Positions 1 through 64,000 of a stretch of DNA of 64,000 nucleotides are shown piece after piece; within the stretch, counting starts at the first letter, position 1; each line of letters opens with the position of its first letter. The position numbers and the translations under genes were made by a program. The DNA comes from Escherichia phage KKP 3954. The stretch is taken from the sequence record OR067838.1. The stretch is one strand, 5' to 3'. The notes under the pieces were generated by a model. The model saw only the letters and a program-made list of their open reading frames with translations. It was not told the DNA's origin and ran no database searches.

Positions 1-1224
1 AGTTGTTCCGTTGACAGTTTGATAAACAAGTTTTACGGAATACATAGCAGAGGCTCCAGGAGAGAAACGAATAATTTCTTGTCCTCCGTCTTCTGTTGTA
101 ACTGTTATGTTCGTTGTTCCATGTGTCAAAGTGTTGATTGGTTTAGTTTTATAAATAACCTCGGCAACTTCTTCAGCACTTCCTCCATAAACTATAGTCT
201 GGAAAGTCATAGCTGGAGCATGTTCTTGATCATGCAATGTAGGGTTATCATAAATCTTCACCTTGGTAACACCATCGGTAAGCAACAGTGCTTTCACAAT
301 AGCTGCACGTGTCCCTGCATTAGCTTCGTCTACGTTGTCATTGAAACGAGAACGGAATTCTGCATCTGTCTCAACGTCTCGACCAGGAGAAAATGAATAG
401 AAGTTACCACTATCAAGATAACCTGTGAAGGTAGAAGAGATACCTGTAATGGACTCTACACCCACCGGATTATATCCTTTCTCTGCTGCAACTACCGGAA
501 TTTCACTCCATTTGGTTCCAACTGGAACACTAGCATAAAATTTGATAGGAGTTACTAGTCCCACTGGAGTATCATTGGTTAAAGAAGTAAAACCAATTGA
601 CAAGTTACCAGAATCAGAAAATACAAGACTACGATCAGCCTCTGTTAAGTTTGCCTTGATAAAAGTTTCAAGATCGGCTATAAATGTAGAAGAACCAGGT
701 GCAAGTGTTTTACTGTTTAGTCCTCCATCTATCGCACTTTGTGCATAAAAGGTAATATTTGGAACACCTGTAGCAGTTGCATTAGCACGAGAAATTTGAT
801 AAGCTGCAATCTTAGCATTCAACATAGTTGGTGTGCTAACATAGTAGTTCATATCGCTATCAGAGTTGAAGTAAATATCTGTGCCTAACTCGTAAGTCCA
901 AGCTGCTTTGTTATTACTTTTAACATATGCATAACCTGTGCTTGCTGCTGCCCCTGCTCGATAGAAACCACGTTTAGAAAAGATTTCGTCAAGATAAATA
1001 CCTTCTGCACCATCCAGTGTTTGAGTATTATAAACCCCTTGCATACCTTCCCACAATGTGTAATCTGTGTATGCAATTATTCTAAACAGTTGTCCGATCA
1101 CAGTATCTTCCGAAGTGGCTGCATCTGCACCAAATGTGTTTTTTACTGCTGTCATGTAGTTGTTTAAAACATCGTCAAAAGTCGGGATTACAAATCCCGC
1201 ATCTGTCAAACCATATTCGTCCAT
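1..1224 (-). CDS. structural protein, baseplate-J-like N-terminus; C-terminus lies beyond window start
   Basis: Stop-free minus-strand frame from ATG (1224..1222) to the window edge, absent from ORF track because no stop in window. N-term MDEYGLTDAGFVIPTFDDVLNNY. Start overlaps upstream stop (TAATG). Confidence 0.4.
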   Translation of the reverse strand, partial: MDEYGLTDAGFVIPTFDDVLNNYMTAVKNTFGADAATSEDTVIGQLFRIIAYTDYTLWEGMQGVYNTQTLDGAEGIYLDEIFSKRGFYRAGAAASTGYAYVKSNNKAAWTYELGTDIYFNSDSDMNYYVSTPTMLNAKIAAYQISRANATATGVPNITFYAQSAIDGGLNSKTLAPGSSTFIADLETFIKANLTEADRSLVFSDSGNLSIGFTSLTNDTPVGLVTPIKFYASVPVGTKWSEIPVVAAEKGYNPVGVESITGISSTFTGYLDSGNFYSFSPGRDVETDAEFRSRFNDNVDEANAGTRAAIVKALLLTDGVTKVKIYDNPTLHDQEHAPAMTFQTIVYGGSAEEVAEVIYKTKPINTLTHGTTNITVTTEDGGQEIIRFSPGASAMYSVKLVYQTVNGTT

Positions 1225-1466
1225 TAGTCATCCTCTTTGGTAGATTGTGATCTGCCCCAACGTAAATCAATAAGATTTTTCATGAGGCGAGAAGGGGTTA
1301 TCATGAAAACAAAAGCCCAACCCATCCATTCAGGAATTTCTTTTTCTATTCCTAAAAAGATAAACATGCCTGTCATAACCGACATGCCTACAGCGTTCCA
1401 GACTTTAGTAGAACTGACTTTATTATCAGGATATATACAGAACATACCTATTAAAAATTTTCTCAT
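1224..1466 (-). CDS. small membrane protein, possible holin-like
   Basis: 80 aa with two to three hydrophobic segments (VGMSVMTGMFIFLGI, MGWAFVFMI). Confidence 0.25.
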   Translation of the reverse strand: MRKFLIGMFCIYPDNKVSSTKVWNAVGMSVMTGMFIFLGIEKEIPEWMGWAFVFMITPSRLMKNLIDLRWGRSQSTKEDD

Positions 1467-1768
1467 AGTGCGTTCTCATTACTTTTTAAATCACGAGATA
1501 CAGCTAATTCCCCAAGGTCTACAGAACCCGCTGAATGCACAAATACAGCAGCACTAAGACTAATGGCAGTAGTACCTGGGGCAATATCAGCAGGTAGGGA
1601 ATACGCCCTTTGCGTCTCCTTGTCATAGATAACCTTATACCCACCCAAATCCACACCAACTGAGAAATAAACAACTTCTGATTGCTTAACTCCGAAGTGA
1701 CGGGCTATAGCTTGCTTGTTAGTTTGTTTTGCTACCGAGCCTGTTGGCTGAGTAAACATTTCATTCAT
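1463..1768 (-). CDS. hypothetical protein
   Basis: 101-aa ORF, 4-nt overlap with downstream gene. Confidence 0.3.
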   Translation of the reverse strand: MNEMFTQPTGSVAKQTNKQAIARHFGVKQSEVVYFSVGVDLGGYKVIYDKETQRAYSLPADIAPGTTAISLSAAVFVHSAGSVDLGELAVSRDLKSNENAL

Positions 1769-1820
1769 GGATTAATCCTCGTGTTTTAGTTTTAAATGCC
1801 CCGCCGAAGCGGGGTTTTGT

Positions 1821-4217
1821 TTAGTCGGTTATGCTTGATATCGCTGCATACTGGTTCACGGATACAGGAGTTGCGTCTATTCTAGTGTTTCTCGATGATG
1901 ACCTAACCATCAGAAACACCATAGCGCGTCCAGATCCGTCAACATACTTGAGTATCCCTGTTGTATTTGCGGATATTTGTTGTAGGAATATCTGTCCTTG
2001 CGTTGTCGATGTAATAACAGCCGGAGTAGACACCACGGCTGAACCGATTATAAATACACTTATTTTTCCGGATAATTGATACAAAAGCGCCGCAGTTCCA
2101 GAAAACGTACCGGATGCCAATGTAACATTTATATCCCCCGACAACCGGATATACGCGCTTGGTGATGCCGTTATTGTTACGGATGAAGCGTTTATACGAA
2201 ACCCTTTATAACTGGTTACGACTCTGGTAAGTGAGACAGACCCTGTTACATTTATAACGAAGTCGCCGCGAAAACCACCTTTTTGTCTAACGATGTTTAC
2301 AATTTCTATCGCCCGCTCCAGAGATGCTACAGCCCTACCAGAAACAAATCCGGAGTTCTCATCGTTACCAGTTGCAGGGTTAACAAAGATTTCTCTCGTG
2401 AAATCCATCCCTAAATAGTTTACAGCAGACCAGTTACCAATACTTCCATAATCAGTAATAGCAGGGCTTACATTCTCTACGCGCAATGGTGCATTAGTGA
2501 ATGTTCCACCAACCATCCCATTAGAGAACCCTCCGACTGGGGGCATACCACGAGCAATAACTTTACGCTCAGTACCATCTTGACCACAGAAGAAGAACCC
2601 ATAGGAAAGACAGGTATAGTTAATTTGCGACCAGTTATCCAAATCTATATAACTGTTAGCTATCACAAAATTGTGACGCATAATCATATTGCCGCCTACA
2701 TCTTCTACGTGCGGCTTTCGTAAGTGAATGTCTGTATCGTTAAATGCGAACGCCTGCCTCCACCATTCAACGACAGGTTCGTCGATAACAAAATCACGAA
2801 CTGTATCGCAAGTTATACCAGTATTCTGATTTTTTCCTTCAGCAGTCCATGCCGTTGCTGGATAGACTAATTCTGGATTGTCGGCGTTAGCACCAACTCG
2901 TGCAACATAAGGATTGGTTATACGTAGCCCGGCGTTTGCCTTATAAAGATGGATACCCTGACGCATAGCCAGCACTTTAGGGGAACGGAAATCAGCACCC
3001 CATGACCATCTAAAATACATTCCTAACATGGGTGCTGATACCAGATTACCGCCACGTTCTGTGATTCCTATACTGGTTTTTGTACCTTTACATCCAGGGG
3101 ACATTGAGAAGTTAAGACCTATCTTGACACCGCCAGAACATGCTACTGATAGGTCGAATAGGAATCCATCTGACATCGTGATATAACCGTTCACATCGGT
3201 AATATCGTTGTCAGGCGTGCCGATTAAAGCGCCAGTTTTCCTCACATAAGAAATACCTGACAACTCAAAAACAACTGGTTCTGTAGCAGCGGTGTTTAAA
3301 TCCGTCGGAGCATAATAAAAACCAACTGGTATTTGTCTGTTGAAATAGGTCTGCGCACCAACCTGATCGTAATGTACATGACGCATAAGCAGGAGCGGAA
3401 CAGCAGACTCTACACGAGAAGTAAACACCACATGAACTGGTTTAAGGCTATATTTATATGCCTCCAAAGCTGTAGCGTTGGCGTAAGATGATGCCATACC
3501 CGCTGTGATATAAGAGTTCAGAGCGTTGATTTTTTCTGTGCCTGTTCCGGCGAAATCATCAACGTAAAGCTCATTAATCAGTTTCGCATACAATCCATTC
3601 ACGATTGGCATCGGCGTGACTTCGGAAACAATCTCCCATCTGGATCCACCAGTTGACACTTTCTGACCCAGAATAAGAGTTGCATCAGCAGCCATAGCCT
3701 GGATATTACTAAAGCCGTGCACATAACGATCTCCACCCTCACTAGAGATGTTTTCTTTAAGAGATGCATCGCCAACACTAACCCACGCTCCTAATTTAAC
3801 CTCACCTGTGCTATCTGGAGTTGAACCAGTTGGAACTATTTTTGGTAGGTCACTATCCCAAGTGTAGCACTGACCACCTGCAATATACCAAACAGCATCA
3901 GTAGATGTGGATACAGTAGCCCCCTCTTCAAAACTACCATCAACAAGTGTTAACCCCGCTTCAGCAAGACTACGACGCCACTGTTCACGATCATTAAGAA
4001 GATTGTTATTCAACTCTTCCTGAACAGTATTACCATTTGAGGATTGTATTAAATCTGCTCCATCTGTATCTTTCAACTGGGTGGCTAAAACCACCCCAGT
4101 GTCAGTAAGAAAGTTGGAAACTGTGCTTTTAACAGTTTTATCAGGTTGATCTAAAACCAGGTAATCTGAACCATTAACTTTTGATGTTTCGGGTAAATTA
4201 GTAATTGTAGTTGACAT
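1821..4217 (-). CDS. tail spike / tail fibre protein
   Basis: 798 aa, Gly/Ser/Thr/Asn-rich repetitive composition typical of beta-helix tailspikes; position in tail module. Confidence 0.45.
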   Translation of the reverse strand: MSTTITNLPETSKVNGSDYLVLDQPDKTVKSTVSNFLTDTGVVLATQLKDTDGADLIQSSNGNTVQEELNNNLLNDREQWRRSLAEAGLTLVDGSFEEGATVSTSTDAVWYIAGGQCYTWDSDLPKIVPTGSTPDSTGEVKLGAWVSVGDASLKENISSEGGDRYVHGFSNIQAMAADATLILGQKVSTGGSRWEIVSEVTPMPIVNGLYAKLINELYVDDFAGTGTEKINALNSYITAGMASSYANATALEAYKYSLKPVHVVFTSRVESAVPLLLMRHVHYDQVGAQTYFNRQIPVGFYYAPTDLNTAATEPVVFELSGISYVRKTGALIGTPDNDITDVNGYITMSDGFLFDLSVACSGGVKIGLNFSMSPGCKGTKTSIGITERGGNLVSAPMLGMYFRWSWGADFRSPKVLAMRQGIHLYKANAGLRITNPYVARVGANADNPELVYPATAWTAEGKNQNTGITCDTVRDFVIDEPVVEWWRQAFAFNDTDIHLRKPHVEDVGGNMIMRHNFVIANSYIDLDNWSQINYTCLSYGFFFCGQDGTERKVIARGMPPVGGFSNGMVGGTFTNAPLRVENVSPAITDYGSIGNWSAVNYLGMDFTREIFVNPATGNDENSGFVSGRAVASLERAIEIVNIVRQKGGFRGDFVINVTGSVSLTRVVTSYKGFRINASSVTITASPSAYIRLSGDINVTLASGTFSGTAALLYQLSGKISVFIIGSAVVSTPAVITSTTQGQIFLQQISANTTGILKYVDGSGRAMVFLMVRSSSRNTRIDATPVSVNQYAAISSITD

Positions 4218-4225
4218 TTTTACTC

Positions 4226-6379
4226 CTATATATAAAATTTTTGTGTTGTTACTAAATCTTCTCCAGATTTAGTGGCTAATGTAATTCCACTTATGGTGGC
4301 AATCTCAACATTTACCTGTTTAAGAGTGATATCCTGTAAATAAACGTTCAAAGGCACGTTACCCATATAGAAAACTTGGGATTGAGAATTAACTACCGTG
4401 ATAGAATCATGCATTATTTGAGGATAGGCCCATATATATTGTGTAAGTCCGTCAAACTTATTGGCGTTCAACACTATGTTACCTATAATCATCTTCCAAA
4501 GATATGTGCGGTAGTTTGATTTAGGATCAAAGCCATACAAAGGTGCAAGAGTAGCATCTGGAACAAAACCTGAAAGGTAGTGAATATCAGAATATTCAAA
4601 ACCTAATTTTTCATGTGGTATAGTAATTGCATCAAATGCTTTCATCATCTTACCTTCCAGAAGCCAGTCATAACACTCTGAACAGTAAAAATCAAAAGCT
4701 TCAGGAATGTAGTAATCAGACGGGAAGTTAACTTTCTCCATCAAACCGTTGCCGATAATTGATGGCAAGAACGGAAGCAATGTTACCTTGGCTCCTGGGT
4801 AAGTTGCTCTAGTATCTGTTGCAAACTTTGTAACTCTTAATCCTAGTTTACGAGACAAAAATGCATAGTATTCGTCAAACGGCGTTCCTGTTTTATAATT
4901 ATCTATTGTTCCTGCATCTTGTGCAAATAAACCTGTTTCTGTGTTGAATGCCAGTTTGGTAGTGTAATCATATATGCAAGGCATTTTACTTGCTGTATTA
5001 TACCACCACCAAGGCTCACCAATTTGAATGACAACTGGAATATTATTAGCTTGCGAAATAGATGCTATTTTATTAATAACATTTTGCAAATATTCCATAC
5101 CTTCGTCAATAGTTGGAGACAATACGTAACTAGGAGGCTCATACCCTGTTGCTGCAAGAGCATCGTTCCAATCATGCTGGACCCATTCTACAGGACAAAC
5201 TGTGCTCATCAACTCAAAACTTAAAGAGTTCATTATTGTGTAACCCTTCTCGTTCGCTATAGCATGGAAACTATTTAGCCAAGCTTCTGTAGCGGGATTC
5301 AGGAAGACAGATCTATTTAAAGCCCAAGATGTTCCGTTCCATGAGAACTCATAATAGTGAGACATTCCATTGTAATGGTTAATCATTCCACGATAACCTA
5401 GCGCATATGTATTATAAATAACTCTCTCTGGAGTCAGGTTATACATATCATCATAAGATGTGCACATGCGAATATCATGTTCAGGCTGGACAAGGTTGCT
5501 GACTTTCATCATACTATAACCAGAAGTAGGTTCAAGAAGAGTGAAAGTAAACCAAGCCTCTTGACTGTCAATAGGTACAATCTCTTCTATTTCTTCATAC
5601 CTCGTTGTAATCAAAGAGAAGAAAATATCATCTACAGCACTCATATCCAAAGGAATATCATTATTAGGACCAGAGAAGATATTACCAAAATCTAATTTGA
5701 TTGTGGCTGTTTTACCATCTTCTGAAATATCTGAAGCGTAGAATCCTAAACTGACATAATGAACACTTTTATCCAAGAGAGTTACAGTCAAAGTCGGCAC
5801 CAAAGGTTCTTCTTTAAAACCTGGCATGTTTTGACTAATTTCCATTTTAAACCAAAGTTTCTCTGAACTTAAATCTGTGTGGGGTAAATACCCAACACCT
5901 TTATGGTCATATTTGTCAACTGTGCTCCAGATAACCCCTGCCAAACCTGCTGCTGTTCTGTTTACAAATCTTGCAGTAAAAGAGTCTCCATGAGATACAA
6001 TAGAACAACTTTCCGTTGCTTGAGAATCTATTGTCCAATACATAGGAGAGAACATTTTAACGTCTTTTGTAGTCCAAGTTATTGGAGTAGTATTTTCTTG
6101 GATCGTAGTTATAATACAATTGATGGTCGTTTCAACCATCATGTTATTTTGACTAATCCCTGAAACTTGGAGGGAGAAGTTAAGATCTATTGAGTTCTTT
6201 GGTCGTTCAAATACTTCAACCACAATGGTAGCAGAATCAGCATCATCAGGGAACACAAGTGTTCCCGATTTTGCAATATAATCTCTACCAGCGACTGCTG
6301 TTCCATCAACAGTCGTGTAGTTAAATGAACTCGCATTTACTCTCTTGTCTCGCGTGACAGTAAATATAGCTTGTTTCAT
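4226..6379 (-). CDS. tail fibre / receptor-binding protein
   Basis: 717-aa ORF adjacent to other tail fibre genes. Confidence 0.4.
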   Translation of the reverse strand: MKQAIFTVTRDKRVNASSFNYTTVDGTAVAGRDYIAKSGTLVFPDDADSATIVVEVFERPKNSIDLNFSLQVSGISQNNMMVETTINCIITTIQENTTPITWTTKDVKMFSPMYWTIDSQATESCSIVSHGDSFTARFVNRTAAGLAGVIWSTVDKYDHKGVGYLPHTDLSSEKLWFKMEISQNMPGFKEEPLVPTLTVTLLDKSVHYVSLGFYASDISEDGKTATIKLDFGNIFSGPNNDIPLDMSAVDDIFFSLITTRYEEIEEIVPIDSQEAWFTFTLLEPTSGYSMMKVSNLVQPEHDIRMCTSYDDMYNLTPERVIYNTYALGYRGMINHYNGMSHYYEFSWNGTSWALNRSVFLNPATEAWLNSFHAIANEKGYTIMNSLSFELMSTVCPVEWVQHDWNDALAATGYEPPSYVLSPTIDEGMEYLQNVINKIASISQANNIPVVIQIGEPWWWYNTASKMPCIYDYTTKLAFNTETGLFAQDAGTIDNYKTGTPFDEYYAFLSRKLGLRVTKFATDTRATYPGAKVTLLPFLPSIIGNGLMEKVNFPSDYYIPEAFDFYCSECYDWLLEGKMMKAFDAITIPHEKLGFEYSDIHYLSGFVPDATLAPLYGFDPKSNYRTYLWKMIIGNIVLNANKFDGLTQYIWAYPQIMHDSITVVNSQSQVFYMGNVPLNVYLQDITLKQVNVEIATISGITLATKSGEDLVTTQKFYI

Positions 6380-6387
6380 TTTACCCC

Positions 6388-7305
6388 TTACTCGGTAACG
6401 TCCACACTAATGTTTGCCATTGTCAAAACAGTAAGTGCAGGAATATTGCTCGAATCCAAAACAGGTAATGCATTTTGGGGATTAAGTTTTTTGTATAAAG
6501 CATACAACCCAAAACCACGTAACAACTCTCCAGCGTGGAAGCCAAAGAAGACTCCGTTATCACTATCTGGTCTAGGAGCGGAACTCCAACAGCCATTCAT
6601 AACATGATTAGGACCAAGAACAATATAATTTTCCTGAATAAGTTCAAAACAGCGGTCTGCTACTATTTTAATGTTAGGAATTTCTGAATCATACCCAGCC
6701 ATCCCCATTATAGCACATCCTGCCATAAAGAGCGCAGACATGTGACTTGTAAAGTCATCTACAGGTGCTGCCACTTCTCCGTTGGGATAAAATATTGTTG
6801 GTGTTCTTCCTTCGTTGTTGTCTTGGAACCACTTTAGATAGTTGATCCAGTTTTTACAAACTGTTAAAAGTTTTTCAGGAACTTCTGCCCCTCGTTGTTT
6901 CAGTTCGTATACTGTATGACACGCACAGAAGAATGCTCGTGCTTCATAACCATCCCAAGCTTTATCGTTCCAATGATACATTGTGAACTCATTCTTGTTT
7001 CCGTATTTATGAGCATCCCAACGATCCCAAACATAAGCTTGTGCCATTGGTCCAGGCATCACAGGGGCAAACTTATTATAAAACCACATTTGTGAATCAT
7101 ATAAAAAGTCTATACTGTTGTTCATACGAACCCAATCAATATCTCTCCCTTTAAAACAATATAAGGATGGGTATTGATAACCTGGGTAAGGAATACCACG
7201 CCAACCGTCATATAAGGCTGTGTTAGGATCACTGATATTGGAAAATGGAATGATTCCTGGAGTATAATTCAAACTGTTAAGTTTGTAGTCCAGTATTGTA
7301 TACAA
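6388..7305 (-). CDS. tail-associated protein, glycoside-hydrolase-like
   Basis: 305 aa, Trp/Tyr-rich, resembles alpha/alpha-barrel glycosidase fold by composition only. Confidence 0.3.
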   Translation of the reverse strand: MYTILDYKLNSLNYTPGIIPFSNISDPNTALYDGWRGIPYPGYQYPSLYCFKGRDIDWVRMNNSIDFLYDSQMWFYNKFAPVMPGPMAQAYVWDRWDAHKYGNKNEFTMYHWNDKAWDGYEARAFFCACHTVYELKQRGAEVPEKLLTVCKNWINYLKWFQDNNEGRTPTIFYPNGEVAAPVDDFTSHMSALFMAGCAIMGMAGYDSEIPNIKIVADRCFELIQENYIVLGPNHVMNGCWSSAPRPDSDNGVFFGFHAGELLRGFGLYALYKKLNPQNALPVLDSSNIPALTVLTMANISVDVTE

Positions 7306-9266
7306 TCTCCAAGTTTTGCTGTATAAGGATTTTCAGATGAAACTGTAACCCTGAAATACATTGTGTAATCATCACCAGTGGCTGAAGAATACAAAGATGG
7401 TATATCGTTAACGCAATAAAAATCGATTGCCCCTGTCAAGCCATTTGCAGGTTCAGAATCCAATGCAATATTGATCTGATCAACAGCAGTCAGGTTTATT
7501 GACGAAGGTTTTGCCTCTGTGTCTTCGTGATTAGGTTGCCAAGTACTTAATTTGAAATCGGCAGGACTTAAAGCTTTAGTAACCCATGCAGAATTTGTTT
7601 TTTCTAACATGGCCCACCATCTCCAACCTGCGGAATCCGTAATAGTGATGTTAAAATCATCTGCGTATGAACGATACGTAATAGATTTTAAATTGGCTGT
7701 TTTAGTTGGTGTTAACCAAAACCCAACAGTAAAACCACCATCTGAATCCATATTAGCAGAAACTATCTGATCACTATTTGTCCCAGCAATACCAGTTGCA
7801 TATTTATATTGTATCACAGTATTGCTTCCCCAGTCAACAATGATTCTAGGTTCAGCAATAATATATACACCACCCCCAGGAGGTTCGGTGCGCATAAAAC
7901 TGGATAGAGGTATATCCATCTTAGTCATATTAGCTGCACCAAGAGGTAAGCCACAACGATATGTCACTGTATCTGTTTCACTCTTAGTCTTGCTTAATTC
8001 TAACTCTGGACGGAAAAGAACACCTTCCCCTGCATCATCTACACCTTGAAACTCAATACGCAGTTTTGAATTCTGATCCACTCTGAACCAAACTGCCTGT
8101 TGTTCTAGAGTTGTTTGTGCTGCAACATCTTGGCGAATTACTGTGTATCCTAACTCGTCACGAGAATATTTAGGTATTGCTGTAGATGGGTATGAGTAAT
8201 CATACGAGATACCGTCTGTAAAAGGAATTATTGCTGTAGTAGATCTACGGAAGAATTTATCAAACATATCAATGTTTGAGTAGTCTTGGCACAGCAATAA
8301 AGAAGATTGCCAGCAAAGCCAGTATTTTCTCTCTCCTGTGATCTGATACATCAGGTAGTTTGCATCACACCACCACGTTTCAGCATCGGAAGCATTATCT
8401 TGATAACCTAACTCTACCGGAACGTTTACAGGACGGTTATGCCACATCTCATTACGCTTAAGCAGATATCCACCGTGTTCTACAGGGTTGCATGTAGCGT
8501 AGTTGAATTTATAGTCACCGTTCACAGAAGCATTTTTAAGCTGCACTGTTCCATATTCTGCGAAGCTGTGACCTGTAGATAAAATGTTACCATCCCAATC
8601 AACTTTACGTCCTAGACGATCTATAATCCATTCAACGTCCCACTGATCTCCATATTCTTTCCAGTTGGTTGAACCATCTGGGTTAATTGCATAAACTGTT
8701 GCGTTAACGGAGTTCCAACCAAGATTACCATTGAAAGCAAACCAAGCTTTATCTAAGTATTCCCCCCAATGCGGTGCACCTTTAGGAATAACAGTCCTTC
8801 CGTTAATCCAAGTCATCATGCTACCTTTGAACCCGCCGTGCGTAGGATACCCATCATCTGTGAGAGGGTAATGTGCTAAACGTGGTTCTTTACCATTGAT
8901 GATCCAGTTGGGACGATATTTAGCTGGAGGATCAGGAATAGGTTGGCCCCCGAAGAAGTGATCTATATAAGCTTGCCAATACTTTTCGGCAGATTCAAGA
9001 TATTTTTTATCCCCTGTAGCCAAATATGCATAAGCAAAACCAGTGATAAGCACAGATTGACCTTCGGTAGTAGCGTCACCGTTTGGTTGCCCTTCCTGCG
9101 CTGTCCAGTTAATAAAGTGTCTGTTGTTCGCCAATACGTTTTGTGGGTTGATAATGTAGTGCTGAACCGTAGGATCTATGGTAAGCCCAGTATTTCTTTC
9201 CAAAAACTGAACCAACCCTTCAATCAACTGAAACGTGTTGTCAATATTGTGCTTAACTCTTGACAT
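7269..9266 (-). CDS. tail protein with putative polysaccharide-degrading domain
   Basis: 665 aa; segment GFAYAYLATGDKKYLESAEKYWQAYIDHF recalls alpha/alpha-toroid glycoside hydrolases; aromatic-rich. Confidence 0.35.
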   Translation of the reverse strand: MSRVKHNIDNTFQLIEGLVQFLERNTGLTIDPTVQHYIINPQNVLANNRHFINWTAQEGQPNGDATTEGQSVLITGFAYAYLATGDKKYLESAEKYWQAYIDHFFGGQPIPDPPAKYRPNWIINGKEPRLAHYPLTDDGYPTHGGFKGSMMTWINGRTVIPKGAPHWGEYLDKAWFAFNGNLGWNSVNATVYAINPDGSTNWKEYGDQWDVEWIIDRLGRKVDWDGNILSTGHSFAEYGTVQLKNASVNGDYKFNYATCNPVEHGGYLLKRNEMWHNRPVNVPVELGYQDNASDAETWWCDANYLMYQITGERKYWLCWQSSLLLCQDYSNIDMFDKFFRRSTTAIIPFTDGISYDYSYPSTAIPKYSRDELGYTVIRQDVAAQTTLEQQAVWFRVDQNSKLRIEFQGVDDAGEGVLFRPELELSKTKSETDTVTYRCGLPLGAANMTKMDIPLSSFMRTEPPGGGVYIIAEPRIIVDWGSNTVIQYKYATGIAGTNSDQIVSANMDSDGGFTVGFWLTPTKTANLKSITYRSYADDFNITITDSAGWRWWAMLEKTNSAWVTKALSPADFKLSTWQPNHEDTEAKPSSINLTAVDQINIALDSEPANGLTGAIDFYCVNDIPSLYSSATGDDYTMYFRVTVSSENPYTAKLGDCIQYWTTNLTV

Positions 9267-9739
9267 TAAATAACTCCTGCTAAAACTAAGCTACCTGTCC
9301 AAGTTGCACCATTATCATAACTGATAAACTCAAAAGTGTCTGTTGCACCTTGACGATAACTCAAAACTGGGGAACGACCAAAACTCCATTTTACAGAAGA
9401 AGGCCATACGACTTTATTTGCACCACTTCCTTGACGCAAAGATAAAGTAAAGTTTAAAACTGCATTCGTTGCTACTGGAATATTAGTAAAACTAATTGTG
9501 CACGTTGCAGAAGATAAGGTTGCCGAAAAATATTCTGCTGAACTAATATCTAATGCCAAGGTGCTAGTTACTGTTCCCCGTGCATTTAAACGGTTTCTAG
9601 TTACCCCTGCACCACTCAATAGCACTTTCAAAGAAGTCTTCTTTGTTATTCCAGCCTGATCTGTTACAAAGAAATCTGTATCAGATACAGAGGTTGTTTG
9701 TGTAAGATCAGAAACTTTGATCGTAGTTAAATCTGCCAT
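9266..9739 (-). CDS. baseplate/tail protein
   Basis: 157-aa ORF translationally coupled to gp25-like gene. Confidence 0.3.
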   Translation of the reverse strand: MADLTTIKVSDLTQTTSVSDTDFFVTDQAGITKKTSLKVLLSGAGVTRNRLNARGTVTSTLALDISSAEYFSATLSSATCTISFTNIPVATNAVLNFTLSLRQGSGANKVVWPSSVKWSFGRSPVLSYRQGATDTFEFISYDNGATWTGSLVLAGVI

Positions 9740-10365
9740 TATTCTTCTACTCCTGTCATAGCTGTTATACCGAAATTATTGTTTGTAGCTAATGCATCAC
9801 CTTTTTCGTTAACCATGATTCTTTCCCCTGCTGACTCTGTAGACCATTCATTCCACCAAGTAGAGTAGGTATCACGTGGCAAACCAACAAAGTTGATAAA
9901 GCGATAAAGTCTATTCGAATTCTCAACAATACTGTAAGCTTCACAAATGATCGCTGCATTGTCTTCACCAGCTTCAGGGTAAATAAACTCTTCAGAAGGT
10001 TGAGTATTGAATATAGATGTTACTGTATCTGCTCCAACTGTGACCATAACTGTCATTGAGTAATAACGTTGATCCATGTCATAAGCAGATTTATAACTGT
10101 TTATTGTATCTATGTAAACGTTTTTGGCAATCTCTGCTAAAAATATTCTGTCTACAATATCTTTCTTTCTGGCAACACCAATAATCTCTTGTAAGTAAGG
10201 AACACCGAAGTTAGTATTTAAAAACCACTCTCCACGATACGTGTTCAGAGTTATCCCAAGAGTTTGTGCTGCAATTTCTGTTCTGGTTGTGGTGAGGACC
10301 AAATCCCCATCATCCATGATGAGGTCGTTGTTTGGTCCAAGCTTTAAGTCAAAAGGGATTCCCAT
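9739..10365 (-). CDS. baseplate wedge protein, gp25/GPW-like
   Basis: N-term DLKLGPNNDLIMDDGDLVLTTTRTEIAAQTLGITLNTYRGEWFLNTNFGVPY matches the GPW/gp25 family pattern. Confidence 0.55.
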   Translation of the reverse strand: MGIPFDLKLGPNNDLIMDDGDLVLTTTRTEIAAQTLGITLNTYRGEWFLNTNFGVPYLQEIIGVARKKDIVDRIFLAEIAKNVYIDTINSYKSAYDMDQRYYSMTVMVTVGADTVTSIFNTQPSEEFIYPEAGEDNAAIICEAYSIVENSNRLYRFINFVGLPRDTYSTWWNEWSTESAGERIMVNEKGDALATNNNFGITAMTGVEE

Positions 10366-10366
10366 G

Positions 10367-11101
10367 TTAGGCTCCTGTTGGTTTTAAGGACTCGGCACTT
10401 GAGCTACCGCTCTGAATGTTACGAACCGTGTGCGTGTGAGTATGGAATCCGATGCCATTACCATCTGTCATCAAACCGTTCTGATCTATTTTAAGACCAT
10501 TAATATCTGCTACGCCGCCTTTGAAAGTTAAATTACCACCTTTTAGATCCAAAGTCCCTGTGCCATCTGTAATAGTAATACCAGAGGTAGTAATATCTAT
10601 TCTCATCCCTTGACTATTCCATATTGAAATATTACCTGTAGGGTCGAAAGAAGCGTATGTGTTTTTGTTATTAGAAATAACTACCTTTTCAGAATCTACG
10701 GCTTCTGTTGAATCTGTTCCTGTAGCTATTTTGGGAATAAAACAAATAGGGTATAATCCACAAGGCTGCATAAAAGTGGATGACGAAGAGGTTTCCCCAC
10801 TAGTTTGCAGTGCATTAGAAGGATCTCTTTCAGAAAATATAACAGTTCCTAAATCGCCAGCTTTAATAGGGAATGAGATTCTTCCTGTCCCACCACCATT
10901 AACCATAAAAGGAACGTCTTCAAAAGTAGGATAATCTATTTCATCTTCACTAGATCGTGTGTTTTTAACAATAGACTCTAAAGTGACAGTTTTAGCACCA
11001 TAATTAACGCCAGTCACACGGACTGGCAAGGCTGTATGGACTTCTGCTAATTGTTCTGTCATTAAGCCACGCATTGCTGTGACAAAATTCAATGCATCCA
11101 T
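10367..11101 (-). CDS. baseplate central spike (gpV/gp5-like)
   Basis: C-terminal beta-helix-like G/T repeats and HTHTH metal-binding-like tip motif. Confidence 0.5.
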   Translation of the reverse strand: MDALNFVTAMRGLMTEQLAEVHTALPVRVTGVNYGAKTVTLESIVKNTRSSEDEIDYPTFEDVPFMVNGGGTGRISFPIKAGDLGTVIFSERDPSNALQTSGETSSSSTFMQPCGLYPICFIPKIATGTDSTEAVDSEKVVISNNKNTYASFDPTGNISIWNSQGMRIDITTSGITITDGTGTLDLKGGNLTFKGGVADINGLKIDQNGLMTDGNGIGFHTHTHTVRNIQSGSSSAESLKPTGA

Positions 11102-12111
11102 TATTTCTCCTTAGTCATTATTTCAGACACGGATACACACTCCACTTCAGTAACCCACTCTTTACCCTCTTTATCACCATTGTGAGAAACAGAAACAACT
11201 TTAAATGGACCATCATAATCTCGGCTTTTTAACCAGATTGTTTTTTCTGGTAAAATTGCACCGTTCATTTGGCATTTAAATTTAACACCATCTGTAGGTT
11301 TCTTTGCCTTCTTAGAGGACTTGGTAACTTTTTTAGTAGGTTTAATATCGTTGTGGAATGGTTCTGGACTTCCTATCAGACCAGTTTCAGGGCTAATATA
11401 GGCGCTACGTGCACTAGACATTTGTGAACGAGGAGTGACATAAACAGATCCATCTTGTATTGACACATTGTGATCAATACTTTTACAAATATGTTCTAGG
11501 TAATGTGAAGTGTTTCCACACATAGCTGTTGCTGAAGATAAGGTTTGATCATTATCTACGTGTATATTACCTTCTGTAGTTCCTAAATCCTTTACCAAAT
11601 CTGTAACAACACGTTTGATTTTAGTTCCTTTTGGATAACTGCGGCTTGTTCTTGCTTCTGCAATGTTAATACCGCCATCCAAACAGTGTAAAGTGGTTTT
11701 CCTGTCTACCGAGTCAAAAGTATCACTAACCCACTGGATAGTTCCTTTGAAGACCATAACCAACTCTTCACCTTCGTATCCTACCGCTAAAGCAACAGCC
11801 AAGTTATTTCGGATACCACGGTTTATATAGTTAACAGTATCATCCGAAAGGTTATAAACTACAATCTCTGCTTGGTTAGGATCTTTGTTATTATCTTTCT
11901 TAATGCTGAAGGTTATTTGATGGTCTTGCAACAAATACAAATTAGAAGAGGATTTTTCTGTTGTCCCTAACTTGGTATCCAAATCTACCGTAGATTTAAA
12001 TGCCGAGTTCTTAGTTCTCTTCTGTATTGTGTTTGTGGCAGAACCAATTAATAATTTGTATGCCCTGTTTAAATTAGGGGCAGGAGCTTTTGTATACTCT
12101 CTTTCTGCCAT
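11101..12111 (-). CDS. baseplate hub protein (gpD/XkdQ-like)
   Basis: 336 aa, position between TMP-proximal genes and spike. Confidence 0.4.
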   Translation of the reverse strand: MAEREYTKAPAPNLNRAYKLLIGSATNTIQKRTKNSAFKSTVDLDTKLGTTEKSSSNLYLLQDHQITFSIKKDNNKDPNQAEIVVYNLSDDTVNYINRGIRNNLAVALAVGYEGEELVMVFKGTIQWVSDTFDSVDRKTTLHCLDGGINIAEARTSRSYPKGTKIKRVVTDLVKDLGTTEGNIHVDNDQTLSSATAMCGNTSHYLEHICKSIDHNVSIQDGSVYVTPRSQMSSARSAYISPETGLIGSPEPFHNDIKPTKKVTKSSKKAKKPTDGVKFKCQMNGAILPEKTIWLKSRDYDGPFKVVSVSHNGDKEGKEWVTEVECVSVSEIMTKEK

Positions 12112-12120
12112 ATTATCTCC

Positions 12121-12399
12121 TTACGCCTGATTAGGTTTGTTATCAATATAAACCAATACAAAACGTTTATCTCGACCTGTAGTTGTATACCCAGGACGAC
12201 CATTAATCTTAACTGTATCTACTATATACAATTGACCATCTGGCACACTTTCAAGATATTTATAAGGTTTAAGAAGATCTAAACCATTTGTAACTTTGAA
12301 ACTTATACTTGGATCATCTCCAGATAATCCTATCTGACATTGCCAAGACTCGTCCCTAGTGTTCCACCTTAAACGAATGTCATAATCAACTCCATCCAA
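12121..12399 (-). CDS. small tail/baseplate protein; N-terminus probably extends to ATG near 12449
   Basis: Track start is TTG; adding one A to the A4 run upstream gives MVSEKLKSIPDQTYTVTLDGVDYD in frame from ATG at about 12449..12447. Confidence 0.3.
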   Translation of the reverse strand: MDGVDYDIRLRWNTRDESWQCQIGLSGDDPSISFKVTNGLDLLKPYKYLESVPDGQLYIVDTVKINGRPGYTTTGRDKRFVLVYIDNKPNQA

Positions 12400-12537
12400 T
12401 GTAACTGTATATGTTTGATCAGGTATACTCTTCAGTTTTCAGATACCATGCAAAATAAGTAGAATGGTCCTCCAGATAAACTGCACTGTAGCCTGTATTA
12501 CTTGTAGACCTTGTTGTTTTAGAATAAGTTGTCACTA

Positions 12538-13239
12538 TTAACCTCCGTTGTTTGTTGGGGTATTAGTAGCTTCAGCAGTTCTTACTGTAATATCTGACTT
12601 AGGACCATTCGAAGCAACTTGACCTTTCACATCACCACCAGTTGACTTATTTGGTGCTGTTTTTACAGCAATAGCGTTAGTAGTGGCCTTAGAAACGAGA
12701 CGGATTTGTTCAAACTCTAAATCAAATTGCATAGCAAATTCAGATTTATAATCATACGAATAACCTTTGAGGATAACATTTTCAAAAGTTCTGTGTTCTG
12801 TCAAAAGAACTATTGGTTGTCTTGCCTCAAATATTTGGTCTAGATATTCTATTGCTTGAGAAATCCTTGCTCCATTTACACCTGCACTGTATAATTGATC
12901 TCGCATAAGCCGAATTGGTGTTTCGGTAATTATACCTGAAAGTTTAAATCTGTTGTTTTTTATTTGAACGTGGTCACTTACATCCGATCCTGATTCTACT
13001 GGAAAACTTGTAACATCTGCCTCACGAGTTACACCTACTTCAGGGACCGAATCGAAAGTAATTGCTTTAAAGTTTTGAATGTATTGATCACTTGAACTAT
13101 TATAAACACTTGCTAAAATGCAGAAACCATTATCACCCTTTACAGTAGATGCCGAGGTATTTTTATTCTCGGTAGAGTTGATTTCCTGTTCTGCCTTATA
13201 GACGGCTCTCACCGACTGTTGTGGAGTCATTGCTGCCAT
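12538..13239 (-). CDS. tail protein of unknown function
   Basis: 233-aa ORF between tape measure and baseplate genes. Confidence 0.3.
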   Translation of the reverse strand: MAAMTPQQSVRAVYKAEQEINSTENKNTSASTVKGDNGFCILASVYNSSSDQYIQNFKAITFDSVPEVGVTREADVTSFPVESGSDVSDHVQIKNNRFKLSGIITETPIRLMRDQLYSAGVNGARISQAIEYLDQIFEARQPIVLLTEHRTFENVILKGYSYDYKSEFAMQFDLEFEQIRLVSKATTNAIAVKTAPNKSTGGDVKGQVASNGPKSDITVRTAEATNTPTNNGG

Positions 13240-13365
13240 GATAACCTCGTAGTAATGATAATGCCAAAAGGAAGATGCAAGATCTTCCCATATTGATTAT
13301 TGTAACACATATAGAAACTTCGTGTCAAGGAAAACGAAAATACCCCGCCGAAGCGAGGTATTTTA

Positions 13366-14985
13366 TTAACCACCAGTGTTAGATTGTCCACTTAGAGTTG
13401 AAAGAGACAAACGTTGGAAAATACTATTTCCGCTATTTTGAATTCTTGCATCAAGAATATTTCCAAACTCGGAAGAAGGGCTGATCGTAACTTTGATAAG
13501 ATCACTTGGTATTGCTACCGTATTCTCAACAACAGGTTGATTACGAGCCAAACTTACGTTAGGTGTATAGGCTGATTCACGTAAATCTTCAAGAGGATTA
13601 CCAAATCCAAAAGCACGTGTCCTTGTTTGTTCTCCTCTCCACATACGACCAATATCTTGTGTATCAATACCTGTTAAATTATACAACCAATCTGCTACAG
13701 GATTGCTGTCTCCACTTTGCGTTGCCTCGTATGCTTTTTGTGCCAAAGATTTATTAGGATCTGTGTTGTCTCCGAAGGTATCTGGGAATGTTTCTTTAAG
13801 CCAATTGGTAAAAGATCCGAAACCATCTCCTAATTCTTTAGCAAAACCACCAAGTTGAACTGTTGTTTTACCAAGTTCTTCACCTAAATCTTTGGCGAAC
13901 TGATCTAGCACTTTAACGTTATCCAACCAAGAATCATCTTTAGGTAAAGCTTTTACAAAACCTTCTAAGAAATGGTTCTGCATACCTTGACCTACAAGCT
14001 GAACTGTTGCAGCAAAACGAGTAAACTCTTTAGAAGCATCTATTTGTTCTTGAGTTAATGTTGCACCTGTTCTTTGAAGCATTTTCAATACTTCATTATA
14101 CCCTTCGCCGTTTTTACTAAACATACGTTGGTAGTGCATAAGGTCATCACCAAGGTTTTCAAGAAGTCGCCCGATTTGAGCGGAGTTCATACCTCGACGC
14201 TCACCTTCATTAACAGTAGCCTGAATAAAAGCTAAAGGATCGTTCTGTAAAGGTTTAAGCTGTTCTGGATTCCATCCAAACAAGTTCATAATGTCAGTTA
14301 TGCCATTATCACCGCCTTTCCACTTCCCTTCTTTCTCATTCCACTTTGCAGCTAAAACTGTATTACCAAGACGTTCACGAACGTCTTTAATATTATCTAT
14401 TGATTTAATAATATTTGCAGAGTCTACACCGTTCTGTTCACCCCAAGCTGTCATTGCCAAAATAGCGTTGGCGTTTGTCTGAACGTTTTCAGCACCACGG
14501 CTTACAAGTTTAATTCTTTCGTTAGTATTCATCAACGTGTTACCAACTACAGAACCACCTGCAAACAGCCCAGCACCTATTAAAGAGGATGCAATCATGC
14601 GTGGATTAAGACCTGCCGCACCTTCTTTTAATTGTCCATATCGACGATCACGATCACGTTTTTGTTGAGCTAATTCACGCTTACGGTTGCGTTCTATATC
14701 TCTAAGTTCACGATTTCGCATACGTATACGCATTTTAGCTTCTGCTTCTAACTCTCTACGAATACGGCGACGACCGCGAACCTCGTCTTCTATTTCAGCA
14801 TTCTTTTCACGATGCGATCTGCGTAAAGCATCCAACTGGTGAGCAAGAGCTTGGTTCATACGTTGAAGAGTTATTTCACCCTTTTTGTATTGCTCTACAG
14901 CTTTACCCATAACATCTCTAGCTTCTTGCATAGCGCCAGGACTGGCTTTACTAAATGCTCTTGCTCTGTAGTTAAAGTTCTGCAA
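13366..14985 (-). CDS. tail tape measure protein, main part
   Basis: 539 aa, Arg/Glu-rich coiled-coil N-region then Gly-rich hydrophobic segment; follows tail chaperones. Confidence 0.5.
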   Translation of the reverse strand: MQNFNYRARAFSKASPGAMQEARDVMGKAVEQYKKGEITLQRMNQALAHQLDALRRSHREKNAEIEDEVRGRRRIRRELEAEAKMRIRMRNRELRDIERNRKRELAQQKRDRDRRYGQLKEGAAGLNPRMIASSLIGAGLFAGGSVVGNTLMNTNERIKLVSRGAENVQTNANAILAMTAWGEQNGVDSANIIKSIDNIKDVRERLGNTVLAAKWNEKEGKWKGGDNGITDIMNLFGWNPEQLKPLQNDPLAFIQATVNEGERRGMNSAQIGRLLENLGDDLMHYQRMFSKNGEGYNEVLKMLQRTGATLTQEQIDASKEFTRFAATVQLVGQGMQNHFLEGFVKALPKDDSWLDNVKVLDQFAKDLGEELGKTTVQLGGFAKELGDGFGSFTNWLKETFPDTFGDNTDPNKSLAQKAYEATQSGDSNPVADWLYNLTGIDTQDIGRMWRGEQTRTRAFGFGNPLEDLRESAYTPNVSLARNQPVVENTVAIPSDLIKVTISPSSEFGNILDARIQNSGNSIFQRLSLSTLSGQSNTGG

Positions 14986-15043
14986 ACGAAGATTACCTAA
15001 GTCTTCCCTACGTGCTGCTGCTTTAGCTTCGCGTTCAGCAGCT

Positions 15044-15355
15044 TTACGAGCTTTTTTCTTCTTCTCTTCCTTGCGGGGTTTTAGGAGTTCTAGGTCTGCC
15101 AGATCCGCCTACAGGAGCACCCGCTCCAGCGGGAGTAGGTGCTCGCATAGGTTTTTGACTTTGAGTTTGAGCTTTCTTAAGTTCACGCTCAATCTCTTTC
15201 ATTTGTTGTCTAAACTTGGTCATGTTCATAGTGGGTTGCATTTTATTTGCAAACTTCTGAACACTCAACACGGCATCTTTTGCTTCCTTGAGACTGTTCT
15301 TGTCCACCTTAAACGTAACCACGTTACTAATTTTGGAGGCGTTAATTTCTAACAA
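15044..15355 (-). CDS. tape measure protein N-terminal segment, separated by apparent frameshift
   Basis: Frame stays open from 15099 into the 13366..14985 ORF; deleting one A of the A6 run at 15047-15052 fuses them. Confidence 0.4.
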   Translation of the reverse strand: MLEINASKISNVVTFKVDKNSLKEAKDAVLSVQKFANKMQPTMNMTKFRQQMKEIERELKKAQTQSQKPMRAPTPAGAGAPVGGSGRPRTPKTPQGREEEKSS

Positions 15356-15375
15356 AGTATGTTCCTCGTGTTGGA

Positions 15376-15714
15376 TTAAACAAGTTTCTTAAACAAATCT
15401 GACATTTTATTTGTCTGGTTTTGATGTTTTCTCTTTATTGAAGTGTCTTTAACATACATGGCTTCAACATACTCTTCGTATGTTAAATACTCATATAGTT
15501 TTAAAAGATAATCTACACCGTAGTTATCCAATGTTTTCAGTGTTTCCGAGGTATCTTTAACGACTTTGCAAAGAATAACCTCATACCACTTCAAAGTAAG
15601 GGTTTTCGTTGCTGTGTCGATAGCATGTTCAATCGCAGGTGTTAATTTGCTGCTAAACTCGTCATCGCCTGAAGCTGTGTGAACAGTTTTCCGAAACCTC
15701 GTTTGAAAAAAGGG
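15376..15714 (-). CDS. tail assembly chaperone frameshift extension (gpGT-like)
   Basis: The -1 frame is open from the slippery site into ORF 15376..15594. Confidence 0.45.
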   Translation of the reverse strand, partial: PFFQTRFRKTVHTASGDDEFSSKLTPAIEHAIDTATKTLTLKWYEVILCKVVKDTSETLKTLDNYGVDYLLKLYEYLTYEEYVEAMYVKDTSIKRKHQNQTNKMSDLFKKLV

Positions 15715-16124
15715 CCGTAGTTTACCTCCAGAACTTTAGCAGTAAGATCTAACACTAGTTCTGGGTGAGCCATAAATAATTCATCAAAATTTTCTGCAAC
15801 GTTATAACCGTCTTGAGTATAAACCTCATCTAAAATTTTACGCAAAAAGACAGTTAAATTCTTTTCTTCCAAACCTGCAAAAAGTTGGATCAGTGCCATA
15901 GCAATACGTGACTCAAGGTCTTCGTCTGCGGACATTGTTGCTGTGCTATACATAGTCATAGGAACAACCAGAACACTACCCAATTCTGGAATCCTGTCAA
16001 ACACTTTAGATGGACTCCACTTCATAATACGGAAAGTAACAGATCTGTTTCCATCTAACGGAATCTCAACTACTTCTTCTGGTCGAGCATATTTTTGAAT
16101 TGTGTTATCTTGTTCTTGTGACAT
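15642..16124 (-). CDS. tail assembly chaperone (gpG-like)
   Basis: 160 aa between tube and tape measure; contains slippery heptamer near 3' end. Confidence 0.5.
   Translation of the reverse strand: MSQEQDNTIQKYARPEEVVEIPLDGNRSVTFRIMKWSPSKVFDRIPELGSVLVVPMTMYSTATMSADEDLESRIAMALIQLFAGLEEKNLTVFLRKILDEVYTQDGYNVAENFDELFMAHPELVLDLTAKVLEVNYGPFFKRGFGKLFTQLQAMTSLAAN
15708..15714 (-). promoter_or_regulatory. -1 ribosomal frameshift slippery heptamer C_CCU_UUU
   Basis: Minus-strand GGC CCT TTT TTC; X_XXY_YYZ in the zero frame of the chaperone gene. Confidence 0.5.
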
Positions 16125-16169
16125 ATTTTCCTCTCTAATGATAAAAAGGGCATTTCTGCCCTTTATTTA

Positions 16170-16649
16170 TTATTGAATTGTCAGAGCAGAGATTGAGTTA
16201 AGGGTGCTCAAACCTACACCAACTTCATTACGCAGAAGGCTTGCATCTTTAAGACCAATAACCCATTGGTTCTCTGTAATCATTTCGCCAATAGTATCTT
16301 CAGGCTGACTTTGAATCCATCCAATCGTGCTAATGTAATAGCCACGTGGGTCTTCCAAGTAAACACTGAATGCTACTTGACGAGTAGAATACATTGTTTG
16401 TGCATATGTTGCAAGTACTTCGTTAGCTGGAGATGTGCGTTGCAAAGACATTGTGAGTGTTCCCAAACGGTTACGACTCAAAGCTAGTGAAACGTCGCCA
16501 TCAGTCCCTGAATAAGGGTTGATAATATCGTTAGATTTAGCAATAACGATTTTAGTATCAGCCGCAAAACCCCACGGTTCCCAACCACCTAATGAAAGGA
16601 TAACTTGAGATGGGTCGTAGGCCATTACGCCAGTAAGCATTTTATCCAT
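16170..16649 (-). CDS. tail tube protein
   Basis: 159 aa directly downstream of sheath. Confidence 0.5.
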   Translation of the reverse strand: MDKMLTGVMAYDPSQVILSLGGWEPWGFAADTKIVIAKSNDIINPYSGTDGDVSLALSRNRLGTLTMSLQRTSPANEVLATYAQTMYSTRQVAFSVYLEDPRGYYISTIGWIQSQPEDTIGEMITENQWVIGLKDASLLRNEVGVGLSTLNSISALTIQ

Positions 16650-16661
16650 TATAGATCCTCT

Positions 16662-17783
16662 TTATTTTGATAACGGGGGGCTTAACCCCCGCCGTATTAG
16701 TTTGCAAGTACGGTTAGTCAGGACGTTGACCTGAACTTTAACGTAATGGAAGAAGCCAGCGTAAACATATTCAATCTTCATCCCATCAACCAGACGAGCA
16801 TTGATTTGCGCATCGGTCATATCGGCACGAGAAGGAATATAAACAATAGGTTTCAGATCGACACGCAAACCAGTCTCTTCAGAAGTAACAACTTCATTAG
16901 CGATGGAACCGTTGAGGATACCTACTTGGATCGGGTTAGCCAGAACAGCTTGTCGAATCAAAGCCAGACCGTTTGAAGTAGCACGAACACCACCACCCAG
17001 CATAGACTGTTGTTTAAACAGTGTAAACAGTGATTCTTCTGTGCGAGCTTTAAACCACAAAGCATGAACAACATAGTCAACAAAGAAACCGCTAACCATC
17101 AATCCATCACGATAGAACAGAGTTCCATGCTCTTTACGATAGATGTTACCGTTCTGTTGAACAATATTGTTTTCCGAAGTCTGATCCAGTTTCTCGATCT
17201 CTACTCCTACCAGTGTTTTACCGTGAAGGGTAGTTAAACCAGGTTGACGAGAACAGATTGCACCAACAACTGCTGCTTCTGGGAATACAGAATCTGCATC
17301 AGTCATCCACAAAGCAAAGCAAGTGTTATTATAACCGAGGTCATTCAGTCGTTCCAGAACGTTATCTTCTGCTTTCGTTTTAATTCCAGGTTCAGAGCTA
17401 GAGAAGAAGTAAACTTTATCATTCTCTTCTACCCATGCAGCCAAAGCTAGAACATCTTCTGTTTCATGGGAATCTGAAAGGGTCCAGAACCAGCTACTAT
17501 CAATATCATGCAGAGCAGCGATATCTTCCGTAATAGCATTAGCATAGACAGTTTCTTGAGTGAAACCTGTGCTGTCAATAGAACCAAACTTACCTTCTAC
17601 TGGAGTGAAAGTCATTGCAGCGCCGTTGTTAGCTACTGTAAACAGTGGGCCATAAACAAGATCTGCATTGATCATTTCAGTCAGACCAACTACAATCTCT
17701 TGTGCAGTTGCAGTGTCATCAGCAATGAATTTAAATTCTTTTTTCTTGGGTACCATTTTTGATGGTAATTGTGTAAGTTGCAC
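16662..17783 (-). CDS. tail sheath protein, C-terminal part
   Basis: 373 aa; overlaps upstream fragment in another frame at an A6/T6 run. Confidence 0.5.
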   Translation of the reverse strand: MQLTQLPSKMVPKKKEFKFIADDTATAQEIVVGLTEMINADLVYGPLFTVANNGAAMTFTPVEGKFGSIDSTGFTQETVYANAITEDIAALHDIDSSWFWTLSDSHETEDVLALAAWVEENDKVYFFSSSEPGIKTKAEDNVLERLNDLGYNNTCFALWMTDADSVFPEAAVVGAICSRQPGLTTLHGKTLVGVEIEKLDQTSENNIVQQNGNIYRKEHGTLFYRDGLMVSGFFVDYVVHALWFKARTEESLFTLFKQQSMLGGGVRATSNGLALIRQAVLANPIQVGILNGSIANEVVTSEETGLRVDLKPIVYIPSRADMTDAQINARLVDGMKIEYVYAGFFHYVKVQVNVLTNRTCKLIRRGLSPPLSK

Positions 17784-18072
17784 TATCTTCTACGATTGGA
17801 GTTAGAGTAAAGTTTGTAACTTCACGCTTACCAACCATGACTTGATCTGGTGGGAACAAACCGTTAAACAGTTTGACTGCCATAATATACGCTGGATCAT
17901 TTAATCCATAACCTGCTTCCAAAAGTGCATCGGAAGAAGAGTAATATTGAATCGCTTCGCCAGTTACGTTCTGACCTGTAAGGATCAGAGGAATATCGAA
18001 CTGGGTTTCACGAATTGATGTAGCACCATACAGTAAAGTTACGGTTGCTACCTTTTCACGAAAAGTTGCCAT
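17731..18072 (-). CDS. tail sheath protein, N-terminal part
   Basis: 113 aa; together about 486 aa, typical sheath length. Confidence 0.45.
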   Translation of the reverse strand: MATFREKVATVTLLYGATSIRETQFDIPLILTGQNVTGEAIQYYSSSDALLEAGYGLNDPAYIMAVKLFNGLFPPDQVMVGKREVTNFTLTPIVEDSATYTITIKNGTQEKRI

Positions 18073-18106
18073 TTATGCTCCTGTTAGAAACTTAATTCCA
18101 ATGAGT

Positions 18107-18766
18107 TTATTCGGTAGGGTTGTTAAATAATGATCCATTTTGATTGACTGACGAGTATTCGCCTGGAACCAAAGTAATTGCATAAACCCTGTTTAGAATT
18201 AAATCTAAAGGGATAGGATCATTGTAACTATCTCTGAATGAACGGATGTGCATGTTGATTGCTTCTATTGGTGTAGTAGCAATATCTTCAATACTCATAC
18301 GAGTGTTGAACGTCATAACCATACGCGCTCTTAATTCAGTCTTATCTCCGTCTACAATCGTATTGGCTTGAGCTATATTAGAGGCTCCTAAAAAACCAAG
18401 ACCTTTAGAATAGAGATGTTTGTATTTTAATTCCTCTGCACCACGGAGAGCAGCCAGAACATAGCTCATCAAAGTGGTAGGTCTTCCACGATAGGCTACA
18501 AGTTCAATCTCGTAGGTATTATCCATCTCGTAGGAATACATATCATTTTGAATAGAGCTTCGGTAAGACCAACCTCCAGAATCGCTGGAAGTGATAATAC
18601 GTAGTGCTAGGTAAGGAGTATCCGGTTTAATGAATGGCTTATCCATAACATAGACTGGCAACCCCACTAATTCTTGAAGGAAGCCACCTATATTTAAGTA
18701 GATGGCATTTTCGTATGCTTCTATTTGTTGGTAAATATTAGCCAAAGTTTCCTCCTTCTGTTCCAT
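18107..18766 (-). CDS. head-tail joining / tail completion protein
   Basis: 219 aa, position between head and sheath genes. Confidence 0.3.
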   Translation of the reverse strand: MEQKEETLANIYQQIEAYENAIYLNIGGFLQELVGLPVYVMDKPFIKPDTPYLALRIITSSDSGGWSYRSSIQNDMYSYEMDNTYEIELVAYRGRPTTLMSYVLAALRGAEELKYKHLYSKGLGFLGASNIAQANTIVDGDKTELRARMVMTFNTRMSIEDIATTPIEAINMHIRSFRDSYNDPIPLDLILNRVYAITLVPGEYSSVNQNGSLFNNPTE

Positions 18767-19187
18767 AAGACCAGGAGTTGTTTTGATCGTCTAATATTGC
18801 AACACAGTGATGATGGACTAAGAAAGATGTTCTGGTCCAATCTTTAAGGGAATAAACAGAATACCATTTACCATCTATCAGTATCTGATCTGATAACTGT
18901 TCTGTTCCTTGTTGTAACCCCTTCATTTCTGTTTTAGTCCAGAAACTATATTGAGCCTTAGATCTGTAACCTTCAGGTAGTGCATTCAGTGTTTTACCAG
19001 ATATCGGTTGTAAGCTTGCCGCTTCAATAGTAAATGGTTCATATTCTACACTACTTTCTAAGTTAGCAATAACTGAACCAACCGCCTCTTTGTAGACTCG
19101 TCTACGACCTTGGTATTCAGTTAGATCAAGGAGAGTAAATTGATCTAGTAACACTTGTATCTCCTTTTTAGTATACATCAAAAACAA
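18738..19187 (-). CDS. hypothetical head-tail connector protein
   Basis: 149-aa ORF in morphogenesis operon. Confidence 0.3.
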   Translation of the reverse strand: MFLMYTKKEIQVLLDQFTLLDLTEYQGRRRVYKEAVGSVIANLESSVEYEPFTIEAASLQPISGKTLNALPEGYRSKAQYSFWTKTEMKGLQQGTEQLSDQILIDGKWYSVYSLKDWTRTSFLVHHHCVAILDDQNNSWSYGTEGGNFG

Positions 19188-19199
19188 AGTTTATGCAAG

Positions 19200-19688
19200 T
19201 TATTTTTTAGACTTGCTTTTTGTGATTTTTGTTTCGATTGCATTTATCATGTATGCCGTATCTATTAAGATATGATTAGAATAGTTGCCTTTATCTTGTC
19301 GTATCTTAATTGTCACAGGAGATAAAGGACGATAACGTTGCATTGCAATCGCTTGAGCTATTCCTTCTCTAGAGGCTCTCGCTATAGGCTCAAAAACAGC
19401 TAACCCAACATTATTCATTAAGTAATTTGCAAACACCTGCTTCATCTTTTTAGCGATATTGTTCTGTGAGATAACAGCACCATCTGTTATAAAAGGGCGA
19501 GCAGGTATGTTATTTGTTTCATTACCATATTGTTGAATAGCTGCTATTGCAGGAATAGTGAGATCTGATTCAGGATGCCTTTTGTTTGTTAAAAAACCAG
19601 CTTCGATTTGAACTTGTTCAAGGTCCATCATCTTTTTGATAATGGTTTCCCAATCCGTATCATCACCTGGTAAGATCTCACTTTCCAT
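19200..19688 (-). CDS. hypothetical head-tail connector protein
   Basis: 162-aa ORF in morphogenesis operon. Confidence 0.3.
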   Translation of the reverse strand: MESEILPGDDTDWETIIKKMMDLEQVQIEAGFLTNKRHPESDLTIPAIAAIQQYGNETNNIPARPFITDGAVISQNNIAKKMKQVFANYLMNNVGLAVFEPIARASREGIAQAIAMQRYRPLSPVTIKIRQDKGNYSNHILIDTAYMINAIETKITKSKSKK

Positions 19689-20236
19689 TATTTGTCCCTA
19701 CGATAAAAAGAAACAGGTCCATAATTTCGCAAATAATTAACGTTGCGTGTATTACGATCAACACTTGCAACATTACCAAGACCATTTACAGAGTTAGGAT
19801 CGCTGTTTACTCGATCAATCTCACGAGCATCAACACCACCAATAAGAACTTTACTGGTTGCTCCTCGTCCTGCCATGCACCCAGGAATAACCATAAGACC
19901 ATTTAAATAGTTATGATAAATATCTTCCCACGGAGACTTATAAGTTACTTGACCGTTGTTAAATTTAACTTCAACTTCGACTTCACCCATCTTTTCTCTG
20001 CGGGACATAGCTCCTCCTGTTTGAGTATTGTTATTAAGAACATCGTTGTTCCATAAATACTCTAAAACAGAAATCAAGCTGTTCCACAATACTGCACACT
20101 TATCCTTATCTTCATTCCCTATAATATCAATCCAAGTCTGGATGATCTGAATCAGCATTGCATCTGGCAATACTTCTTGAGAAGGGTTATAAACAAGAAT
20201 TCGGATCAGTGGTGCCAACTCTACCGCATTCAGCAT
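19688..20236 (-). CDS. hypothetical head completion protein
   Basis: 182-aa ORF, start/stop overlap with neighbour. Confidence 0.3.
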   Translation of the reverse strand: MLNAVELAPLIRILVYNPSQEVLPDAMLIQIIQTWIDIIGNEDKDKCAVLWNSLISVLEYLWNNDVLNNNTQTGGAMSRREKMGEVEVEVKFNNGQVTYKSPWEDIYHNYLNGLMVIPGCMAGRGATSKVLIGGVDAREIDRVNSDPNSVNGLGNVASVDRNTRNVNYLRNYGPVSFYRRDK

Positions 20237-20245
20237 AAGCCCACC

Positions 20246-20644
20246 TTATTTTTTACGAAGGGAACGTTTTTTAGCTGGAGTGTCTACCGCTTCTACTTTT
20301 AAAACTTCTTCTTTGATTTTTACAGGTGCATAGTCTTCGTAACTTACAAGATAGTAACCCATGTGTTCTTCACTTGCAAAAGGATGCACAAGAATACCTG
20401 TTTCTTCTCTCAAACGCGTGAGGAAGTGAATGAAGTTTCCACCTAATGCAATACGACCATCTTTCAGATAGAAAGACATTGGTGGCGCAGATACTAATGT
20501 TTTATCAGCATCAATCAGTGGTGAAAGCGATTCGAAATCACGAATCATTTCGTGATAACTAAAGTAACGTTTCAATTCTGGGTTTGACATATCAATCTCC
20601 TCATTGTAAACTCTTGTTGTAAACAGAAAAGGCTCGCCCATCAC
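20246..20644 (-). CDS. hypothetical protein
   Basis: 132-aa ORF downstream of major capsid. Confidence 0.3.
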   Translation of the reverse strand: MMGEPFLFTTRVYNEEIDMSNPELKRYFSYHEMIRDFESLSPLIDADKTLVSAPPMSFYLKDGRIALGGNFIHFLTRLREETGILVHPFASEEHMGYYLVSYEDYAPVKIKEEVLKVEAVDTPAKKRSLRKK

Positions 20645-20674
20645 GGACGAGCCTCTAATATTAACAGAGTTCTG

Positions 20675-21676
20675 TTAAGCCGTAGTCAGTTTAACTACCA
20701 GTTCTGGACGGGTGTTAACTGCGAGCAGCGAGAATTCAGACTGAAGCTGAATGGTGCGGTGCTGGCTGATCATGAAGGTATACAGTTCACGAGCCTGGGT
20801 GTTAGCCAGTTCTGGAGTATCCGCAGGAGCGTAGTGCGCCTGGAACATACCTTCGATACCCATAGGCAGAACATATGCTTCACCAGCAGGGATGTTACCG
20901 TGGATATCTTCAATGTAAGTTACACCGTTCCATTCGAACACCTGAACATCCATGTTACCGCTAAGGCGGTCACGCAGAAGGTTAGGAGTTCCCTGGAAAT
21001 ACTGATATGCCTGGCGAACAAATGGAGAGTTAACCAGAGATGCGAAAAATTCACGAGAACACAGAGCTACGATACGGGTAGCGGTAGAGCCATCTTGTTT
21101 AGTATCGATGATGTAAGCACGAGCTTCTTGTTCGATAGTGGCTGCTGGAGAAACAGTGGTAGAAGCAAAGTCTACAGCAACAGATTTCTGGGTAGCACCC
21201 CATTCGGTATACCAGTTGTATGCAGAGTTAGCTGCACCACCTACGCCGTTATAGGCACGACCCATAACTGCTTCTGCAAAGATTTTCTCTTTGGTTTTTG
21301 CTACGTCACGCAGAATCTGGGACATATAGCGGTTAACAACTTCAGCGTCTGTGCGCAGAGAGTCATTGATTCCTGCCATCGCAAAGCTACGGAAAGATTG
21401 AATATCTTGAGCTTTGATGTTTTTATCCAGAGGGAAGAACGGAATACGGAACGCTTTCAGTTCTGGATTTTTCATGGTCAGGAAGTTACGCTCACCACCA
21501 CGCTCACGAGCGGAGATCAGAGCATCTTCAGCTTTTTCTTTACCGATTTCAATAGCGGTAGTTGAATGATAGTCAACGCTGAACAGATTCAGGCTGGCAA
21601 TCAGTGTATCAGGGGAATCCTGAAGTTCGATCATAGGGCTGAAATCTACAACCTGATCTAAAATTACTGCTGGCAT
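20675..21676 (-). CDS. major capsid protein, lambda gpE-like family
   Basis: 333 aa; C-terminal block PMGIEGMFQAHYAPADTPELANTQARELYTF resembles lambda E (NTQAR). Confidence 0.65.
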   Translation of the reverse strand: MPAVILDQVVDFSPMIELQDSPDTLIASLNLFSVDYHSTTAIEIGKEKAEDALISARERGGERNFLTMKNPELKAFRIPFFPLDKNIKAQDIQSFRSFAMAGINDSLRTDAEVVNRYMSQILRDVAKTKEKIFAEAVMGRAYNGVGGAANSAYNWYTEWGATQKSVAVDFASTTVSPAATIEQEARAYIIDTKQDGSTATRIVALCSREFFASLVNSPFVRQAYQYFQGTPNLLRDRLSGNMDVQVFEWNGVTYIEDIHGNIPAGEAYVLPMGIEGMFQAHYAPADTPELANTQARELYTFMISQHRTIQLQSEFSLLAVNTRPELVVKLTTA

Positions 21677-21697
21677 TATATTAATCTCCTATTAAAA

Positions 21698-21973
21698 TTA
21701 AGAAGTGAAAACGACTTTTTCGGTCAGTTTCAGATCATGTGTTTCCAGTGCTGCTACGCCAGCGTCATCTACCAGGGAGCCATCTTTGTAGTATACTGCA
21801 AAGCGGTTCAGAGTAAGATCACGTACGCCAACAACTGCGGTGAAAGTGTCACCTACTGCTACATCATCAATACCGAACAGAGCATCAGTCCAAATCAGAA
21901 CTTTAGCAGCATCGGCAGCTTCAGCTTTAGCAGCTTCAGTGTTGTCAGCTTTCAGGATAGAACCAATTTTCAT
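21698..21973 (-). CDS. small head protein (decoration-like)
   Basis: 91 aa between scaffold and capsid. Confidence 0.3.
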   Translation of the reverse strand: MKIGSILKADNTEAAKAEAADAAKVLIWTDALFGIDDVAVGDTFTAVVGVRDLTLNRFAVYYKDGSLVDDAGVAALETHDLKLTEKVVFTS

Positions 21974-22117
21974 GGTTGCTGTTTTAACCAGGTTAACTTC
22001 ACGTATACACAGTGTCCAAGGTCAGAGCTAAACACTCCACCCAGAACCAGGTGTCCGAATTCCTGGCGAGAGTTAGATAAAGTAATTCCTTTAGCCATTT
22101 AATTTAATCTCCTAAGA

Positions 22118-23233
22118 TTATTGTTTCTGGGCTTTTTTAAGTTCAGCAGCTTTCTGACTAATCAGTTCAGAAGAAGATTTAGCTACAGGTTGAGTATTGA
22201 TCACATCAACACCACGTTCTGCTCCAAATTCTTTCTTAACTGCGTCCACTTCTGCACGTGCTTTTTCGAATGCTTTGACGATAGTTTCAGCGATATCTTT
22301 ATTATCTACCAGATATTTAACGAGAGCTTCAACTTTGTCTTCTTCTACGAAAGAATAGGATTTAACAACAGTTGTATATTCTTCTTCGATACGAGCTTGT
22401 TCAGCTTTACGAAGTTCTTCTGCTTCCTGTTCTGCCTTAGCGATTTTTTCCTGTGCTTCAAGTTCTGCGGCTGCACGTGCATCTGCGGCTGCTTTTTCTA
22501 CAGCTTCAGCGATCTGTGCTTTCATCAGTTCTTGGAATTCAGCAGATTTCAGGAATTCTTCTTTGTTGATATTTTCCAAAGGGGTTTCTCCTTTATTGAT
22601 TCCAGTTGTGTTTGCAGATTTATCACCTGCGGGGTTAGCCTCTGCATCCACAGAGTTTGTATTAGCTTTAGCGTGAGCTTTCACTAAATAATCTTTAACT
22701 TGACTTTGTTTCAAGGAACTCTTAACGAGATTACTCAAAGCATCGTCTAAAACGTCCTCAAAGAAATCAATGGAGATCATTACATCACCATCAACAACTT
22801 GATAATCAGTAACACGAACAACAGGTTTAGCAACCTCTTCAACTTCAACATTCAGTCCGTCAACTTTAAAGCCAACAGAGAACATACCGTTATCTGAACA
22901 GAAAATTGCAACGTTCGCATCGAAGTCAGCATCAATAACGTAAACCCAATCCCAACCAGCTTCAAATTTTTCACGCACTTTTTCAGAGATGCGATCCATC
23001 ACTTGTTGAATATAGCTTTTACGTAACTCTGTAACATCTTCTCCCATTTTAGTGAGAGCTTCTAACTTTTCAAAAGTTATGTCTGGAGATCCGTCTGACT
23101 TAAATAAAAGGGGGGTATTATAACCAGATGCCGCTCCACCTTGAAAATCAAAAGTGTAAGCAATATGAGCACCTAGTGACTCTTCCGTAGCTTTTCCTGA
23201 AAAGTCTACGTTAGTTAAATATGTATTTGCCAC
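22118..23233 (-). CDS. capsid scaffolding protein
   Basis: 371 aa, acidic, long Ala/Glu/Lys coiled-coil C-region. Confidence 0.5.
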   Translation of the reverse strand: MANTYLTNVDFSGKATEESLGAHIAYTFDFQGGAASGYNTPLLFKSDGSPDITFEKLEALTKMGEDVTELRKSYIQQVMDRISEKVREKFEAGWDWVYVIDADFDANVAIFCSDNGMFSVGFKVDGLNVEVEEVAKPVVRVTDYQVVDGDVMISIDFFEDVLDDALSNLVKSSLKQSQVKDYLVKAHAKANTNSVDAEANPAGDKSANTTGINKGETPLENINKEEFLKSAEFQELMKAQIAEAVEKAAADARAAAELEAQEKIAKAEQEAEELRKAEQARIEEEYTTVVKSYSFVEEDKVEALVKYLVDNKDIAETIVKAFEKARAEVDAVKKEFGAERGVDVINTQPVAKSSSELISQKAAELKKAQKQ

Positions 23234-23235
23234 GA

Positions 23236-23715
23236 TTAGTCCTTCTTGACTTTAACGCCCATTGCGCCTATACTCAAACCTTTAAGAACGCCGTCTTTAC
23301 GAGCTTGATATAATTCAGGGTCGTTGAATTGGATTTTAACGAGGGGAGTTCCTTCCACAACGAGTTCGTCACCAATGTAACAATCGACTTCATTTACCCA
23401 AGCTTTAATTGGAGAAAACTTATCGGTGTTCTTCATGTGACCAAGATTACCACTAATGTTGGTAATATTCTCATTGAAGTTGTCAACCATCTTCCTGATT
23501 TCCAAATCAGACATGCGCTCTCCGTGGAGATCGTCTTCTTCAGGTGGACAATACAAGACCTCAATAACCTGCATCTTTTCTTCATCAAATTTATTTTGTT
23601 TGACTAAAGTTTCAGGTTTTTGAGATGGTATAGAATCTTGTTGGGATTCAGAATTCTCTTTAAAACCAGCGAAGGTTTTGAAGAGTTCCCACAGTGTATC
23701 TTTATTGAGTTCCAT
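23236..23715 (-). CDS. head morphogenesis protein
   Basis: 159-aa ORF between portal and scaffold. Confidence 0.3.
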   Translation of the reverse strand: MELNKDTLWELFKTFAGFKENSESQQDSIPSQKPETLVKQNKFDEEKMQVIEVLYCPPEEDDLHGERMSDLEIRKMVDNFNENITNISGNLGHMKNTDKFSPIKAWVNEVDCYIGDELVVEGTPLVKIQFNDPELYQARKDGVLKGLSIGAMGVKVKKD

Positions 23716-23808
23716 TTGAAACCTCTTAAAAACAGATATCCCATAAATCTTAGTCTACAGGATATTTGTTGTTTTGTCAATAGAAAAATTAAAAAATATT
23801 AAATATTT

Positions 23809-25374
23809 TTAATTCGACAGGTTTTGTGCTGAAGGATCTAAAGCAGAAACAGTATCAGATGTTCCAGTCCCTGCTGTAGCTAAACCATCTCCTGATCGTG
23901 AAGTTTTGTCAGGCATATAGTTATCCATGAATTCAAAGAATTTCTCTTTATTGGCAACAATATCGTCAGGGATGCGATATTCAAAACCAATTTTTTCAAG
24001 GAACTCGTTAATAACTTCTGGGGTTAAAGGTATTGCACCAGAGGCTACCAACTGTTGAATAGCTTTAGCATTTACTTCAATATCAGGATCACCCATTTCA
24101 CCACTGACAAACTTAGGCATATCTTCATCAGAAAGGAAGATATTGTTTAGTCGTAGTGTTTGAGGGATTAGTTGAGAGTTTATAGCTTCTACAACAATAT
24201 CTACATCTCGCTCAATAAAATGAGACAATAGTGTTTGTTTGTTGTCAGAAAGCGCAAAACTTCCTGCATCACCATCACCCATAATCAACACACCCGCACC
24301 AAAGCGGTTATAAATATCTAGTTTGCGTTGTTTGATTAGTGCTTGAGTGTCAAACTGTTTACCCGTGCCATCAACACCTTGGAATACAAGATCGTATTGA
24401 CGCATCACTGTACCTTCATAAACGTCTGAAGGCAATACCATGTAGGCTTGCTCACCAGAGTGCAGGTTAGCGATGTTGGCTTGGAGAACTCGAAGAGATT
24501 GTGCTTCATCCCCAGCAGGATCTAAAGATGCCCTGTTTAGAATGTCACTTGGAACCTTAAGAACTGGCATACCGCCTAAATCTTTAGATACCCCAATAAC
24601 CTCAAATTCCTGAATAAGAGATTTTTCACGCCAGCTACGATATACAGCTAAAAGCGGACTAACTCCTAGTGGGTTATTCTCTGTAATGTTGCTACCAACA
24701 AATAAAACTTTACTGAAAGGAATTTCTTTAATACCCGTTTCTAAAGTTGTATTACCTGGGGCTAACATTGTATTGGTGATATTCTGGTTAACAGACAAGA
24801 TAGAACGTCCGTCTGCCGAATATGTAAAAGGTTGAGCCATGTGAAGAGTATCTTGTGGTCTAAAAGCCAGCTTAGTTAATCGCCAATACCCAAAGTAAGG
24901 ACTCTTAGGATCTTCATCCAACTCATAAACTTTTTCTGCGAATGCAAACCCGTATTGCTTATATGTCAAAAGTGATCTAACATATTGACGTAGAGGGGCT
25001 TGCATATTACGTAACATATAATCAATAAACTTAGCAGCTTTTCTTGACTTTGCCGAGCTTACATTGTATTTTATCTTAAAATCAAAGAATGCTCTATCTA
25101 CAAAGATATACGTAGCATCAAGAGCAGTAGCTACATCAGGGTCTTCACCCATCTCTTTAAAAGTTCGAATACATTCTGGGAAACGAGTCTCATAAGGCTG
25201 CATGAAATTCGTAAATGCTTTGATTGAGTTTAATCCGATCGTTCCTATTTCAGGTGACAGGAGTAACGTTTTCTCTTTCTCTGCTTCTTTTGTTGGAGAG
25301 AGAGCAGCTTTATTTGCAGCACCTTTGTCCCAGTATTCTGACTTTTTAGTATACGTTCTTTTTCCTGTTGACAC
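23809..25374 (-). CDS. portal protein
   Basis: 521 aa immediately downstream of terminase large subunit. Confidence 0.65.
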   Translation of the reverse strand: MSTGKRTYTKKSEYWDKGAANKAALSPTKEAEKEKTLLLSPEIGTIGLNSIKAFTNFMQPYETRFPECIRTFKEMGEDPDVATALDATYIFVDRAFFDFKIKYNVSSAKSRKAAKFIDYMLRNMQAPLRQYVRSLLTYKQYGFAFAEKVYELDEDPKSPYFGYWRLTKLAFRPQDTLHMAQPFTYSADGRSILSVNQNITNTMLAPGNTTLETGIKEIPFSKVLFVGSNITENNPLGVSPLLAVYRSWREKSLIQEFEVIGVSKDLGGMPVLKVPSDILNRASLDPAGDEAQSLRVLQANIANLHSGEQAYMVLPSDVYEGTVMRQYDLVFQGVDGTGKQFDTQALIKQRKLDIYNRFGAGVLIMGDGDAGSFALSDNKQTLLSHFIERDVDIVVEAINSQLIPQTLRLNNIFLSDEDMPKFVSGEMGDPDIEVNAKAIQQLVASGAIPLTPEVINEFLEKIGFEYRIPDDIVANKEKFFEFMDNYMPDKTSRSGDGLATAGTGTSDTVSALDPSAQNLSN

Positions 25375-25475
25375 TTGTTCCTCCAGTCAGGTATAAAATC
25401 GTTAAGGCAAGGCTGTATTATATACAACCTCACCTATCTAGTTATAATACACTTTAAAGTGACTTTTGTCAACAA

Positions 25476-27551
25476 TTATCTTTTACGGACACTATACGGT
25501 TGGTGAAATCCGCTGTTCATTCTACTGTATCCTGTAGGAGCATTTGTTGTTGTAGGAATAGCTACTGCCTTGAAAGTATTCTCTTTTGACAGAGTATTGA
25601 AACAAGAAGCAGCAGCATCGGGAATGTCATCTTTAATAGTGGCTGTAGATCTTTCACCATTGAAAGATTCCAATTCTTTATAAAAGTGGGTTAGAGTTTC
25701 CACATTAGGGAAAGAATCTTCAACAATATAAACAAAACCATTTTGACACGCACTACTAAAAGGCATAAAACGCTGAAGCTTTTTCTTGTTGCCTGGCATA
25801 GCATCTGGTTTAACAACAAAACCTTCTAGAATAAGTTTCTTTGCAGACTCTGTATATTCTATTGTTCCAGCACCAGATGGGTCTTTAGGAAGCACTACTG
25901 TAACTTCTGGTCCATCAATCTTACATTGATTAAGAATCAGATTATCCCTTTCCCCAGGTAGTCTTCTAAACCTTCCGAAAATTTTACTTTTCTCATCCAC
26001 AGCGTCATAGTCATAGTCACCAAAGATGTAGATATTACCATCCTGATCTTTACCCATTTTGACAGACGTTGTATAGTCTGGATAACGATAAGTTTCTGTA
26101 GGAACTGAAACAGCTTTATCCCAGGCTCGCATTAGTTTAAGATTGTTAGGAACATCTTTATAAGATATTTTATGTAACCATTCACGTTGAAAGAAAGATT
26201 CTTTCTGAATACGTGCAAACCAACAACCATCCAGAAGCTGTGCTCTTTTAATTGCTGTTTGTGATTTAAGCTGTGCTAAGTAATTAGGGTTAAGCCTAAT
26301 CAGTTCTGGGTTATCAAATATTGTCCCACCAATAAATACGAAAGTTTGTGGTTCAATAACAACTGTCTCCCCTGTATTAGGGTTTTCCATGAAACAGTTT
26401 TCTGGATATTTTTCTTTCAGTTCTTCAGGTGTGTCAGCAAAAACAGGTTCATCGTTAACAATGATGAAATATTTTTGTTTACCACACATATCTTCTCTAG
26501 GATAACCACCCTCATCAAGATAAGGTAACACCCAATTCAAAACCCAACTATCTGCATCGGGGTTACATGTGCACAACATGAAGCTTGTTTCTGATTCTGA
26601 ACGCATACGTCCCAGAAGATAGAGCATTTCATATTGCGTGAAGTGGGTTAACTCGTCAAAACCTACCATTGAATACTGTATACCCTGATGGTTTGTTTCT
26701 GCTGTTACGTTATCATTTTCCAAATGGTCGAATTTGAGGGTTCCACCACCAGTGGCTTCAAAAATGATATCCATTGTACTTTCTTTTACGTGCGGTTGTA
26801 AAGGAAGATACAAACGTTTTGCTTCTGTAAACAGACCACCTGGTTTACGGTGAGCAGTGGTGTTCTTACGAAAAAGTATTCCACCAAACAAAGGATCTTT
26901 GTAGGCGTATTTTAAAGCTTTCAGCAATAGCAGACGAGACTTGCCGCTATTCCCAGTAACGAAGCAGTGATCGCCACGTCTAAAGACAATATAGCTGCTT
27001 GGAGTCTCAAAACAATATTTCTTATCATCTGTTGAAATAACCTCGTGTATTTTTAAGTAAGTGCTCTTTTTACCAGGTATGTTAAAAGGAACACGTTTAC
27101 CGAATGGATTTTCTACATAACCTTGAAGGGGTTTTCCTATTTGCTGTAATGCAATAAGATCTCCTACAAGAATCTCGAAATGTTTCTTTGATTTCTTTTT
27201 CTTATAGAATACAAAACGGTGTTCCATACTAAGTTCTTGGAACAATCCTACACCATTTGTTATTCTGTATAGGTTATCTCCATTTAAATCGTATTCTACA
27301 AAATAAGGTGTTACCAATTCTAAACGCTTATTCTTAGGATTGTATTGGTAAATATCCTCTCCTGAATATTCACTAATCTGTCTCCAACCATCTTTTGTAA
27401 GATATTCCGTTTCAGCAGAAACACATCCAGCGGCACCACCATAAATCATAACTTCTGGCATTAAATCCATTGCAAGAGTCTGTTTACCTGGTTGAGCCTT
27501 TACTTCAATATCTACTCCAGCTAAACTACCTGCTGCCTTTTTCTTTGCCAC
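25476..27551 (-). CDS. terL: terminase large subunit with in-frame intein
   Basis: 691 aa; Walker A is split (YGGAAG / SGKSRLL) by a 159-aa Hint-like insert; C-terminal nuclease region. Confidence 0.75.
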   Translation of the reverse strand: MAKKKAAGSLAGVDIEVKAQPGKQTLAMDLMPEVMIYGGAAGCVSAETEYLTKDGWRQISEYSGEDIYQYNPKNKRLELVTPYFVEYDLNGDNLYRITNGVGLFQELSMEHRFVFYKKKKSKKHFEILVGDLIALQQIGKPLQGYVENPFGKRVPFNIPGKKSTYLKIHEVISTDDKKYCFETPSSYIVFRRGDHCFVTGNSGKSRLLLLKALKYAYKDPLFGGILFRKNTTAHRKPGGLFTEAKRLYLPLQPHVKESTMDIIFEATGGGTLKFDHLENDNVTAETNHQGIQYSMVGFDELTHFTQYEMLYLLGRMRSESETSFMLCTCNPDADSWVLNWVLPYLDEGGYPREDMCGKQKYFIIVNDEPVFADTPEELKEKYPENCFMENPNTGETVVIEPQTFVFIGGTIFDNPELIRLNPNYLAQLKSQTAIKRAQLLDGCWFARIQKESFFQREWLHKISYKDVPNNLKLMRAWDKAVSVPTETYRYPDYTTSVKMGKDQDGNIYIFGDYDYDAVDEKSKIFGRFRRLPGERDNLILNQCKIDGPEVTVVLPKDPSGAGTIEYTESAKKLILEGFVVKPDAMPGNKKKLQRFMPFSSACQNGFVYIVEDSFPNVETLTHFYKELESFNGERSTATIKDDIPDAAASCFNTLSKENTFKAVAIPTTTNAPTGYSRMNSGFHQPYSVRKR
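26949..27425 (-). mobile_element. mini-intein in the terminase P-loop
   Basis: Insert begins CVSAETEYLTKDGWRQI, ends FVTGN followed by Ser+1; splicing restores GAAGSGKS. No endonuclease domain. Confidence 0.6.
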
Positions 27552-27560
27552 ATTTCCTCC

Positions 27561-27905
27561 TTATTCAGCAATAATACCTTTTTCTTGCAGTGTTTTAATA
27601 TATGTTTGTAAACCTAAAACCTTTCGTCTATCTTGCTCCCAAAGAGCGTTGTTTTGAGTTTGGTTGTTAACAACTTCAGATCTACTGACCCCTTTTGCAA
27701 TTTGATTTTTAGTGTATGGCACAGGTGTCGATACTTTATCCATCAAGTCTGAATCTGGACCTTTAACCTTTTCTATGGCTACAGCCTTACACTCATCAAT
27801 AAGAACTGGGGAAACTTTTGTTGATGATGAACAACCCGTCATCATTAGGGGCAAAGCAAGACATACTGCCAGAATTAGTTTTTGCATAATTCGTTGTATC
27901 CTCAT
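27561..27905 (-). CDS. o-spanin (Rz1-like outer-membrane lipoprotein)
   Basis: Signal peptide with lipobox LMMTGC; overlaps i-spanin gene. Confidence 0.55.
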   Translation of the reverse strand: MRIQRIMQKLILAVCLALPLMMTGCSSSTKVSPVLIDECKAVAIEKVKGPDSDLMDKVSTPVPYTKNQIAKGVSRSEVVNNQTQNNALWEQDRRKVLGLQTYIKTLQEKGIIAE

Positions 27906-28206
27906 TGATCGTTTGTTTCTTCTTCTCTAAATCTGCTTTTAATTGTGCATTGTTTTTAGACAAGTTGTTTATTTGAGTATTTAATAATGCTCTTTCTTCA
28001 TCGGCTCTTTTTTGAAGAACATCAAAATCCTGTTTTGCTTTTGCTTGGGCTGCTTGATATAATTGCGTTTGATAGGCAACACCATCTTTGTAGCCAGACT
28101 CACGTATCTTGTTATAAGCAAACATTCCGGTAAGAATAAGAACAACAATTAAAACAAAACCTAATACAGTTTTAGTCTTTAGATTCATTATCTTCTGCTT
28201 CCTCAT
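27796..28206 (-). CDS. i-spanin (Rz-like)
   Basis: N-terminal TM helix then coiled coil; overlaps o-spanin in another frame. Confidence 0.5.
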   Translation of the reverse strand: MRKQKIMNLKTKTVLGFVLIVVLILTGMFAYNKIRESGYKDGVAYQTQLYQAAQAKAKQDFDVLQKRADEERALLNTQINNLSKNNAQLKADLEKKKQTINEDTTNYAKTNSGSMSCFAPNDDGLFIINKSFPSSY

Positions 28207-28387
28207 AAAATTTTATTTTAGGAAGAGAAGGGGCATTATTAACTATCTTCTTCACTTCCATTGGTTGAGCCTCCACTAGGATCTCTTCCCACGTCTTCTC
28301 TGTCATCATAAAGTTCTTCCTCCAAGTTCCAAGCCCGTGTGTAATCATTCTTTTTATCTTTATGATAAGAAGAACGGTTAAAATCAT
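28172..28387 (-). CDS. hypothetical protein
   Basis: 71-aa ORF upstream of spanins. Confidence 0.2.
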   Translation of the reverse strand: MILTVLLIIKIKRMITHGLGTWRKNFMMTEKTWEEILVEAQPMEVKKIVNNAPSLPKIKFYEEAEDNESKD

Positions 28388-28464
28388 TTTTAACTACAAA
28401 ATTGCGCATATTTTATCCTCCTCATATCTGATCTTATCACAAAAGGATATACAATTGCAAGCAT

Positions 28465-28500
28465 TAAAAATAAAAAAGCCCCTAACCTTTCGGAGAGGGG
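28465..28500 (-). terminator. rho-independent terminator
   Basis: GC hairpin followed by a U-tract on the minus strand. Confidence 0.4.
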
Positions 28501-28549
28501 TGTTAAAAATAACAAGGAGGAGGGCCAAAGCCCCAAGAGAGGAGAGGGA

Positions 28550-28846
28550 TTAGATTACGATCTTTTTAGGAACGTCATCTGTATTCTGCACGGCAGGGGT
28601 TTCTTCTTCCATAGCTTCATAATGTTCTTCTAACCATTCTTCTACTTGCTCTTTAATAGCTTTAGCTGCTTGGAAGCGGAGAGGTTTTGCTGCATCCTTA
28701 TCATTAACAAGTTCAACAATATACCGCATAGCTTCTAAATAATGCTCTGCAAATAATTCTTTTACACTTGCTTGCGCCGCATCCATTGCGTAAATCTGTT
28801 GCATTTCGGCTGTTGGTCTTCCACGACCACGTTTTAGTTTAGGCAT
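28550..28846 (-). CDS. small DNA-binding protein, possible terminase small subunit
   Basis: 98 aa with N-terminal KRGRGRP basic motif, acidic C-terminus. Confidence 0.25.
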   Translation of the reverse strand: MPKLKRGRGRPTAEMQQIYAMDAAQASVKELFAEHYLEAMRYIVELVNDKDAAKPLRFQAAKAIKEQVEEWLEEHYEAMEEETPAVQNTDDVPKKIVI

Positions 28847-28914
28847 AATAAAATCCTCCTAAACTTTATCTTAACATATAAAAAATAATAAGTCAAGTTT
28901 TATTCAATAGATAG

Positions 28915-28937
28915 CAAAAAGCCTCCAATAAGGAGGC
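28915..28937 (-). terminator. rho-independent terminator downstream of tRNA cluster
   Basis: GCCTCC-AATAA-GGAGGC hairpin with U-tract on minus strand. Confidence 0.45.
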
Positions 28938-29053
28938 CAATAAATACTGTTAATTTGAAATGCTTTATTATGATTGTGCGTTAAGGAGTCGCACCCCTCC
29001 ATCTTAGAAGGAACCAGGCAAGGTCTTCAAAGATACCGCTGGCAAGCGATATT

Positions 29054-29132
29054 TGGAGGCGGGAATTGGATTTGAACCAATGATCTCCAGCATATGAAAC
29101 TGGCGAGGACGACCAGACTCCTCTATCCCGCT
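29054..29132 (-). tRNA. tRNA-Met (CAU), CCA encoded
   Basis: Manual fold: acceptor AGCGGGA/UCCCGCC, D-stem GAGG/CCUC, anticodon loop UUCAUAU, T-arm AUUGG-UUCAAAU-CCAAU. Confidence 0.6.
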
Positions 29133-29139
29133 ATCATGT

Positions 29140-29208
29140 ATCCCGTGCTGGATTCGAACCAGCGTCACAATAAATTGTGGATCTCTTATCCTGTAAGTCT
29201 AACGGGAA
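29140..29208 (-). ncRNA. tRNA-like RNA with aberrant anticodon arm
   Basis: Canonical T-arm GCUGG-UUCGAAU-CCAGC and 6-bp acceptor, but the middle folds only as CACAA-UUUA-UUGUG; 69 nt. Confidence 0.35.
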
Positions 29209-29210
29209 AC

Positions 29211-29284
29211 TGGTTGTTTCGACAAGAATCGAACTTGTGTCTCACGATTATCAGTCGTGGGTTCTACCATTGAACTACGAAACA
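29211..29284 (-). tRNA. tRNA-Ile (GAU)
   Basis: Perfect 7-bp acceptor, D-arm GUUC/GAAC, anticodon loop CUGAUAA, T-loop UUCGAUU, CCA encoded. Confidence 0.7.
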
Positions 29285-29290
29285 TTTAAT

Positions 29291-29367
29291 TGGTCGGAAT
29301 TGCAGGATTCGAACCTGCGACCCTACGCTCCCAAAGCGTATGCTCTACCAAACTGAGCTAAATTCCG
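29291..29367 (-). tRNA. tRNA-Pro (UGG)
   Basis: 7-bp acceptor, D-arm GCUC/GAGC, anticodon stem UACGC/GCGUA, loop UUUGGGA. Confidence 0.7.
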
Positions 29368-29372
29368 TTATA

Positions 29373-29448
29373 TGGCTGGTCTGTCTGGATTTGAACCAAA
29401 CCTACGACAGTCAAAGTGTCGTGTGCTACCGGACTACACTACAAACCA
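29373..29448 (-). tRNA. tRNA-Gln (UUG)
   Basis: Acceptor with one G-U, anticodon stem CGACA/UGUCG, loop CUUUGAC. Confidence 0.65.
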
Positions 29449-29546
29449 ATAAATCATTTAATGAAGGGCAACCAGAAGAAGTGTGAGAGAAGGAGAAAAC
29501 CATGAGTAAAAGAGAAAGTTTTCTGGCAACCCTTTATTAAATAATT

Positions 29547-29620
29547 TGGAGCGTTCTACGAGGATCGAACTCGTGCCGCCGACTTGGAAGGACGGAATGC
29601 TACCGCTACACCAAGAACGC
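29547..29620 (-). tRNA. tRNA-Gly (UCC)
   Basis: 7-bp acceptor, T-arm ACGAG-UUCGAUC-CUCGU, anticodon loop CUUCCAA. Confidence 0.65.
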
Positions 29621-29933
29621 CCTATATATTTACTATACTACATTTTACTATTTGTTGTCAAGACTTTTATTGATTGGGACAGTGACGAGTATCCCGTTGG
29701 GTGACTAGCCCTACGTTCGGTAAGCTAACTTAAAATAATACAAAACCAAAGTCAAATATTATTCTTCGTTGCTGTCGATGGGAGAGCCGCTTCTCATTTT
29801 GCCCCATCCAACCCTACTCCGGTCAAGTTTCGGGTGACTCTTTTTGTGATCAACACAATACTAAGAACACTGTCTTTCGAGCAGACCTTGTGCACAGGAA
29901 CGACGATCAATCACAATGCTCTTAATGTTGTGT

Positions 29934-30008
29934 TGGTGCTCCCACACTGAATCGAACAGAGATCCACGGATTACAAAACCGTTGTAATAGCCATTATACT
30001 ATAGGAGC
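29934..30008 (-). tRNA. tRNA-Thr (UGU)
   Basis: Acceptor GCUCCUA/UGGGAGC, anticodon loop UUUGUAA; D-stem weak. Confidence 0.5.
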
Positions 30009-30015
30009 AATGCTG

Positions 30016-30091
30016 GGACTCGGCAGGATTCGATACCTGCAATTCCAGAAGCCTATTGGCGACTGGGGGTTTACCTTAACTCTACAAGTCC
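30016..30091 (-). ncRNA. tRNA-like RNA with 8-nt T-loop and no canonical anticodon arm
   Basis: Perfect 7-bp acceptor and T-stem GCAGG/CCUGC with loop UAUCGAAU; interior gives only short tetraloop hairpins. Confidence 0.3.
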
Positions 30092-30098
30092 ATAATTC

Positions 30099-30184
30099 TG
30101 GCGATGAGTATAGGATTCGAACCTATATTGTTCTTTCGAACACGGATTAACAGTCCGCCGCTTAAACCGTTCAGCCAACTCATC
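30099..30184 (-). tRNA. class-II-shaped tRNA with anticodon GUU (Asn anticodon on Ser-like body)
   Basis: 7-bp acceptor, G73, anticodon stem GCGGA/UCCGU, loop CUGUUAA, long variable arm GUUC-GAAA-GAAC. Confidence 0.45.
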
Positions 30185-30190
30185 TTAATT

Positions 30191-30278
30191 TGGTGGTGAG
30201 TGATGGAGTCGAACCACCCGAATCGCAATGATAACAGATTTACAGTCTGCCCCGCTACCCCTACGGAATTAACTCACC
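30191..30278 (-). tRNA. tRNA-Tyr (GUA)
   Basis: 88 nt with long variable arm, anticodon loop CUGUAAA, A73, CCA encoded. Confidence 0.6.
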
Positions 30279-30409
30279 TAAATACTAATATTTAAATTCT
30301 TTTTAAAATAGCCAGTGTTCGCACCACTAACTATGAGTTATCGGTAAGATGGTGGGGGGCTATCTTCCGAAAGTTTACTCTATTAAAGTAAGCTACATTA
30401 AAAAGAACT

Positions 30410-30495
30410 TGGCGGTAGATGTAGGACTCGAACCTACACGCCGTTTCCGACTACAGTTTAGCAAACTGTCGTGGCTACCATTTCACCAATCTACC
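30410..30495 (-). tRNA. tRNA-Ser (GCU)
   Basis: Long variable arm GUCG-GAAA-CGGC, anticodon loop UUGCUAA, G73. Confidence 0.65.
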
Positions 30496-30500
30496 TAATC

Positions 30501-30591
30501 TGGCGGAAGGAGGGAGAGTCGAACTCCCAAGGCTCTTTCAAGCTCGGCGGTTTTCAAGACCGTTTTCGTCGCCACATCGATTTGCCCTTCC
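30501..30591 (-). tRNA. tRNA-Ser (UGA)
   Basis: 91 nt, long variable arm, anticodon loop CUUGAAA, T-arm GGGAG-UUCGACU-CUCCC; position 8 is C. Confidence 0.5.
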
Positions 30592-30825
30592 ATACTTATA
30601 ATCTAACATAAAATAATGATTGTTGTCAATACTTTTTTAAAACATTTTACCATGAATGGTGACTCCACCAACCCCCGTTCTCCACGAACGGTGCTCTTCG
30701 AGCATTTATGTCTTCTAATATAACCGTGGCCTTTGTTTATAATGTCTGACATACTTGCCTCATTCTCTGCCACCATGATCAGTAGTGGGTTCAAATCACT
30801 TGAGCTAATTCATGTTAAAATGTTC

Positions 30826-30900
30826 TGGTGTCTTTACAAGGAATCGAACCTTGACTAAGAGTTTAGAAGACTCCTGTGCTATCCATTACACCATAAAGAC
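30826..30900 (-). tRNA. tRNA-Arg (UCU)
   Basis: Perfect acceptor, D-arm GUGU/GCAC, anticodon loop CUUCUAA. Confidence 0.7.
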
Positions 30901-30902
30901 GT

Positions 30903-30977
30903 TGGTGGCCCTGGCTGGTTTCGATCCAGCTACCTATCGGTTATGAGCCGACAGCTCTCCCATTGAGCTACAGGGCC
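30903..30977 (-). tRNA. tRNA-Met or Ile2 (CAU)
   Basis: Perfect acceptor GGCCCUG/CAGGGCC, D-arm GCUC/GAGC, anticodon loop CUCAUAA. Confidence 0.6.
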
Positions 30978-31224
30978 ATAAATGTGGTAACAGAGACGCT
31001 GACGATTGTAGAGAACCGCTACATTCTCTAAGACCAAGCCCAACTTTCAGCGTAAAAGTTCTTGAGCCGAGACTATTCCTTTTCCTCTTTGGTAGCTAAC
31101 CTCTGAAGAAGTAGTCTCTAACACTATCCGCAGTGCAAGCCCCTCTTAACAAAAGTCAACGACCCTGTTACCACACTTGATGAACGTATCCTAACATATG
31201 AAGGATACGTTTGTCAATAGTTAT

Positions 31225-31539
31225 TTAAGCATATTCTGCTACTTCTTCACTATCTTTCTTTTCCAGAAGAGCAACAACCAAAGCTTCTGCGTTAAAAGTA
31301 TTAATTTCAAGATCCATCTCTCGCATCAGAGCCAAGAAATCAATAACTTTAACATCTTTAGTGATTACAATAGAAGTTGTACCATTGTTTTCAGATGTGT
31401 ATTTTTCTGGATGGAAAAGAAAAACTGCATTGCCGTTACCATCTTCAAACACGTGTTTTTCTAATAGAGACATTGTTCCTCCTAATCTGTTAGTTGTTCG
31501 TCCTCTACCAAGTTTGACACGAGAACGTCTGTTATACAT
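31225..31539 (-). CDS. hypothetical protein
   Basis: ORF with probable true start at internal ATG near 31472 preceded by GGAGGA. Confidence 0.25.
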   Translation of the reverse strand: MYNRRSRVKLGRGRTTNRLGGTMSLLEKHVFEDGNGNAVFLFHPEKYTSENNGTTSIVITKDVKVIDFLALMREMDLEINTFNAEALVVALLEKKDSEEVAEYA

Positions 31540-31733
31540 TGATGCTGATAAACCCTTTCGGGACTATCATCAAAAGCCAAACCTGTGCAAATAGAACAGA
31601 GGTCTGATTCCTTGATGACTCCATTTTTATCACGTCTGGAGTGGTTTGTCAAATGCCTATTACAAGCACGGCACCTAAAATAAAAGCTATTTTGCATATA
31701 TCCTTCGAACCCCAAATGGGGAGTGATCGGCAT
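31482..31733 (-). CDS. zinc-ribbon protein
   Basis: 83 aa with CRACNRH and CSICTG cysteine pairs. Confidence 0.3.
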   Translation of the reverse strand: MPITPHLGFEGYMQNSFYFRCRACNRHLTNHSRRDKNGVIKESDLCSICTGLAFDDSPERVYQHQCITDVLVSNLVEDEQLTD

Positions 31734-31770
31734 CTCCTCACTTCTAGTTTAGCACGAAGGATATCTTAAG

Positions 31771-31956
31771 TCAACTAGGAATAATTTTATCCCTTTTGGT
31801 TTCATAACCAGTCCAATCTAAATCCTCCCAGCCTTCATCATCGTCTAACACATTGTCATCGTCATAAGATGCAATGTTATAAATAGAACGTGGATTACAA
31901 GACATACAATCTTTAATAGGCACATGATGCCATTTGCACGGATTATCACTAATCAT
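31771..31956 (-). CDS. small Cys-rich acidic protein
   Basis: 61 aa, CKWHH and CMSCNP motifs. Confidence 0.25.
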   Translation of the reverse strand: MISDNPCKWHHVPIKDCMSCNPRSIYNIASYDDDNVLDDDEGWEDLDWTGYETKRDKIIPS

Positions 31957-32433
31957 TGCACACCTCCATTCTTGTTAAGATGTTTCATGTATTGTACTTC
32001 ATACTAATCTATAGATCAAGTATTATTTATAATAATTTATTATTTTAATTGATAGAAGTTGATCTATACATACCAGTTCTGATACACTGTACCTGTTTGT
32101 TAGATCTAATAATTATTTATTATTAATATTTAATAATTATTAATCTAATACGAATGACAATATTTGAGTATGAGAGTACTACATCAACAACCTAAAACCT
32201 TAACTCGCTGCGCTCGTTAATAGATTTCTAGGGTAGCATACTTCGAACACAAAAGTCAAGTGTTTTATTAAAATTATTTTCTGTGTGCAAAAACCTTGCT
32301 TAAACAGGTAGCAATAGTATAGCCTATAACATAAGCTTCATAAGAGGCTCGTAGAGCAAGTTTACTTACTAGGTAAGGTGATTTATCATCTTATATATAA
32401 AAAGTGCGTCAGAGACGCGTTTAGGAGGCTAGA
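31957..32433. promoter_or_regulatory. AT-rich divergent control region
   Basis: About 480 bp without ORFs between minus and plus gene blocks; TAATAATTATTTATTATT-type repeats, palindrome GATCTATAGATC, inverted repeat GCGTCAGAGACGC before first RBS. Confidence 0.4.
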
Positions 32434-32757
32434 ATGAGATTTACAAGACAAGAGGTGGTTGTGCTGGACGAAGCAATGACAATGATCGTCTTTTACTATG
32501 AGGATATCTTCTGTGCAGCATATCATTTAAATGACATTCAGATTGAATGGCAGCAGATAGCATTCCTGTTGGACAAGAGTAATCATTTAGATGGCTTTGA
32601 GTATTTGGAGTGGGATGGTGCAAAGGAAGTTAAAATTGTAGGGTTAAATCACGATCAGATTGTTGACATGCAATGTAAGTTGTGTCATTATCAGTTCTCA
32701 AATAAAGTTAAACTCGAAAGGCAACTGGAGGTAGTTAAAGATGATAGCACTAATTAG
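32434..32757 (+). CDS. hypothetical early protein
   Basis: 107-aa ORF with AGGAGG RBS. Confidence 0.3.
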   Translation: MRFTRQEVVVLDEAMTMIVFYYEDIFCAAYHLNDIQIEWQQIAFLLDKSNHLDGFEYLEWDGAKEVKIVGLNHDQIVDMQCKLCHYQFSNKVKLERQLEVVKDDSTN

Positions 32758-32853
32758 TGAGCATCCAATCCTGGCAACAATTGTTCTGATTTTCGCCATT
32801 TGTGTGGTTCACGATGTTCTGGTAAGCTATTTTGACAACAAAGGAGGTAAGAA

Positions 32854-33048
32854 ATGAAAGACGTTATTCAAATGGTATTCCGTGTCACCCTGGATGATAT
32901 TCATGTTGTTAAAGGCACCCAGAACTACACAGAAGCGAAAGAACATTTCCTGGAATGGGTTGAGACGTTGAAGACACAAAACGTTTCCTACAACCGTGTG
33001 ACGCTCACTGGCGACCATACCCCAATCATGGAGTACGTAAAGAAATGA
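32854..33048 (+). CDS. hypothetical early protein
   Basis: 64-aa ORF with RBS. Confidence 0.3.
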   Translation: MKDVIQMVFRVTLDDIHVVKGTQNYTEAKEHFLEWVETLKTQNVSYNRVTLTGDHTPIMEYVKK

Positions 33049-33284
33049 GCAAATATCCAATTACAGGTGTAACCTATTCTTGTGTATCCAAAGGTGGCTT
33101 ATATACGGTCGTGGAATTTCCAAAACCTGCCGGAATATCTAAAGTGTTTGATCCTGTTGTTATCTATGAAGATCTTAGAACAGGTCAACGTTATTGGAGA
33201 TTTGTGAATGACTTTTTAGATCGTATGGAGGTAGTAAGTGGCGAAAACACCGAAGAAGTTATCAAAGCCAAAGAACGTTACTAA
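33045..33284 (+). CDS. hypothetical early protein
   Basis: 79-aa ORF, translationally coupled. Confidence 0.3.
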   Translation: MSKYPITGVTYSCVSKGGLYTVVEFPKPAGISKVFDPVVIYEDLRTGQRYWRFVNDFLDRMEVVSGENTEEVIKAKERY

Positions 33285-33591
33285 GAAACCGAAAAACGAG
33301 GTTCTCAAAGTAGCCAAATCAGTTCCTAAGAAAGATAAATTTGATACGGAGGCATTCGTCTTTGACACACCAATCGAGAAGATTGAAGAAGCGTTGCAAC
33401 GTCTTGAGGAGCAGGAGGCAGATCCAATGGCTGAACCACTCACGGCAGACCAAATTTATTGGTGGGGAATATGGACTTTGCAACTACCAGAAGCAAAAAG
33501 AAGAGGAATGACTTCAGTTCCTACTTGCGCAAAAGAAGCGGCTGTGTTAGGTTTGTATGAGAAATCTAAAAAGAGGAGCAAAAAGAAATGA
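33238..33591 (+). CDS. lysine-rich basic protein, possible nucleic-acid binder
   Basis: 117 aa, Lys-rich at both termini. Confidence 0.3.
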   Translation: MAKTPKKLSKPKNVTKKPKNEVLKVAKSVPKKDKFDTEAFVFDTPIEKIEEALQRLEEQEADPMAEPLTADQIYWWGIWTLQLPEAKRRGMTSVPTCAKEAAVLGLYEKSKKRSKKK

Positions 33592-33869
33592 TCAAGACTT
33601 TCCTGAAGTGTGTAAAAGCAACAGATAATGAGTGGTACTCTGGATTATTCACTGCTGGCAAGAAATACGAGATCCTCAACGGGACAGGCAAGAAGTTTTC
33701 TCTCGTTATAAACGATGAAGGCACGAAGCAAATGGTATTTGCTGAAAGTTCTGTTTATGGTATTTTTGAAGTAGTGCAAGAAGGCTCTCCAATGATTCTG
33801 GAGTATCATGGCACTAATAAACCATATACTGCTATGGATGTTATCAACAATAAGAGGAATGCAAAATGA
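33588..33869 (+). CDS. hypothetical early protein
   Basis: 93-aa ORF. Confidence 0.3.
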   Translation: MIKTFLKCVKATDNEWYSGLFTAGKKYEILNGTGKKFSLVINDEGTKQMVFAESSVYGIFEVVQEGSPMILEYHGTNKPYTAMDVINNKRNAK

Positions 33870-34048
33870 TTTTACTTTATTCCGGTAAGGCGAAATACAT
33901 GCAAGGTGTTAAACGTGTAGAGGTTACTAAGACAGTAACAATCGGAAAATCTTTTATAGTTTATTATTTCATTATTAATGGGAAGGAGTATGCTGTAGCA
34001 AAGACCTTGGTTGATAATGGTAAAACGTGGAAAGTGGAGGCACTATGA
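33866..34048 (+). CDS. hypothetical early protein
   Basis: 60-aa ORF. Confidence 0.25.
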   Translation: MILLYSGKAKYMQGVKRVEVTKTVTIGKSFIVYYFIINGKEYAVAKTLVDNGKTWKVEAL

Positions 34049-34251
34049 TCCCTGTAGCTGGGTGGGTGGTATTGGCAACACTTAATGGGAATGTTACTGT
34101 GGAGACTAAAACCATCTTCAAAGCACCAGAAGATTGCTATAACTCCTTGGTAACTTGGCCTCGTGACGAGGATGATAAGGCAGAGTATCAGTGTTTTTAC
34201 ATTGAGGGTAAGCCTGTAGAATTTGAGGTTAAAGTGAAGGAGGAAAAATGA
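34027..34251 (+). CDS. hypothetical early protein
   Basis: 74-aa ORF. Confidence 0.3.
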   Translation: MESGGTMIPVAGWVVLATLNGNVTVETKTIFKAPEDCYNSLVTWPRDEDDKAEYQCFYIEGKPVEFEVKVKEEK

Positions 34252-34718
34252 GAATTAAAGTAACTAAAGCTTACGATGATAACCCGAAGTTTATCTCTTT
34301 GAATAAGAGTTATGGTGTCGAAAACGGCGATGAGTTCGAGGTTATCGATCTTTTTGAGGACCACGGTTATATTGTCAAAGCCCCAATCACAGAGCAGGCT
34401 ATTATCATCTTACGCACAGAGGCTGTTGAGGTAGGTTCTGATGAGCCTCAATATGACAGCCCATACATGACAGAGTGGATTGTGGCTGTAGATGTTGGAG
34501 GCAGGGTTTCTGTATTGAAAGCTCCTAATCTCCATCCTAGTTTTACAGAGAACGGTAAGACAGCTTTGGATTATGGGTTGCCAGAAGATGTTGAGAATAC
34601 ACCGCCAGGTATGTACCGTTGGATTTGCTCTTTCCATGAAGAGAAGGATTGGGAATCAGGGCTTGTTGATGATTGGCATTTTGAAGTGGAAAGTTCTTTT
34701 TTAATCATGCCAGCTTAA
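34248..34718 (+). CDS. hypothetical early protein
   Basis: 156-aa ORF. Confidence 0.3.
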   Translation: MRIKVTKAYDDNPKFISLNKSYGVENGDEFEVIDLFEDHGYIVKAPITEQAIIILRTEAVEVGSDEPQYDSPYMTEWIVAVDVGGRVSVLKAPNLHPSFTENGKTALDYGLPEDVENTPPGMYRWICSFHEEKDWESGLVDDWHFEVESSFLIMPA

Positions 34719-34728
34719 AGGAGGTTAT

Positions 34729-35073
34729 ATGAAAGTTTGGATAGATGATATGCGGAACCCAGCCGACTATGGACAGGAAGATGCAATTTGGTTTAAAACG
34801 TCACAAGAAGCTATGGCCTTTCTCAATGATCCTGCTAAACTGTATCGAAGAGTAACCGAGTGGTCTTTTGACAATGATTTAGGTATGGAGTCAGACCAAG
34901 ATGGGTATGATGTTTTCCTGCACCTGGAAGAACTTCTGGCGTTTGGTAAACCTTGCTTTGGTTCACCTACCATTTTCGTGCATACTTCTAATCCCGCCGC
35001 TGGGGATAAATTCATGCTTGCAAAAGAATCCATGCTGCGTTATGGTATTAAAATGATTCGTGTGCACTACTAA
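34729..35073 (+). CDS. hypothetical early protein
   Basis: 114-aa ORF. Confidence 0.3.
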   Translation: MKVWIDDMRNPADYGQEDAIWFKTSQEAMAFLNDPAKLYRRVTEWSFDNDLGMESDQDGYDVFLHLEELLAFGKPCFGSPTIFVHTSNPAAGDKFMLAKESMLRYGIKMIRVHY

Positions 35074-35232
35074 GGAGAGAACATGCATCATTTGGTTTGG
35101 TCGGAACAAGAAGAGGACGAAGGTTACTTTATCTACCGAGAAGAAGAGGATTGGCCCGACACAAGTAATGATCTTTTACTTCCAGACACTAGTTTTTTCG
35201 AGGATAACTTAAGAGAGGAGGATTAGGAAACA

Positions 35233-35589
35233 ATGAGTGGTATTGAAAACAACATTTGTTACCAACCTCTTACCTGGATGGGTGAGGGTCATTATGCGCA
35301 ACGTGTTATCGTCTGTGCTGCAAATAAGTATATTTTGAATAATGGTGAAGAGTTAATTATTCCTTGTGTTCGACATGCAAATCCTGTACTATATGCACAG
35401 TTAAACGTGTTGAAAGAAGCAGGTGTAATCAACAAAACTTTGTGCACACCAGATAATCAAGGCTTTATCGATCAGTATTACAATTGGTGGAGTCGTGCGG
35501 ATGCTTACATCATCGCGGAAAATGCTGACCAGATCGACCATGAGCGTAATGGTCACGACCATGAATTATTTAGCGAGGGATTATACTAA
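35233..35589 (+). CDS. hypothetical protein
   Basis: 118-aa ORF with RBS GGAGGA. Confidence 0.3.
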   Translation: MSGIENNICYQPLTWMGEGHYAQRVIVCAANKYILNNGEELIIPCVRHANPVLYAQLNVLKEAGVINKTLCTPDNQGFIDQYYNWWSRADAYIIAENADQIDHERNGHDHELFSEGLY

Positions 35590-36140
35590 TGTTTATTACA
35601 AGCGATTTGCATTTTATGCATAAACGTATTCGAGAGTTTGCTCCTGAATATCGTCCCTGGGAAGATATGGACCACATGACAGAAGCCTTGATCGAAGCAT
35701 GGAACAAATGTGCTACTACTCCTGGTGTTAAGATGTGGCATTTGGGCGACTTCTGTTTCGGAACTGAAGAAGATACCCGTAAAATTGCTTCCCGTCTCCA
35801 AGGAGATATCACCTACTGTGTTGGGAACCATGACTACAGCAAACACCGAGAAGTGCTTGCAGAGTATGGAGAAGTGGTGTATTATGACGAAGTGAAATAT
35901 CAGAAGCTGTTCTTCGTCTTAAGCCATTACCCTATGGCCTCCTGGAATAAACAAGGTCGTGGATCAATCATGCTACACGGGCATTCCCACGGATCTTTCC
36001 CTGATGAAGCTTATGGTAAAATGTTAGATGTGGGTTGGGATGCACACGGAAAAATCTTGCATTTTGATGAGATAATTTCTATGATGAGTAAACGAGATAT
36101 CGTGACTGTAGACCATCACAAAATAATCAAAGGAGAGTAA
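35589..36140 (+). CDS. calcineurin-like metallophosphoesterase
   Basis: Motifs SDLHF, GDFCFG, GNHD, GHSHG. Confidence 0.6.
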   Translation: MFITSDLHFMHKRIREFAPEYRPWEDMDHMTEALIEAWNKCATTPGVKMWHLGDFCFGTEEDTRKIASRLQGDITYCVGNHDYSKHREVLAEYGEVVYYDEVKYQKLFFVLSHYPMASWNKQGRGSIMLHGHSHGSFPDEAYGKMLDVGWDAHGKILHFDEIISMMSKRDIVTVDHHKIIKGE

Positions 36141-36141
36141 T

Positions 36142-37074
36142 GTGACTAAATTTAATTGCGACGATTTGGTTGAAAAAGGTTTAGTTCATAAGAAAACATA
36201 TAAAGAAGGAGAGTATTCTGGTCTATCTGTTCTTAAGTATAAGAACAAAGTTTTCTGGGATAACTTATGGAGCATTGATTCTCGTCTTCTAGAATGTCGC
36301 GGAATCGTTGTTGATGCTGATGACAATGTTGTTATTTGGCCTTTCACTAAGATTTTTAATCGTTTTGAGAATGGCACAGATCTACCATTGGATGAACTTG
36401 TAGATGTGGTTCGTAAAGTAAATGGTTTTATGGCCTCTGTAGGTGTATATAAAGGTCAACTTATTGTATCGACAACAGGAAGCCTTGAATCAGATTTTGC
36501 AAGTATTGCAAAGAATCGTATTGTTTCAGAGTGTGATGACATAGAACATTTCATCAAATGGACAGAGAGTGCAAAAGCAACTTTCCTTTTTGAAATCTGT
36601 GATCCTTCTGATCCGCATATTGTCGAAGAAGAACCAGGTGCATACTTAATTGGTGCCAGAATTCAAAATCCTGATGGGACAAGTTTTATGTTACCTGAAG
36701 GTGCTCTTGATGGAATTGCTTCTGTCACCAAATTTAAGCGTCCTGAAGTTCATCCAATGGTTAAGTTTTCAGATGTTGTTGAAATGTCTAAACATTGTAA
36801 ACACGAAGGGTTTATTGTTCGTGAAACAAACTGTCCGTTTAACTTACTTTTAAAGATTAAGTCACCATACTATCTTACTAAGAAGTTTCTTATGCGTGGT
36901 GGAGATAAGAAGTGGGATCTTATTTGGGATAATCCAAAAAATGCCAAACAAATTGTTGACGAAGAATATTACACTTTGTTAGAATGGATTCGAAATAATT
37001 TTACGAAGACTCAATGGGCTGCTTTAAATCAGCAAGAGCGACGTGAAGAAATCGAAAACTTCTTTGGAGGATAA
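36142..37074 (+). CDS. RNA ligase, T4 Rnl1-like
   Basis: LLECRGIVVD and motif I KVNG, EGFIVRE, LLLKIKSPYY parallel T4 RnlA blocks. Confidence 0.6.
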   Translation: MTKFNCDDLVEKGLVHKKTYKEGEYSGLSVLKYKNKVFWDNLWSIDSRLLECRGIVVDADDNVVIWPFTKIFNRFENGTDLPLDELVDVVRKVNGFMASVGVYKGQLIVSTTGSLESDFASIAKNRIVSECDDIEHFIKWTESAKATFLFEICDPSDPHIVEEEPGAYLIGARIQNPDGTSFMLPEGALDGIASVTKFKRPEVHPMVKFSDVVEMSKHCKHEGFIVRETNCPFNLLLKIKSPYYLTKKFLMRGGDKKWDLIWDNPKNAKQIVDEEYYTLLEWIRNNFTKTQWAALNQQERREEIENFFGG

Positions 37075-37479
37075 ATGAAACAACTTATCATTTTACGTGG
37101 TGTTTCAGGTGCTGGTAAATCTACAGTAGCAGAAATTATTTCTGAAGGTTATTGGCCTATCTGCGAGGCAGATCAATATCATTACACAGAAAGTGGTGTT
37201 TACGATTGGAAGCCAGAAAATGTAGGTAAAGCACACGCATGGTGTCAGAGTATTGTTCGTGATGCTATGGCGTCTAATCTTAACAAGATTATTGTTTCTA
37301 ACACTTCAACCACAGAGAAAGAACTTAAACCTTATCTAGCTCTTGCTGAAGAGTTTGGTTATCAAGTTATCTCTTTAGTTGTTGAAAATAGGCACGGTAA
37401 TGATTCAATTCACGAGGTTCCACAATATATCCGTGATCAGCAAGAGAAACGTCTTCGTGGTTCACTTAAACTTCAATAA
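37075..37479 (+). CDS. polynucleotide 5'-kinase (P-loop)
   Basis: Walker A GVSGAGKST, IVSNTS block like T4 Pnk kinase domain. Confidence 0.55.
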   Translation: MKQLIILRGVSGAGKSTVAEIISEGYWPICEADQYHYTESGVYDWKPENVGKAHAWCQSIVRDAMASNLNKIIVSNTSTTEKELKPYLALAEEFGYQVISLVVENRHGNDSIHEVPQYIRDQQEKRLRGSLKLQ

Positions 37480-37488
37480 GGAGAAATA

Positions 37489-37815
37489 ATGCAGATTTAT
37501 ACAGATGATCGTAAATATGAGACAATTTTAGATGAAGATACTGGACGAATTACCGTTCTCCGTCACGGTGAAGAGTGGCGTGATGAAACGGGAGACAATT
37601 ATATCTTGTCTCTGATTCATCTTATTGAACAAATGCGTGATGATTACGCTGAACTGCATTATGAAAATGAGGCGAATAAAGTAAAATTTGAAAATGAATT
37701 AGAAGAGAAAGAATCTGAAATGGTATATCTAAAAGAAGAGATCTCCCGTTTGGAGGAAGAGATTGATGCTCTTCAGGAAGAGATTTACGAACTCAACAGC
37801 GAACTGAATGCTTAA
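37489..37815 (+). CDS. coiled-coil protein
   Basis: 108 aa, Glu-rich heptad C-terminus. Confidence 0.3.
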   Translation: MQIYTDDRKYETILDEDTGRITVLRHGEEWRDETGDNYILSLIHLIEQMRDDYAELHYENEANKVKFENELEEKESEMVYLKEEISRLEEEIDALQEEIYELNSELNA

Positions 37816-37824
37816 GGATGAATT

Positions 37825-38013
37825 ATGAAAAAAGATATCGTTGTTGATTGGCTGACTTGTCCTTGTGGCAGTCATGAAATCTCTGTAAACACAGAAGGTG
37901 ATAAACATTATTTGTTCTATGGTGATAAAATCACTTGCCTTTCTTGCGGACGCATTGGTATTATAGAAACAGATGATTGCTGTGTTTTTGAATCTTGGGA
38001 TGAAGATGAATGA
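37825..38013 (+). CDS. zinc-ribbon protein
   Basis: CPCG and CLSCG pairs in 62 aa. Confidence 0.3.
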   Translation: MKKDIVVDWLTCPCGSHEISVNTEGDKHYLFYGDKITCLSCGRIGIIETDDCCVFESWDEDE

Positions 38014-38231
38014 GTACTGCATTTTATGTTCGTAGCGGAGACGAGGATTTTCTAGCTACTTTTGATGACGGTGATCTTGAAGATATGTATGAAGATATGC
38101 TTGACTATGCCAAAGGGCAAGGTTTCACAAGCATTGATTATATGTTGGCAACATCTACAACGTTACTCGACGCAGATTTGGATGAAGTGTGTAACAGATT
38201 GAAAATTTCAGTTTTTAAATGGGAGGACTAA
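38010..38231 (+). CDS. acidic small protein
   Basis: 73-aa Asp/Glu-rich ORF. Confidence 0.25.
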   Translation: MSTAFYVRSGDEDFLATFDDGDLEDMYEDMLDYAKGQGFTSIDYMLATSTTLLDADLDEVCNRLKISVFKWED

Positions 38232-39346
38232 TGCAACAAACAAATCAAACGCTGTATGGTAAAGATTCAAAAGGAAAACTTAAACAGTGGACAGTGTATA
38301 CAGATGGTGCAGTTGTTACTGTAGCTCATGGAAGGGTAGGTGGAAAAATCACAGAAAAATCTTATACAGCAGAAGCAAAAAACATTGGTCGTTCCAATGA
38401 AACAACACCGGAAGAACAAGCTGAACTTGAAGCTTTTGCCAAATGGACAAAACAGTTAAAGAATGGCTATTATAAAACAAAAGAAGAAGCTGAAAACCAT
38501 GTTCCTTCTACACCAATGAAATGCCAGGATTATAAAGATTATCCTGAAAGGGTTGTGTTCCCTGGTTATGCACAATACAAACTGAACGGGTTACGTTCTA
38601 TGATTAACATGAAAGGGGAGTGTTTATCAAAAGCTGGGGAAGTGTATAACCTGCCACCTCATTGGGAAGGTATTCCAAACTTTATTAGTGAAGTTGTTGG
38701 TCATCCTCTTGATGGTGAAGTGTTTGCTGGGTTAGGTGTCCTTAGTCTGCAACAAATTAACAGTGCCTGGAAGAAGCATAATGCAAATACACCTTTGCTG
38801 AATTATTACGTATACGATATTCCAGTTCCAGATCTACCGTTTGAAAAACGTGTTGATGTTCTGGCTGCTCTTAAGGCAGTAGTGGAAGATTATGGTCTTG
38901 ATGAGCTTATTTGTGTAGTTCATACAGAGTATATTGAAAACCAAGAACAGTTTGATGCTTTCTATGAAAAAGCTTTACTTGAAAAGGCTGAAGGTGTAGT
39001 ATATCGTAATGCTCGCGGAGTTTACGAATTTGATAAACGTTCTTATGACGTTATTAAACGTAAGCCTCGCCACACCCTTGAAGTTAAAGTAACAAATTCA
39101 AAAAGTGATAAAAATGGCGATGGAGTGTTGACAGGTGAGATGGAAAATGGTAAAGTAGTCGAATTCTTAATGCGTAAAGATGCTCATGAGACTATCAATT
39201 ATCGTAAAGCAGAGAATGCTTCTACCTTGATTAATCAGTTCGTTGAAATAGAGTATGAAGAATTTTCAGATGAAGGTATTCCAACAAAACCTGTTGGTGT
39301 TCGTATTCGAGAAATGATCCCAGGCACTTGGGAACCAGCAGAATAA
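38219..39346 (+). CDS. ATP-dependent DNA ligase
   Basis: Motif I KLNGLR, motif IV EGVVYR, downstream KRK. Confidence 0.55.
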   Translation: MGGLMQQTNQTLYGKDSKGKLKQWTVYTDGAVVTVAHGRVGGKITEKSYTAEAKNIGRSNETTPEEQAELEAFAKWTKQLKNGYYKTKEEAENHVPSTPMKCQDYKDYPERVVFPGYAQYKLNGLRSMINMKGECLSKAGEVYNLPPHWEGIPNFISEVVGHPLDGEVFAGLGVLSLQQINSAWKKHNANTPLLNYYVYDIPVPDLPFEKRVDVLAALKAVVEDYGLDELICVVHTEYIENQEQFDAFYEKALLEKAEGVVYRNARGVYEFDKRSYDVIKRKPRHTLEVKVTNSKSDKNGDGVLTGEMENGKVVEFLMRKDAHETINYRKAENASTLINQFVEIEYEEFSDEGIPTKPVGVRIREMIPGTWEPAE

Positions 39347-39355
39347 GGAGGAAAA

Positions 39356-39550
39356 ATGTTCTTAGCCATTCTAATCGTTTTCAGTGTGCTTTCTTTTTAT
39401 TGTATGAATGCTTCTGAAAACTTTCCTAAGAATTCAAAGAAAAGAACCGTATGTATTGCGATTGATTCATGTATGTCTGGAGTTGGGTATGCGGTAGTTT
39501 CTTGTTTCTTAGCTTATCATTGTGCAAAATACCTGGAGGCATTTTTATGA
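39356..39550 (+). CDS. small membrane protein
   Basis: 64 aa, hydrophobic. Confidence 0.25.
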   Translation: MFLAILIVFSVLSFYCMNASENFPKNSKKRTVCIAIDSCMSGVGYAVVSCFLAYHCAKYLEAFL

Positions 39551-39729
39551 TAATTTTAGCAACAATTCTTATGATGTTGATAGCCATTGCTATTGTAATT
39601 CTGGCATCTTTTCCGGCGGATAAATGGTATTTCAATATTCCACGTATGCTTGTTTTCGGTTTCGCAGGAATTTACATGGGTGAGACTGTAGTAAATATTA
39701 GCAACTTTCTAGAAAGCTATTTTAAATAA
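39547..39729 (+). CDS. small membrane protein
   Basis: ATG overlaps previous stop (ATGA); two hydrophobic helices. Confidence 0.3.
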   Translation: MIILATILMMLIAIAIVILASFPADKWYFNIPRMLVFGFAGIYMGETVVNISNFLESYFK

Positions 39730-39738
39730 GGAGTTATA

Positions 39739-40464
39739 ATGATCGAGAATTTTTTTAAAGATATTAAATTCGATACTGAATTTTTCAAAAATGCAGCAAA
39801 GCACGTGATTGACTGGAATGCCAAAGCACGAGGTGGTGAACAACCGGAATTCACTCAAGAGCTATTTATGTCCCAAATCGGGTTCGTTCGTGAAGAGCTT
39901 AAAGAGTATGAAACAGCCGCGAAAGTAAACGATCATGTAGAACTCTTGGATGCAGCAGCGGATATTTTTGTAGTATCAAGTTATCTGACTTACATGTTCT
40001 TTGGTGAAGAACATACGATGAATTTCTTGGACTATGCTGTAGGCGATGTTTTTACTCCAACTGTGTATACTGATTTTGATGCTTTGGAACAAACATTTAC
40101 AGAGCCAGTTCAAATGGCACTAATGGCTGCTGGTATTATGCGTATGTCTCGTGACACTCTAATCCGTTCAAAATATCCAGAAAAGAAAGTTATTAAAGAG
40201 GTATTGAAAAGTAATGATTCCAAGTATCCAACTAAACAACAGTTGCTGAAAACTTGGAAAACTTCAGATATCGATTCAGCCATTGCACAAGAATGCACTG
40301 CAATTGAAGAACGAAATGCCAATCGTCCAGAAGGAGCATACACTGGTGTTCATGCTGTTTATAATGAAAAACAGAAAGTGTATGTGTTCTTTGATGATAA
40401 AGGTAAGATCATGAAACCATCGACCTTTGTCAAACCTAATATTGCAGGTATTATTAATAAGTAA
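39739..40464 (+). CDS. MazG-like NTP pyrophosphohydrolase
   Basis: EELKEYETAAKVNDHVELLDAAADIFVV resembles the MazG EExxE...D motif. Confidence 0.35.
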   Translation: MIENFFKDIKFDTEFFKNAAKHVIDWNAKARGGEQPEFTQELFMSQIGFVREELKEYETAAKVNDHVELLDAAADIFVVSSYLTYMFFGEEHTMNFLDYAVGDVFTPTVYTDFDALEQTFTEPVQMALMAAGIMRMSRDTLIRSKYPEKKVIKEVLKSNDSKYPTKQQLLKTWKTSDIDSAIAQECTAIEERNANRPEGAYTGVHAVYNEKQKVYVFFDDKGKIMKPSTFVKPNIAGIINK

Positions 40465-40520
40465 TGTTGTAAGCCGCCCTTTATGGGCGGTAATGTGAGA
40501 TGTATTAAATAGGAGGAAAC

Positions 40521-41399
40521 ATGTTTGTAAAATCTTTTAAATCCGCTCTGCCTATGGTTGTTGGTGACAATGCTTCTGTAGCATCCCTTAACAGCATTAC
40601 AGATATTCCTCTGGAATTTGTAACAGCAGAAGGCTCCCAGTCACACACTATCGGTCTTGTTCGTTTCGAAGATGACTCTAAATTTGTAAAAGAGTTTTCA
40701 GATCTTGAACTGCTTAATGTAGGTCAATCTGTGAAGAAGGTAGATAAAAAGAAAGTTAAACGTATTCTGAATGAACGTCTAGAAGAAATGCGTCAGGACA
40801 TGGAGAGCGAAGGTAAAGAGTTTTATGTCGATAAAGAAGTAGTCAAAGCAATGAAGGAAGATATTGAATTTGCACTATTGCCTGAAACAGAACCTGAAGA
40901 TTTCTTTAACTATGTTGTCTTGGATAAAACTACGAATCTTCTTTATGTTCTTAATGGAAGTAAAAAGGTTGCAGAAGAGATTACTTCTTTCCTCCGTTCC
41001 GTTCTGGGGACTTTCCCTTCGGTAGGTTTTAGTGTGCACGAAGAAGCTATTGTAAAAGGTTTTGGTGAATTGCTGGAGAATCACGAAGCAGATCGTATTA
41101 CTCTCGGAAATTATATCAAAATGGAGGATAGCGAGGGCGTTGTTGTTTGGAGTAAAGAATCTCTATACGAGTCTAAAGCTGTCGAACTAAAAGAAGATGG
41201 TAAAGATGTGGTTGCAATTGGTCTTGAATATGACGGTGTTGTAGATTTTGTAGTGGATAAAGAGTTTAAACTTTCTAAACTACGTTTTCCGAAATATTTT
41301 GCAGACGAAGAAGGTAGTATTGAAGCTTCAGTTCTTCTGTGCTTCAATGAGATTCGAGGTCTGATGGAAGATTTAACCAAAGCAACAATCCTTAAATAA
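40521..41399 (+). CDS. RdgC-like recombination-associated protein
   Basis: LLYVLNGSKKVAEEITSFLRSVLGTFP parallels RdgC; about 300 aa, acidic. Confidence 0.4.
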   Translation: MFVKSFKSALPMVVGDNASVASLNSITDIPLEFVTAEGSQSHTIGLVRFEDDSKFVKEFSDLELLNVGQSVKKVDKKKVKRILNERLEEMRQDMESEGKEFYVDKEVVKAMKEDIEFALLPETEPEDFFNYVVLDKTTNLLYVLNGSKKVAEEITSFLRSVLGTFPSVGFSVHEEAIVKGFGELLENHEADRITLGNYIKMEDSEGVVVWSKESLYESKAVELKEDGKDVVAIGLEYDGVVDFVVDKEFKLSKLRFPKYFADEEGSIEASVLLCFNEIRGLMEDLTKATILK

Positions 41400-41403
41400 G
41401 TTC

Positions 41404-41432
41404 TTGACTTGCGGGATTAGTTATGATATTAT
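41404..41432 (+). promoter_or_regulatory. sigma70-like promoter
   Basis: TTGACT, 17-nt spacer, TATTAT. Confidence 0.45.
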
Positions 41433-41461
41433 GCCTACCTACTTAATGAGGTAGGCTTTTT
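41433..41461 (+). terminator. rho-independent terminator
   Basis: GCCTACCT/AGGTAGGC hairpin plus TTTTT. Confidence 0.45.
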
Positions 41462-41471
41462 AGGAGGCGTT

Positions 41472-41681
41472 ATGAAAAAGATTCTGACAGTCGTTCTTTT
41501 AGCTTTTAGTTTCACAGTAGCAGCAGGTCAAATTACTTTAATCTTGTCTGATTCTGAAGTTAATGGCAACACAAAATATTGCTACTATTCTAACGCTAAC
41601 CAAGATGAAGTTATAGCAATCCCGAAAAGTCGTCAATGTCCGTATACTAAAACATTCTCAACAGAGGATGACGATGAATAA
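41472..41681 (+). CDS. small secreted protein
   Basis: N-terminal signal-like MKKILTVVLLAFSFTVAAG. Confidence 0.3.
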   Translation: MKKILTVVLLAFSFTVAAGQITLILSDSEVNGNTKYCYYSNANQDEVIAIPKSRQCPYTKTFSTEDDDE

Positions 41682-42122
41682 TTAGGGGGAAATATTAGCG
41701 GTTATATTTTAATTAAACCTGAAGATCTTCATTTATATGTCAACGAAGAAACAATAGCTGCAATTGATTATGATCAGATCGCTTTCCAAGCAGCGTCTGC
41801 ATTAGAGAAAAGAACAATCATTGCGAAGCACATCCCTTCGGGTGCTCAAAAGGAATTTAAAAATAAGACAGAGTTTTGGGGTAAAAGCAAGACTAAAATT
41901 GGAGGTTGGCTAGGAGATACAAATGCAGAAAGAGCCTCCAAAAACAAACGTCCCTTCACAAAGGAAGAGTTCGAAATCATTGATAAGCAATACCCGCCAG
42001 AAGATATCGGACACACCTTCCAAGCAGCTAAAACAAAAGTCTTAGGTATTCTAAAACATCTACGTTTAGAAAAATATTGCGGAGTTATTGGCGTAGGAAA
42101 AACTTTCAGACACGCCTTCAAA

Positions 42123-42812
42123 ATGCCCGTAGAATATAAATCTGAACGGTTAGATATCAAACCACTTCAGCTTTCAGAAACCAAAGATTATCTTGTGGAA
42201 TTCCACAATGGTGATGTTGTTACTGTAATAGAGGCTGACGATGAGTTGGAGAAATATGGTTTCCAGGGTTATAAAGATTATAAAAGGACGGGTAAATTTT
42301 CTTATATCGTAGTGTCTATCGATAAAGATAGTTTACATACTCCTAGTATCCTTTTTAATTTCTACAAAGAAGATGGAGTCTTTAAAAACCCAGATATAAT
42401 TCTTATTGATGAATCTATTGGCGACATATGGATCGTAGATAAAGGTAAAAAGAAAGAAGTTAAAGGTTGGGGCAGTTACTGGTTAGCATATCAAATGCTA
42501 ATGGGAGATAAAACAGATAGTATCCGACCTTATCAAGATTTTGATATTAAGTTTGGAGATATTACTTGTTTTAATCTTCTTTCAGCTTGTAAAACTCAAG
42601 CAGAGCTTTTCCAAACAGTTAAAGATACTTACTACTCATGGTTCCCAGATGGTGTTAATTTTACTTCTTGGGATGGAGAAGAAGTCCATATGACAACAGA
42701 TGAATGGATAGAAACAATTTTCCAGTTGGTATACATGAAACGCTGGGATAATGACGATACAACATTTGAGAGTATGCTTCAGTCATACATCTCACAACAG
42801 GAGGCAGAGTGA
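42123..42812 (+). CDS. hypothetical protein; open frame extends upstream to 41682 without canonical start
   Basis: Same frame is stop-free for 377 codons from 41682; strong SD AGGGGGA at 41683-41689. Confidence 0.35.
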   Translation: MPVEYKSERLDIKPLQLSETKDYLVEFHNGDVVTVIEADDELEKYGFQGYKDYKRTGKFSYIVVSIDKDSLHTPSILFNFYKEDGVFKNPDIILIDESIGDIWIVDKGKKKEVKGWGSYWLAYQMLMGDKTDSIRPYQDFDIKFGDITCFNLLSACKTQAELFQTVKDTYYSWFPDGVNFTSWDGEEVHMTTDEWIETIFQLVYMKRWDNDDTTFESMLQSYISQQEAE

Positions 42813-43459
42813 GCAGATTAACAGAAGAGCAGAAAGCAGATATCCTTAGTATGAGTGCAGAGGGTATGTCTTCTCGCAATATTGCAGCAATTGTTTTAGG
42901 TAGTCCAACAAGAAAAAGCACAGTAAATGATTTCCTTGCACGTTTCGGTGCAAGTAAACAAGAGCCAGTTAAAAAGAAACAACCAGTTATTAAAATTATT
43001 GATGTTGAAACTGCACCAGAGATTGCATATACTTTCCGTCGATTCAAAGCCTTCATTTCTCCAGACCAGGTAATTCGTAGGGGTTATTTGTTATCTTACT
43101 CTTCTGCTGATTTGTATACAGGTGAAGTAGAAGGTAAGAACTTATCTTCTTATCCTCTTTTCGATATCGATCATACAGACGATTGGGAGCTTTGCCAAGA
43201 TCTTTGGAACCTTCTGAATGAGGCAGATGTAGTTGTGGCACACAACGGGTATAAGTTTGACCGTGCATACATTAACCAACGATTTGCATATCACGATATG
43301 GCTCCTCCTTCTAATTATGTAGTTGTTGATACATTGAAGGCAGCTAAGAAACAATTTGCACTTCCTTCCAACTCCCTTAAAGAAATGGGAGCATATTTCG
43401 AAACAGAAAGTGAAAAACTGGATAACGAGGGGTTCCCCTTTATGGAAAGCATGTTGTGA
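42809..43459 (+). CDS. DnaQ-like 3'-5' exonuclease, N-terminal part
   Basis: Exo I IDVETAP, Exo II AHNGYKFD; N-terminal HTH-like segment. Confidence 0.5.
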   Translation: MSRLTEEQKADILSMSAEGMSSRNIAAIVLGSPTRKSTVNDFLARFGASKQEPVKKKQPVIKIIDVETAPEIAYTFRRFKAFISPDQVIRRGYLLSYSSADLYTGEVEGKNLSSYPLFDIDHTDDWELCQDLWNLLNEADVVVAHNGYKFDRAYINQRFAYHDMAPPSNYVVVDTLKAAKKQFALPSNSLKEMGAYFETESEKLDNEGFPFMESML

Positions 43460-43769
43460 AGGTGATCGTGATGCTTTTGAACGTATGCAGATTTACAATG
43501 ATGGCGATGTTGTTTCACTCCGTGATTTGTATATGAAAATCCTTCCGTGGATTCCACAGCATCCTAACTTATCCGCTTATTACCCAGATGAGAAGGTCCG
43601 TTGTTCTCGTTGTGGCAGTGATCACGTTCACGTTGTTACTGGTAAACAATACCACACTGCGGTAAGTTCTTTCGATATCATTCGTTGTGAATCTTGCGGA
43701 GGTTTGTCACGTAGTAGAGCAAACACCAGATCCAAGGATAAACGAGCAGCAACTATCATCGGAATCTAA
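43356..43769 (+). CDS. DnaQ-like exonuclease, C-terminal part after frameshift
   Basis: Exo III YNDGD then Cys4 zinc ribbon; frames meet at GGGG/CCCC runs near 43420-43430. Confidence 0.45.
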   Translation: MHFLPTPLKKWEHISKQKVKNWITRGSPLWKACCEGDRDAFERMQIYNDGDVVSLRDLYMKILPWIPQHPNLSAYYPDEKVRCSRCGSDHVHVVTGKQYHTAVSSFDIIRCESCGGLSRSRANTRSKDKRAATIIGI

Positions 43770-43775
43770 TAATAA

Positions 43776-43798
43776 GGGAGCTTCTTGCTCCCTTTTTT
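43776..43798 (+). terminator. rho-independent terminator
   Basis: GGGAGC-TTCTT-GCTCCC plus TTTTTT. Confidence 0.6.
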
Positions 43799-43799
43799 A

Positions 43800-43828
43800 T
43801 TGACAAAAATTTGATATTAGTGTATACT
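43800..43828 (+). promoter_or_regulatory. consensus sigma70 promoter
   Basis: TTGACA, 17-nt spacer, TATACT. Confidence 0.55.
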
Positions 43829-43855
43829 CTGCTAACCACAATAAAAGGAGGAAAT

Positions 43856-44083
43856 ATGAGCATTACATTAACAGGTAACGAAATTTTCGAACTGTTTGAA
43901 ATGTTAGGTTTGAACTATACCATCGAGAAAGACCCAGATTTACTTGACGTTGAAATAACAATTCAAGAAGATACAGCAATCTACAATGACGATGGTGATG
44001 TTATCTATCAAGGTAGGGTAGCTTATTATACAGACTACCCAGAAGAAGGCGCAGTAGGAATTCAGGAGGAAAATTATGTCTAA
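43856..44083 (+). CDS. hypothetical protein
   Basis: ATG after GGAGGA RBS. Confidence 0.3.
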   Translation: MSITLTGNEIFELFEMLGLNYTIEKDPDLLDVEITIQEDTAIYNDDGDVIYQGRVAYYTDYPEEGAVGIQEENYV

Positions 44084-44471
44084 TGCTTTTGATAATCAGG
44101 TTGACGGTGATCACTACACAAAAATGGCAATGCAACCTATCGAATTAGCTTATTTGGTTGGTGGCACACCTTGTTTTTGCAAATTGGCAAAATACGCAAC
44201 ACGTATTAAAGGTGAGCGTCAGATTAACCTGGATAAAGCTATCCATTGTATTGAACTGGAAAGAACGCTCATGGAAAATAACACGTATATGGTTCGTGAA
44301 AATTATCCGTCTATGACTAGTGCAGCTAAACATGATCAAGCTATGCTTCTTATCGATTTCTTCACAAAAGATCCTTTAATCCGAGTAGCACTGAAACACA
44401 TGTATAACTCTTCTTATGTAGATGCAATCGAAGCTATTAAACAACTTAAGGAACGTATTAGTGGCGAGTAA
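44076..44471 (+). CDS. phage protein, DUF3310-like
   Basis: VDGDHY ... MQPIELAY ... AKYATRIKG pattern. Confidence 0.3.
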   Translation: MSNAFDNQVDGDHYTKMAMQPIELAYLVGGTPCFCKLAKYATRIKGERQINLDKAIHCIELERTLMENNTYMVRENYPSMTSAAKHDQAMLLIDFFTKDPLIRVALKHMYNSSYVDAIEAIKQLKERISGE

Positions 44472-44644
44472 TACTAAACAATATGGAGCAGGAGAAGTTT
44501 ATAAAATATTCAACCGCAAAGGTGATAAACTTTTACTAACTTTGACTATTCCAGAAACAATGTGCAAGGCGGGGTTAGACCGCCTTTTGTTTTTTAAACA
44601 TAATATCCCACCAGGGGAATATACAGCTAAAAAGGTGAGCAATA

Positions 44645-45220
44645 TTGGCAGGTGAACCAAAAATAATGTGGGGTGAAGGAACACCCTGGAAAACACAAGC
44701 TGAATTTTATACTTATCTTAGGGGATGTTTTAGAAAAGCATGGATGAGACACCCTAATAAAATTAAGGTTATCAATGCAAGGCGTTTTAAAGTTGATCGT
44801 GTAGATAAAGACGGCAATGTAATGATAGACAAGAAAACTGGAAAACCAAAACAAGTTTGGAATTGTGAGTGTGAAATATGTGGACATAGAGGAGGAATGA
44901 AAGACTTCCAAGTGGATCATATTCACGCAGCAAAACAACTTCAATGTTTTGATGATATTCCTCTTTTTGTTTTCCGTTTAATCTATGTGAAAGAAGAAGA
45001 TTTGCGCATGGTTTGTAAATTGTGCAACTCTATTCTTGCTTATGCAGACAAACAAGGTATATCTTTTGAAGAAGCGAAAGCTGAAAAAGAGGCGATAGCT
45101 TTGTGTAGAGCTAAGAAAGATAAAGCTTGGTTGAAGAAGCGTAAAATAGAACCTGAAAGCACAGTAGCAAAACGCCGTAAACAAATAGTCAAAATCCTAT
45201 TGCAGGAAATTGAAAGTTAG
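44645..45220 (+). CDS. HNH endonuclease
   Basis: CECEICGH, VDHIHA, CKLCN arrangement. Confidence 0.5.
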   Translation: MAGEPKIMWGEGTPWKTQAEFYTYLRGCFRKAWMRHPNKIKVINARRFKVDRVDKDGNVMIDKKTGKPKQVWNCECEICGHRGGMKDFQVDHIHAAKQLQCFDDIPLFVFRLIYVKEEDLRMVCKLCNSILAYADKQGISFEEAKAEKEAIALCRAKKDKAWLKKRKIEPESTVAKRRKQIVKILLQEIES

Positions 45221-45256
45221 TATAAGATAACTATACTAAAAGAGAGAGGAGGTTTT

Positions 45257-45865
45257 ATGCAGATAGTATGTGATTGGGATTTAGTTGTGGCTCCGTTAGA
45301 TGTTGCTTGGTTAGAATGGTTGAATAAGATTAGTGGCCTTGGTGTTAAAATCGACACATTCACAAAAAATGCAGATTATGATCTTACCAACTATTTTCCT
45401 GGTTTCAGGGAAGAGTTCAACATAGATCCTTACGGATTTCTGGATAATCCTCATCTCTACGATACAATGGGTTTTGTTCCAGGTATGCCAGATTTCTTAA
45501 AGTATGTTTCAAGGAAAGGTAGCAATCTTTTGATCGCGAGTGTGACAAAAGGTGGTCACTTAAGTTCTAAACATAAACATGTTTTAAGAACATTAGATAC
45601 GATTGATTTTAGCAAAGGATCTGGTAACGGCTTTTTTGCTACGAAAGAAAAATACTTATTACCTTGTGATATAGCAATAGATGACAGGGCTGATAACCTA
45701 TTATATTTTCCAGATGAAGTAGTTAAAATATATTTTAATACACCTTATAAAGATAACCATCTAGAAGAACTAAAGAAAAAACCAAATGTTGTGATCACAG
45801 GTTTAGAAGATCAGTGGCTAACATGTTTGGATGTTTTTAACACTTTGAACAATTTTAAAAACTAA
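45257..45865 (+). CDS. HAD-like hydrolase, possible 5'-deoxynucleotidase
   Basis: N-terminal CDWDLV and later IAIDDRADN; sits upstream of thyX-like. Confidence 0.3.
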   Translation: MQIVCDWDLVVAPLDVAWLEWLNKISGLGVKIDTFTKNADYDLTNYFPGFREEFNIDPYGFLDNPHLYDTMGFVPGMPDFLKYVSRKGSNLLIASVTKGGHLSSKHKHVLRTLDTIDFSKGSGNGFFATKEKYLLPCDIAIDDRADNLLYFPDEVVKIYFNTPYKDNHLEELKKKPNVVITGLEDQWLTCLDVFNTLNNFKN

Positions 45866-45875
45866 GGAGAAAAAA

Positions 45876-46289
45876 ATGACAAAACAGATTTCGGCTAGTA
45901 TTATTGCACATTCCATCACTGAAGACGGAAAAGAGATTGTAACTTTCGAACTTGAATATCCACGTATTATTCATTCAGAACTGATGACTCACCGCCTGTT
46001 CAGTCGTAACGCTGCTTCTAGCCGTGCTATACCTGTTAAAACACTGATCGAAATGGTGCGAAATCAGCCTGCTCGTCCTTATCGTTTTGGTGCTAACCAA
46101 CCTGGTATGCAGGACAAAGGTGTTGACCATGATGCTCTTATTGATGCAGGTTATACTGCTCAAGAGTGGTGGGATCTTGCCGCGCTTAGCGCAGCACGTT
46201 TTGCAGAAGAATTCTCTTTGGCAGGGAATACCACAAACAAGTTGCAAACCGTCTTCTGGAACCTTTCCAACGAATTAAAACAGTTCTGA
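45876..46289 (+). CDS. thyX: flavin-dependent thymidylate synthase ThyX-like, N-terminal part
   Basis: THRLFSRNAASSR fits ThyX (R)HR-x7-S-x-R with Thr for the first Arg. Confidence 0.5.
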   Translation: MTKQISASIIAHSITEDGKEIVTFELEYPRIIHSELMTHRLFSRNAASSRAIPVKTLIEMVRNQPARPYRFGANQPGMQDKGVDHDALIDAGYTAQEWWDLAALSAARFAEEFSLAGNTTNKLQTVFWNLSNELKQF

Positions 46290-46357
46290 CAGCAACAGAA
46301 TATGAAAATTTCTGGTGGCTACGTGATGACAAAGAAGCCGATCCTACTATCGAAGCT

Positions 46358-46876
46358 TTGGCTAAAGAGATGCACAAAGAGTATGAAGAATCTACACCAG
46401 AAGTGCTGAAACCAGGGCAATGGCACACACCTTATGTAGACCATTTCTATGATAATATTGGCACAGAAGGTGACGATCATTTTGTTTTTGGTGGATACTA
46501 CGTTCAAGATGAATCTGGAGAAGTTGTTGTGCTTACTTTGGAAGAAGCTAAAGCTATTTCAGCTTCGTGTTGTGCACAGGTTAGCTATCGTCGTTTGAAT
46601 GCAACTAAAGATAAAGCTTTAGATATTTATGGTCGTTTGCTAACTGGGCGCAAGGTTCATGCTTCTCCATTTGAACATCAAGCCACCCCAATGCAAGAAA
46701 CATGCGAACAATACGGAGAGAACTGTTTTGAAGATTTGTTTATCAATGCTCCTTGGGATTTTAACTCTTGGGAACCAGGTATTACCCATGTAGATCGTAA
46801 TGGTAAGTTTTGGTCTGGCAATTTCAAAGGTTGGATTCAACATCGTCAACTTTTAACAAATCATACTAAATGGTGA
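46358..46876 (+). CDS. thyX: ThyX-like, C-terminal part after frameshift
   Basis: Frame open from 46190; ANRLLEPF...TATEYENFWWLRDDKEADPTI matches ThyX NF-x-LR-xD block. Confidence 0.45.
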   Translation: MAKEMHKEYEESTPEVLKPGQWHTPYVDHFYDNIGTEGDDHFVFGGYYVQDESGEVVVLTLEEAKAISASCCAQVSYRRLNATKDKALDIYGRLLTGRKVHASPFEHQATPMQETCEQYGENCFEDLFINAPWDFNSWEPGITHVDRNGKFWSGNFKGWIQHRQLLTNHTKW

Positions 46877-46892
46877 TCTGTTTAAATAGTTA

Positions 46893-46920
46893 TTGACTTT
46901 AGTATTAGTTTTAGTATAAT
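46893..46920 (+). promoter_or_regulatory. sigma70-like promoter
   Basis: TTGACT, 16-nt spacer, TATAAT. Confidence 0.5.
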
Positions 46921-46941
46921 ATAGCACAATACTGGGAGGAG

Positions 46942-47385
46942 GTGAGTCCTCCCATTCAAAACGAAGGAGAAAATATGTCATTAGTAAATACTACAACTTG
47001 GGCTACCGTAAGCATGTCTACTGTAATGTCTACCCCTATCTGGAAACTAGAATCAAATAAACACAATGGCAATATCCCACACGAGAAACAAAATGCTGTT
47101 ATTAGAGCGTCGCTTGTAATGCTGGGTATGGCTGAAGATTCACACTATTCTGTTGAGCGTAATGTGAATATCCGAAGCAATAACGATAAGCGAGTAGTGT
47201 TTGCAAATACAACGCTTTTCACTTTCCCTGTTTCACCTAATTGTGGTTTTAAACGAATCTATCAAGAAAATGATATTTTTCATTTTGGTGATGAAGAATT
47301 TACAGGTTGGGGTGCGTCACATATTAAGATGGATGATTTCGGTAACTCTTATGATCCTGCGAAAGCAGATGATACTAATCAATGA
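46942..47385 (+). CDS. hypothetical protein
   Basis: 147-aa ORF with RBS AAGGAG. Confidence 0.3.
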   Translation: MSPPIQNEGENMSLVNTTTWATVSMSTVMSTPIWKLESNKHNGNIPHEKQNAVIRASLVMLGMAEDSHYSVERNVNIRSNNDKRVVFANTTLFTFPVSPNCGFKRIYQENDIFHFGDEEFTGWGASHIKMDDFGNSYDPAKADDTNQ

Positions 47386-47636
47386 GAGGGACAATGACTG
47401 ATAATAAATATGAAGGCTGTGAAATCGAAGTCTATTTTGATGAAACTGTTGGTTGTAATGTAACTGTAATTCTAGACACTTCAAAACGTTTATCTCCTAA
47501 AAGACAAGAAGCAGATCGTCGAGCAAAAGCAAAAGGGTTTGATGACATAACTCATTTTGAAGGTTTTCTATATGCTAATGGACTTTTTAATGAAATGAAG
47601 TTCGGTTATGATGTAGATGTTTTGAATATGCATTAA
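47382..47636 (+). CDS. hypothetical protein
   Basis: 84-aa ORF. Confidence 0.3.
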   Translation: MRGTMTDNKYEGCEIEVYFDETVGCNVTVILDTSKRLSPKRQEADRRAKAKGFDDITHFEGFLYANGLFNEMKFGYDVDVLNMH

Positions 47637-47652
47637 TAATAGGGAGGAGAAG

Positions 47653-49893
47653 TTGATTCGTTTTGTAACTAAATCTAATGGTAAGACAGAGGAGTTTAAC
47701 CCAGAAAAACTTCGCAAGTGGTCTGAATTTGCAGCAGGTAAACTAAACTGGTCTGAAATTGAATTAGAAGCTGTGAAGCGGTGTTATGACGGTGTGTCTA
47801 CACGTGATCTGCATAAAGCAATGATTGCAGCGTGTATTGACAAGAAAACACAAGCTTACAGTGATATGGCAGGAAGACTTCTTCTAGGTATGATTTACAA
47901 ACAGGCTCATGGGGGATACCACAGTATCCCTTCACTGAATACCTTTTATCATGATATGGTAGAACGTGGACACTGGGCTAAAATGGATTATACTGATGAA
48001 GAGATCAAAGAAATCGGTAAGATTGTAAAGCATAATAAAAATCTAACTTATGGTTATTCTGTTTTACGTCAGATGGTAGATAAATATCTTATTCGAGATG
48101 CAGTAAACGATGTGGTGCATGAGTCTCCACAGTTTCTTTTCATTGGTATCGCAATGAAGGTTATGGAGATCCAACCAAAAGAACGCCGTATAGAAGATAT
48201 TAAAAAACTTTATACTTATGTTAGCGATCTTAAGATTAATCTGCCATCGCCGTATCTGACAACTCTACGAACTCCAATCAAAGGAAGTGCGTCTTGTTGT
48301 TTATTCCGTGCAGATGATACGGCAGAGTCTTTAGCCATTGCTAATTACTTAGCTCATGAGTATACATTGAATAACGCAGGTATTGGTGTTAATCTTCAAA
48401 CTCGTGCCACAGGTCAAGGTGTTAAGAATAATCGTATTATTCACGGTGGTCTTCTTCCGTATCTGAAATGGATGGAAGATAGTGTTGGAGCTTCAAAGCA
48501 AGCAAGCCGTGGAGGTAGTGCTACAGTTACCTTTACCATACTTGAACCAGACTTCGACGATCTGATTCGACTGAAGAATCCAACAACACCTATAGATAAA
48601 CGAGTGGATAAACTAGATTATTCTATTGTTGTTAACCGTTCGTTCTTGCGTCGAGCAGCAAAAAACGAAGACTGGATGTTAGTTAGTTGTGATGATGCTC
48701 CTGAACTTTATGAAGCTTTATATAAAAGTGAAGAAGAGTTTGATGCAGTTTATGACAAAGTAAGTCGTCGTCGCATTAAGAAAAAATTTGTTAAGGCTCG
48801 TGATCTTCTGACAGAGATTATTGTTCAACGTGCAGAAACAGGACGTATTTACATGTTCTTTGCTGACAACGTTAACAACCATACACCTTTCTTGGATACG
48901 GTGTATCAATCAAACCTGTGTCAAGAGATCTTCTTGCCAACTAAAGCTTTCCACAGTATGCCGGATCTCTTTACTGGTGAGAATACAGAAGATCAAGAAT
49001 TGGCTTTATGCTTCTTATCTTCTATTGTTGCTGGTCGTGTATTACCTGAAGAATATGAGGATGTTGCATACTACACTGTATTGACAATTGACAACGTTAT
49101 TGAAACAATGGATTATCCATTTAAACATAACGAAATAACTGCTAAAGCACGTAGATCTATTGGTGTAGGTATTACAAACTTAGCGCATTACTTGGCAAGT
49201 AATTTTGTAAATTATTCAGATGCTTATGCTAAAAAATTAATGCATGAACTTGCAGAACGTCATTACTTTTGGTTGGCAAAAGCCTCTCTGCGTCTGGCTA
49301 AGGAAAAAGGTAATGCGGAATGGATCGATAAGACAAAATGGCCTCAAGGTTGGCTACCAATTGACACCTATGCTAAAACAGTAGATAGTATCGGTAATTT
49401 TGATCTTAAAATGGACTGGGAAGGCTTACGTGCTGAAATCATTGAACAAGGTGGTATCCGTAACAGTGTATTGGCTGCTATTGCACCTAATGAGTCCAGC
49501 AGTTTGGTAAGCAATACTACTAACTCTCTGTATCCTGTTCGTGATACCATTATGTATAAACAAAGTCAGAAAGGTAGTGTATTATTTATTGTTCCAGACT
49601 ACGAAAAACTGAAAATGTTCTACCAATCTGCCTGGGATACTCCGGCTAAAGACCTTGCAGAAATGTATGGTATCTTTACCAAGTTTACTGACCAAGGAAT
49701 TTCTTGTGATTCTTGGCTAGATTATTCTAAATTGGTAGGTGGACGTTTATCCGTGAAAGCTGAGATGCAGTTTATTTTGAATTTTGCTAGACTGGGTGGC
49801 AAATCATTGTATTACCTTAATAGTAGAACAAAATCAGCAGACTCTTTAGCACAAGAAGATTCTGATGGTGGTTGTGAAGCTTGCAAGATGTGA
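47653..49893 (+). CDS. nrdA: ribonucleoside-diphosphate reductase alpha subunit
   Basis: 746 aa, N-terminal ATP-cone, class I RNR large-subunit length and C-terminal Cys pair. Confidence 0.9.
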   Translation: MIRFVTKSNGKTEEFNPEKLRKWSEFAAGKLNWSEIELEAVKRCYDGVSTRDLHKAMIAACIDKKTQAYSDMAGRLLLGMIYKQAHGGYHSIPSLNTFYHDMVERGHWAKMDYTDEEIKEIGKIVKHNKNLTYGYSVLRQMVDKYLIRDAVNDVVHESPQFLFIGIAMKVMEIQPKERRIEDIKKLYTYVSDLKINLPSPYLTTLRTPIKGSASCCLFRADDTAESLAIANYLAHEYTLNNAGIGVNLQTRATGQGVKNNRIIHGGLLPYLKWMEDSVGASKQASRGGSATVTFTILEPDFDDLIRLKNPTTPIDKRVDKLDYSIVVNRSFLRRAAKNEDWMLVSCDDAPELYEALYKSEEEFDAVYDKVSRRRIKKKFVKARDLLTEIIVQRAETGRIYMFFADNVNNHTPFLDTVYQSNLCQEIFLPTKAFHSMPDLFTGENTEDQELALCFLSSIVAGRVLPEEYEDVAYYTVLTIDNVIETMDYPFKHNEITAKARRSIGVGITNLAHYLASNFVNYSDAYAKKLMHELAERHYFWLAKASLRLAKEKGNAEWIDKTKWPQGWLPIDTYAKTVDSIGNFDLKMDWEGLRAEIIEQGGIRNSVLAAIAPNESSSLVSNTTNSLYPVRDTIMYKQSQKGSVLFIVPDYEKLKMFYQSAWDTPAKDLAEMYGIFTKFTDQGISCDSWLDYSKLVGGRLSVKAEMQFILNFARLGGKSLYYLNSRTKSADSLAQEDSDGGCEACKM

Positions 49894-49900
49894 TGAAACT

Positions 49901-49922
49901 AGGGGCTTCGGCCCCTTTTTAT
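49901..49922 (+). terminator. rho-independent terminator
   Basis: AGGGGC-TTCG-GCCCCT plus TTTTT. Confidence 0.6.
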
Positions 49923-49937
49923 TGAGGAGAATTTTAA

Positions 49938-51026
49938 ATGGCAGCAATTAATTTACACAATGAAGTTTACAAAACAGGAAAATATCCAGTATTTTTAGGG
50001 GAACAATTAGGGATCTTTGATTCTGTTAACGTAACTTATCCAGAGATGCACAAACTCTACAAACTTCAAAAAGCACAAGATTGGGATGAGAATGAAGTCA
50101 ATCTGGATCAGACACGTAAAGATTTCGTAGCTTGTTCTAAAAACAACTATGATGTTATGATTAAAAACTTATCGTTCCAATGGGAAAATGATTCTCTTGC
50201 AAAATCAATCATCACTTTGTTCTCTCCATTCTTGAGTAACAATGAAGCCTGTGCTATGATGATGAAGCAGAGTGAAATGGAAGTTCTCCATGCGTTAACG
50301 TATTCTGAAATAATCCGTCAATGTACTCCAGATCCAATCGAAGTCATCAATCAGATTATGATTAATGATAAAATTTTCAATCGTATGGGTATCATTGCTG
50401 ATATCATGGGTCAGTTGGAAGAAGCTGGTCATAAGTATGCTCTAGGATTGATTGAAGCTAACGATGAACTTCGACTGCTGATTCTTAAAGGGATGGTAGC
50501 CCTGATTGGATTAGAAGGTATTCAGTTTATATCTTCCTTCTCTGCTACTTTTGCTATGGCAGAACAACAACTGTTTGTTGGGGCTTGTAAACTGATCCAG
50601 AAAATTATGCTAGATGAAATCTTGCATGTTAAGATGGATTATGCTGTAATTGATGCATTGATGCATGACCCAATTTGGCGTAAAATTTACGAAGACAATA
50701 TTGAAGAGTTGACTTTGATCCTCGACACTGTTGTTGAACAAGAGGAACAGTGGTGTGACTACCTGTTTAGTGAAGGTCGTTTTATTGTAGGTCTTAACGC
50801 CGAATTGTCTAAACAGTGGGTTTATTTCAATGCTGCTCCTATTTATCGTCGATTGAAAATGAAAGCCAAGTTTAAAGCACCTAAACATAGCCCTTTAGCT
50901 TGGATGGAAAAATGGTTGAATCCTGATTTGATTCAGTCAGCAGCCCAAGAGATTCAGTTAACTAACTACAAATTGAATTCAGCTAACAAAGATCTCTCTG
51001 ATGATGAGGAGCTTGACTTCGAATGA
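49938..51026 (+). CDS. nrdB: ribonucleoside-diphosphate reductase beta subunit
   Basis: 362 aa directly after nrdA, diiron/tyrosyl-radical subunit architecture. Confidence 0.85.
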   Translation: MAAINLHNEVYKTGKYPVFLGEQLGIFDSVNVTYPEMHKLYKLQKAQDWDENEVNLDQTRKDFVACSKNNYDVMIKNLSFQWENDSLAKSIITLFSPFLSNNEACAMMMKQSEMEVLHALTYSEIIRQCTPDPIEVINQIMINDKIFNRMGIIADIMGQLEEAGHKYALGLIEANDELRLLILKGMVALIGLEGIQFISSFSATFAMAEQQLFVGACKLIQKIMLDEILHVKMDYAVIDALMHDPIWRKIYEDNIEELTLILDTVVEQEEQWCDYLFSEGRFIVGLNAELSKQWVYFNAAPIYRRLKMKAKFKAPKHSPLAWMEKWLNPDLIQSAAQEIQLTNYKLNSANKDLSDDEELDFE

Positions 51027-51232
51027 TTTTGAAATGTGTTGGTATAATCGACACATTCAAAGACGTTTTTGATAAAGGGGCTTCTTATGAAGCCTCTGAA
51101 ATGAAGAATGGTTTTTGTGATGTATTCGGTAAACGCCTGAAGAAAAACGGCGATCCTTGGCTAGGAGTTATGTCTTGTGGTCATATTATTGTAAATGGTG
51201 TTGCCAAATTTGAAATAATTAAGGAGGAATAG
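51023..51232 (+). CDS. hypothetical protein
   Basis: 69-aa ORF. Confidence 0.3.
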   Translation: MILKCVGIIDTFKDVFDKGASYEASEMKNGFCDVFGKRLKKNGDPWLGVMSCGHIIVNGVAKFEIIKEE

Positions 51233-51384
51233 TGGCTGAAAAACTTATTTTTTGTCCTGTGTGCGGTGGGACGGGACAGATGGAAGTGGAAATTATGGTA
51301 ACATTTCCTTGCCTGAATTGTCATGGTGAGGGACGAGTAGTAGTCTTTGAAAAAGAAGGGTTGGAGGTAGAAGATGGAGAGTGA
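51232..51384 (+). CDS. zinc-ribbon small protein
   Basis: GTG start after AAGGAGG; CPVCGG and CLNCHG; below track cutoff. Confidence 0.3.
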   Translation: MAEKLIFCPVCGGTGQMEVEIMVTFPCLNCHGEGRVVVFEKEGLEVEDGE

Positions 51385-51527
51385 AAAAGAGTATGTCCGC
51401 ATTCCACGAGAATTAACAGATCACATTGCAGAAGCAATAGCTTTCGAAGCTAGATGTTGTGGAGGTATTGCTTACGATATTTATGAAGCAATTATTAAAG
51501 CTGCTCAAGAAGAGGAGGAGATGAATA

Positions 51528-51854
51528 ATGGGTATTGATATCGAATGGCGTATGTTACAGGGTGCACCATATGATAAATGGAAAGAAATATTTGGAGACG
51601 ACCCACAAGTTGAAGACCAGTTCGATGGGGACTTTAATTGGTTTCTCTGCGAAGGTTTGGGCTTGGAAAACATTTCCCCGTGGTACGATGCAGATCCTGA
51701 AGATTGTGTCTTCGGTGTCAAGCTGTGTAGCGGTTGTGGTGCTTGTGCCATAGACCTCACAAGCTTAAATAAAAAAGCAAATGAGATCTATTTTGAACTA
51801 CTTAATAAGTATAATATTGAAACTGAAACATTAGTGTCACAAAACGTCTGGTAA
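51528..51854 (+). CDS. hypothetical protein
   Basis: 108 aa with CSGCGAC motif. Confidence 0.3.
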   Translation: MGIDIEWRMLQGAPYDKWKEIFGDDPQVEDQFDGDFNWFLCEGLGLENISPWYDADPEDCVFGVKLCSGCGACAIDLTSLNKKANEIYFELLNKYNIETETLVSQNVW

Positions 51855-51863
51855 GGAGAACTG

Positions 51864-52349
51864 ATGCGCTATCTGGTAACAGGTGGTCTTGGTTTTATTG
51901 GGAGCGCCGTGGTGCGCTCTCTTTGTCAAGATCCTAATAACGAAGTTTTTATCATTGATAAAATGGGTTATGCAGCAGACATTGAGAATGTAGGTGATAT
52001 CACTCACGCTAAACTAAGCATGACAGATTTGGCAAACGAAGCCCAGGTCAAAAGTTTAGTAGTAGAGTGCAATCCCGATTTCATCATTCACTTAGCGGCA
52101 GAGAGCCATGTGGATAATTCTATCAAGAATCCACGAGCTTTCATCGACTCCAATATTATTGGTACATACAATTTATTGGAAGCTGCAAGGCTCCTCCCAA
52201 AGAATAAACTGAAGATGTTCATACACGTCTCCACAGACGAAGTGTATACGGTGATATGGCAGACTCTGGCGTTCCCTTTACCGAAGAGACAGCTTATGCC
52301 CCTTCAAGCCCGTACAGTGCGTCTAAGGCAGCATCTGACCATCTTGTGA
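51864..52349 (+). CDS. rmlB: dTDP-glucose 4,6-dehydratase, N-terminal fragment
   Basis: Rossmann GGLGFIGS; reads through HVSTDEVY then leaves frame. Confidence 0.75.
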   Translation: MRYLVTGGLGFIGSAVVRSLCQDPNNEVFIIDKMGYAADIENVGDITHAKLSMTDLANEAQVKSLVVECNPDFIIHLAAESHVDNSIKNPRAFIDSNIIGTYNLLEAARLLPKNKLKMFIHVSTDEVYTVIWQTLAFPLPKRQLMPLQARTVRLRQHLTIL

Positions 52350-52858
52350 AAGCTTGGCACCGTACCTACGATTTACCTGTTGTGATAACCAACTGCTCCA
52401 ATAACTTTGGACCCTATCAACATCCAGAAAAGCTGATCCCAAAAATCATCACAAGTATCTTGACGAATAAAGAGATTCCGGTGTATGGTAAAGGCGATCA
52501 GGTGCGAGACTGGCTTTTTGTTGAGGATCATGCGCGAGCTATTCTTCAAGTGGCAACAGGTGGAGAACCAGGTAAAACGTATAATGTGGGAACACGTAAT
52601 CCCAAAACCAATATGGAGATCATCTATATGGTTTGTGACTACATGGATGCTGTACATCCAGAAGCAGGAACCTACCCTTCTTCCAACTTGATAACTTTTG
52701 TTGAAGATCGTAAAGGGCATGACTTGCGTTATGAAATCAATCCTTCTAAGATAGAGTTTGAACTGGGTTGGAGTGCAAACTCTACATTTGAACAAGATCT
52801 CTACTCAACGATTGAATGGTACTTAAACAACCCTCAATGGTGGAGTGGGAAGATTTAA
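52256..52858 (+). CDS. rmlB: dTDP-glucose 4,6-dehydratase, C-terminal fragment
   Basis: Continues VYGDMADSG...[13 protein letters not shown] (YxxxK) in shifted frame. Confidence 0.75.
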
Positions 52859-52866
52859 GGAGGGCT

Positions 52867-53745
52867 ATGAAAGGTATTATTTTGGCGGGAGGAAGTGGAA
52901 CCCGCCTTCATCCGGTAACACGCAGTGTGAGCAAGCAATTGCTCCCTGTGTATGACAAACCCATGATCTACTACCCTTTATCGGTATTGATGTTGGCTGA
53001 CATTAAGGATATCTTAATCATTACCACACCAGGCGATCAGGAAGACTTTGAGTATCTTCTCGGAGATGGGTCTATGTTTGGGATAAAACTCACTTACGCA
53101 ATCCAATCCGAGCCACGAGGTCTTGCGGACGCTTTCATCATCGGTAAAGATTTTATCGGAGAAGACTCTGTTGCTCTTATTTTAGGTGACAACCTATTCT
53201 TCGGACAAAGCTTTGGTAAACTACTGATTAACGCCAGTGAGATGGTAGATGTTTGTGGCGGAGCTTGTATCTTCGGGTATTTGGTGAAAGATCCTGAACG
53301 ATTCGGTGTGGTTGAATTTGGGAGTAATCGTCAAGCTATTTCTATTGAAGAGAAACCTGAAAATCCTAAATCAGATTATGCTGTCACAGGTTTGTATTTC
53401 TATGATAACTCTGTTGTTCAACGTGCATTAGAAGTAACCCCTTCCGCGCGTGGAGAACTGGAGATCACAGATATCAATCGCAGCTACCTCGAAGACAGGA
53501 AGTTACAAGTGGAAGTTCTCGGACGAGGATTTACTTGGCTTGACACAGGAACACACGCCAGTCTGATGGAAGCTGGTCAATTCGTGCAGACTATTGAGAA
53601 CCGTCAAGGATTGAAGATTGCGTGCCTGGAAGAAATTGCTTTCAAAAAAGGGTGGATTTCTTTAGAGACTTTGTTGTATCATGGAAACTCACTGAAGAAA
53701 ACAGAATACGGGCAATACCTACTCAAATTAGCGGAGAGAAAATGA
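52867..53745 (+). CDS. rmlA: glucose-1-phosphate thymidylyltransferase
   Basis: [32 protein letters not shown], near-identical blocks to enterobacterial RfbA. Confidence 0.9.
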
Positions 53746-54308
53746 AAGTAGAAAAAACAAAAATTGAAGGTGCGGTAATTATCAAACCAGACGTTTATAA
53801 AGATGATCGTGGTTTCTTTTTAGAAACATATAATGAACAAAAATACGAAGATATCATTGGTAGACAAACTTTCGTTCAAGATAACATGTCTAAATCAAAC
53901 TTCGGTGTTTTGCGAGGAATGCACTTTCAAACAAATAATCCGCAAGGTAAGCTTGTTCGTTGTGTAAGTGGGGAAGTATTGGATTTCGCTGTAGACCTAC
54001 GTAAAGATAGTCCTACTTACGGTGCTTGGGACGGTGTTGTTCTTCGTGCACGACACCATACACAGTTCTGGCTTCCACCTGGTTTGGCACATGGTTTTAT
54101 AGTGCTGAGTATGGATGCTATCTTCGAATACAAATGCACAACTCCATACGACCCTTCCAGCGAACAAAGTTTACGTTGGGATGATCCTGATATAGGGATT
54201 GATTGGGGCTTCGATATGATTTTTGACGAAGATTTTAAACCTATCTTATCAACAAAAGATGCAATGGCTAAGTCTTTTCAACAGCTACGTAGCGAGGGTG
54301 TATGCTAA
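53742..54308 (+). CDS. rmlC: dTDP-4-dehydrorhamnose 3,5-epimerase
   Basis: ATG overlaps rmlA stop; RGMHFQ cupin motif. Confidence 0.8.
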
Positions 54309-55144
54309 CATATCTGGTATTGGGTGGTAATGGACAACTGGGACAAGCTTTACGTAAAGTGGCTCCTTCAAATGTGTCTTTAATTTATCCTAAAGAACGT
54401 GTAGATATTACAAATTTTGAAGCTGTGCGAAACGCTATTGTTGAAGATTATGTAGATGGTGTTATTAATTGCGCTGCTTATACGGCTGTAGATAAAGCAG
54501 AACATGATTTTGCTACTGCTTTGGCTGTTAATGCCTATGGCCCTGCAAATACTGCGGCAGTGTGCAGCAAACTTAAAATTGATTTTGTGCATATTTCTAC
54601 AGACTATATTTTTAATTATTCTCATCCTATTTTTGAAGATACTACACCTAACCCAATAAACAATTATGGGTATACGAAAGAACTTGGTGAAAAAATGGTG
54701 CGAGGAGTTAACCCAAATGCATATATTATTCGAACAGCCTCGGTATATAGCGAATTTGGAAATAACTTTCTAAAAACCATGTTGTCTCGCTATAATGATG
54801 GACAACGTGATTTTATTATTGTTGCTGATCAGTTCTCTTGTCCAACATATGCCCCAGATTTAGCAGAAGCTATTTTTGAAGTATTAAAAACAGGTTGGTC
54901 AAGATCTGTAAAGACTTACCATTTTGCAGGAAGCCATCTTATTTCTTGGGCGGAGTTTGCGGAAAAGATCTTGACACAGATGCCAGAACCTGTTAAGATA
55001 TCGGCGGTATCAGCTTCAACCTATAATGCTCCAGCAGCACGTCCGGTGAAGTCACAATTAGTAACCAGTCACTATCTTACAAAATCAGATTTAAATAAAG
55101 GTATTGAACGGTCTTTAGCAGTATTACTTAATAAGGAGAGGTAA
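54302..55144 (+). CDS. rmlD: dTDP-4-dehydrorhamnose reductase
   Basis: 280 aa, N-terminal GGNGQLG Rossmann motif, operon position. Confidence 0.75.
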   Translation: MLTYLVLGGNGQLGQALRKVAPSNVSLIYPKERVDITNFEAVRNAIVEDYVDGVINCAAYTAVDKAEHDFATALAVNAYGPANTAAVCSKLKIDFVHISTDYIFNYSHPIFEDTTPNPINNYGYTKELGEKMVRGVNPNAYIIRTASVYSEFGNNFLKTMLSRYNDGQRDFIIVADQFSCPTYAPDLAEAIFEVLKTGWSRSVKTYHFAGSHLISWAEFAEKILTQMPEPVKISAVSASTYNAPAARPVKSQLVTSHYLTKSDLNKGIERSLAVLLNKER

Positions 55145-55404
55145 TGGAATTTGTAATTTTTGGTAAACCTAACTGTCAATTTTGCGAAATGTCAAAACAA
55201 CTATTAACCATGCGCAATAAACAGTTTGAATATTTAAGTCTTGACCAAGACTACGATTTAGAATCAATGACTAAAACAGTTGTTGATCTTACCGGAGTTC
55301 CTCCACGCACATTTCCACAAATTCTGTCTGAAGTGAACGGGGAGGTAACATACGTAGGCGGTTTTACCGAACTGCGTGATCTCATGGCTCAAATTGCGGA
55401 GTAA
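55144..55404 (+). CDS. glutaredoxin-like protein (NrdH/NrdC type)
   Basis: 86 aa with CQFC active site. Confidence 0.7.
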   Translation: MEFVIFGKPNCQFCEMSKQLLTMRNKQFEYLSLDQDYDLESMTKTVVDLTGVPPRTFPQILSEVNGEVTYVGGFTELRDLMAQIAE

Positions 55405-55409
55405 CAATT

Positions 55410-55559
55410 ATGAAAAGTAAACAGAAACGTAAGATCTTTTCTCGTGCTTTGGCAAATGAGCTGAAGTCCAACATAAAGAAAACGAAACCAAAACGTGAAA
55501 CTTCTCCAGAACACCTGTTGTTTAACGAGTTGGATCACGGAGTAGGAGACGACGAATAG
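55410..55559 (+). CDS. small basic protein
   Basis: 49-aa Lys/Arg-rich ORF, below track cutoff. Confidence 0.2.
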   Translation: MKSKQKRKIFSRALANELKSNIKKTKPKRETSPEHLLFNELDHGVGDDE

Positions 55560-55566
55560 GAAGTAA

Positions 55567-56067
55567 ATGGCTAAAGTAGTAGATGAGTTTGATATGCTAC
55601 GAGTCGATGAAGGACTGAAGCTTACTGTTTATCAAGACCATCTTGGTTATTGGACAGTCGGCATAGGACACCTTCTGACTAAAATAAAAGATAAAGCAAA
55701 GGCTATTCAAATCTTAGATAATCTCCTTGGTCGTAAGACCAATGGAGTTATCACAGAAAAAGAAGCCCGTCAAATCTTTGCTGACGATGTTGCAAAAGTG
55801 AAGAGAGACATAAAAAACAGTGCTATCTTATCACCAATCTATGATAAGGTGAGTGATACTCGTAAATTGGGAATAATCAACATGGTTTTCCAGTTGGGGT
55901 TAAAAGGTGCTGAAGGGTTTCAAAATAGCTTGACTTTAATCAGCAATGCATATTATACTCAAGCAGGTAAAAACATGCGTAAAAGCCGATGGTATAGCCA
56001 GACGCCAAACCGTGCTGAACGAGTAATTAAAGTTCTGACTTCTGGAACTTTAGATGCTTACAACTAA
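55567..56067 (+). CDS. endolysin, T4 lysozyme (gpe) family
   Basis: DEGLKLTVYQDHLGYWTVGIGHLL matches T4 lysozyme catalytic region. Confidence 0.85.
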   Translation: MAKVVDEFDMLRVDEGLKLTVYQDHLGYWTVGIGHLLTKIKDKAKAIQILDNLLGRKTNGVITEKEARQIFADDVAKVKRDIKNSAILSPIYDKVSDTRKLGIINMVFQLGLKGAEGFQNSLTLISNAYYTQAGKNMRKSRWYSQTPNRAERVIKVLTSGTLDAYN

Positions 56068-56104
56068 TAAAGGGGCTTCGGCCCCTTCTAAAAGGAGTGC
56101 TACT

Positions 56105-56863
56105 ATGGGAAATAAAACCGCAGCTAAAACACAACGGCAGAAACTGGCTAATTCAGCAAAGATTGAAAGCCGTTATGCAGCAAAAGCGGTAGGTAATGAC
56201 GATTACCGTTTAGATGAATTTATGCCTGAAGGGGACCAAAATAAGATTGTTCAAAGCATGATTTGGAATGATCTGACTGTTGTAAATGCTCCGGCAGGGA
56301 CTGGTAAAACCTCTGTTGCTTTATGGAAAGCTTTGCAGATGCTTCGTTCAGGAGACTTCCGTAAACTACTTTTTATCAAGAACCCTACTGAAGTCGGAGA
56401 TGATCAGATTGGTTTCTTGTCTGGGGATAAAACAGATAAACTAGCAGCACACTATGAATCTACAAAACGTATTTTCCAGCAATTCATGACAGCCAACAAA
56501 TTGGAAAACGATATTGGATCAGGTAAGATCGAATTGAATATTCCTAACTATTTGTTGGGAGCTACCCTGGATAATACAATTGTCATTATTGACGAAGCAC
56601 AACTTATGTCAACAGAAACACTTAAACTTCTTATTGAACGTGCAGGTATTAATACGCATGTTATTGTATTAGGCGATGTTCGCCAGACATATGCAATTAA
56701 AAAACGTAGCAATGGTCTGCATCAAATTTTGGAACTTTTATATCCAGAAAATGAAGAAGGTGTTCGTGAGCCAATTGTAGATTTTATTGGATATGTTGAA
56801 CTGACAACGGACGATAATAAACGTGGACGTTTGTCTAAACTGATTACTGAAGTGTTTATTTAA
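56105..56863 (+). CDS. phoH: PhoH-like ATPase
   Basis: Walker A APAGTGKT and Walker B IIDEAQ; ATG with RBS (track uses upstream alt start 56054). Confidence 0.8.
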   Translation: MGNKTAAKTQRQKLANSAKIESRYAAKAVGNDDYRLDEFMPEGDQNKIVQSMIWNDLTVVNAPAGTGKTSVALWKALQMLRSGDFRKLLFIKNPTEVGDDQIGFLSGDKTDKLAAHYESTKRIFQQFMTANKLENDIGSGKIELNIPNYLLGATLDNTIVIIDEAQLMSTETLKLLIERAGINTHVIVLGDVRQTYAIKKRSNGLHQILELLYPENEEGVREPIVDFIGYVELTTDDNKRGRLSKLITEVFI

Positions 56864-56898
56864 TAACGTGGCAGGGAAGCCATTTATAAGGAGGATTG

Positions 56899-57399
56899 AT
56901 GGGTGTAGCAACAATAGCTATCGGAAGAAGCGGTATAGATGAGTGCTATCAAACGGGACTCGTAAAACCTAACGAATTTCGTCAAATTTGTGTAAACCAT
57001 ATTGAAAAAGAGATTGCTCTTACTTTAGAGAATATGACCCTCCGAGATAAACTGGAAATGTTTAAATGTTGGTGTCTAGGAGAAGATTGGCTTTTAAACC
57101 ATTTTCAAGAACTTTCTGATAGTAAAGAAAGCTTGTTTGATTGTATAATAGGAATAGCTGGCTCCGATCCTAGCCTTCTGCACATAACAGAAGAAGAGGC
57201 GAAGTTACTGTTCTTAAGTAATTTGTTTAATAAGAAAGCACTGCTTGTTCGTGATTGCAGTGATCTTCTTAATAACCCGCTCGCAACGTCTGATCAAATT
57301 TTTGTTGACAAAGAGACACTACGTGCGATAGAATACATCTGCAAATATGTGAATGGCGGGAAAGCGGTTCTTAAAACATTAACAGAGGAGGAAGAATAG
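56899..57399 (+). CDS. hypothetical protein upstream of HslV-like gene
   Basis: 167 aa, translationally coupled to next gene. Confidence 0.3.
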   Translation: MGVATIAIGRSGIDECYQTGLVKPNEFRQICVNHIEKEIALTLENMTLRDKLEMFKCWCLGEDWLLNHFQELSDSKESLFDCIIGIAGSDPSLLHITEEEAKLLFLSNLFNKKALLVRDCSDLLNNPLATSDQIFVDKETLRAIEYICKYVNGGKAVLKTLTEEEE

Positions 57400-58091
57400 T
57401 GACGACAATTATTGCAACCAAAAATAAGATTTTGAGTGACGGTAAGGTAACTTTTGGTGGACGTGTAGATTCTATTAATTTCAAAAAGGTCCGAAAAATT
57501 GGAGATTACCTTGTAGGTGGTGCTGGTCGTCTGACCTCCGTGCTTTCTTTCTTTCAATGGTTTGAACAAAATCTACAGTGCGAAGCAGCACGTGATGCTG
57601 TCCCTGGTTTGATGATTCACTCTGATCCAGATAAAGAAGATGAAGAGTTTATTGCACTTGTTGTTCATCCTGACGGACGTATTTTCCTGCACGAAGGTAA
57701 CAACCCAACACGTGCATATCCGATTGATGAAGAATATTATGCGGTAGGAAGCGGGTCAGACTTTGCTTTAGCTGCTCTTGATGCAGGGGCAACACCAGAA
57801 CAGGCTATGGAAGTAGCTAAAAAGCGAGATGCTTTTTCTGGTGGTGAAACATTTGTTGAAGAACAAGATGAGATTATTGAATTAACAGACGATGATTTAG
57901 AAAACTTCTCCAAAGAAGAATTGATCAATCTTTTGAAATTCGGTAATCCCTACGGTGAAGAAGAACCTCGTAACGTGGCAGGTAACGAGGCGGATACTGA
58001 AGAAAAATCTGTTGCAGAAAACAACTTGACTTCTAAATCTGAAAATATTAATCTCGTAAATGTGGCGGATTTCGAAGGAACCGCTATTTAA
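57399..58091 (+). CDS. HslV/ClpQ-like Ntn-hydrolase peptidase
   Basis: MTTIIA N-terminus, KKVRKI, GGAGRLTSVLSFFQWFE and YAVGSGSDFALAA parallel E. coli HslV; acidic C-terminal tail. Confidence 0.6.
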   Translation: MTTIIATKNKILSDGKVTFGGRVDSINFKKVRKIGDYLVGGAGRLTSVLSFFQWFEQNLQCEAARDAVPGLMIHSDPDKEDEEFIALVVHPDGRIFLHEGNNPTRAYPIDEEYYAVGSGSDFALAALDAGATPEQAMEVAKKRDAFSGGETFVEEQDEIIELTDDDLENFSKEELINLLKFGNPYGEEEPRNVAGNEADTEEKSVAENNLTSKSENINLVNVADFEGTAI

Positions 58092-58096
58092 CAAAC

Positions 58097-58118
58097 TGCC
58101 CCTTCGGGGGCATTTCTT
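58097..58118 (+). terminator. rho-independent terminator
   Basis: TGCCCC-TTCG-GGGGCA plus TTTCTT. Confidence 0.5.
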
Positions 58119-58218
58119 AAACATAGGAGATTAATAATGTTACAAGTTCCTGCTAAGTTTGTTGAAGGCGCTATCCACTCTTACCGTCAAACATGTAAGA
58201 GGGCAAGAAACTGTTTAG

Positions 58219-58572
58219 ATGGTCTGGTGGCAAAAACCTATACTGTTGAAAAAGAAAAAACGTTGGTTTGGCAAAGATGTTTACGAAGTTAATATTTTTG
58301 GTGAACATAAACTAAACCACGATACTCCTGAAAACATGTTAGAAATATTTCTAAGAGATGACAAAATATCTCCTATGGATTACCAACTTTTAAAATTTTA
58401 TGATTCTTCTTTGGCTATTGATAAGTTTGTTGAAGATATTCTGTCTAGAAAAACAGATAAAAACACTTATCCTCTAGAGGCTGATCAAATAGGATTATTA
58501 AACGAGATTTCATCCTTTAAAGAGTTGGATAATATTACAAAAGAGGAGATTTTAGATGGCATTAGATTATGA
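58219..58572 (+). CDS. hypothetical protein; probably starts at ATG 58137 before a frameshift
   Basis: ORF from 58137 (RBS AGGAG) joins this frame at an A6 run near 58250. Confidence 0.3.
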   Translation: MVWWQKPILLKKKKRWFGKDVYEVNIFGEHKLNHDTPENMLEIFLRDDKISPMDYQLLKFYDSSLAIDKFVEDILSRKTDKNTYPLEADQIGLLNEISSFKELDNITKEEILDGIRL

Positions 58573-59065
58573 TCGCCCAACGAGCGATTATTATCCGACA
58601 CCGCAAAAAGCAATCAACAGTTTGTTTAGTGTTATAGATTTCAAAAATCTAAAGGAAGAAGGTTGGGTTTTTGCAGAACCTTGTAGAGGTGAAGCTGAAG
58701 CGATTTATCGCCATTTTCCTGAAGGTTCAGAATATTGTGAACTTGAAGAAGGTAAAGATTATTTTAGTCATGAATGGGAAAATCGTCCCGACATTATAAT
58801 CACAAATCCTCCATTCAAGTTAGCAATGGAGTTCTTGGAAAAGAGCTTAAAAGAGGCGGATGTTTGTATTTATCTTCTTCGGTTGGGCTTCTTGGAGTCA
58901 AAGAAACGACGAGAGTTCCATCAAAAGAATCCACCAACAAACCTTATAGTCCTTTCAGAACGGCCTTCGTTTGTTGCAGGTGGAACAGATAAGACAGCAT
59001 ACGCTTGGTATGTATACGACCCAAAGAATCGTTTGGGCCTCTCTCAACCATTTTATTTTGTTTAA
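58556..59065 (+). CDS. N6-adenine DNA methyltransferase, phage Dam-like
   Basis: DYYPTP and IITNPPF motifs in 169 aa. Confidence 0.55.
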   Translation: MALDYDRPTSDYYPTPQKAINSLFSVIDFKNLKEEGWVFAEPCRGEAEAIYRHFPEGSEYCELEEGKDYFSHEWENRPDIIITNPPFKLAMEFLEKSLKEADVCIYLLRLGFLESKKRREFHQKNPPTNLIVLSERPSFVAGGTDKTAYAWYVYDPKNRLGLSQPFYFV

Positions 59066-59077
59066 GGAGTGTGAACT

Positions 59078-59314
59078 ATGGGTAAACTAATTATGACAGT
59101 GGCTATTGATTTTGATGAAGTAGATGAAAGCCTCAACCTTTCACTTTCTACTGATGTAGAGGGTGAAATGGATAATATTGAAGCAGCTACTGCTCTTTTC
59201 TTCAAAAAGGCCATTGAAGTTTATGCCGAACATGCTGCAAATCAGGCAGTAGATTACGGTGGTATCGTGCGAGCTTTGGTTCACTCTACCGAGGACAATG
59301 ACTGGGAAGACTAA
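59078..59314 (+). CDS. hypothetical protein
   Basis: 78-aa acidic ORF. Confidence 0.3.
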   Translation: MGKLIMTVAIDFDEVDESLNLSLSTDVEGEMDNIEAATALFFKKAIEVYAEHAANQAVDYGGIVRALVHSTEDNDWED

Positions 59315-59517
59315 TGGCTTACAATTATTACTGCATTTATGCACATGAAAAGAAGAAAGGTGACACTGGGACTAACGTTTATGCGGAGTCTGAATCTCAT
59401 GCAAAAGAGATTGGTGCTATCCTTTTATCACGCTGGACTGGAAATAATTACAGTGCAGAAGATATGTTTGCAGAAGTGGATTCTAGTATCCAAGAAGGCA
59501 ACATAACAACTACGTGA
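59314..59517 (+). CDS. hypothetical protein
   Basis: 67-aa ORF. Confidence 0.3.
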   Translation: MAYNYYCIYAHEKKKGDTGTNVYAESESHAKEIGAILLSRWTGNNYSAEDMFAEVDSSIQEGNITTT

Positions 59518-59525
59518 TATACTTA

Positions 59526-59552
59526 TACTCCCTTCTCGGAGGGAGTATTTTT
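59526..59552 (+). terminator. rho-independent terminator
   Basis: TACTCCC / GGGAGTA hairpin plus TTTTT. Confidence 0.5.
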
Positions 59553-59563
59553 AAGGAGGGATT

Positions 59564-59758
59564 ATGCAGAGCGGAGAAGAACTTTTAGAGAAACAATTCT
59601 CAACGCGTCAACAAGCTTTAAGTTATATGGTTTTTCTAAGCAATCTTGATGTGAATGAGATACTTTTACGGCGCGAAGGTAATTTCTGGAGCGTTAAATA
59701 CCATGCAACAAGATCTGTAATCTACCTAGAAGAGGCGGAATTCTCTTTGGTAGAATGA
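59564..59758 (+). CDS. hypothetical protein
   Basis: 64-aa ORF. Confidence 0.3.
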   Translation: MQSGEELLEKQFSTRQQALSYMVFLSNLDVNEILLRREGNFWSVKYHATRSVIYLEEAEFSLVE

Positions 59759-60345
59759 TCCGAGGAGTAGTTATGCGTTCAACTTTCACTGGCAAAATAA
59801 ACGCTGGTTTAATTTTTACCGCAGTAAGCATTCTTAGCAAAAAGTTTAAAGTTGTTAACTTACCTGTGTGTGTCGATTTCGATCATGTCTTTGATCCTTC
59901 GAACCCCACTCGTTGCATAGTAAGGAGTAATGTTGAAAACCCAACAGAAAATCTTTTTTATGTAACAAAACCATCTCAAAGCATACTTAACCAGGTTGAG
60001 GCGAAATTGATACCTAACGGTAAATATTACTCCTTTTTACCTTGCAAGTCGGTTGAAGTAGAGAATAGCAATACTTTCGCTAACAACTTGTCTGTATTCG
60101 TTTTCTTTGTTTCGCACGAAGATGAAACAGATGAAATGGTAGCAACAGTGAGATCACTTTATGACTCTTTAGGGGTTGTTTATAGACAACAAGTGTGCGA
60201 AAATAATAAAGCTTGTGTAGATTTCATTATCAACGGTATTTGTGTTTGTAGAGTAGAATCTTTTTGGCTGCACGATACATATGTGACTGTAGCAGAGGTT
60301 ATATCTGAACCAAAATTTAGTCATGCGGTTTCGTTAATAATTTGA
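59755..60345 (+). CDS. hypothetical protein
   Basis: 196-aa ORF. Confidence 0.3.
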   Translation: MIRGVVMRSTFTGKINAGLIFTAVSILSKKFKVVNLPVCVDFDHVFDPSNPTRCIVRSNVENPTENLFYVTKPSQSILNQVEAKLIPNGKYYSFLPCKSVEVENSNTFANNLSVFVFFVSHEDETDEMVATVRSLYDSLGVVYRQQVCENNKACVDFIINGICVCRVESFWLHDTYVTVAEVISEPKFSHAVSLII

Positions 60346-60355
60346 GGAGGAAGGA

Positions 60356-60685
60356 ATGGAAATTACTACAGAACAAGCCCTTATCGACGAGGGTCGTAAA
60401 ATCTTAGAAAAGCATTTAGGGGAGATTCATAAAACTCCTGGCTATTTGGGTTGGAGAATTGTTGAAGCTGTAGATTTCCTTCCTCGTAACAGTAAAAGCG
60501 TCGAAATGCGATCTCTTTTCTTATTAGTAAAGGTGGATGGGGATACACCTTTTAAAGATGCCGCAGAGCATATTGAAAAAGTTGAAGAGAAAGCTTATGC
60601 AGAATTTGCCGATCTTGTTTTAGAACAAAAGATTGAAGGAAAGGTGAATATTTTTATTTTCTTAGATTTTGAGGAGGATAAGTGA
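60356..60685 (+). CDS. hypothetical protein
   Basis: 109-aa ORF. Confidence 0.3.
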   Translation: MEITTEQALIDEGRKILEKHLGEIHKTPGYLGWRIVEAVDFLPRNSKSVEMRSLFLLVKVDGDTPFKDAAEHIEKVEEKAYAEFADLVLEQKIEGKVNIFIFLDFEEDK

Positions 60686-61425
60686 TCATACATAGAGAAA
60701 TTACTGTTAAAAGCGATCAAGATCTTTTTATAATTGGAGATCTACACGGTTGTTATAATTTGTATGAAAAAGGAAAGGCAAAGTTAGGTATCCGAGATAC
60801 AGATGTAGTTGTATCTTTAGGAGATCTTACTGACCGTGGAAAGCAAAACTTTCGTTGTGTTTTAGAATTTACTCGTAAACACAATCGCTACGCTATTCGT
60901 GGAAATCATGAAGACATGATGATTAAAGGTATGCTGGAAGGAGATCGTAGCTACTTCGAGTGTTGGTATCAAAATGGAGGATATACAGTCCTTGAAGAAT
61001 GTGGTGAAGAAGGAGCTACAGCCTTAGCAATGATGACAGAAGATTTACCTGTTGTTCTCATTGTTAACTACAGAGGCATGAAACTTGCGTTTATTCATGG
61101 TGGGTATCCATCTTCTTTGGAATATCTCCCTGTAACAGATATTCCAGAATACACTTTGAAGATGACAAAAACACAGGAAAACCGTTTTGCTGAAGCACTT
61201 ATGTGGGACAGAGATATGGTGGACTGTGCTAAAGAGGGAATGAAACTTCCTGTTGTGATGGGTGTGGACTATGTGTTTCATGGACACTCTTATGTAAAAA
61301 CACCTATTATCAATGCGAATCGTGTTTATATGGATACTGGATCTGTGTTCAATAATAACTTAACATTTGCTTATTTCGATATGGACGGTGGTCTTCAATT
61401 TTATTCAACTCTTGAGGAGGATTAA
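60682..61425 (+). CDS. PPP-family Ser/Thr protein phosphatase
   Basis: GDLHG, GDLTDRG, GNHE motifs. Confidence 0.65.
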   Translation: MIIHREITVKSDQDLFIIGDLHGCYNLYEKGKAKLGIRDTDVVVSLGDLTDRGKQNFRCVLEFTRKHNRYAIRGNHEDMMIKGMLEGDRSYFECWYQNGGYTVLEECGEEGATALAMMTEDLPVVLIVNYRGMKLAFIHGGYPSSLEYLPVTDIPEYTLKMTKTQENRFAEALMWDRDMVDCAKEGMKLPVVMGVDYVFHGHSYVKTPIINANRVYMDTGSVFNNNLTFAYFDMDGGLQFYSTLEED

Positions 61426-61733
61426 TGTATAAGATTACAATTATTCAAAGTGTAGGTAATATCCGTAAAGAAGTTATCTTAGAAACAGAAGATGTTAATC
61501 TTGTTCGTGAGATTGTTTTTAAGGAAGATAACCTGCAAGCTGTAGAATCGGATGCACCGAATCTTATGGTGGATCAAGAATATTCTGAACTTCGTCGTAT
61601 TTTTGAAGAGATTCAGAAGAAAGAAACACAACCTACCATAAAACCTTTTGGTCCTTATGATCCGAGCAATCCTAGCAGTCCTTGGATCATGAGAAATACA
61701 GAACCATATACACCTTTTGAAATTACTTGCTGA
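61425..61733 (+). CDS. hypothetical protein
   Basis: 102-aa ORF. Confidence 0.3.
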   Translation: MYKITIIQSVGNIRKEVILETEDVNLVREIVFKEDNLQAVESDAPNLMVDQEYSELRRIFEEIQKKETQPTIKPFGPYDPSNPSSPWIMRNTEPYTPFEITC

Positions 61734-61740
61734 GGTGTTT

Positions 61741-62322
61741 ATGGCAGAATTGTTTTATACGGGAGTTGGAAGTAGAGACATCTCCGAAGAAGAGTGGGCT
61801 TTGATGGTAGGCATAGGGAAATGGCTTTCCAACCTTGGGTTTAAATTAAGGTCTGGGAAGGCAGAGGGTAGTGATTCTGCTTTTGAAACAGGTGTCCAAG
61901 AGTCTGAAAATCCTACTAACAAGGAGATTTATGTTCCTTGGGAAAATTTCAAAGGTAATCAGATTCCAGGTGATGTTATTGTTCTTGCAAAACCAGATAC
62001 AATGAACTATGCTATCTCTGTGCAATGGATCAAAGATGTTCACCCAGCTTATGAAAAGCTTAAGCAGGGTGCTAGAAAATTGCACCAACGTAATGTGCAT
62101 CAGGTGTTAGGTAAAGATTTGGAGAATCCTGCTCCATCATGTTTCTTGTTGGCTTGTGCCGATACTGATAAACACGGAGATGCAAAAGGCGGAACAGCTA
62201 CGGCTTGGAAGATAGCTAAAGCAAATAATGTTCCTTGTTTAAACATTCGTGGGAGAACAAAACAAGAGATTTATGATTTTCTACGACCTTTGGTAATGAG
62301 GGCAATAACAAGTGATTCCTAA
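61741..62322 (+). CDS. Rossmann-like SLOG/DprA-like protein
   Basis: YTGVGSRD and SGKAEGSDSAFE motifs. Confidence 0.3.
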   Translation: MAELFYTGVGSRDISEEEWALMVGIGKWLSNLGFKLRSGKAEGSDSAFETGVQESENPTNKEIYVPWENFKGNQIPGDVIVLAKPDTMNYAISVQWIKDVHPAYEKLKQGARKLHQRNVHQVLGKDLENPAPSCFLLACADTDKHGDAKGGTATAWKIAKANNVPCLNIRGRTKQEIYDFLRPLVMRAITSDS

Positions 62323-62824
62323 ACGTAAACGTGGTGAACAAAGAACAAACTTGGCAGAAATCTTAGATTACAACATGGTTAATGATGTGACAAAAGAAAT
62401 TCTCCCTGTTGTAGAAGATATTCTTCGTAGAGGGTTACGATTCTGCTCGGATCGGGTGCATTTCATGTGGACACATAAAAGTGATTCCGCTTTGAATTTC
62501 TATCCTTTAGACTACACTCTGAACAATGCAGAGATGAAAGATATTAACAAATATTTAATGGGGTATAAAGATATAACCGAAACTGTTCTTGGAGAATTGG
62601 CAGAAATCTTGGCTAACGATATCCTTAGAAATATTAATAAGGCTCTTGACAGAAGCCCAGAAGGAGTAGTAGTATCTTTTGCTGTGCCAGATATGGTTAA
62701 ATATGAGTCTACAATACCTAATAAAGCTTATGCCTTTCTTCGGAGAGACGTTCGTGGAAATGTGTTGGAGATGGAGTCAAACTACAAGATTGAGGAGGTT
62801 TTATGGCAGAGTTCGGATCAGTAA
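62312..62824 (+). CDS. hypothetical protein
   Basis: 170-aa ORF. Confidence 0.3.
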   Translation: MIPKRKRGEQRTNLAEILDYNMVNDVTKEILPVVEDILRRGLRFCSDRVHFMWTHKSDSALNFYPLDYTLNNAEMKDINKYLMGYKDITETVLGELAEILANDILRNINKALDRSPEGVVVSFAVPDMVKYESTIPNKAYAFLRRDVRGNVLEMESNYKIEEVLWQSSDQ

Positions 62825-63093
62825 CAAGTTTTGAAAGTAACTTCGTTACAGCTTGGGAAGCTTGGGATGAAATGGGTGTTGGGGAACTTTATTTTTACAA
62901 TGTAACATTACGTCCAGAGTATGCTTACCTGGTACCAGAAGGAACAGTTCAAATTGGCATGTATTTGTCTTCTCAAGACGGTGTTGTTCAATTTGAGTTT
63001 TATTCGAACACAACGGACAACGAATTTACATATCGTGCATTTCATGTCACCATGTCTTTAGGAGAGGAGAAATTTTATGACGACCAAGTTTAA
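62803..63093 (+). CDS. hypothetical protein
   Basis: 96-aa ORF. Confidence 0.3.
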   Translation: MAEFGSVTSFESNFVTAWEAWDEMGVGELYFYNVTLRPEYAYLVPEGTVQIGMYLSSQDGVVQFEFYSNTTDNEFTYRAFHVTMSLGEEKFYDDQV

Positions 63094-63274
63094 AACAGTA
63101 GAAGAAGCCGTAAAAGCAGCTTATGAGGCTTTAGCGGAAGCAGAGCAGTTAGCAGATGAGACTGGTAAAGGTTTCCGTTTCTCCCCTGAATATGGGATGG
63201 GTGGCTATTATGATCCAGAAGATGAAAATGAGAATACTGGAACAAATTGGCATCCATCTTCTTTAAGTTGTTAA
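63077..63274 (+). CDS. hypothetical protein
   Basis: 65-aa ORF. Confidence 0.3.
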   Translation: MTTKFKTVEEAVKAAYEALAEAEQLADETGKGFRFSPEYGMGGYYDPEDENENTGTNWHPSSLSC

Positions 63275-63561
63275 TAGGAGGTAAAGTGGGAATCGAAGAT
63301 ATCAAAGGTTATAAGGCGCATACTGACGATAAGATTGGCAAGGTTAACGCTATTAAAGATGCAGAAGAGCGTTTAGGTTTAATCTTCAAAGCTTTAGAGG
63401 AAGAGTATTGTGAAGCATATCATGGGTCTTTTGACGGCACAGAAAAAGAATTAGATCTTGCATACGAACGTATTGATCAAATCCGTTGTGCTATTAAACA
63501 TTTAAAAGAAGCTAGTATGTGGGCTTGTCGTTCAGTTTTCCAACCAGAGGAGAAATACTAA
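63247..63561 (+). CDS. hypothetical protein
   Basis: 104-aa ORF. Confidence 0.3.
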   Translation: MASIFFKLLIGGKVGIEDIKGYKAHTDDKIGKVNAIKDAEERLGLIFKALEEEYCEAYHGSFDGTEKELDLAYERIDQIRCAIKHLKEASMWACRSVFQPEEKY

Positions 63562-63779
63562 TGAGTGATCGTAATGTTGAAGAATTAACTGAAAAAGCCC
63601 AAGCTATTATGGCTTTAGTGGACGAACTTACAAAAGAAGCTGAAGATGCTGGTTTTGGTCTTAGTTTAGAAAATGACGCAATCTGTTTTGAAGATTGGCA
63701 ATCCTCTTCTTGTTATGGTGAAGGTGATGATGGTTTCGTCGTTAATTCTCAAGGCGTTTGGCACAGTAGTAGCTGTTAA
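63561..63779 (+). CDS. hypothetical protein
   Basis: ATG after GAGGAG; acidic, Cys-containing. Confidence 0.3.
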   Translation: MSDRNVEELTEKAQAIMALVDELTKEAEDAGFGLSLENDAICFEDWQSSSCYGEGDDGFVVNSQGVWHSSSC

Positions 63780-63788
63780 GGAGAGATT

Positions 63789-64000
63789 GTGGAGTCTGAA
63801 GGCGAACTGCTGATAAAAAAGAAAGTTAAAGAGATGGAACAAGCACAAAGAAAGTTTCGTAAGGAGATTGAAGAACTTTGTGAACAGTTTCAGGAACAAG
63901 CTTGGATAGGTGACTACGGTAACGGAGAAACTTATTACCCTACAGGAACGCCAGCCGCAGATCACTATATTGATTTCATTTGTGAAGATTATGGTGTAGA
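63789..64000 (+). CDS. hypothetical protein, 3' end beyond window
   Basis: GTG after AAGGAGAG; open to window edge. Confidence 0.3.
   Translation, partial: MESEGELLIKKKVKEMEQAQRKFRKEIEELCEQFQEQAWIGDYGNGETYYPTGTPAADHYIDFICEDYGV

Follow-up and report, generated by a model that had tools for sequence, protein, structure and literature searches.

HslV is encoded with, and works together with, the AAA+ unfoldase HslU; it forms a dodecamer of two stacked hexameric rings and is nearly inactive on its own. HslV proper has two helix pairs (H1 to H4), and H1 and H2 together shape the inter-subunit pocket that receives the HslU tail. The pocket residues are Phe54, Phe57, Ala79, Lys80 and Gln114, with Ala79 and Lys80 supplied by H2 (PMC6429459). 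Phage-type proteasome homologues, PPH and RPC, were described by Fuchs, Alva and Lupas (Bioinformatics 2021; PMC8665760), with WP_042125023.1 and WP_140207863 as the respective reference sequences. Their hallmark is the absence of helix H2. PPH are about 140 residues long, RPC carry a C-terminal extension without a known fold and were listed for Proteobacteria only, and no AAA+ partner was found for either in that survey, which also cautioned that rings may not be formed by every proteasome homologue, connectase being a monomeric ligase (PMC8665760).

This study concerns a gene that appears to belong in this company. It was found in a 64-kb window (the whole stretch of DNA that was analysed) from a phAPEC8-like Escherichia phage (Phapecoctavirus), which shares more than 99% identity with about 58 GenBank records. 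The gene itself is not a new observation, because GenBank and RefSeq already annotate it: it is marked in dozens of public phage genomes, named 'peptidase HslV family' in many of the records and just 'nucleophile aminohydrolase' in some. Relatives were detected by tblastn in 235 phage records, and the parent family of phage proteasome homologues was already published in 2021. Literature searches for functional studies of phage HslV-like proteins gave annotation mentions only. The gene and the signals around it are as follows.

56069..56088, plus strand: GC-rich hairpin after the stop codon of lysozyme and before the start of PhoH, called on the minus strand by the terminator scan
56105..56863, plus strand: PhoH-like P-loop ATPase gene, opening an apparent three-gene unit (PF02562, E 1e-36; phrog_170)
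56899..57399, plus strand: upstream gene, here called X, 166 aa from the ATG at 56899 (phrog_14834, a PHROG of unknown function)
57385..57391, plus strand: Shine-Dalgarno sequence GAGGAGG, 7 nt 5' of the peptidase GTG, read from the sequence
57399..58091, plus strand: HslV-like/proteasome-like N-terminal-threonine peptidase gene, GTG start, 230 aa, stop codon included
58097..58118, plus strand: hairpin resembling an intrinsic terminator (TGCCCC-TTCG-GGGGCA, then TTTCTT), 6 nt past the peptidase stop (terminator scan and sequence)

The peptidase ORF was confirmed as real from the ORF list and the sequence, and its product begins MTTIIATKNK. The stop codon of X and the start codon of the peptidase share one base (TAGTG, with TAG as stop and GTG as start), an arrangement from which the two genes are predicted to be translationally coupled. 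PhoH lies directly upstream of X; its start, at about 56105-56106, is the RefSeq start, coordinate-mapped from phage ZCKP1 and from the sequence. The coupled ORF (given as 167 aa) and the PhoH gene that a preliminary description had placed upstream are therefore both real. Same-strand neighbours of the peptidase gene are those for RNR, glutaredoxin, lysozyme and PhoH. The hairpin before PhoH is not a clear terminator, because it has no T-run on the plus strand, but it may delimit the unit on its 5' side or serve in RNA processing or stability.

Profile searches and structure prediction gave a consistent picture. Residues 1-229 matched positions 14-247 (of 277) of phrog_1040, 'peptidase HslV family', with an E-value of 9.7e-64 and 216.6 bits, and the Pfam Proteasome model PF00227 scored 25.6 bits, above its gathering score of 22.4. 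Among proteins of solved structure, phmmer matched HslV of T. maritima (5e-9) and E. coli (about 5e-5), and, more weakly, beta5 (E 0.17) and BPH (E 1.1). The AlphaFold model, computed for a single chain, had a core with pLDDT above 90, and its best Foldseek matches were HslV chains (E about 1e-10, target-normalised TM 0.66-0.70), with 20S beta subunits and BPH ranking next; all the top matches were HslV or 20S beta chains, with E-values from 1e-10 to 1e-8. Judged by these matches, which put the resemblance to HslV well above chance, the peptidase is a member of the proteasome/HslV superfamily, with the Ntn alpha-beta-beta-alpha fold. Identity to HslV was 22-27%, and the NCBIfam HslV equivalogs TIGR03692 and PRK05456 scored 31.4 bits (cut-off 157.75) and 32.2 bits (cut-off 137), respectively. 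Because of these low equivalog scores, the lack of H2 in the model and the failure to find a phage hslU (both taken up below), the protein is not an HslV/ClpQ orthologue. Of the earlier proposal of an HslV/ClpQ-like protease, then, the homology to HslV and proteasome beta subunits stands in profile search and structure prediction alike, while orthology (31-32 bits against 137-158) does not.

The family around this protein is large and varied in length. An exhaustive search of 1.84 billion cluster representatives returned 2350 clusters at E<=1e-3, among them many forms of 130-160 aa and of 260-330 aa that begin MTT, and relatives reach 379 aa. Many MTT proteins of 130-150 aa matched with E-values from 1e-10 to 1e-16, and the short forms (128-160 aa) share 36-44% identity with the window peptidase. 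A scan of bacterial genomes (species representatives, one peptide pattern) gave only remote relatives, at 23-36% identity, with one short match of 50% over 36 residues, and the long form was present only on a 425-bp, contaminant-like contig. The long form is thus not common in bacterial genomes, and the scan says little beyond this.

Three stretches of the gene specify the predicted active site.

57402..57404, plus strand: codon of Thr2, which as Thr1 is the catalytic nucleophile at the N terminus after removal of the initiator Met; invariant, aligned with E. coli HslV Thr1
57438..57488, plus strand: Asp14 (equivalent to Asp17) to Lys30 (equivalent to Lys33), the rest of the catalytic triad; invariant, aligned to E. 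coli D17 and K33
57747..57845, plus strand: Gly117-Ser118-Gly119 through Arg143-Asp144-x-x-Ser147-Gly-Gly149; the GSG and D144 invariant in 65 homologues

Conservation was read from two alignments, one of 21 sequences that included E. coli HslV and one of 65 homologues. In the smaller alignment T2, D14, K30, G43 and G117-S118-G119 were invariant and G40 nearly so. In the larger one G117-S118-G119 and D144 stayed invariant, and the other positions of the catalytic set were nearly invariant, as were M1-T2-T3 and S147-G148-G149. These positions align to T1, D17, K33, G45 and S124 of E. coli HslV, and they include the equivalents of Gly47 and Ser129 that, besides Thr1, Asp/Glu17 and Lys33, mark the proteasome-like superfamily. 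Ser118 corresponds to Ser124 of HslV and Ser129 of the proteasome, and RDxxSGG is the proteasome-type Asp166/Ser169 motif, at the position of which E. coli HslV has GDICIYTN. D17 and K33 of human beta5 align with D14 and K30, and its RDAYSGG with the phage RDAFSGG. The alignments show an intact proteasome-type catalytic constellation, and they agree with the first reading of an MTT N terminus bearing a Thr nucleophile: no loss was seen at the equivalents of Thr1, Asp17 and Lys33, invariant among the 21 sequences, or in the Gly-Ser-Gly, invariant among the 65.

The same residues bear on whether the protein might perform some other Ntn chemistry rather than degradation, as a specific ligase or transpeptidase in the manner of connectase, or as a specific amidase that processes a single target of the phage or host. 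The bare label 'nucleophile aminohydrolase' in some GenBank records would suit such an enzyme, and loss of H2 together with a C-terminal module could shift assembly and specificity. The family does include connectase, a ligase that works as a monomer, and further new quaternary structures and functions are expected in it (PMC8665760). However, the full proteasome-type residue set is kept, including the Asp166 and Ser169 equivalents, the closest relatives are true proteases, and the S3-S4 insertion that covers the active site and defines connectases (PMC8665760) is absent, the model having short turns there. A non-degradative role is accordingly very unlikely.

In the AlphaFold model a single long helix (residues 45-67) is followed by a coil (68-83) and a strand (84-89), and helix H2 is absent. 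The region concerned is:

57600..57647, plus strand: acidic coil, residues 68-83 (PGLMIHSDPDKEDEEF), in place of the H2 helix and pore loop that canonical HslV has (AlphaFold model, pLDDT about 75)

The loss of H2 could alter the assembly of the peptidase. It also removes part of the docking site for HslU, as only the H1 positions of the pocket have equivalents (E. coli F54 and F57 correspond to L49 and F52). In addition, E. coli HslV Lys28, a contact for the C-terminal carboxylate of HslU, aligns with a variable residue, Ser25. With E. coli HslU as the query, tblastn gave no match at E<=10, either in the window or in 150,000 of the 150,925 bases of the 99.5%-identical phage ZCKP1, in keeping with the preliminary description, which had noted no adjacent HslU-like partner.

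That description had also raised pairing with the HslU of the host. In its fullest form, the peptidase would form hexameric rings on E. coli HslU as an alternative proteolytic core, replacing or competing with HslV and redirecting ATP-dependent degradation during infection. HslV is indeed its closest characterised relative by sequence and fold, the hosts all encode HslUV (E. coli locus) where the phage searches found no HslU, and the H1 pocket residues are partly kept. Against this, Ala79 and Lys80 have gone with H2 in the model, the position of the contact residue Lys28 has become variable, the 22-27% identity to HslV lies far under the equivalog cut-offs, and the PPH/RPC survey saw no AAA+ association (PMC8665760). 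Pairing with host HslU therefore fared poorly, and an alternative proteolytic core for HslU appears distinctly unlikely.

The phage genome encodes a single AAA ATPase of the classic type, ZCKP1 gp193, outside the window. It was considered as a partner of the peptidase and set aside, as hundreds of Enterococcus, Bacillus, Staphylococcus and other phages outside the HslV-like matches have it too, which leaves no specific link to the peptidase. Unfoldases available from the host are HslU, ClpX and ClpA. Given that canonical HslV is nearly inactive alone, an activator may still be needed by the phage enzyme.

Beyond the HslV core the protein continues for about 70 residues (161-230), 18 of which are Asp or Glu (26%), with a pI of 4.05. 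Two parts can be distinguished.

57879..57962, plus strand: conserved part of the extension, residues 161-188 (ELTDDDLENFSKEELINLLKFGNPYGEE), predicted to form two short helices
57963..58088, plus strand: variable acidic tail, residues 189-230, predicted disordered (pLDDT below 50 for 189-214)

The two helices (164-169 and 172-181) were modelled with pLDDT 85-89 and include a family-conserved motif, LTxExLxxFSKEELxxLL. Of 233 relatives, 101 have the pattern (S/T)(K/R)xE(L/I)(L/I/V)xxhh; almost all of these are of at least 180 aa, and some are at 35-45% identity. The tail varies in sequence and length even among close homologues, and some relatives have extra C-terminal domains instead. An acidic C-terminal extension had been described initially and does exist, but it is longer than the 50 or so residues first given (about 70), only moderately rich in Asp and Glu (18 of 70), and not simply of low complexity, as shown by the conserved motif at about 161-188.

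One conceivable role for this motif is self-activation. The C-terminal helix (SKEELINLL, or SKEELVRYIF in relatives) would fill the inter-subunit pocket, either in cis or in trans, as a mimic of the HslU activating peptide and so keep the enzyme switched on without HslU. The motif resembles the published activating peptides EDLSRFIL and DLAKYIL (PMC6429459), it is conserved across the long forms, and the model predicts it, with good confidence, to pack as a helix. Loss of Lys28, the residue that binds the free carboxylate, is also what an internal mimic would predict. However, the motif is short and amphipathic, making chance resemblance plausible, and the phage family does not conserve the aromatic position on which HslU tails critically depend. 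It is equally like a helix-N-cap or HeH/Rho_N-like motif (the extension of one relative gave a weak Rho_N match, E 0.008), the pocket itself is remodelled through the loss of H2, and family members of about 140 aa do without the helix. Activation by mimicry is thus highly improbable.

The gene order PhoH, X, peptidase is kept in Stephanstirmvirinae at 45-100% identity, and Vibrio phage VnaP, Aeromonas phage PAc and a metagenomic phage of 135 kb have it with small insertions, while in Shewanella phage 1/40 the PhoH gene directly adjoins that of the peptidase. Overall, PhoH precedes the long-form gene at a distance of 0-2.5 kb in Stephanstirmvirinae and in Vibrio, Shewanella, Aeromonas and metagenomic phages. 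In Caulobacter and Rhizobium phages, no PhoH gene was found near the short PPH-type genes. All PhoH-linked cases have a larger block in common, comprising RNR, glutaredoxin, lysozyme, PhoH, further genes and ligase, and the conserved synteny may reflect phage ancestry rather than functional coupling. The ORFs that precede the distant long forms are mutually homologous (E 3e-10) and have one C-terminal motif in common with X, at the same position. In hhalign comparisons of X with these ORFs only 18-33 C-terminal residues matched (E 0.025-0.037, probability 1-2%), which is not significant, and their homology to X is suggestive only.

This arrangement could be taken as a sign of a three-component phage machine, made up of the PhoH-like ATPase, X and the peptidase, with X bridging the ATPase to the C-terminal helices of the peptidase, for example to remodel or degrade a nucleoprotein or RNA-associated target in an ATP-dependent way. 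The recurring gene order, the overlap of the X stop with the peptidase start, the hairpins that flank the unit, and the related upstream ORFs with their common C-terminal motif all speak for it. On the other hand, PhoH-like proteins are akin to SF1 helicases and the PhoH2 RNA helicase and not to protein unfoldases, the short PPH-type genes manage without a nearby PhoH, the linkage may be inherited with the larger RNR-to-ligase block, and the match of X to the distant ORFs falls short of significance. Such a machine is, on balance, quite unlikely.

Two other roles were considered from the surroundings. A prohead protease was rejected on position, since the gene is part of an early/middle metabolic block and a long way from those for portal and head. 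Between the portal and head genes lies a separate ORF of 371 aa, annotated 'hypothetical protein' and without a Pfam match, which occupies the expected site of a maturation protease or scaffold gene. A search for anti-phage defence systems with PADLOC gave no match for the peptidase or X.

The best explanation, held with moderate confidence from sequence and model, is that the gene specifies a catalytically competent N-terminal-threonine peptidase of the PPH/RPC branch, without a propeptide or H2 and with a C-terminal extension. It would be co-transcribed with PhoH and X inside a block for nucleotide metabolism and host takeover, a location that argues against a virion-maturation protease. Host methionine aminopeptidase would strip the initiator Met and expose the Thr nucleophile, and Asp14 with Lys30, Ser118, and Asp144 with Ser147 would complete a proteasome-type active site. 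The peptidase may then self-assemble into a ring-type compartment and, with no dedicated AAA+ unfoldase, cleave peptides or unfolded and disordered proteins inside the infected cell. Its conserved C-terminal helices, which would face outward, could serve as a docking or regulatory module, for which X would be the likeliest binding partner. A more ambitious version, in which the long form and X, perhaps with PhoH, make up an undescribed virus-specific module that needs no HslU-type unfoldase and degrades specific host proteins during takeover, the C-terminal helix being a built-in activator or a dock for X, must be considered unlikely.

Proteasome-like peptidases carried by viruses are of real biological interest, and the comparison adds three points to what was known: a complete proteasome-type active site is kept in a coliphage long form, its C-terminal extension has a helical motif conserved in the family, and the arrangement of PhoH, X and peptidase recurs. 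Since the phage grows on E. coli K-12, knock-outs and biochemistry would be straightforward.

Set against the known systems, the phage peptidase resembles 20S beta subunits, BPH and Anbu in its Ntn fold and its Thr1/Asp17/Lys33/Ser129/Asp166/Ser169 constellation. Like BPH it has an acidic loop at the pore-loop position, and like BPH and Anbu it is without a dedicated AAA+ partner. It differs from all three in being smaller, in lacking a propeptide, an alpha-type partner, H2, and H5 or a coiled-coil C terminus, and in its sequence matches, which are much weaker than those to HslV. With HslV it has in common an MTT N terminus without a propeptide, a core of similar size and the equivalents of Asp17, Lys33, Gly45 and Ser124, and HslV is its best match of solved structure by both sequence (5e-9) and fold. 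Unlike HslV, it has no H2, does not conserve the Lys28 equivalent, bears RDxxSGG in place of GDICIYTN, adds a 70-residue extension, and has no hslU adjacent to it or in the ZCKP1 bases searched.

The fit is closest with the PPH/RPC group, to which the peptidase is provisionally assigned by architecture rather than by clustering, the two reference sequences not being among the ten clusters looked up. Like that group, it is specified by a gene of a tailed phage, its Thr1 directly follows Met with no propeptide, its Thr1/Asp17/Lys33 core is kept, H2 is missing (independently, in the AlphaFold model) and it has no evident AAA+ partner; like RPC, it bears a C-terminal extension of no known fold. 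At 230 aa it is longer than PPH in the strict sense (about 140), and the long form is phage-borne here whereas RPC were listed for Proteobacteria only. Finally, the PPH/RPC survey reports no partner, function or conserved gene context (PMC8665760), whereas here the long-form gene recurs together with PhoH and X.

The peptidase gene lies where the preliminary description had placed it, on the + strand with a GTG start and an MTT N-terminus, and its upstream neighbours, an ORF of unknown function (X, phrog_14834) and a gene for a PhoH-like ATPase (PF02562, E 1e-36), were likewise as described. The arrangement is operon-like, with the GTG and the TAG stop of X sharing one base (TAGTG).

57399-58091, + strand: peptidase ORF, GTG start, 230 aa, N-terminus MTTIIATKNK
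7 nt before the peptidase GTG, + strand: Shine-Dalgarno GAGGAGG, read from the sequence
58097-58118, + strand: G+C-rich hairpin, then TTTCTT, starting 6 nt past the peptidase stop
From ATG 56899, + strand: X, 166-aa ORF of unknown function, upstream of the peptidase gene

About 58 Phapecoctavirus phages in GenBank (phAPEC8-like, Stephanstirmvirinae) share 99.4-99.6% identity with the surrounding 3.1 kb. Because many of these records name it ('peptidase HslV family', 'HslV family peptidase', 'ATP-dependent protease subunit', 'putative 20S proteasome'), the gene is an already annotated feature of public phage genomes; the identical protein entered GenBank with phAPEC8 (AFU62667.1) and was found on 393 contigs, and its family was already published in 2021. 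Literature searches found no functional study of phage HslV-like proteins.

The claimed similarity to HslV was upheld by both profile search and structure prediction, and homology survived every test run. The whole protein matched phrog_1040, 'peptidase HslV family' (E 9.7e-64), and passed the Pfam Proteasome model (25.6 bits, gathering score 22.4). With phmmer, the top 13 PDB matches were HslV sequences (T. maritima 5e-9, E. coli about 5e-5), followed by proteasome beta5 (0.17) and the bacterial proteasome homologue BPH (1.1). An AlphaFold model built with 65 homologues (mean pLDDT 83, pTM 0.70, core mostly >90) gave HslV chains as the best Foldseek matches (E about 1e-10, target-normalised TM 0.66-0.70, identity 24-27%), with 20S beta subunits and BPH ranking below them.

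The catalytic set is intact. In an alignment with E. coli HslV (from the K-12 genome) and 19 relatives, Thr2 (Thr1 once Met is removed), Asp14 (Asp17), Lys30 (Lys33) and Gly117-Ser118-Gly119 (Ser124) were invariant and Gly40 (Gly45) nearly so; the loss of the Thr1 and Lys33 equivalents, named in the preliminary description as its refutation, is therefore not observed. Among the 65 homologues, the GSG and Asp144 were invariant and Ser147-Gly-Gly nearly invariant. By BLASTP against human beta5, Arg143-Asp-Ala-Phe-Ser-Gly-Gly149 matches the proteasome beta motif RDAYSGG (Asp166/Ser169), whereas E. coli HslV has GDICIYTN at this place. The C-terminal half of the active site is, if anything, closer to the proteasome than to HslV. 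Use of these residues for an Ntn chemistry other than degradation, ligation for example, seems quite improbable.

The protein is nevertheless not an HslV orthologue. It scored 31-32 bits against two NCBIfam HslV equivalog models, below both cut-offs (137 and 158). In the model, a single long helix (45-67) is followed by an acidic coil (68-83, PGLMIHSDPDKEDEEF) in place of the helix H2 and short pore loop of canonical HslV. Ser25, a variable position, aligns with Lys28 of E. coli HslV, which contacts the C-terminal carboxylate of HslU. Neither the window nor 150,000 of the 150,925 bases of the near-identical (99.5%) phage ZCKP1 gave a tblastn match to E. coli HslU at E<=10, which bears out the earlier statement that no HslU-like partner is adjacent. 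In HslV, Phe54, Phe57, Ala79, Lys80 and Gln114 line the pocket into which the activating HslU C-terminal tail fits (PMC6429459), and the phage protein has counterparts for the H1 positions only (L49, F52). With the HslV-like fold on one side and this reduced pocket on the other, we consider it unlikely that the peptidase works with host HslU. The label 'HslV/ClpQ-like' can stand as a description of the resemblance, but it does not hold as membership in HslV proper, for which three tested features fail; a more accurate name is 'PPH/RPC-type phage proteasome homologue'.

A phage unfoldase has a single candidate, gp193 of ZCKP1 (20437-21576 of sequence L011, outside the window), a 379-aa classic AAA ATPase (PF00004, E 9e-7) with Rix7, Afg2 and VCP-like ATPases, all AAA+ unfoldase-type proteins, as best PDB matches (E about 1e-3). 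It adjoins gp194 (21665-23125), which carries CapR repeat domains, but also occurs in phages of Enterococcus, Bacillus and Staphylococcus, none of them among the HslV-like matches.

The gene lies in a same-strand block, after the genes for both ribonucleotide reductase subunits (large and small), glutaredoxin, the rml set, lysozyme, PhoH and X, and is followed 3' by methyltransferase, phosphatase and DprA-like genes. Since the portal and head genes are far off, we read it as a gene of metabolism or host takeover, early or middle in expression, and not as a maturation protease. Neighbouring features, the last three mapped from the ZCKP1 annotation, are listed here.

51864-52349: rmlB-like dehydratase, first of two overlapping ORFs (PF16363 positions 1-133)
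52256-52858: rmlB-like dehydratase, second overlapping ORF (PF16363 positions 139-327)
52816-53745: rmlA
53742-54308: rmlC
54302-55144: rmlD
59755-60345 and 60682-61733: downstream early genes, among them an ORF that RefSeq calls 'histidyl tRNA synthetase', which with 196 aa falls short of a real synthetase
60682-61425: NinI-like Ser/Thr phosphatase
61717-62322: DprA-like gene

At the place of this rml (dTDP-rhamnose) set (51864-55144), ZCKP1 (99.5% identical) has rmlC-like and rmlD-like genes only. Directly 3' of the peptidase gene, a phrog_15078 gene (58137-58572), a single 435-nt ORF in ZCKP1, occupies two reading frames here (58137-58292 and 58219-58572), because a poly-A run near 58250 is longer by one A (GAAAAAG, against GAAAAG in ZCKP1); the frameshift may be real or may stem from a sequencing error in the homopolymer. 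A stable, G+C-rich hairpin (56069-56088, AAAGGGGC-TTCG-GCCCCTTT) lies after the stop codon of the lysozyme gene and before the start of PhoH; since it lacks a T-run on the + strand, it may mark the boundary of a transcript or stabilise RNA. At the corresponding position, a promoter is annotated in Klebsiella phage FBKp34.

The order lysozyme, PhoH, 136-170-aa ORF, peptidase recurs in FBKp34 (48% identity), in Vibrio phage VnaP (34%) and, at 41-58%, in three metagenomic phages. Aeromonas phage PAc (41%) has PhoH some 2.5 kb upstream, separated from a 136-aa ORF by others; in Shewanella phage 1/40 (31%), PhoH is directly beside the peptidase gene and X is absent; and in Caulobacter and Rhizobium phages, the short genes of PPH type have no PhoH in their vicinity. 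Clear homologues of X reach down to identities of about 30%. Next to the most distant long forms, the upstream ORFs are homologous to one another (E 3e-10) and have one C-terminal motif only in common with X, at the same position (VDKETLRAxE; E 0.025-0.037). X itself is confidently predicted to be mostly helical (pLDDT 90.7), and no structural match to its predicted fold was found. Such synteny could reflect a PhoH-X-peptidase machine, but we regard this as doubtful: all these phages have a larger syntenic block in common, so that inheritance, and not function, may account for the linkage.

An Asp/Glu-rich C-terminal extension is present as described (26% Asp/Glu, pI 4.05), but it comprises about 70 residues (161-230) rather than about 50. 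Residues 161-188 (ELTDDDLENFSKEELINLLKFG...) hold the motif (S/T)(K/R)xE(L/I)(L/I/V)xx-hydrophobic-hydrophobic, matched as a regular expression by 101 of 233 relatives, nearly all at least 180 aa long; the expression missed the window protein itself, in which the motif is clearly present. Members of 183-186 aa end just past it. Two short helices were modelled (164-169 and 172-181, pLDDT 85-89), beyond which sequence and length vary among relatives, with pLDDT <50 for residues 189-214. The motif resembles the HslU activating peptides EDLSRFIL and DLAKYIL (PMC6429459), and the helix might be a built-in activator; however, the likeness is short, the critical aromatic position is not conserved, and the extension of one relative gives a weak Rho_N match instead, which makes self-activation very unlikely. 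Some relatives of 280-379 aa (e.g. P0062, at 6001-7140 of sequence L012) add a further domain in the variable stretch, which shows the C-terminus to be a site of module addition in this family. A CxxC pair (KYKGVCGKCG) occurs in the long forms P0061-P0063, and a conserved Trp-rich end is common to P0061, P0062, P0063 and P0068.

Our preferred reading, of moderate confidence, is that the gene specifies an active N-terminal-threonine peptidase, produced in early or mid infection, which probably self-assembles and would need no dedicated unfoldase to cleave peptides or unfolded proteins. The conserved C-terminal helices may then point outward and serve in docking or regulation, with X as a possible partner. 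Homology, fold, the complete catalytic set, H2 loss, the lack of a phage HslU, the operon-like order and the synteny are shown here, whereas the oligomeric state, the independence from an unfoldase, the substrates and what the extension and X do are inferred.

An exhaustive search of 1.84 billion cluster representatives gave 2350 related clusters at E<=1e-3, including many 128-160-aa MTT proteins, with core identities of 36-44%, and forms of 260-330 aa. In species-representative bacterial genomes, scanned with a single peptide pattern, the long form was seen only on a 425-bp contaminant-like contig. This contig, from the Lysobacteraceae bacterium JHOS43 assembly, codes for residues 68-208 of the window protein at 99% identity and is most likely coliphage contamination.

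Of the 22 new proteasome homologue groups of Fuchs, Alva and Lupas 2021 (PMC8665760), two are relevant here, PPH and RPC, which uniquely are without helix H2, have no propeptide, and for which that survey found neither an AAA+ partner nor a gene context or function. Loss of H2 was seen independently in our model and, because of this and the related clusters of short MTT and longer forms, the window protein is, by its architecture, a long-form member of the joint PPH/RPC branch. The C-terminal domains of RPC matched no known structure and are probably directed away from the ring (PMC8665760). RPC was listed for Proteobacteria only (PMC8665760), whereas the long form described here is phage-borne.
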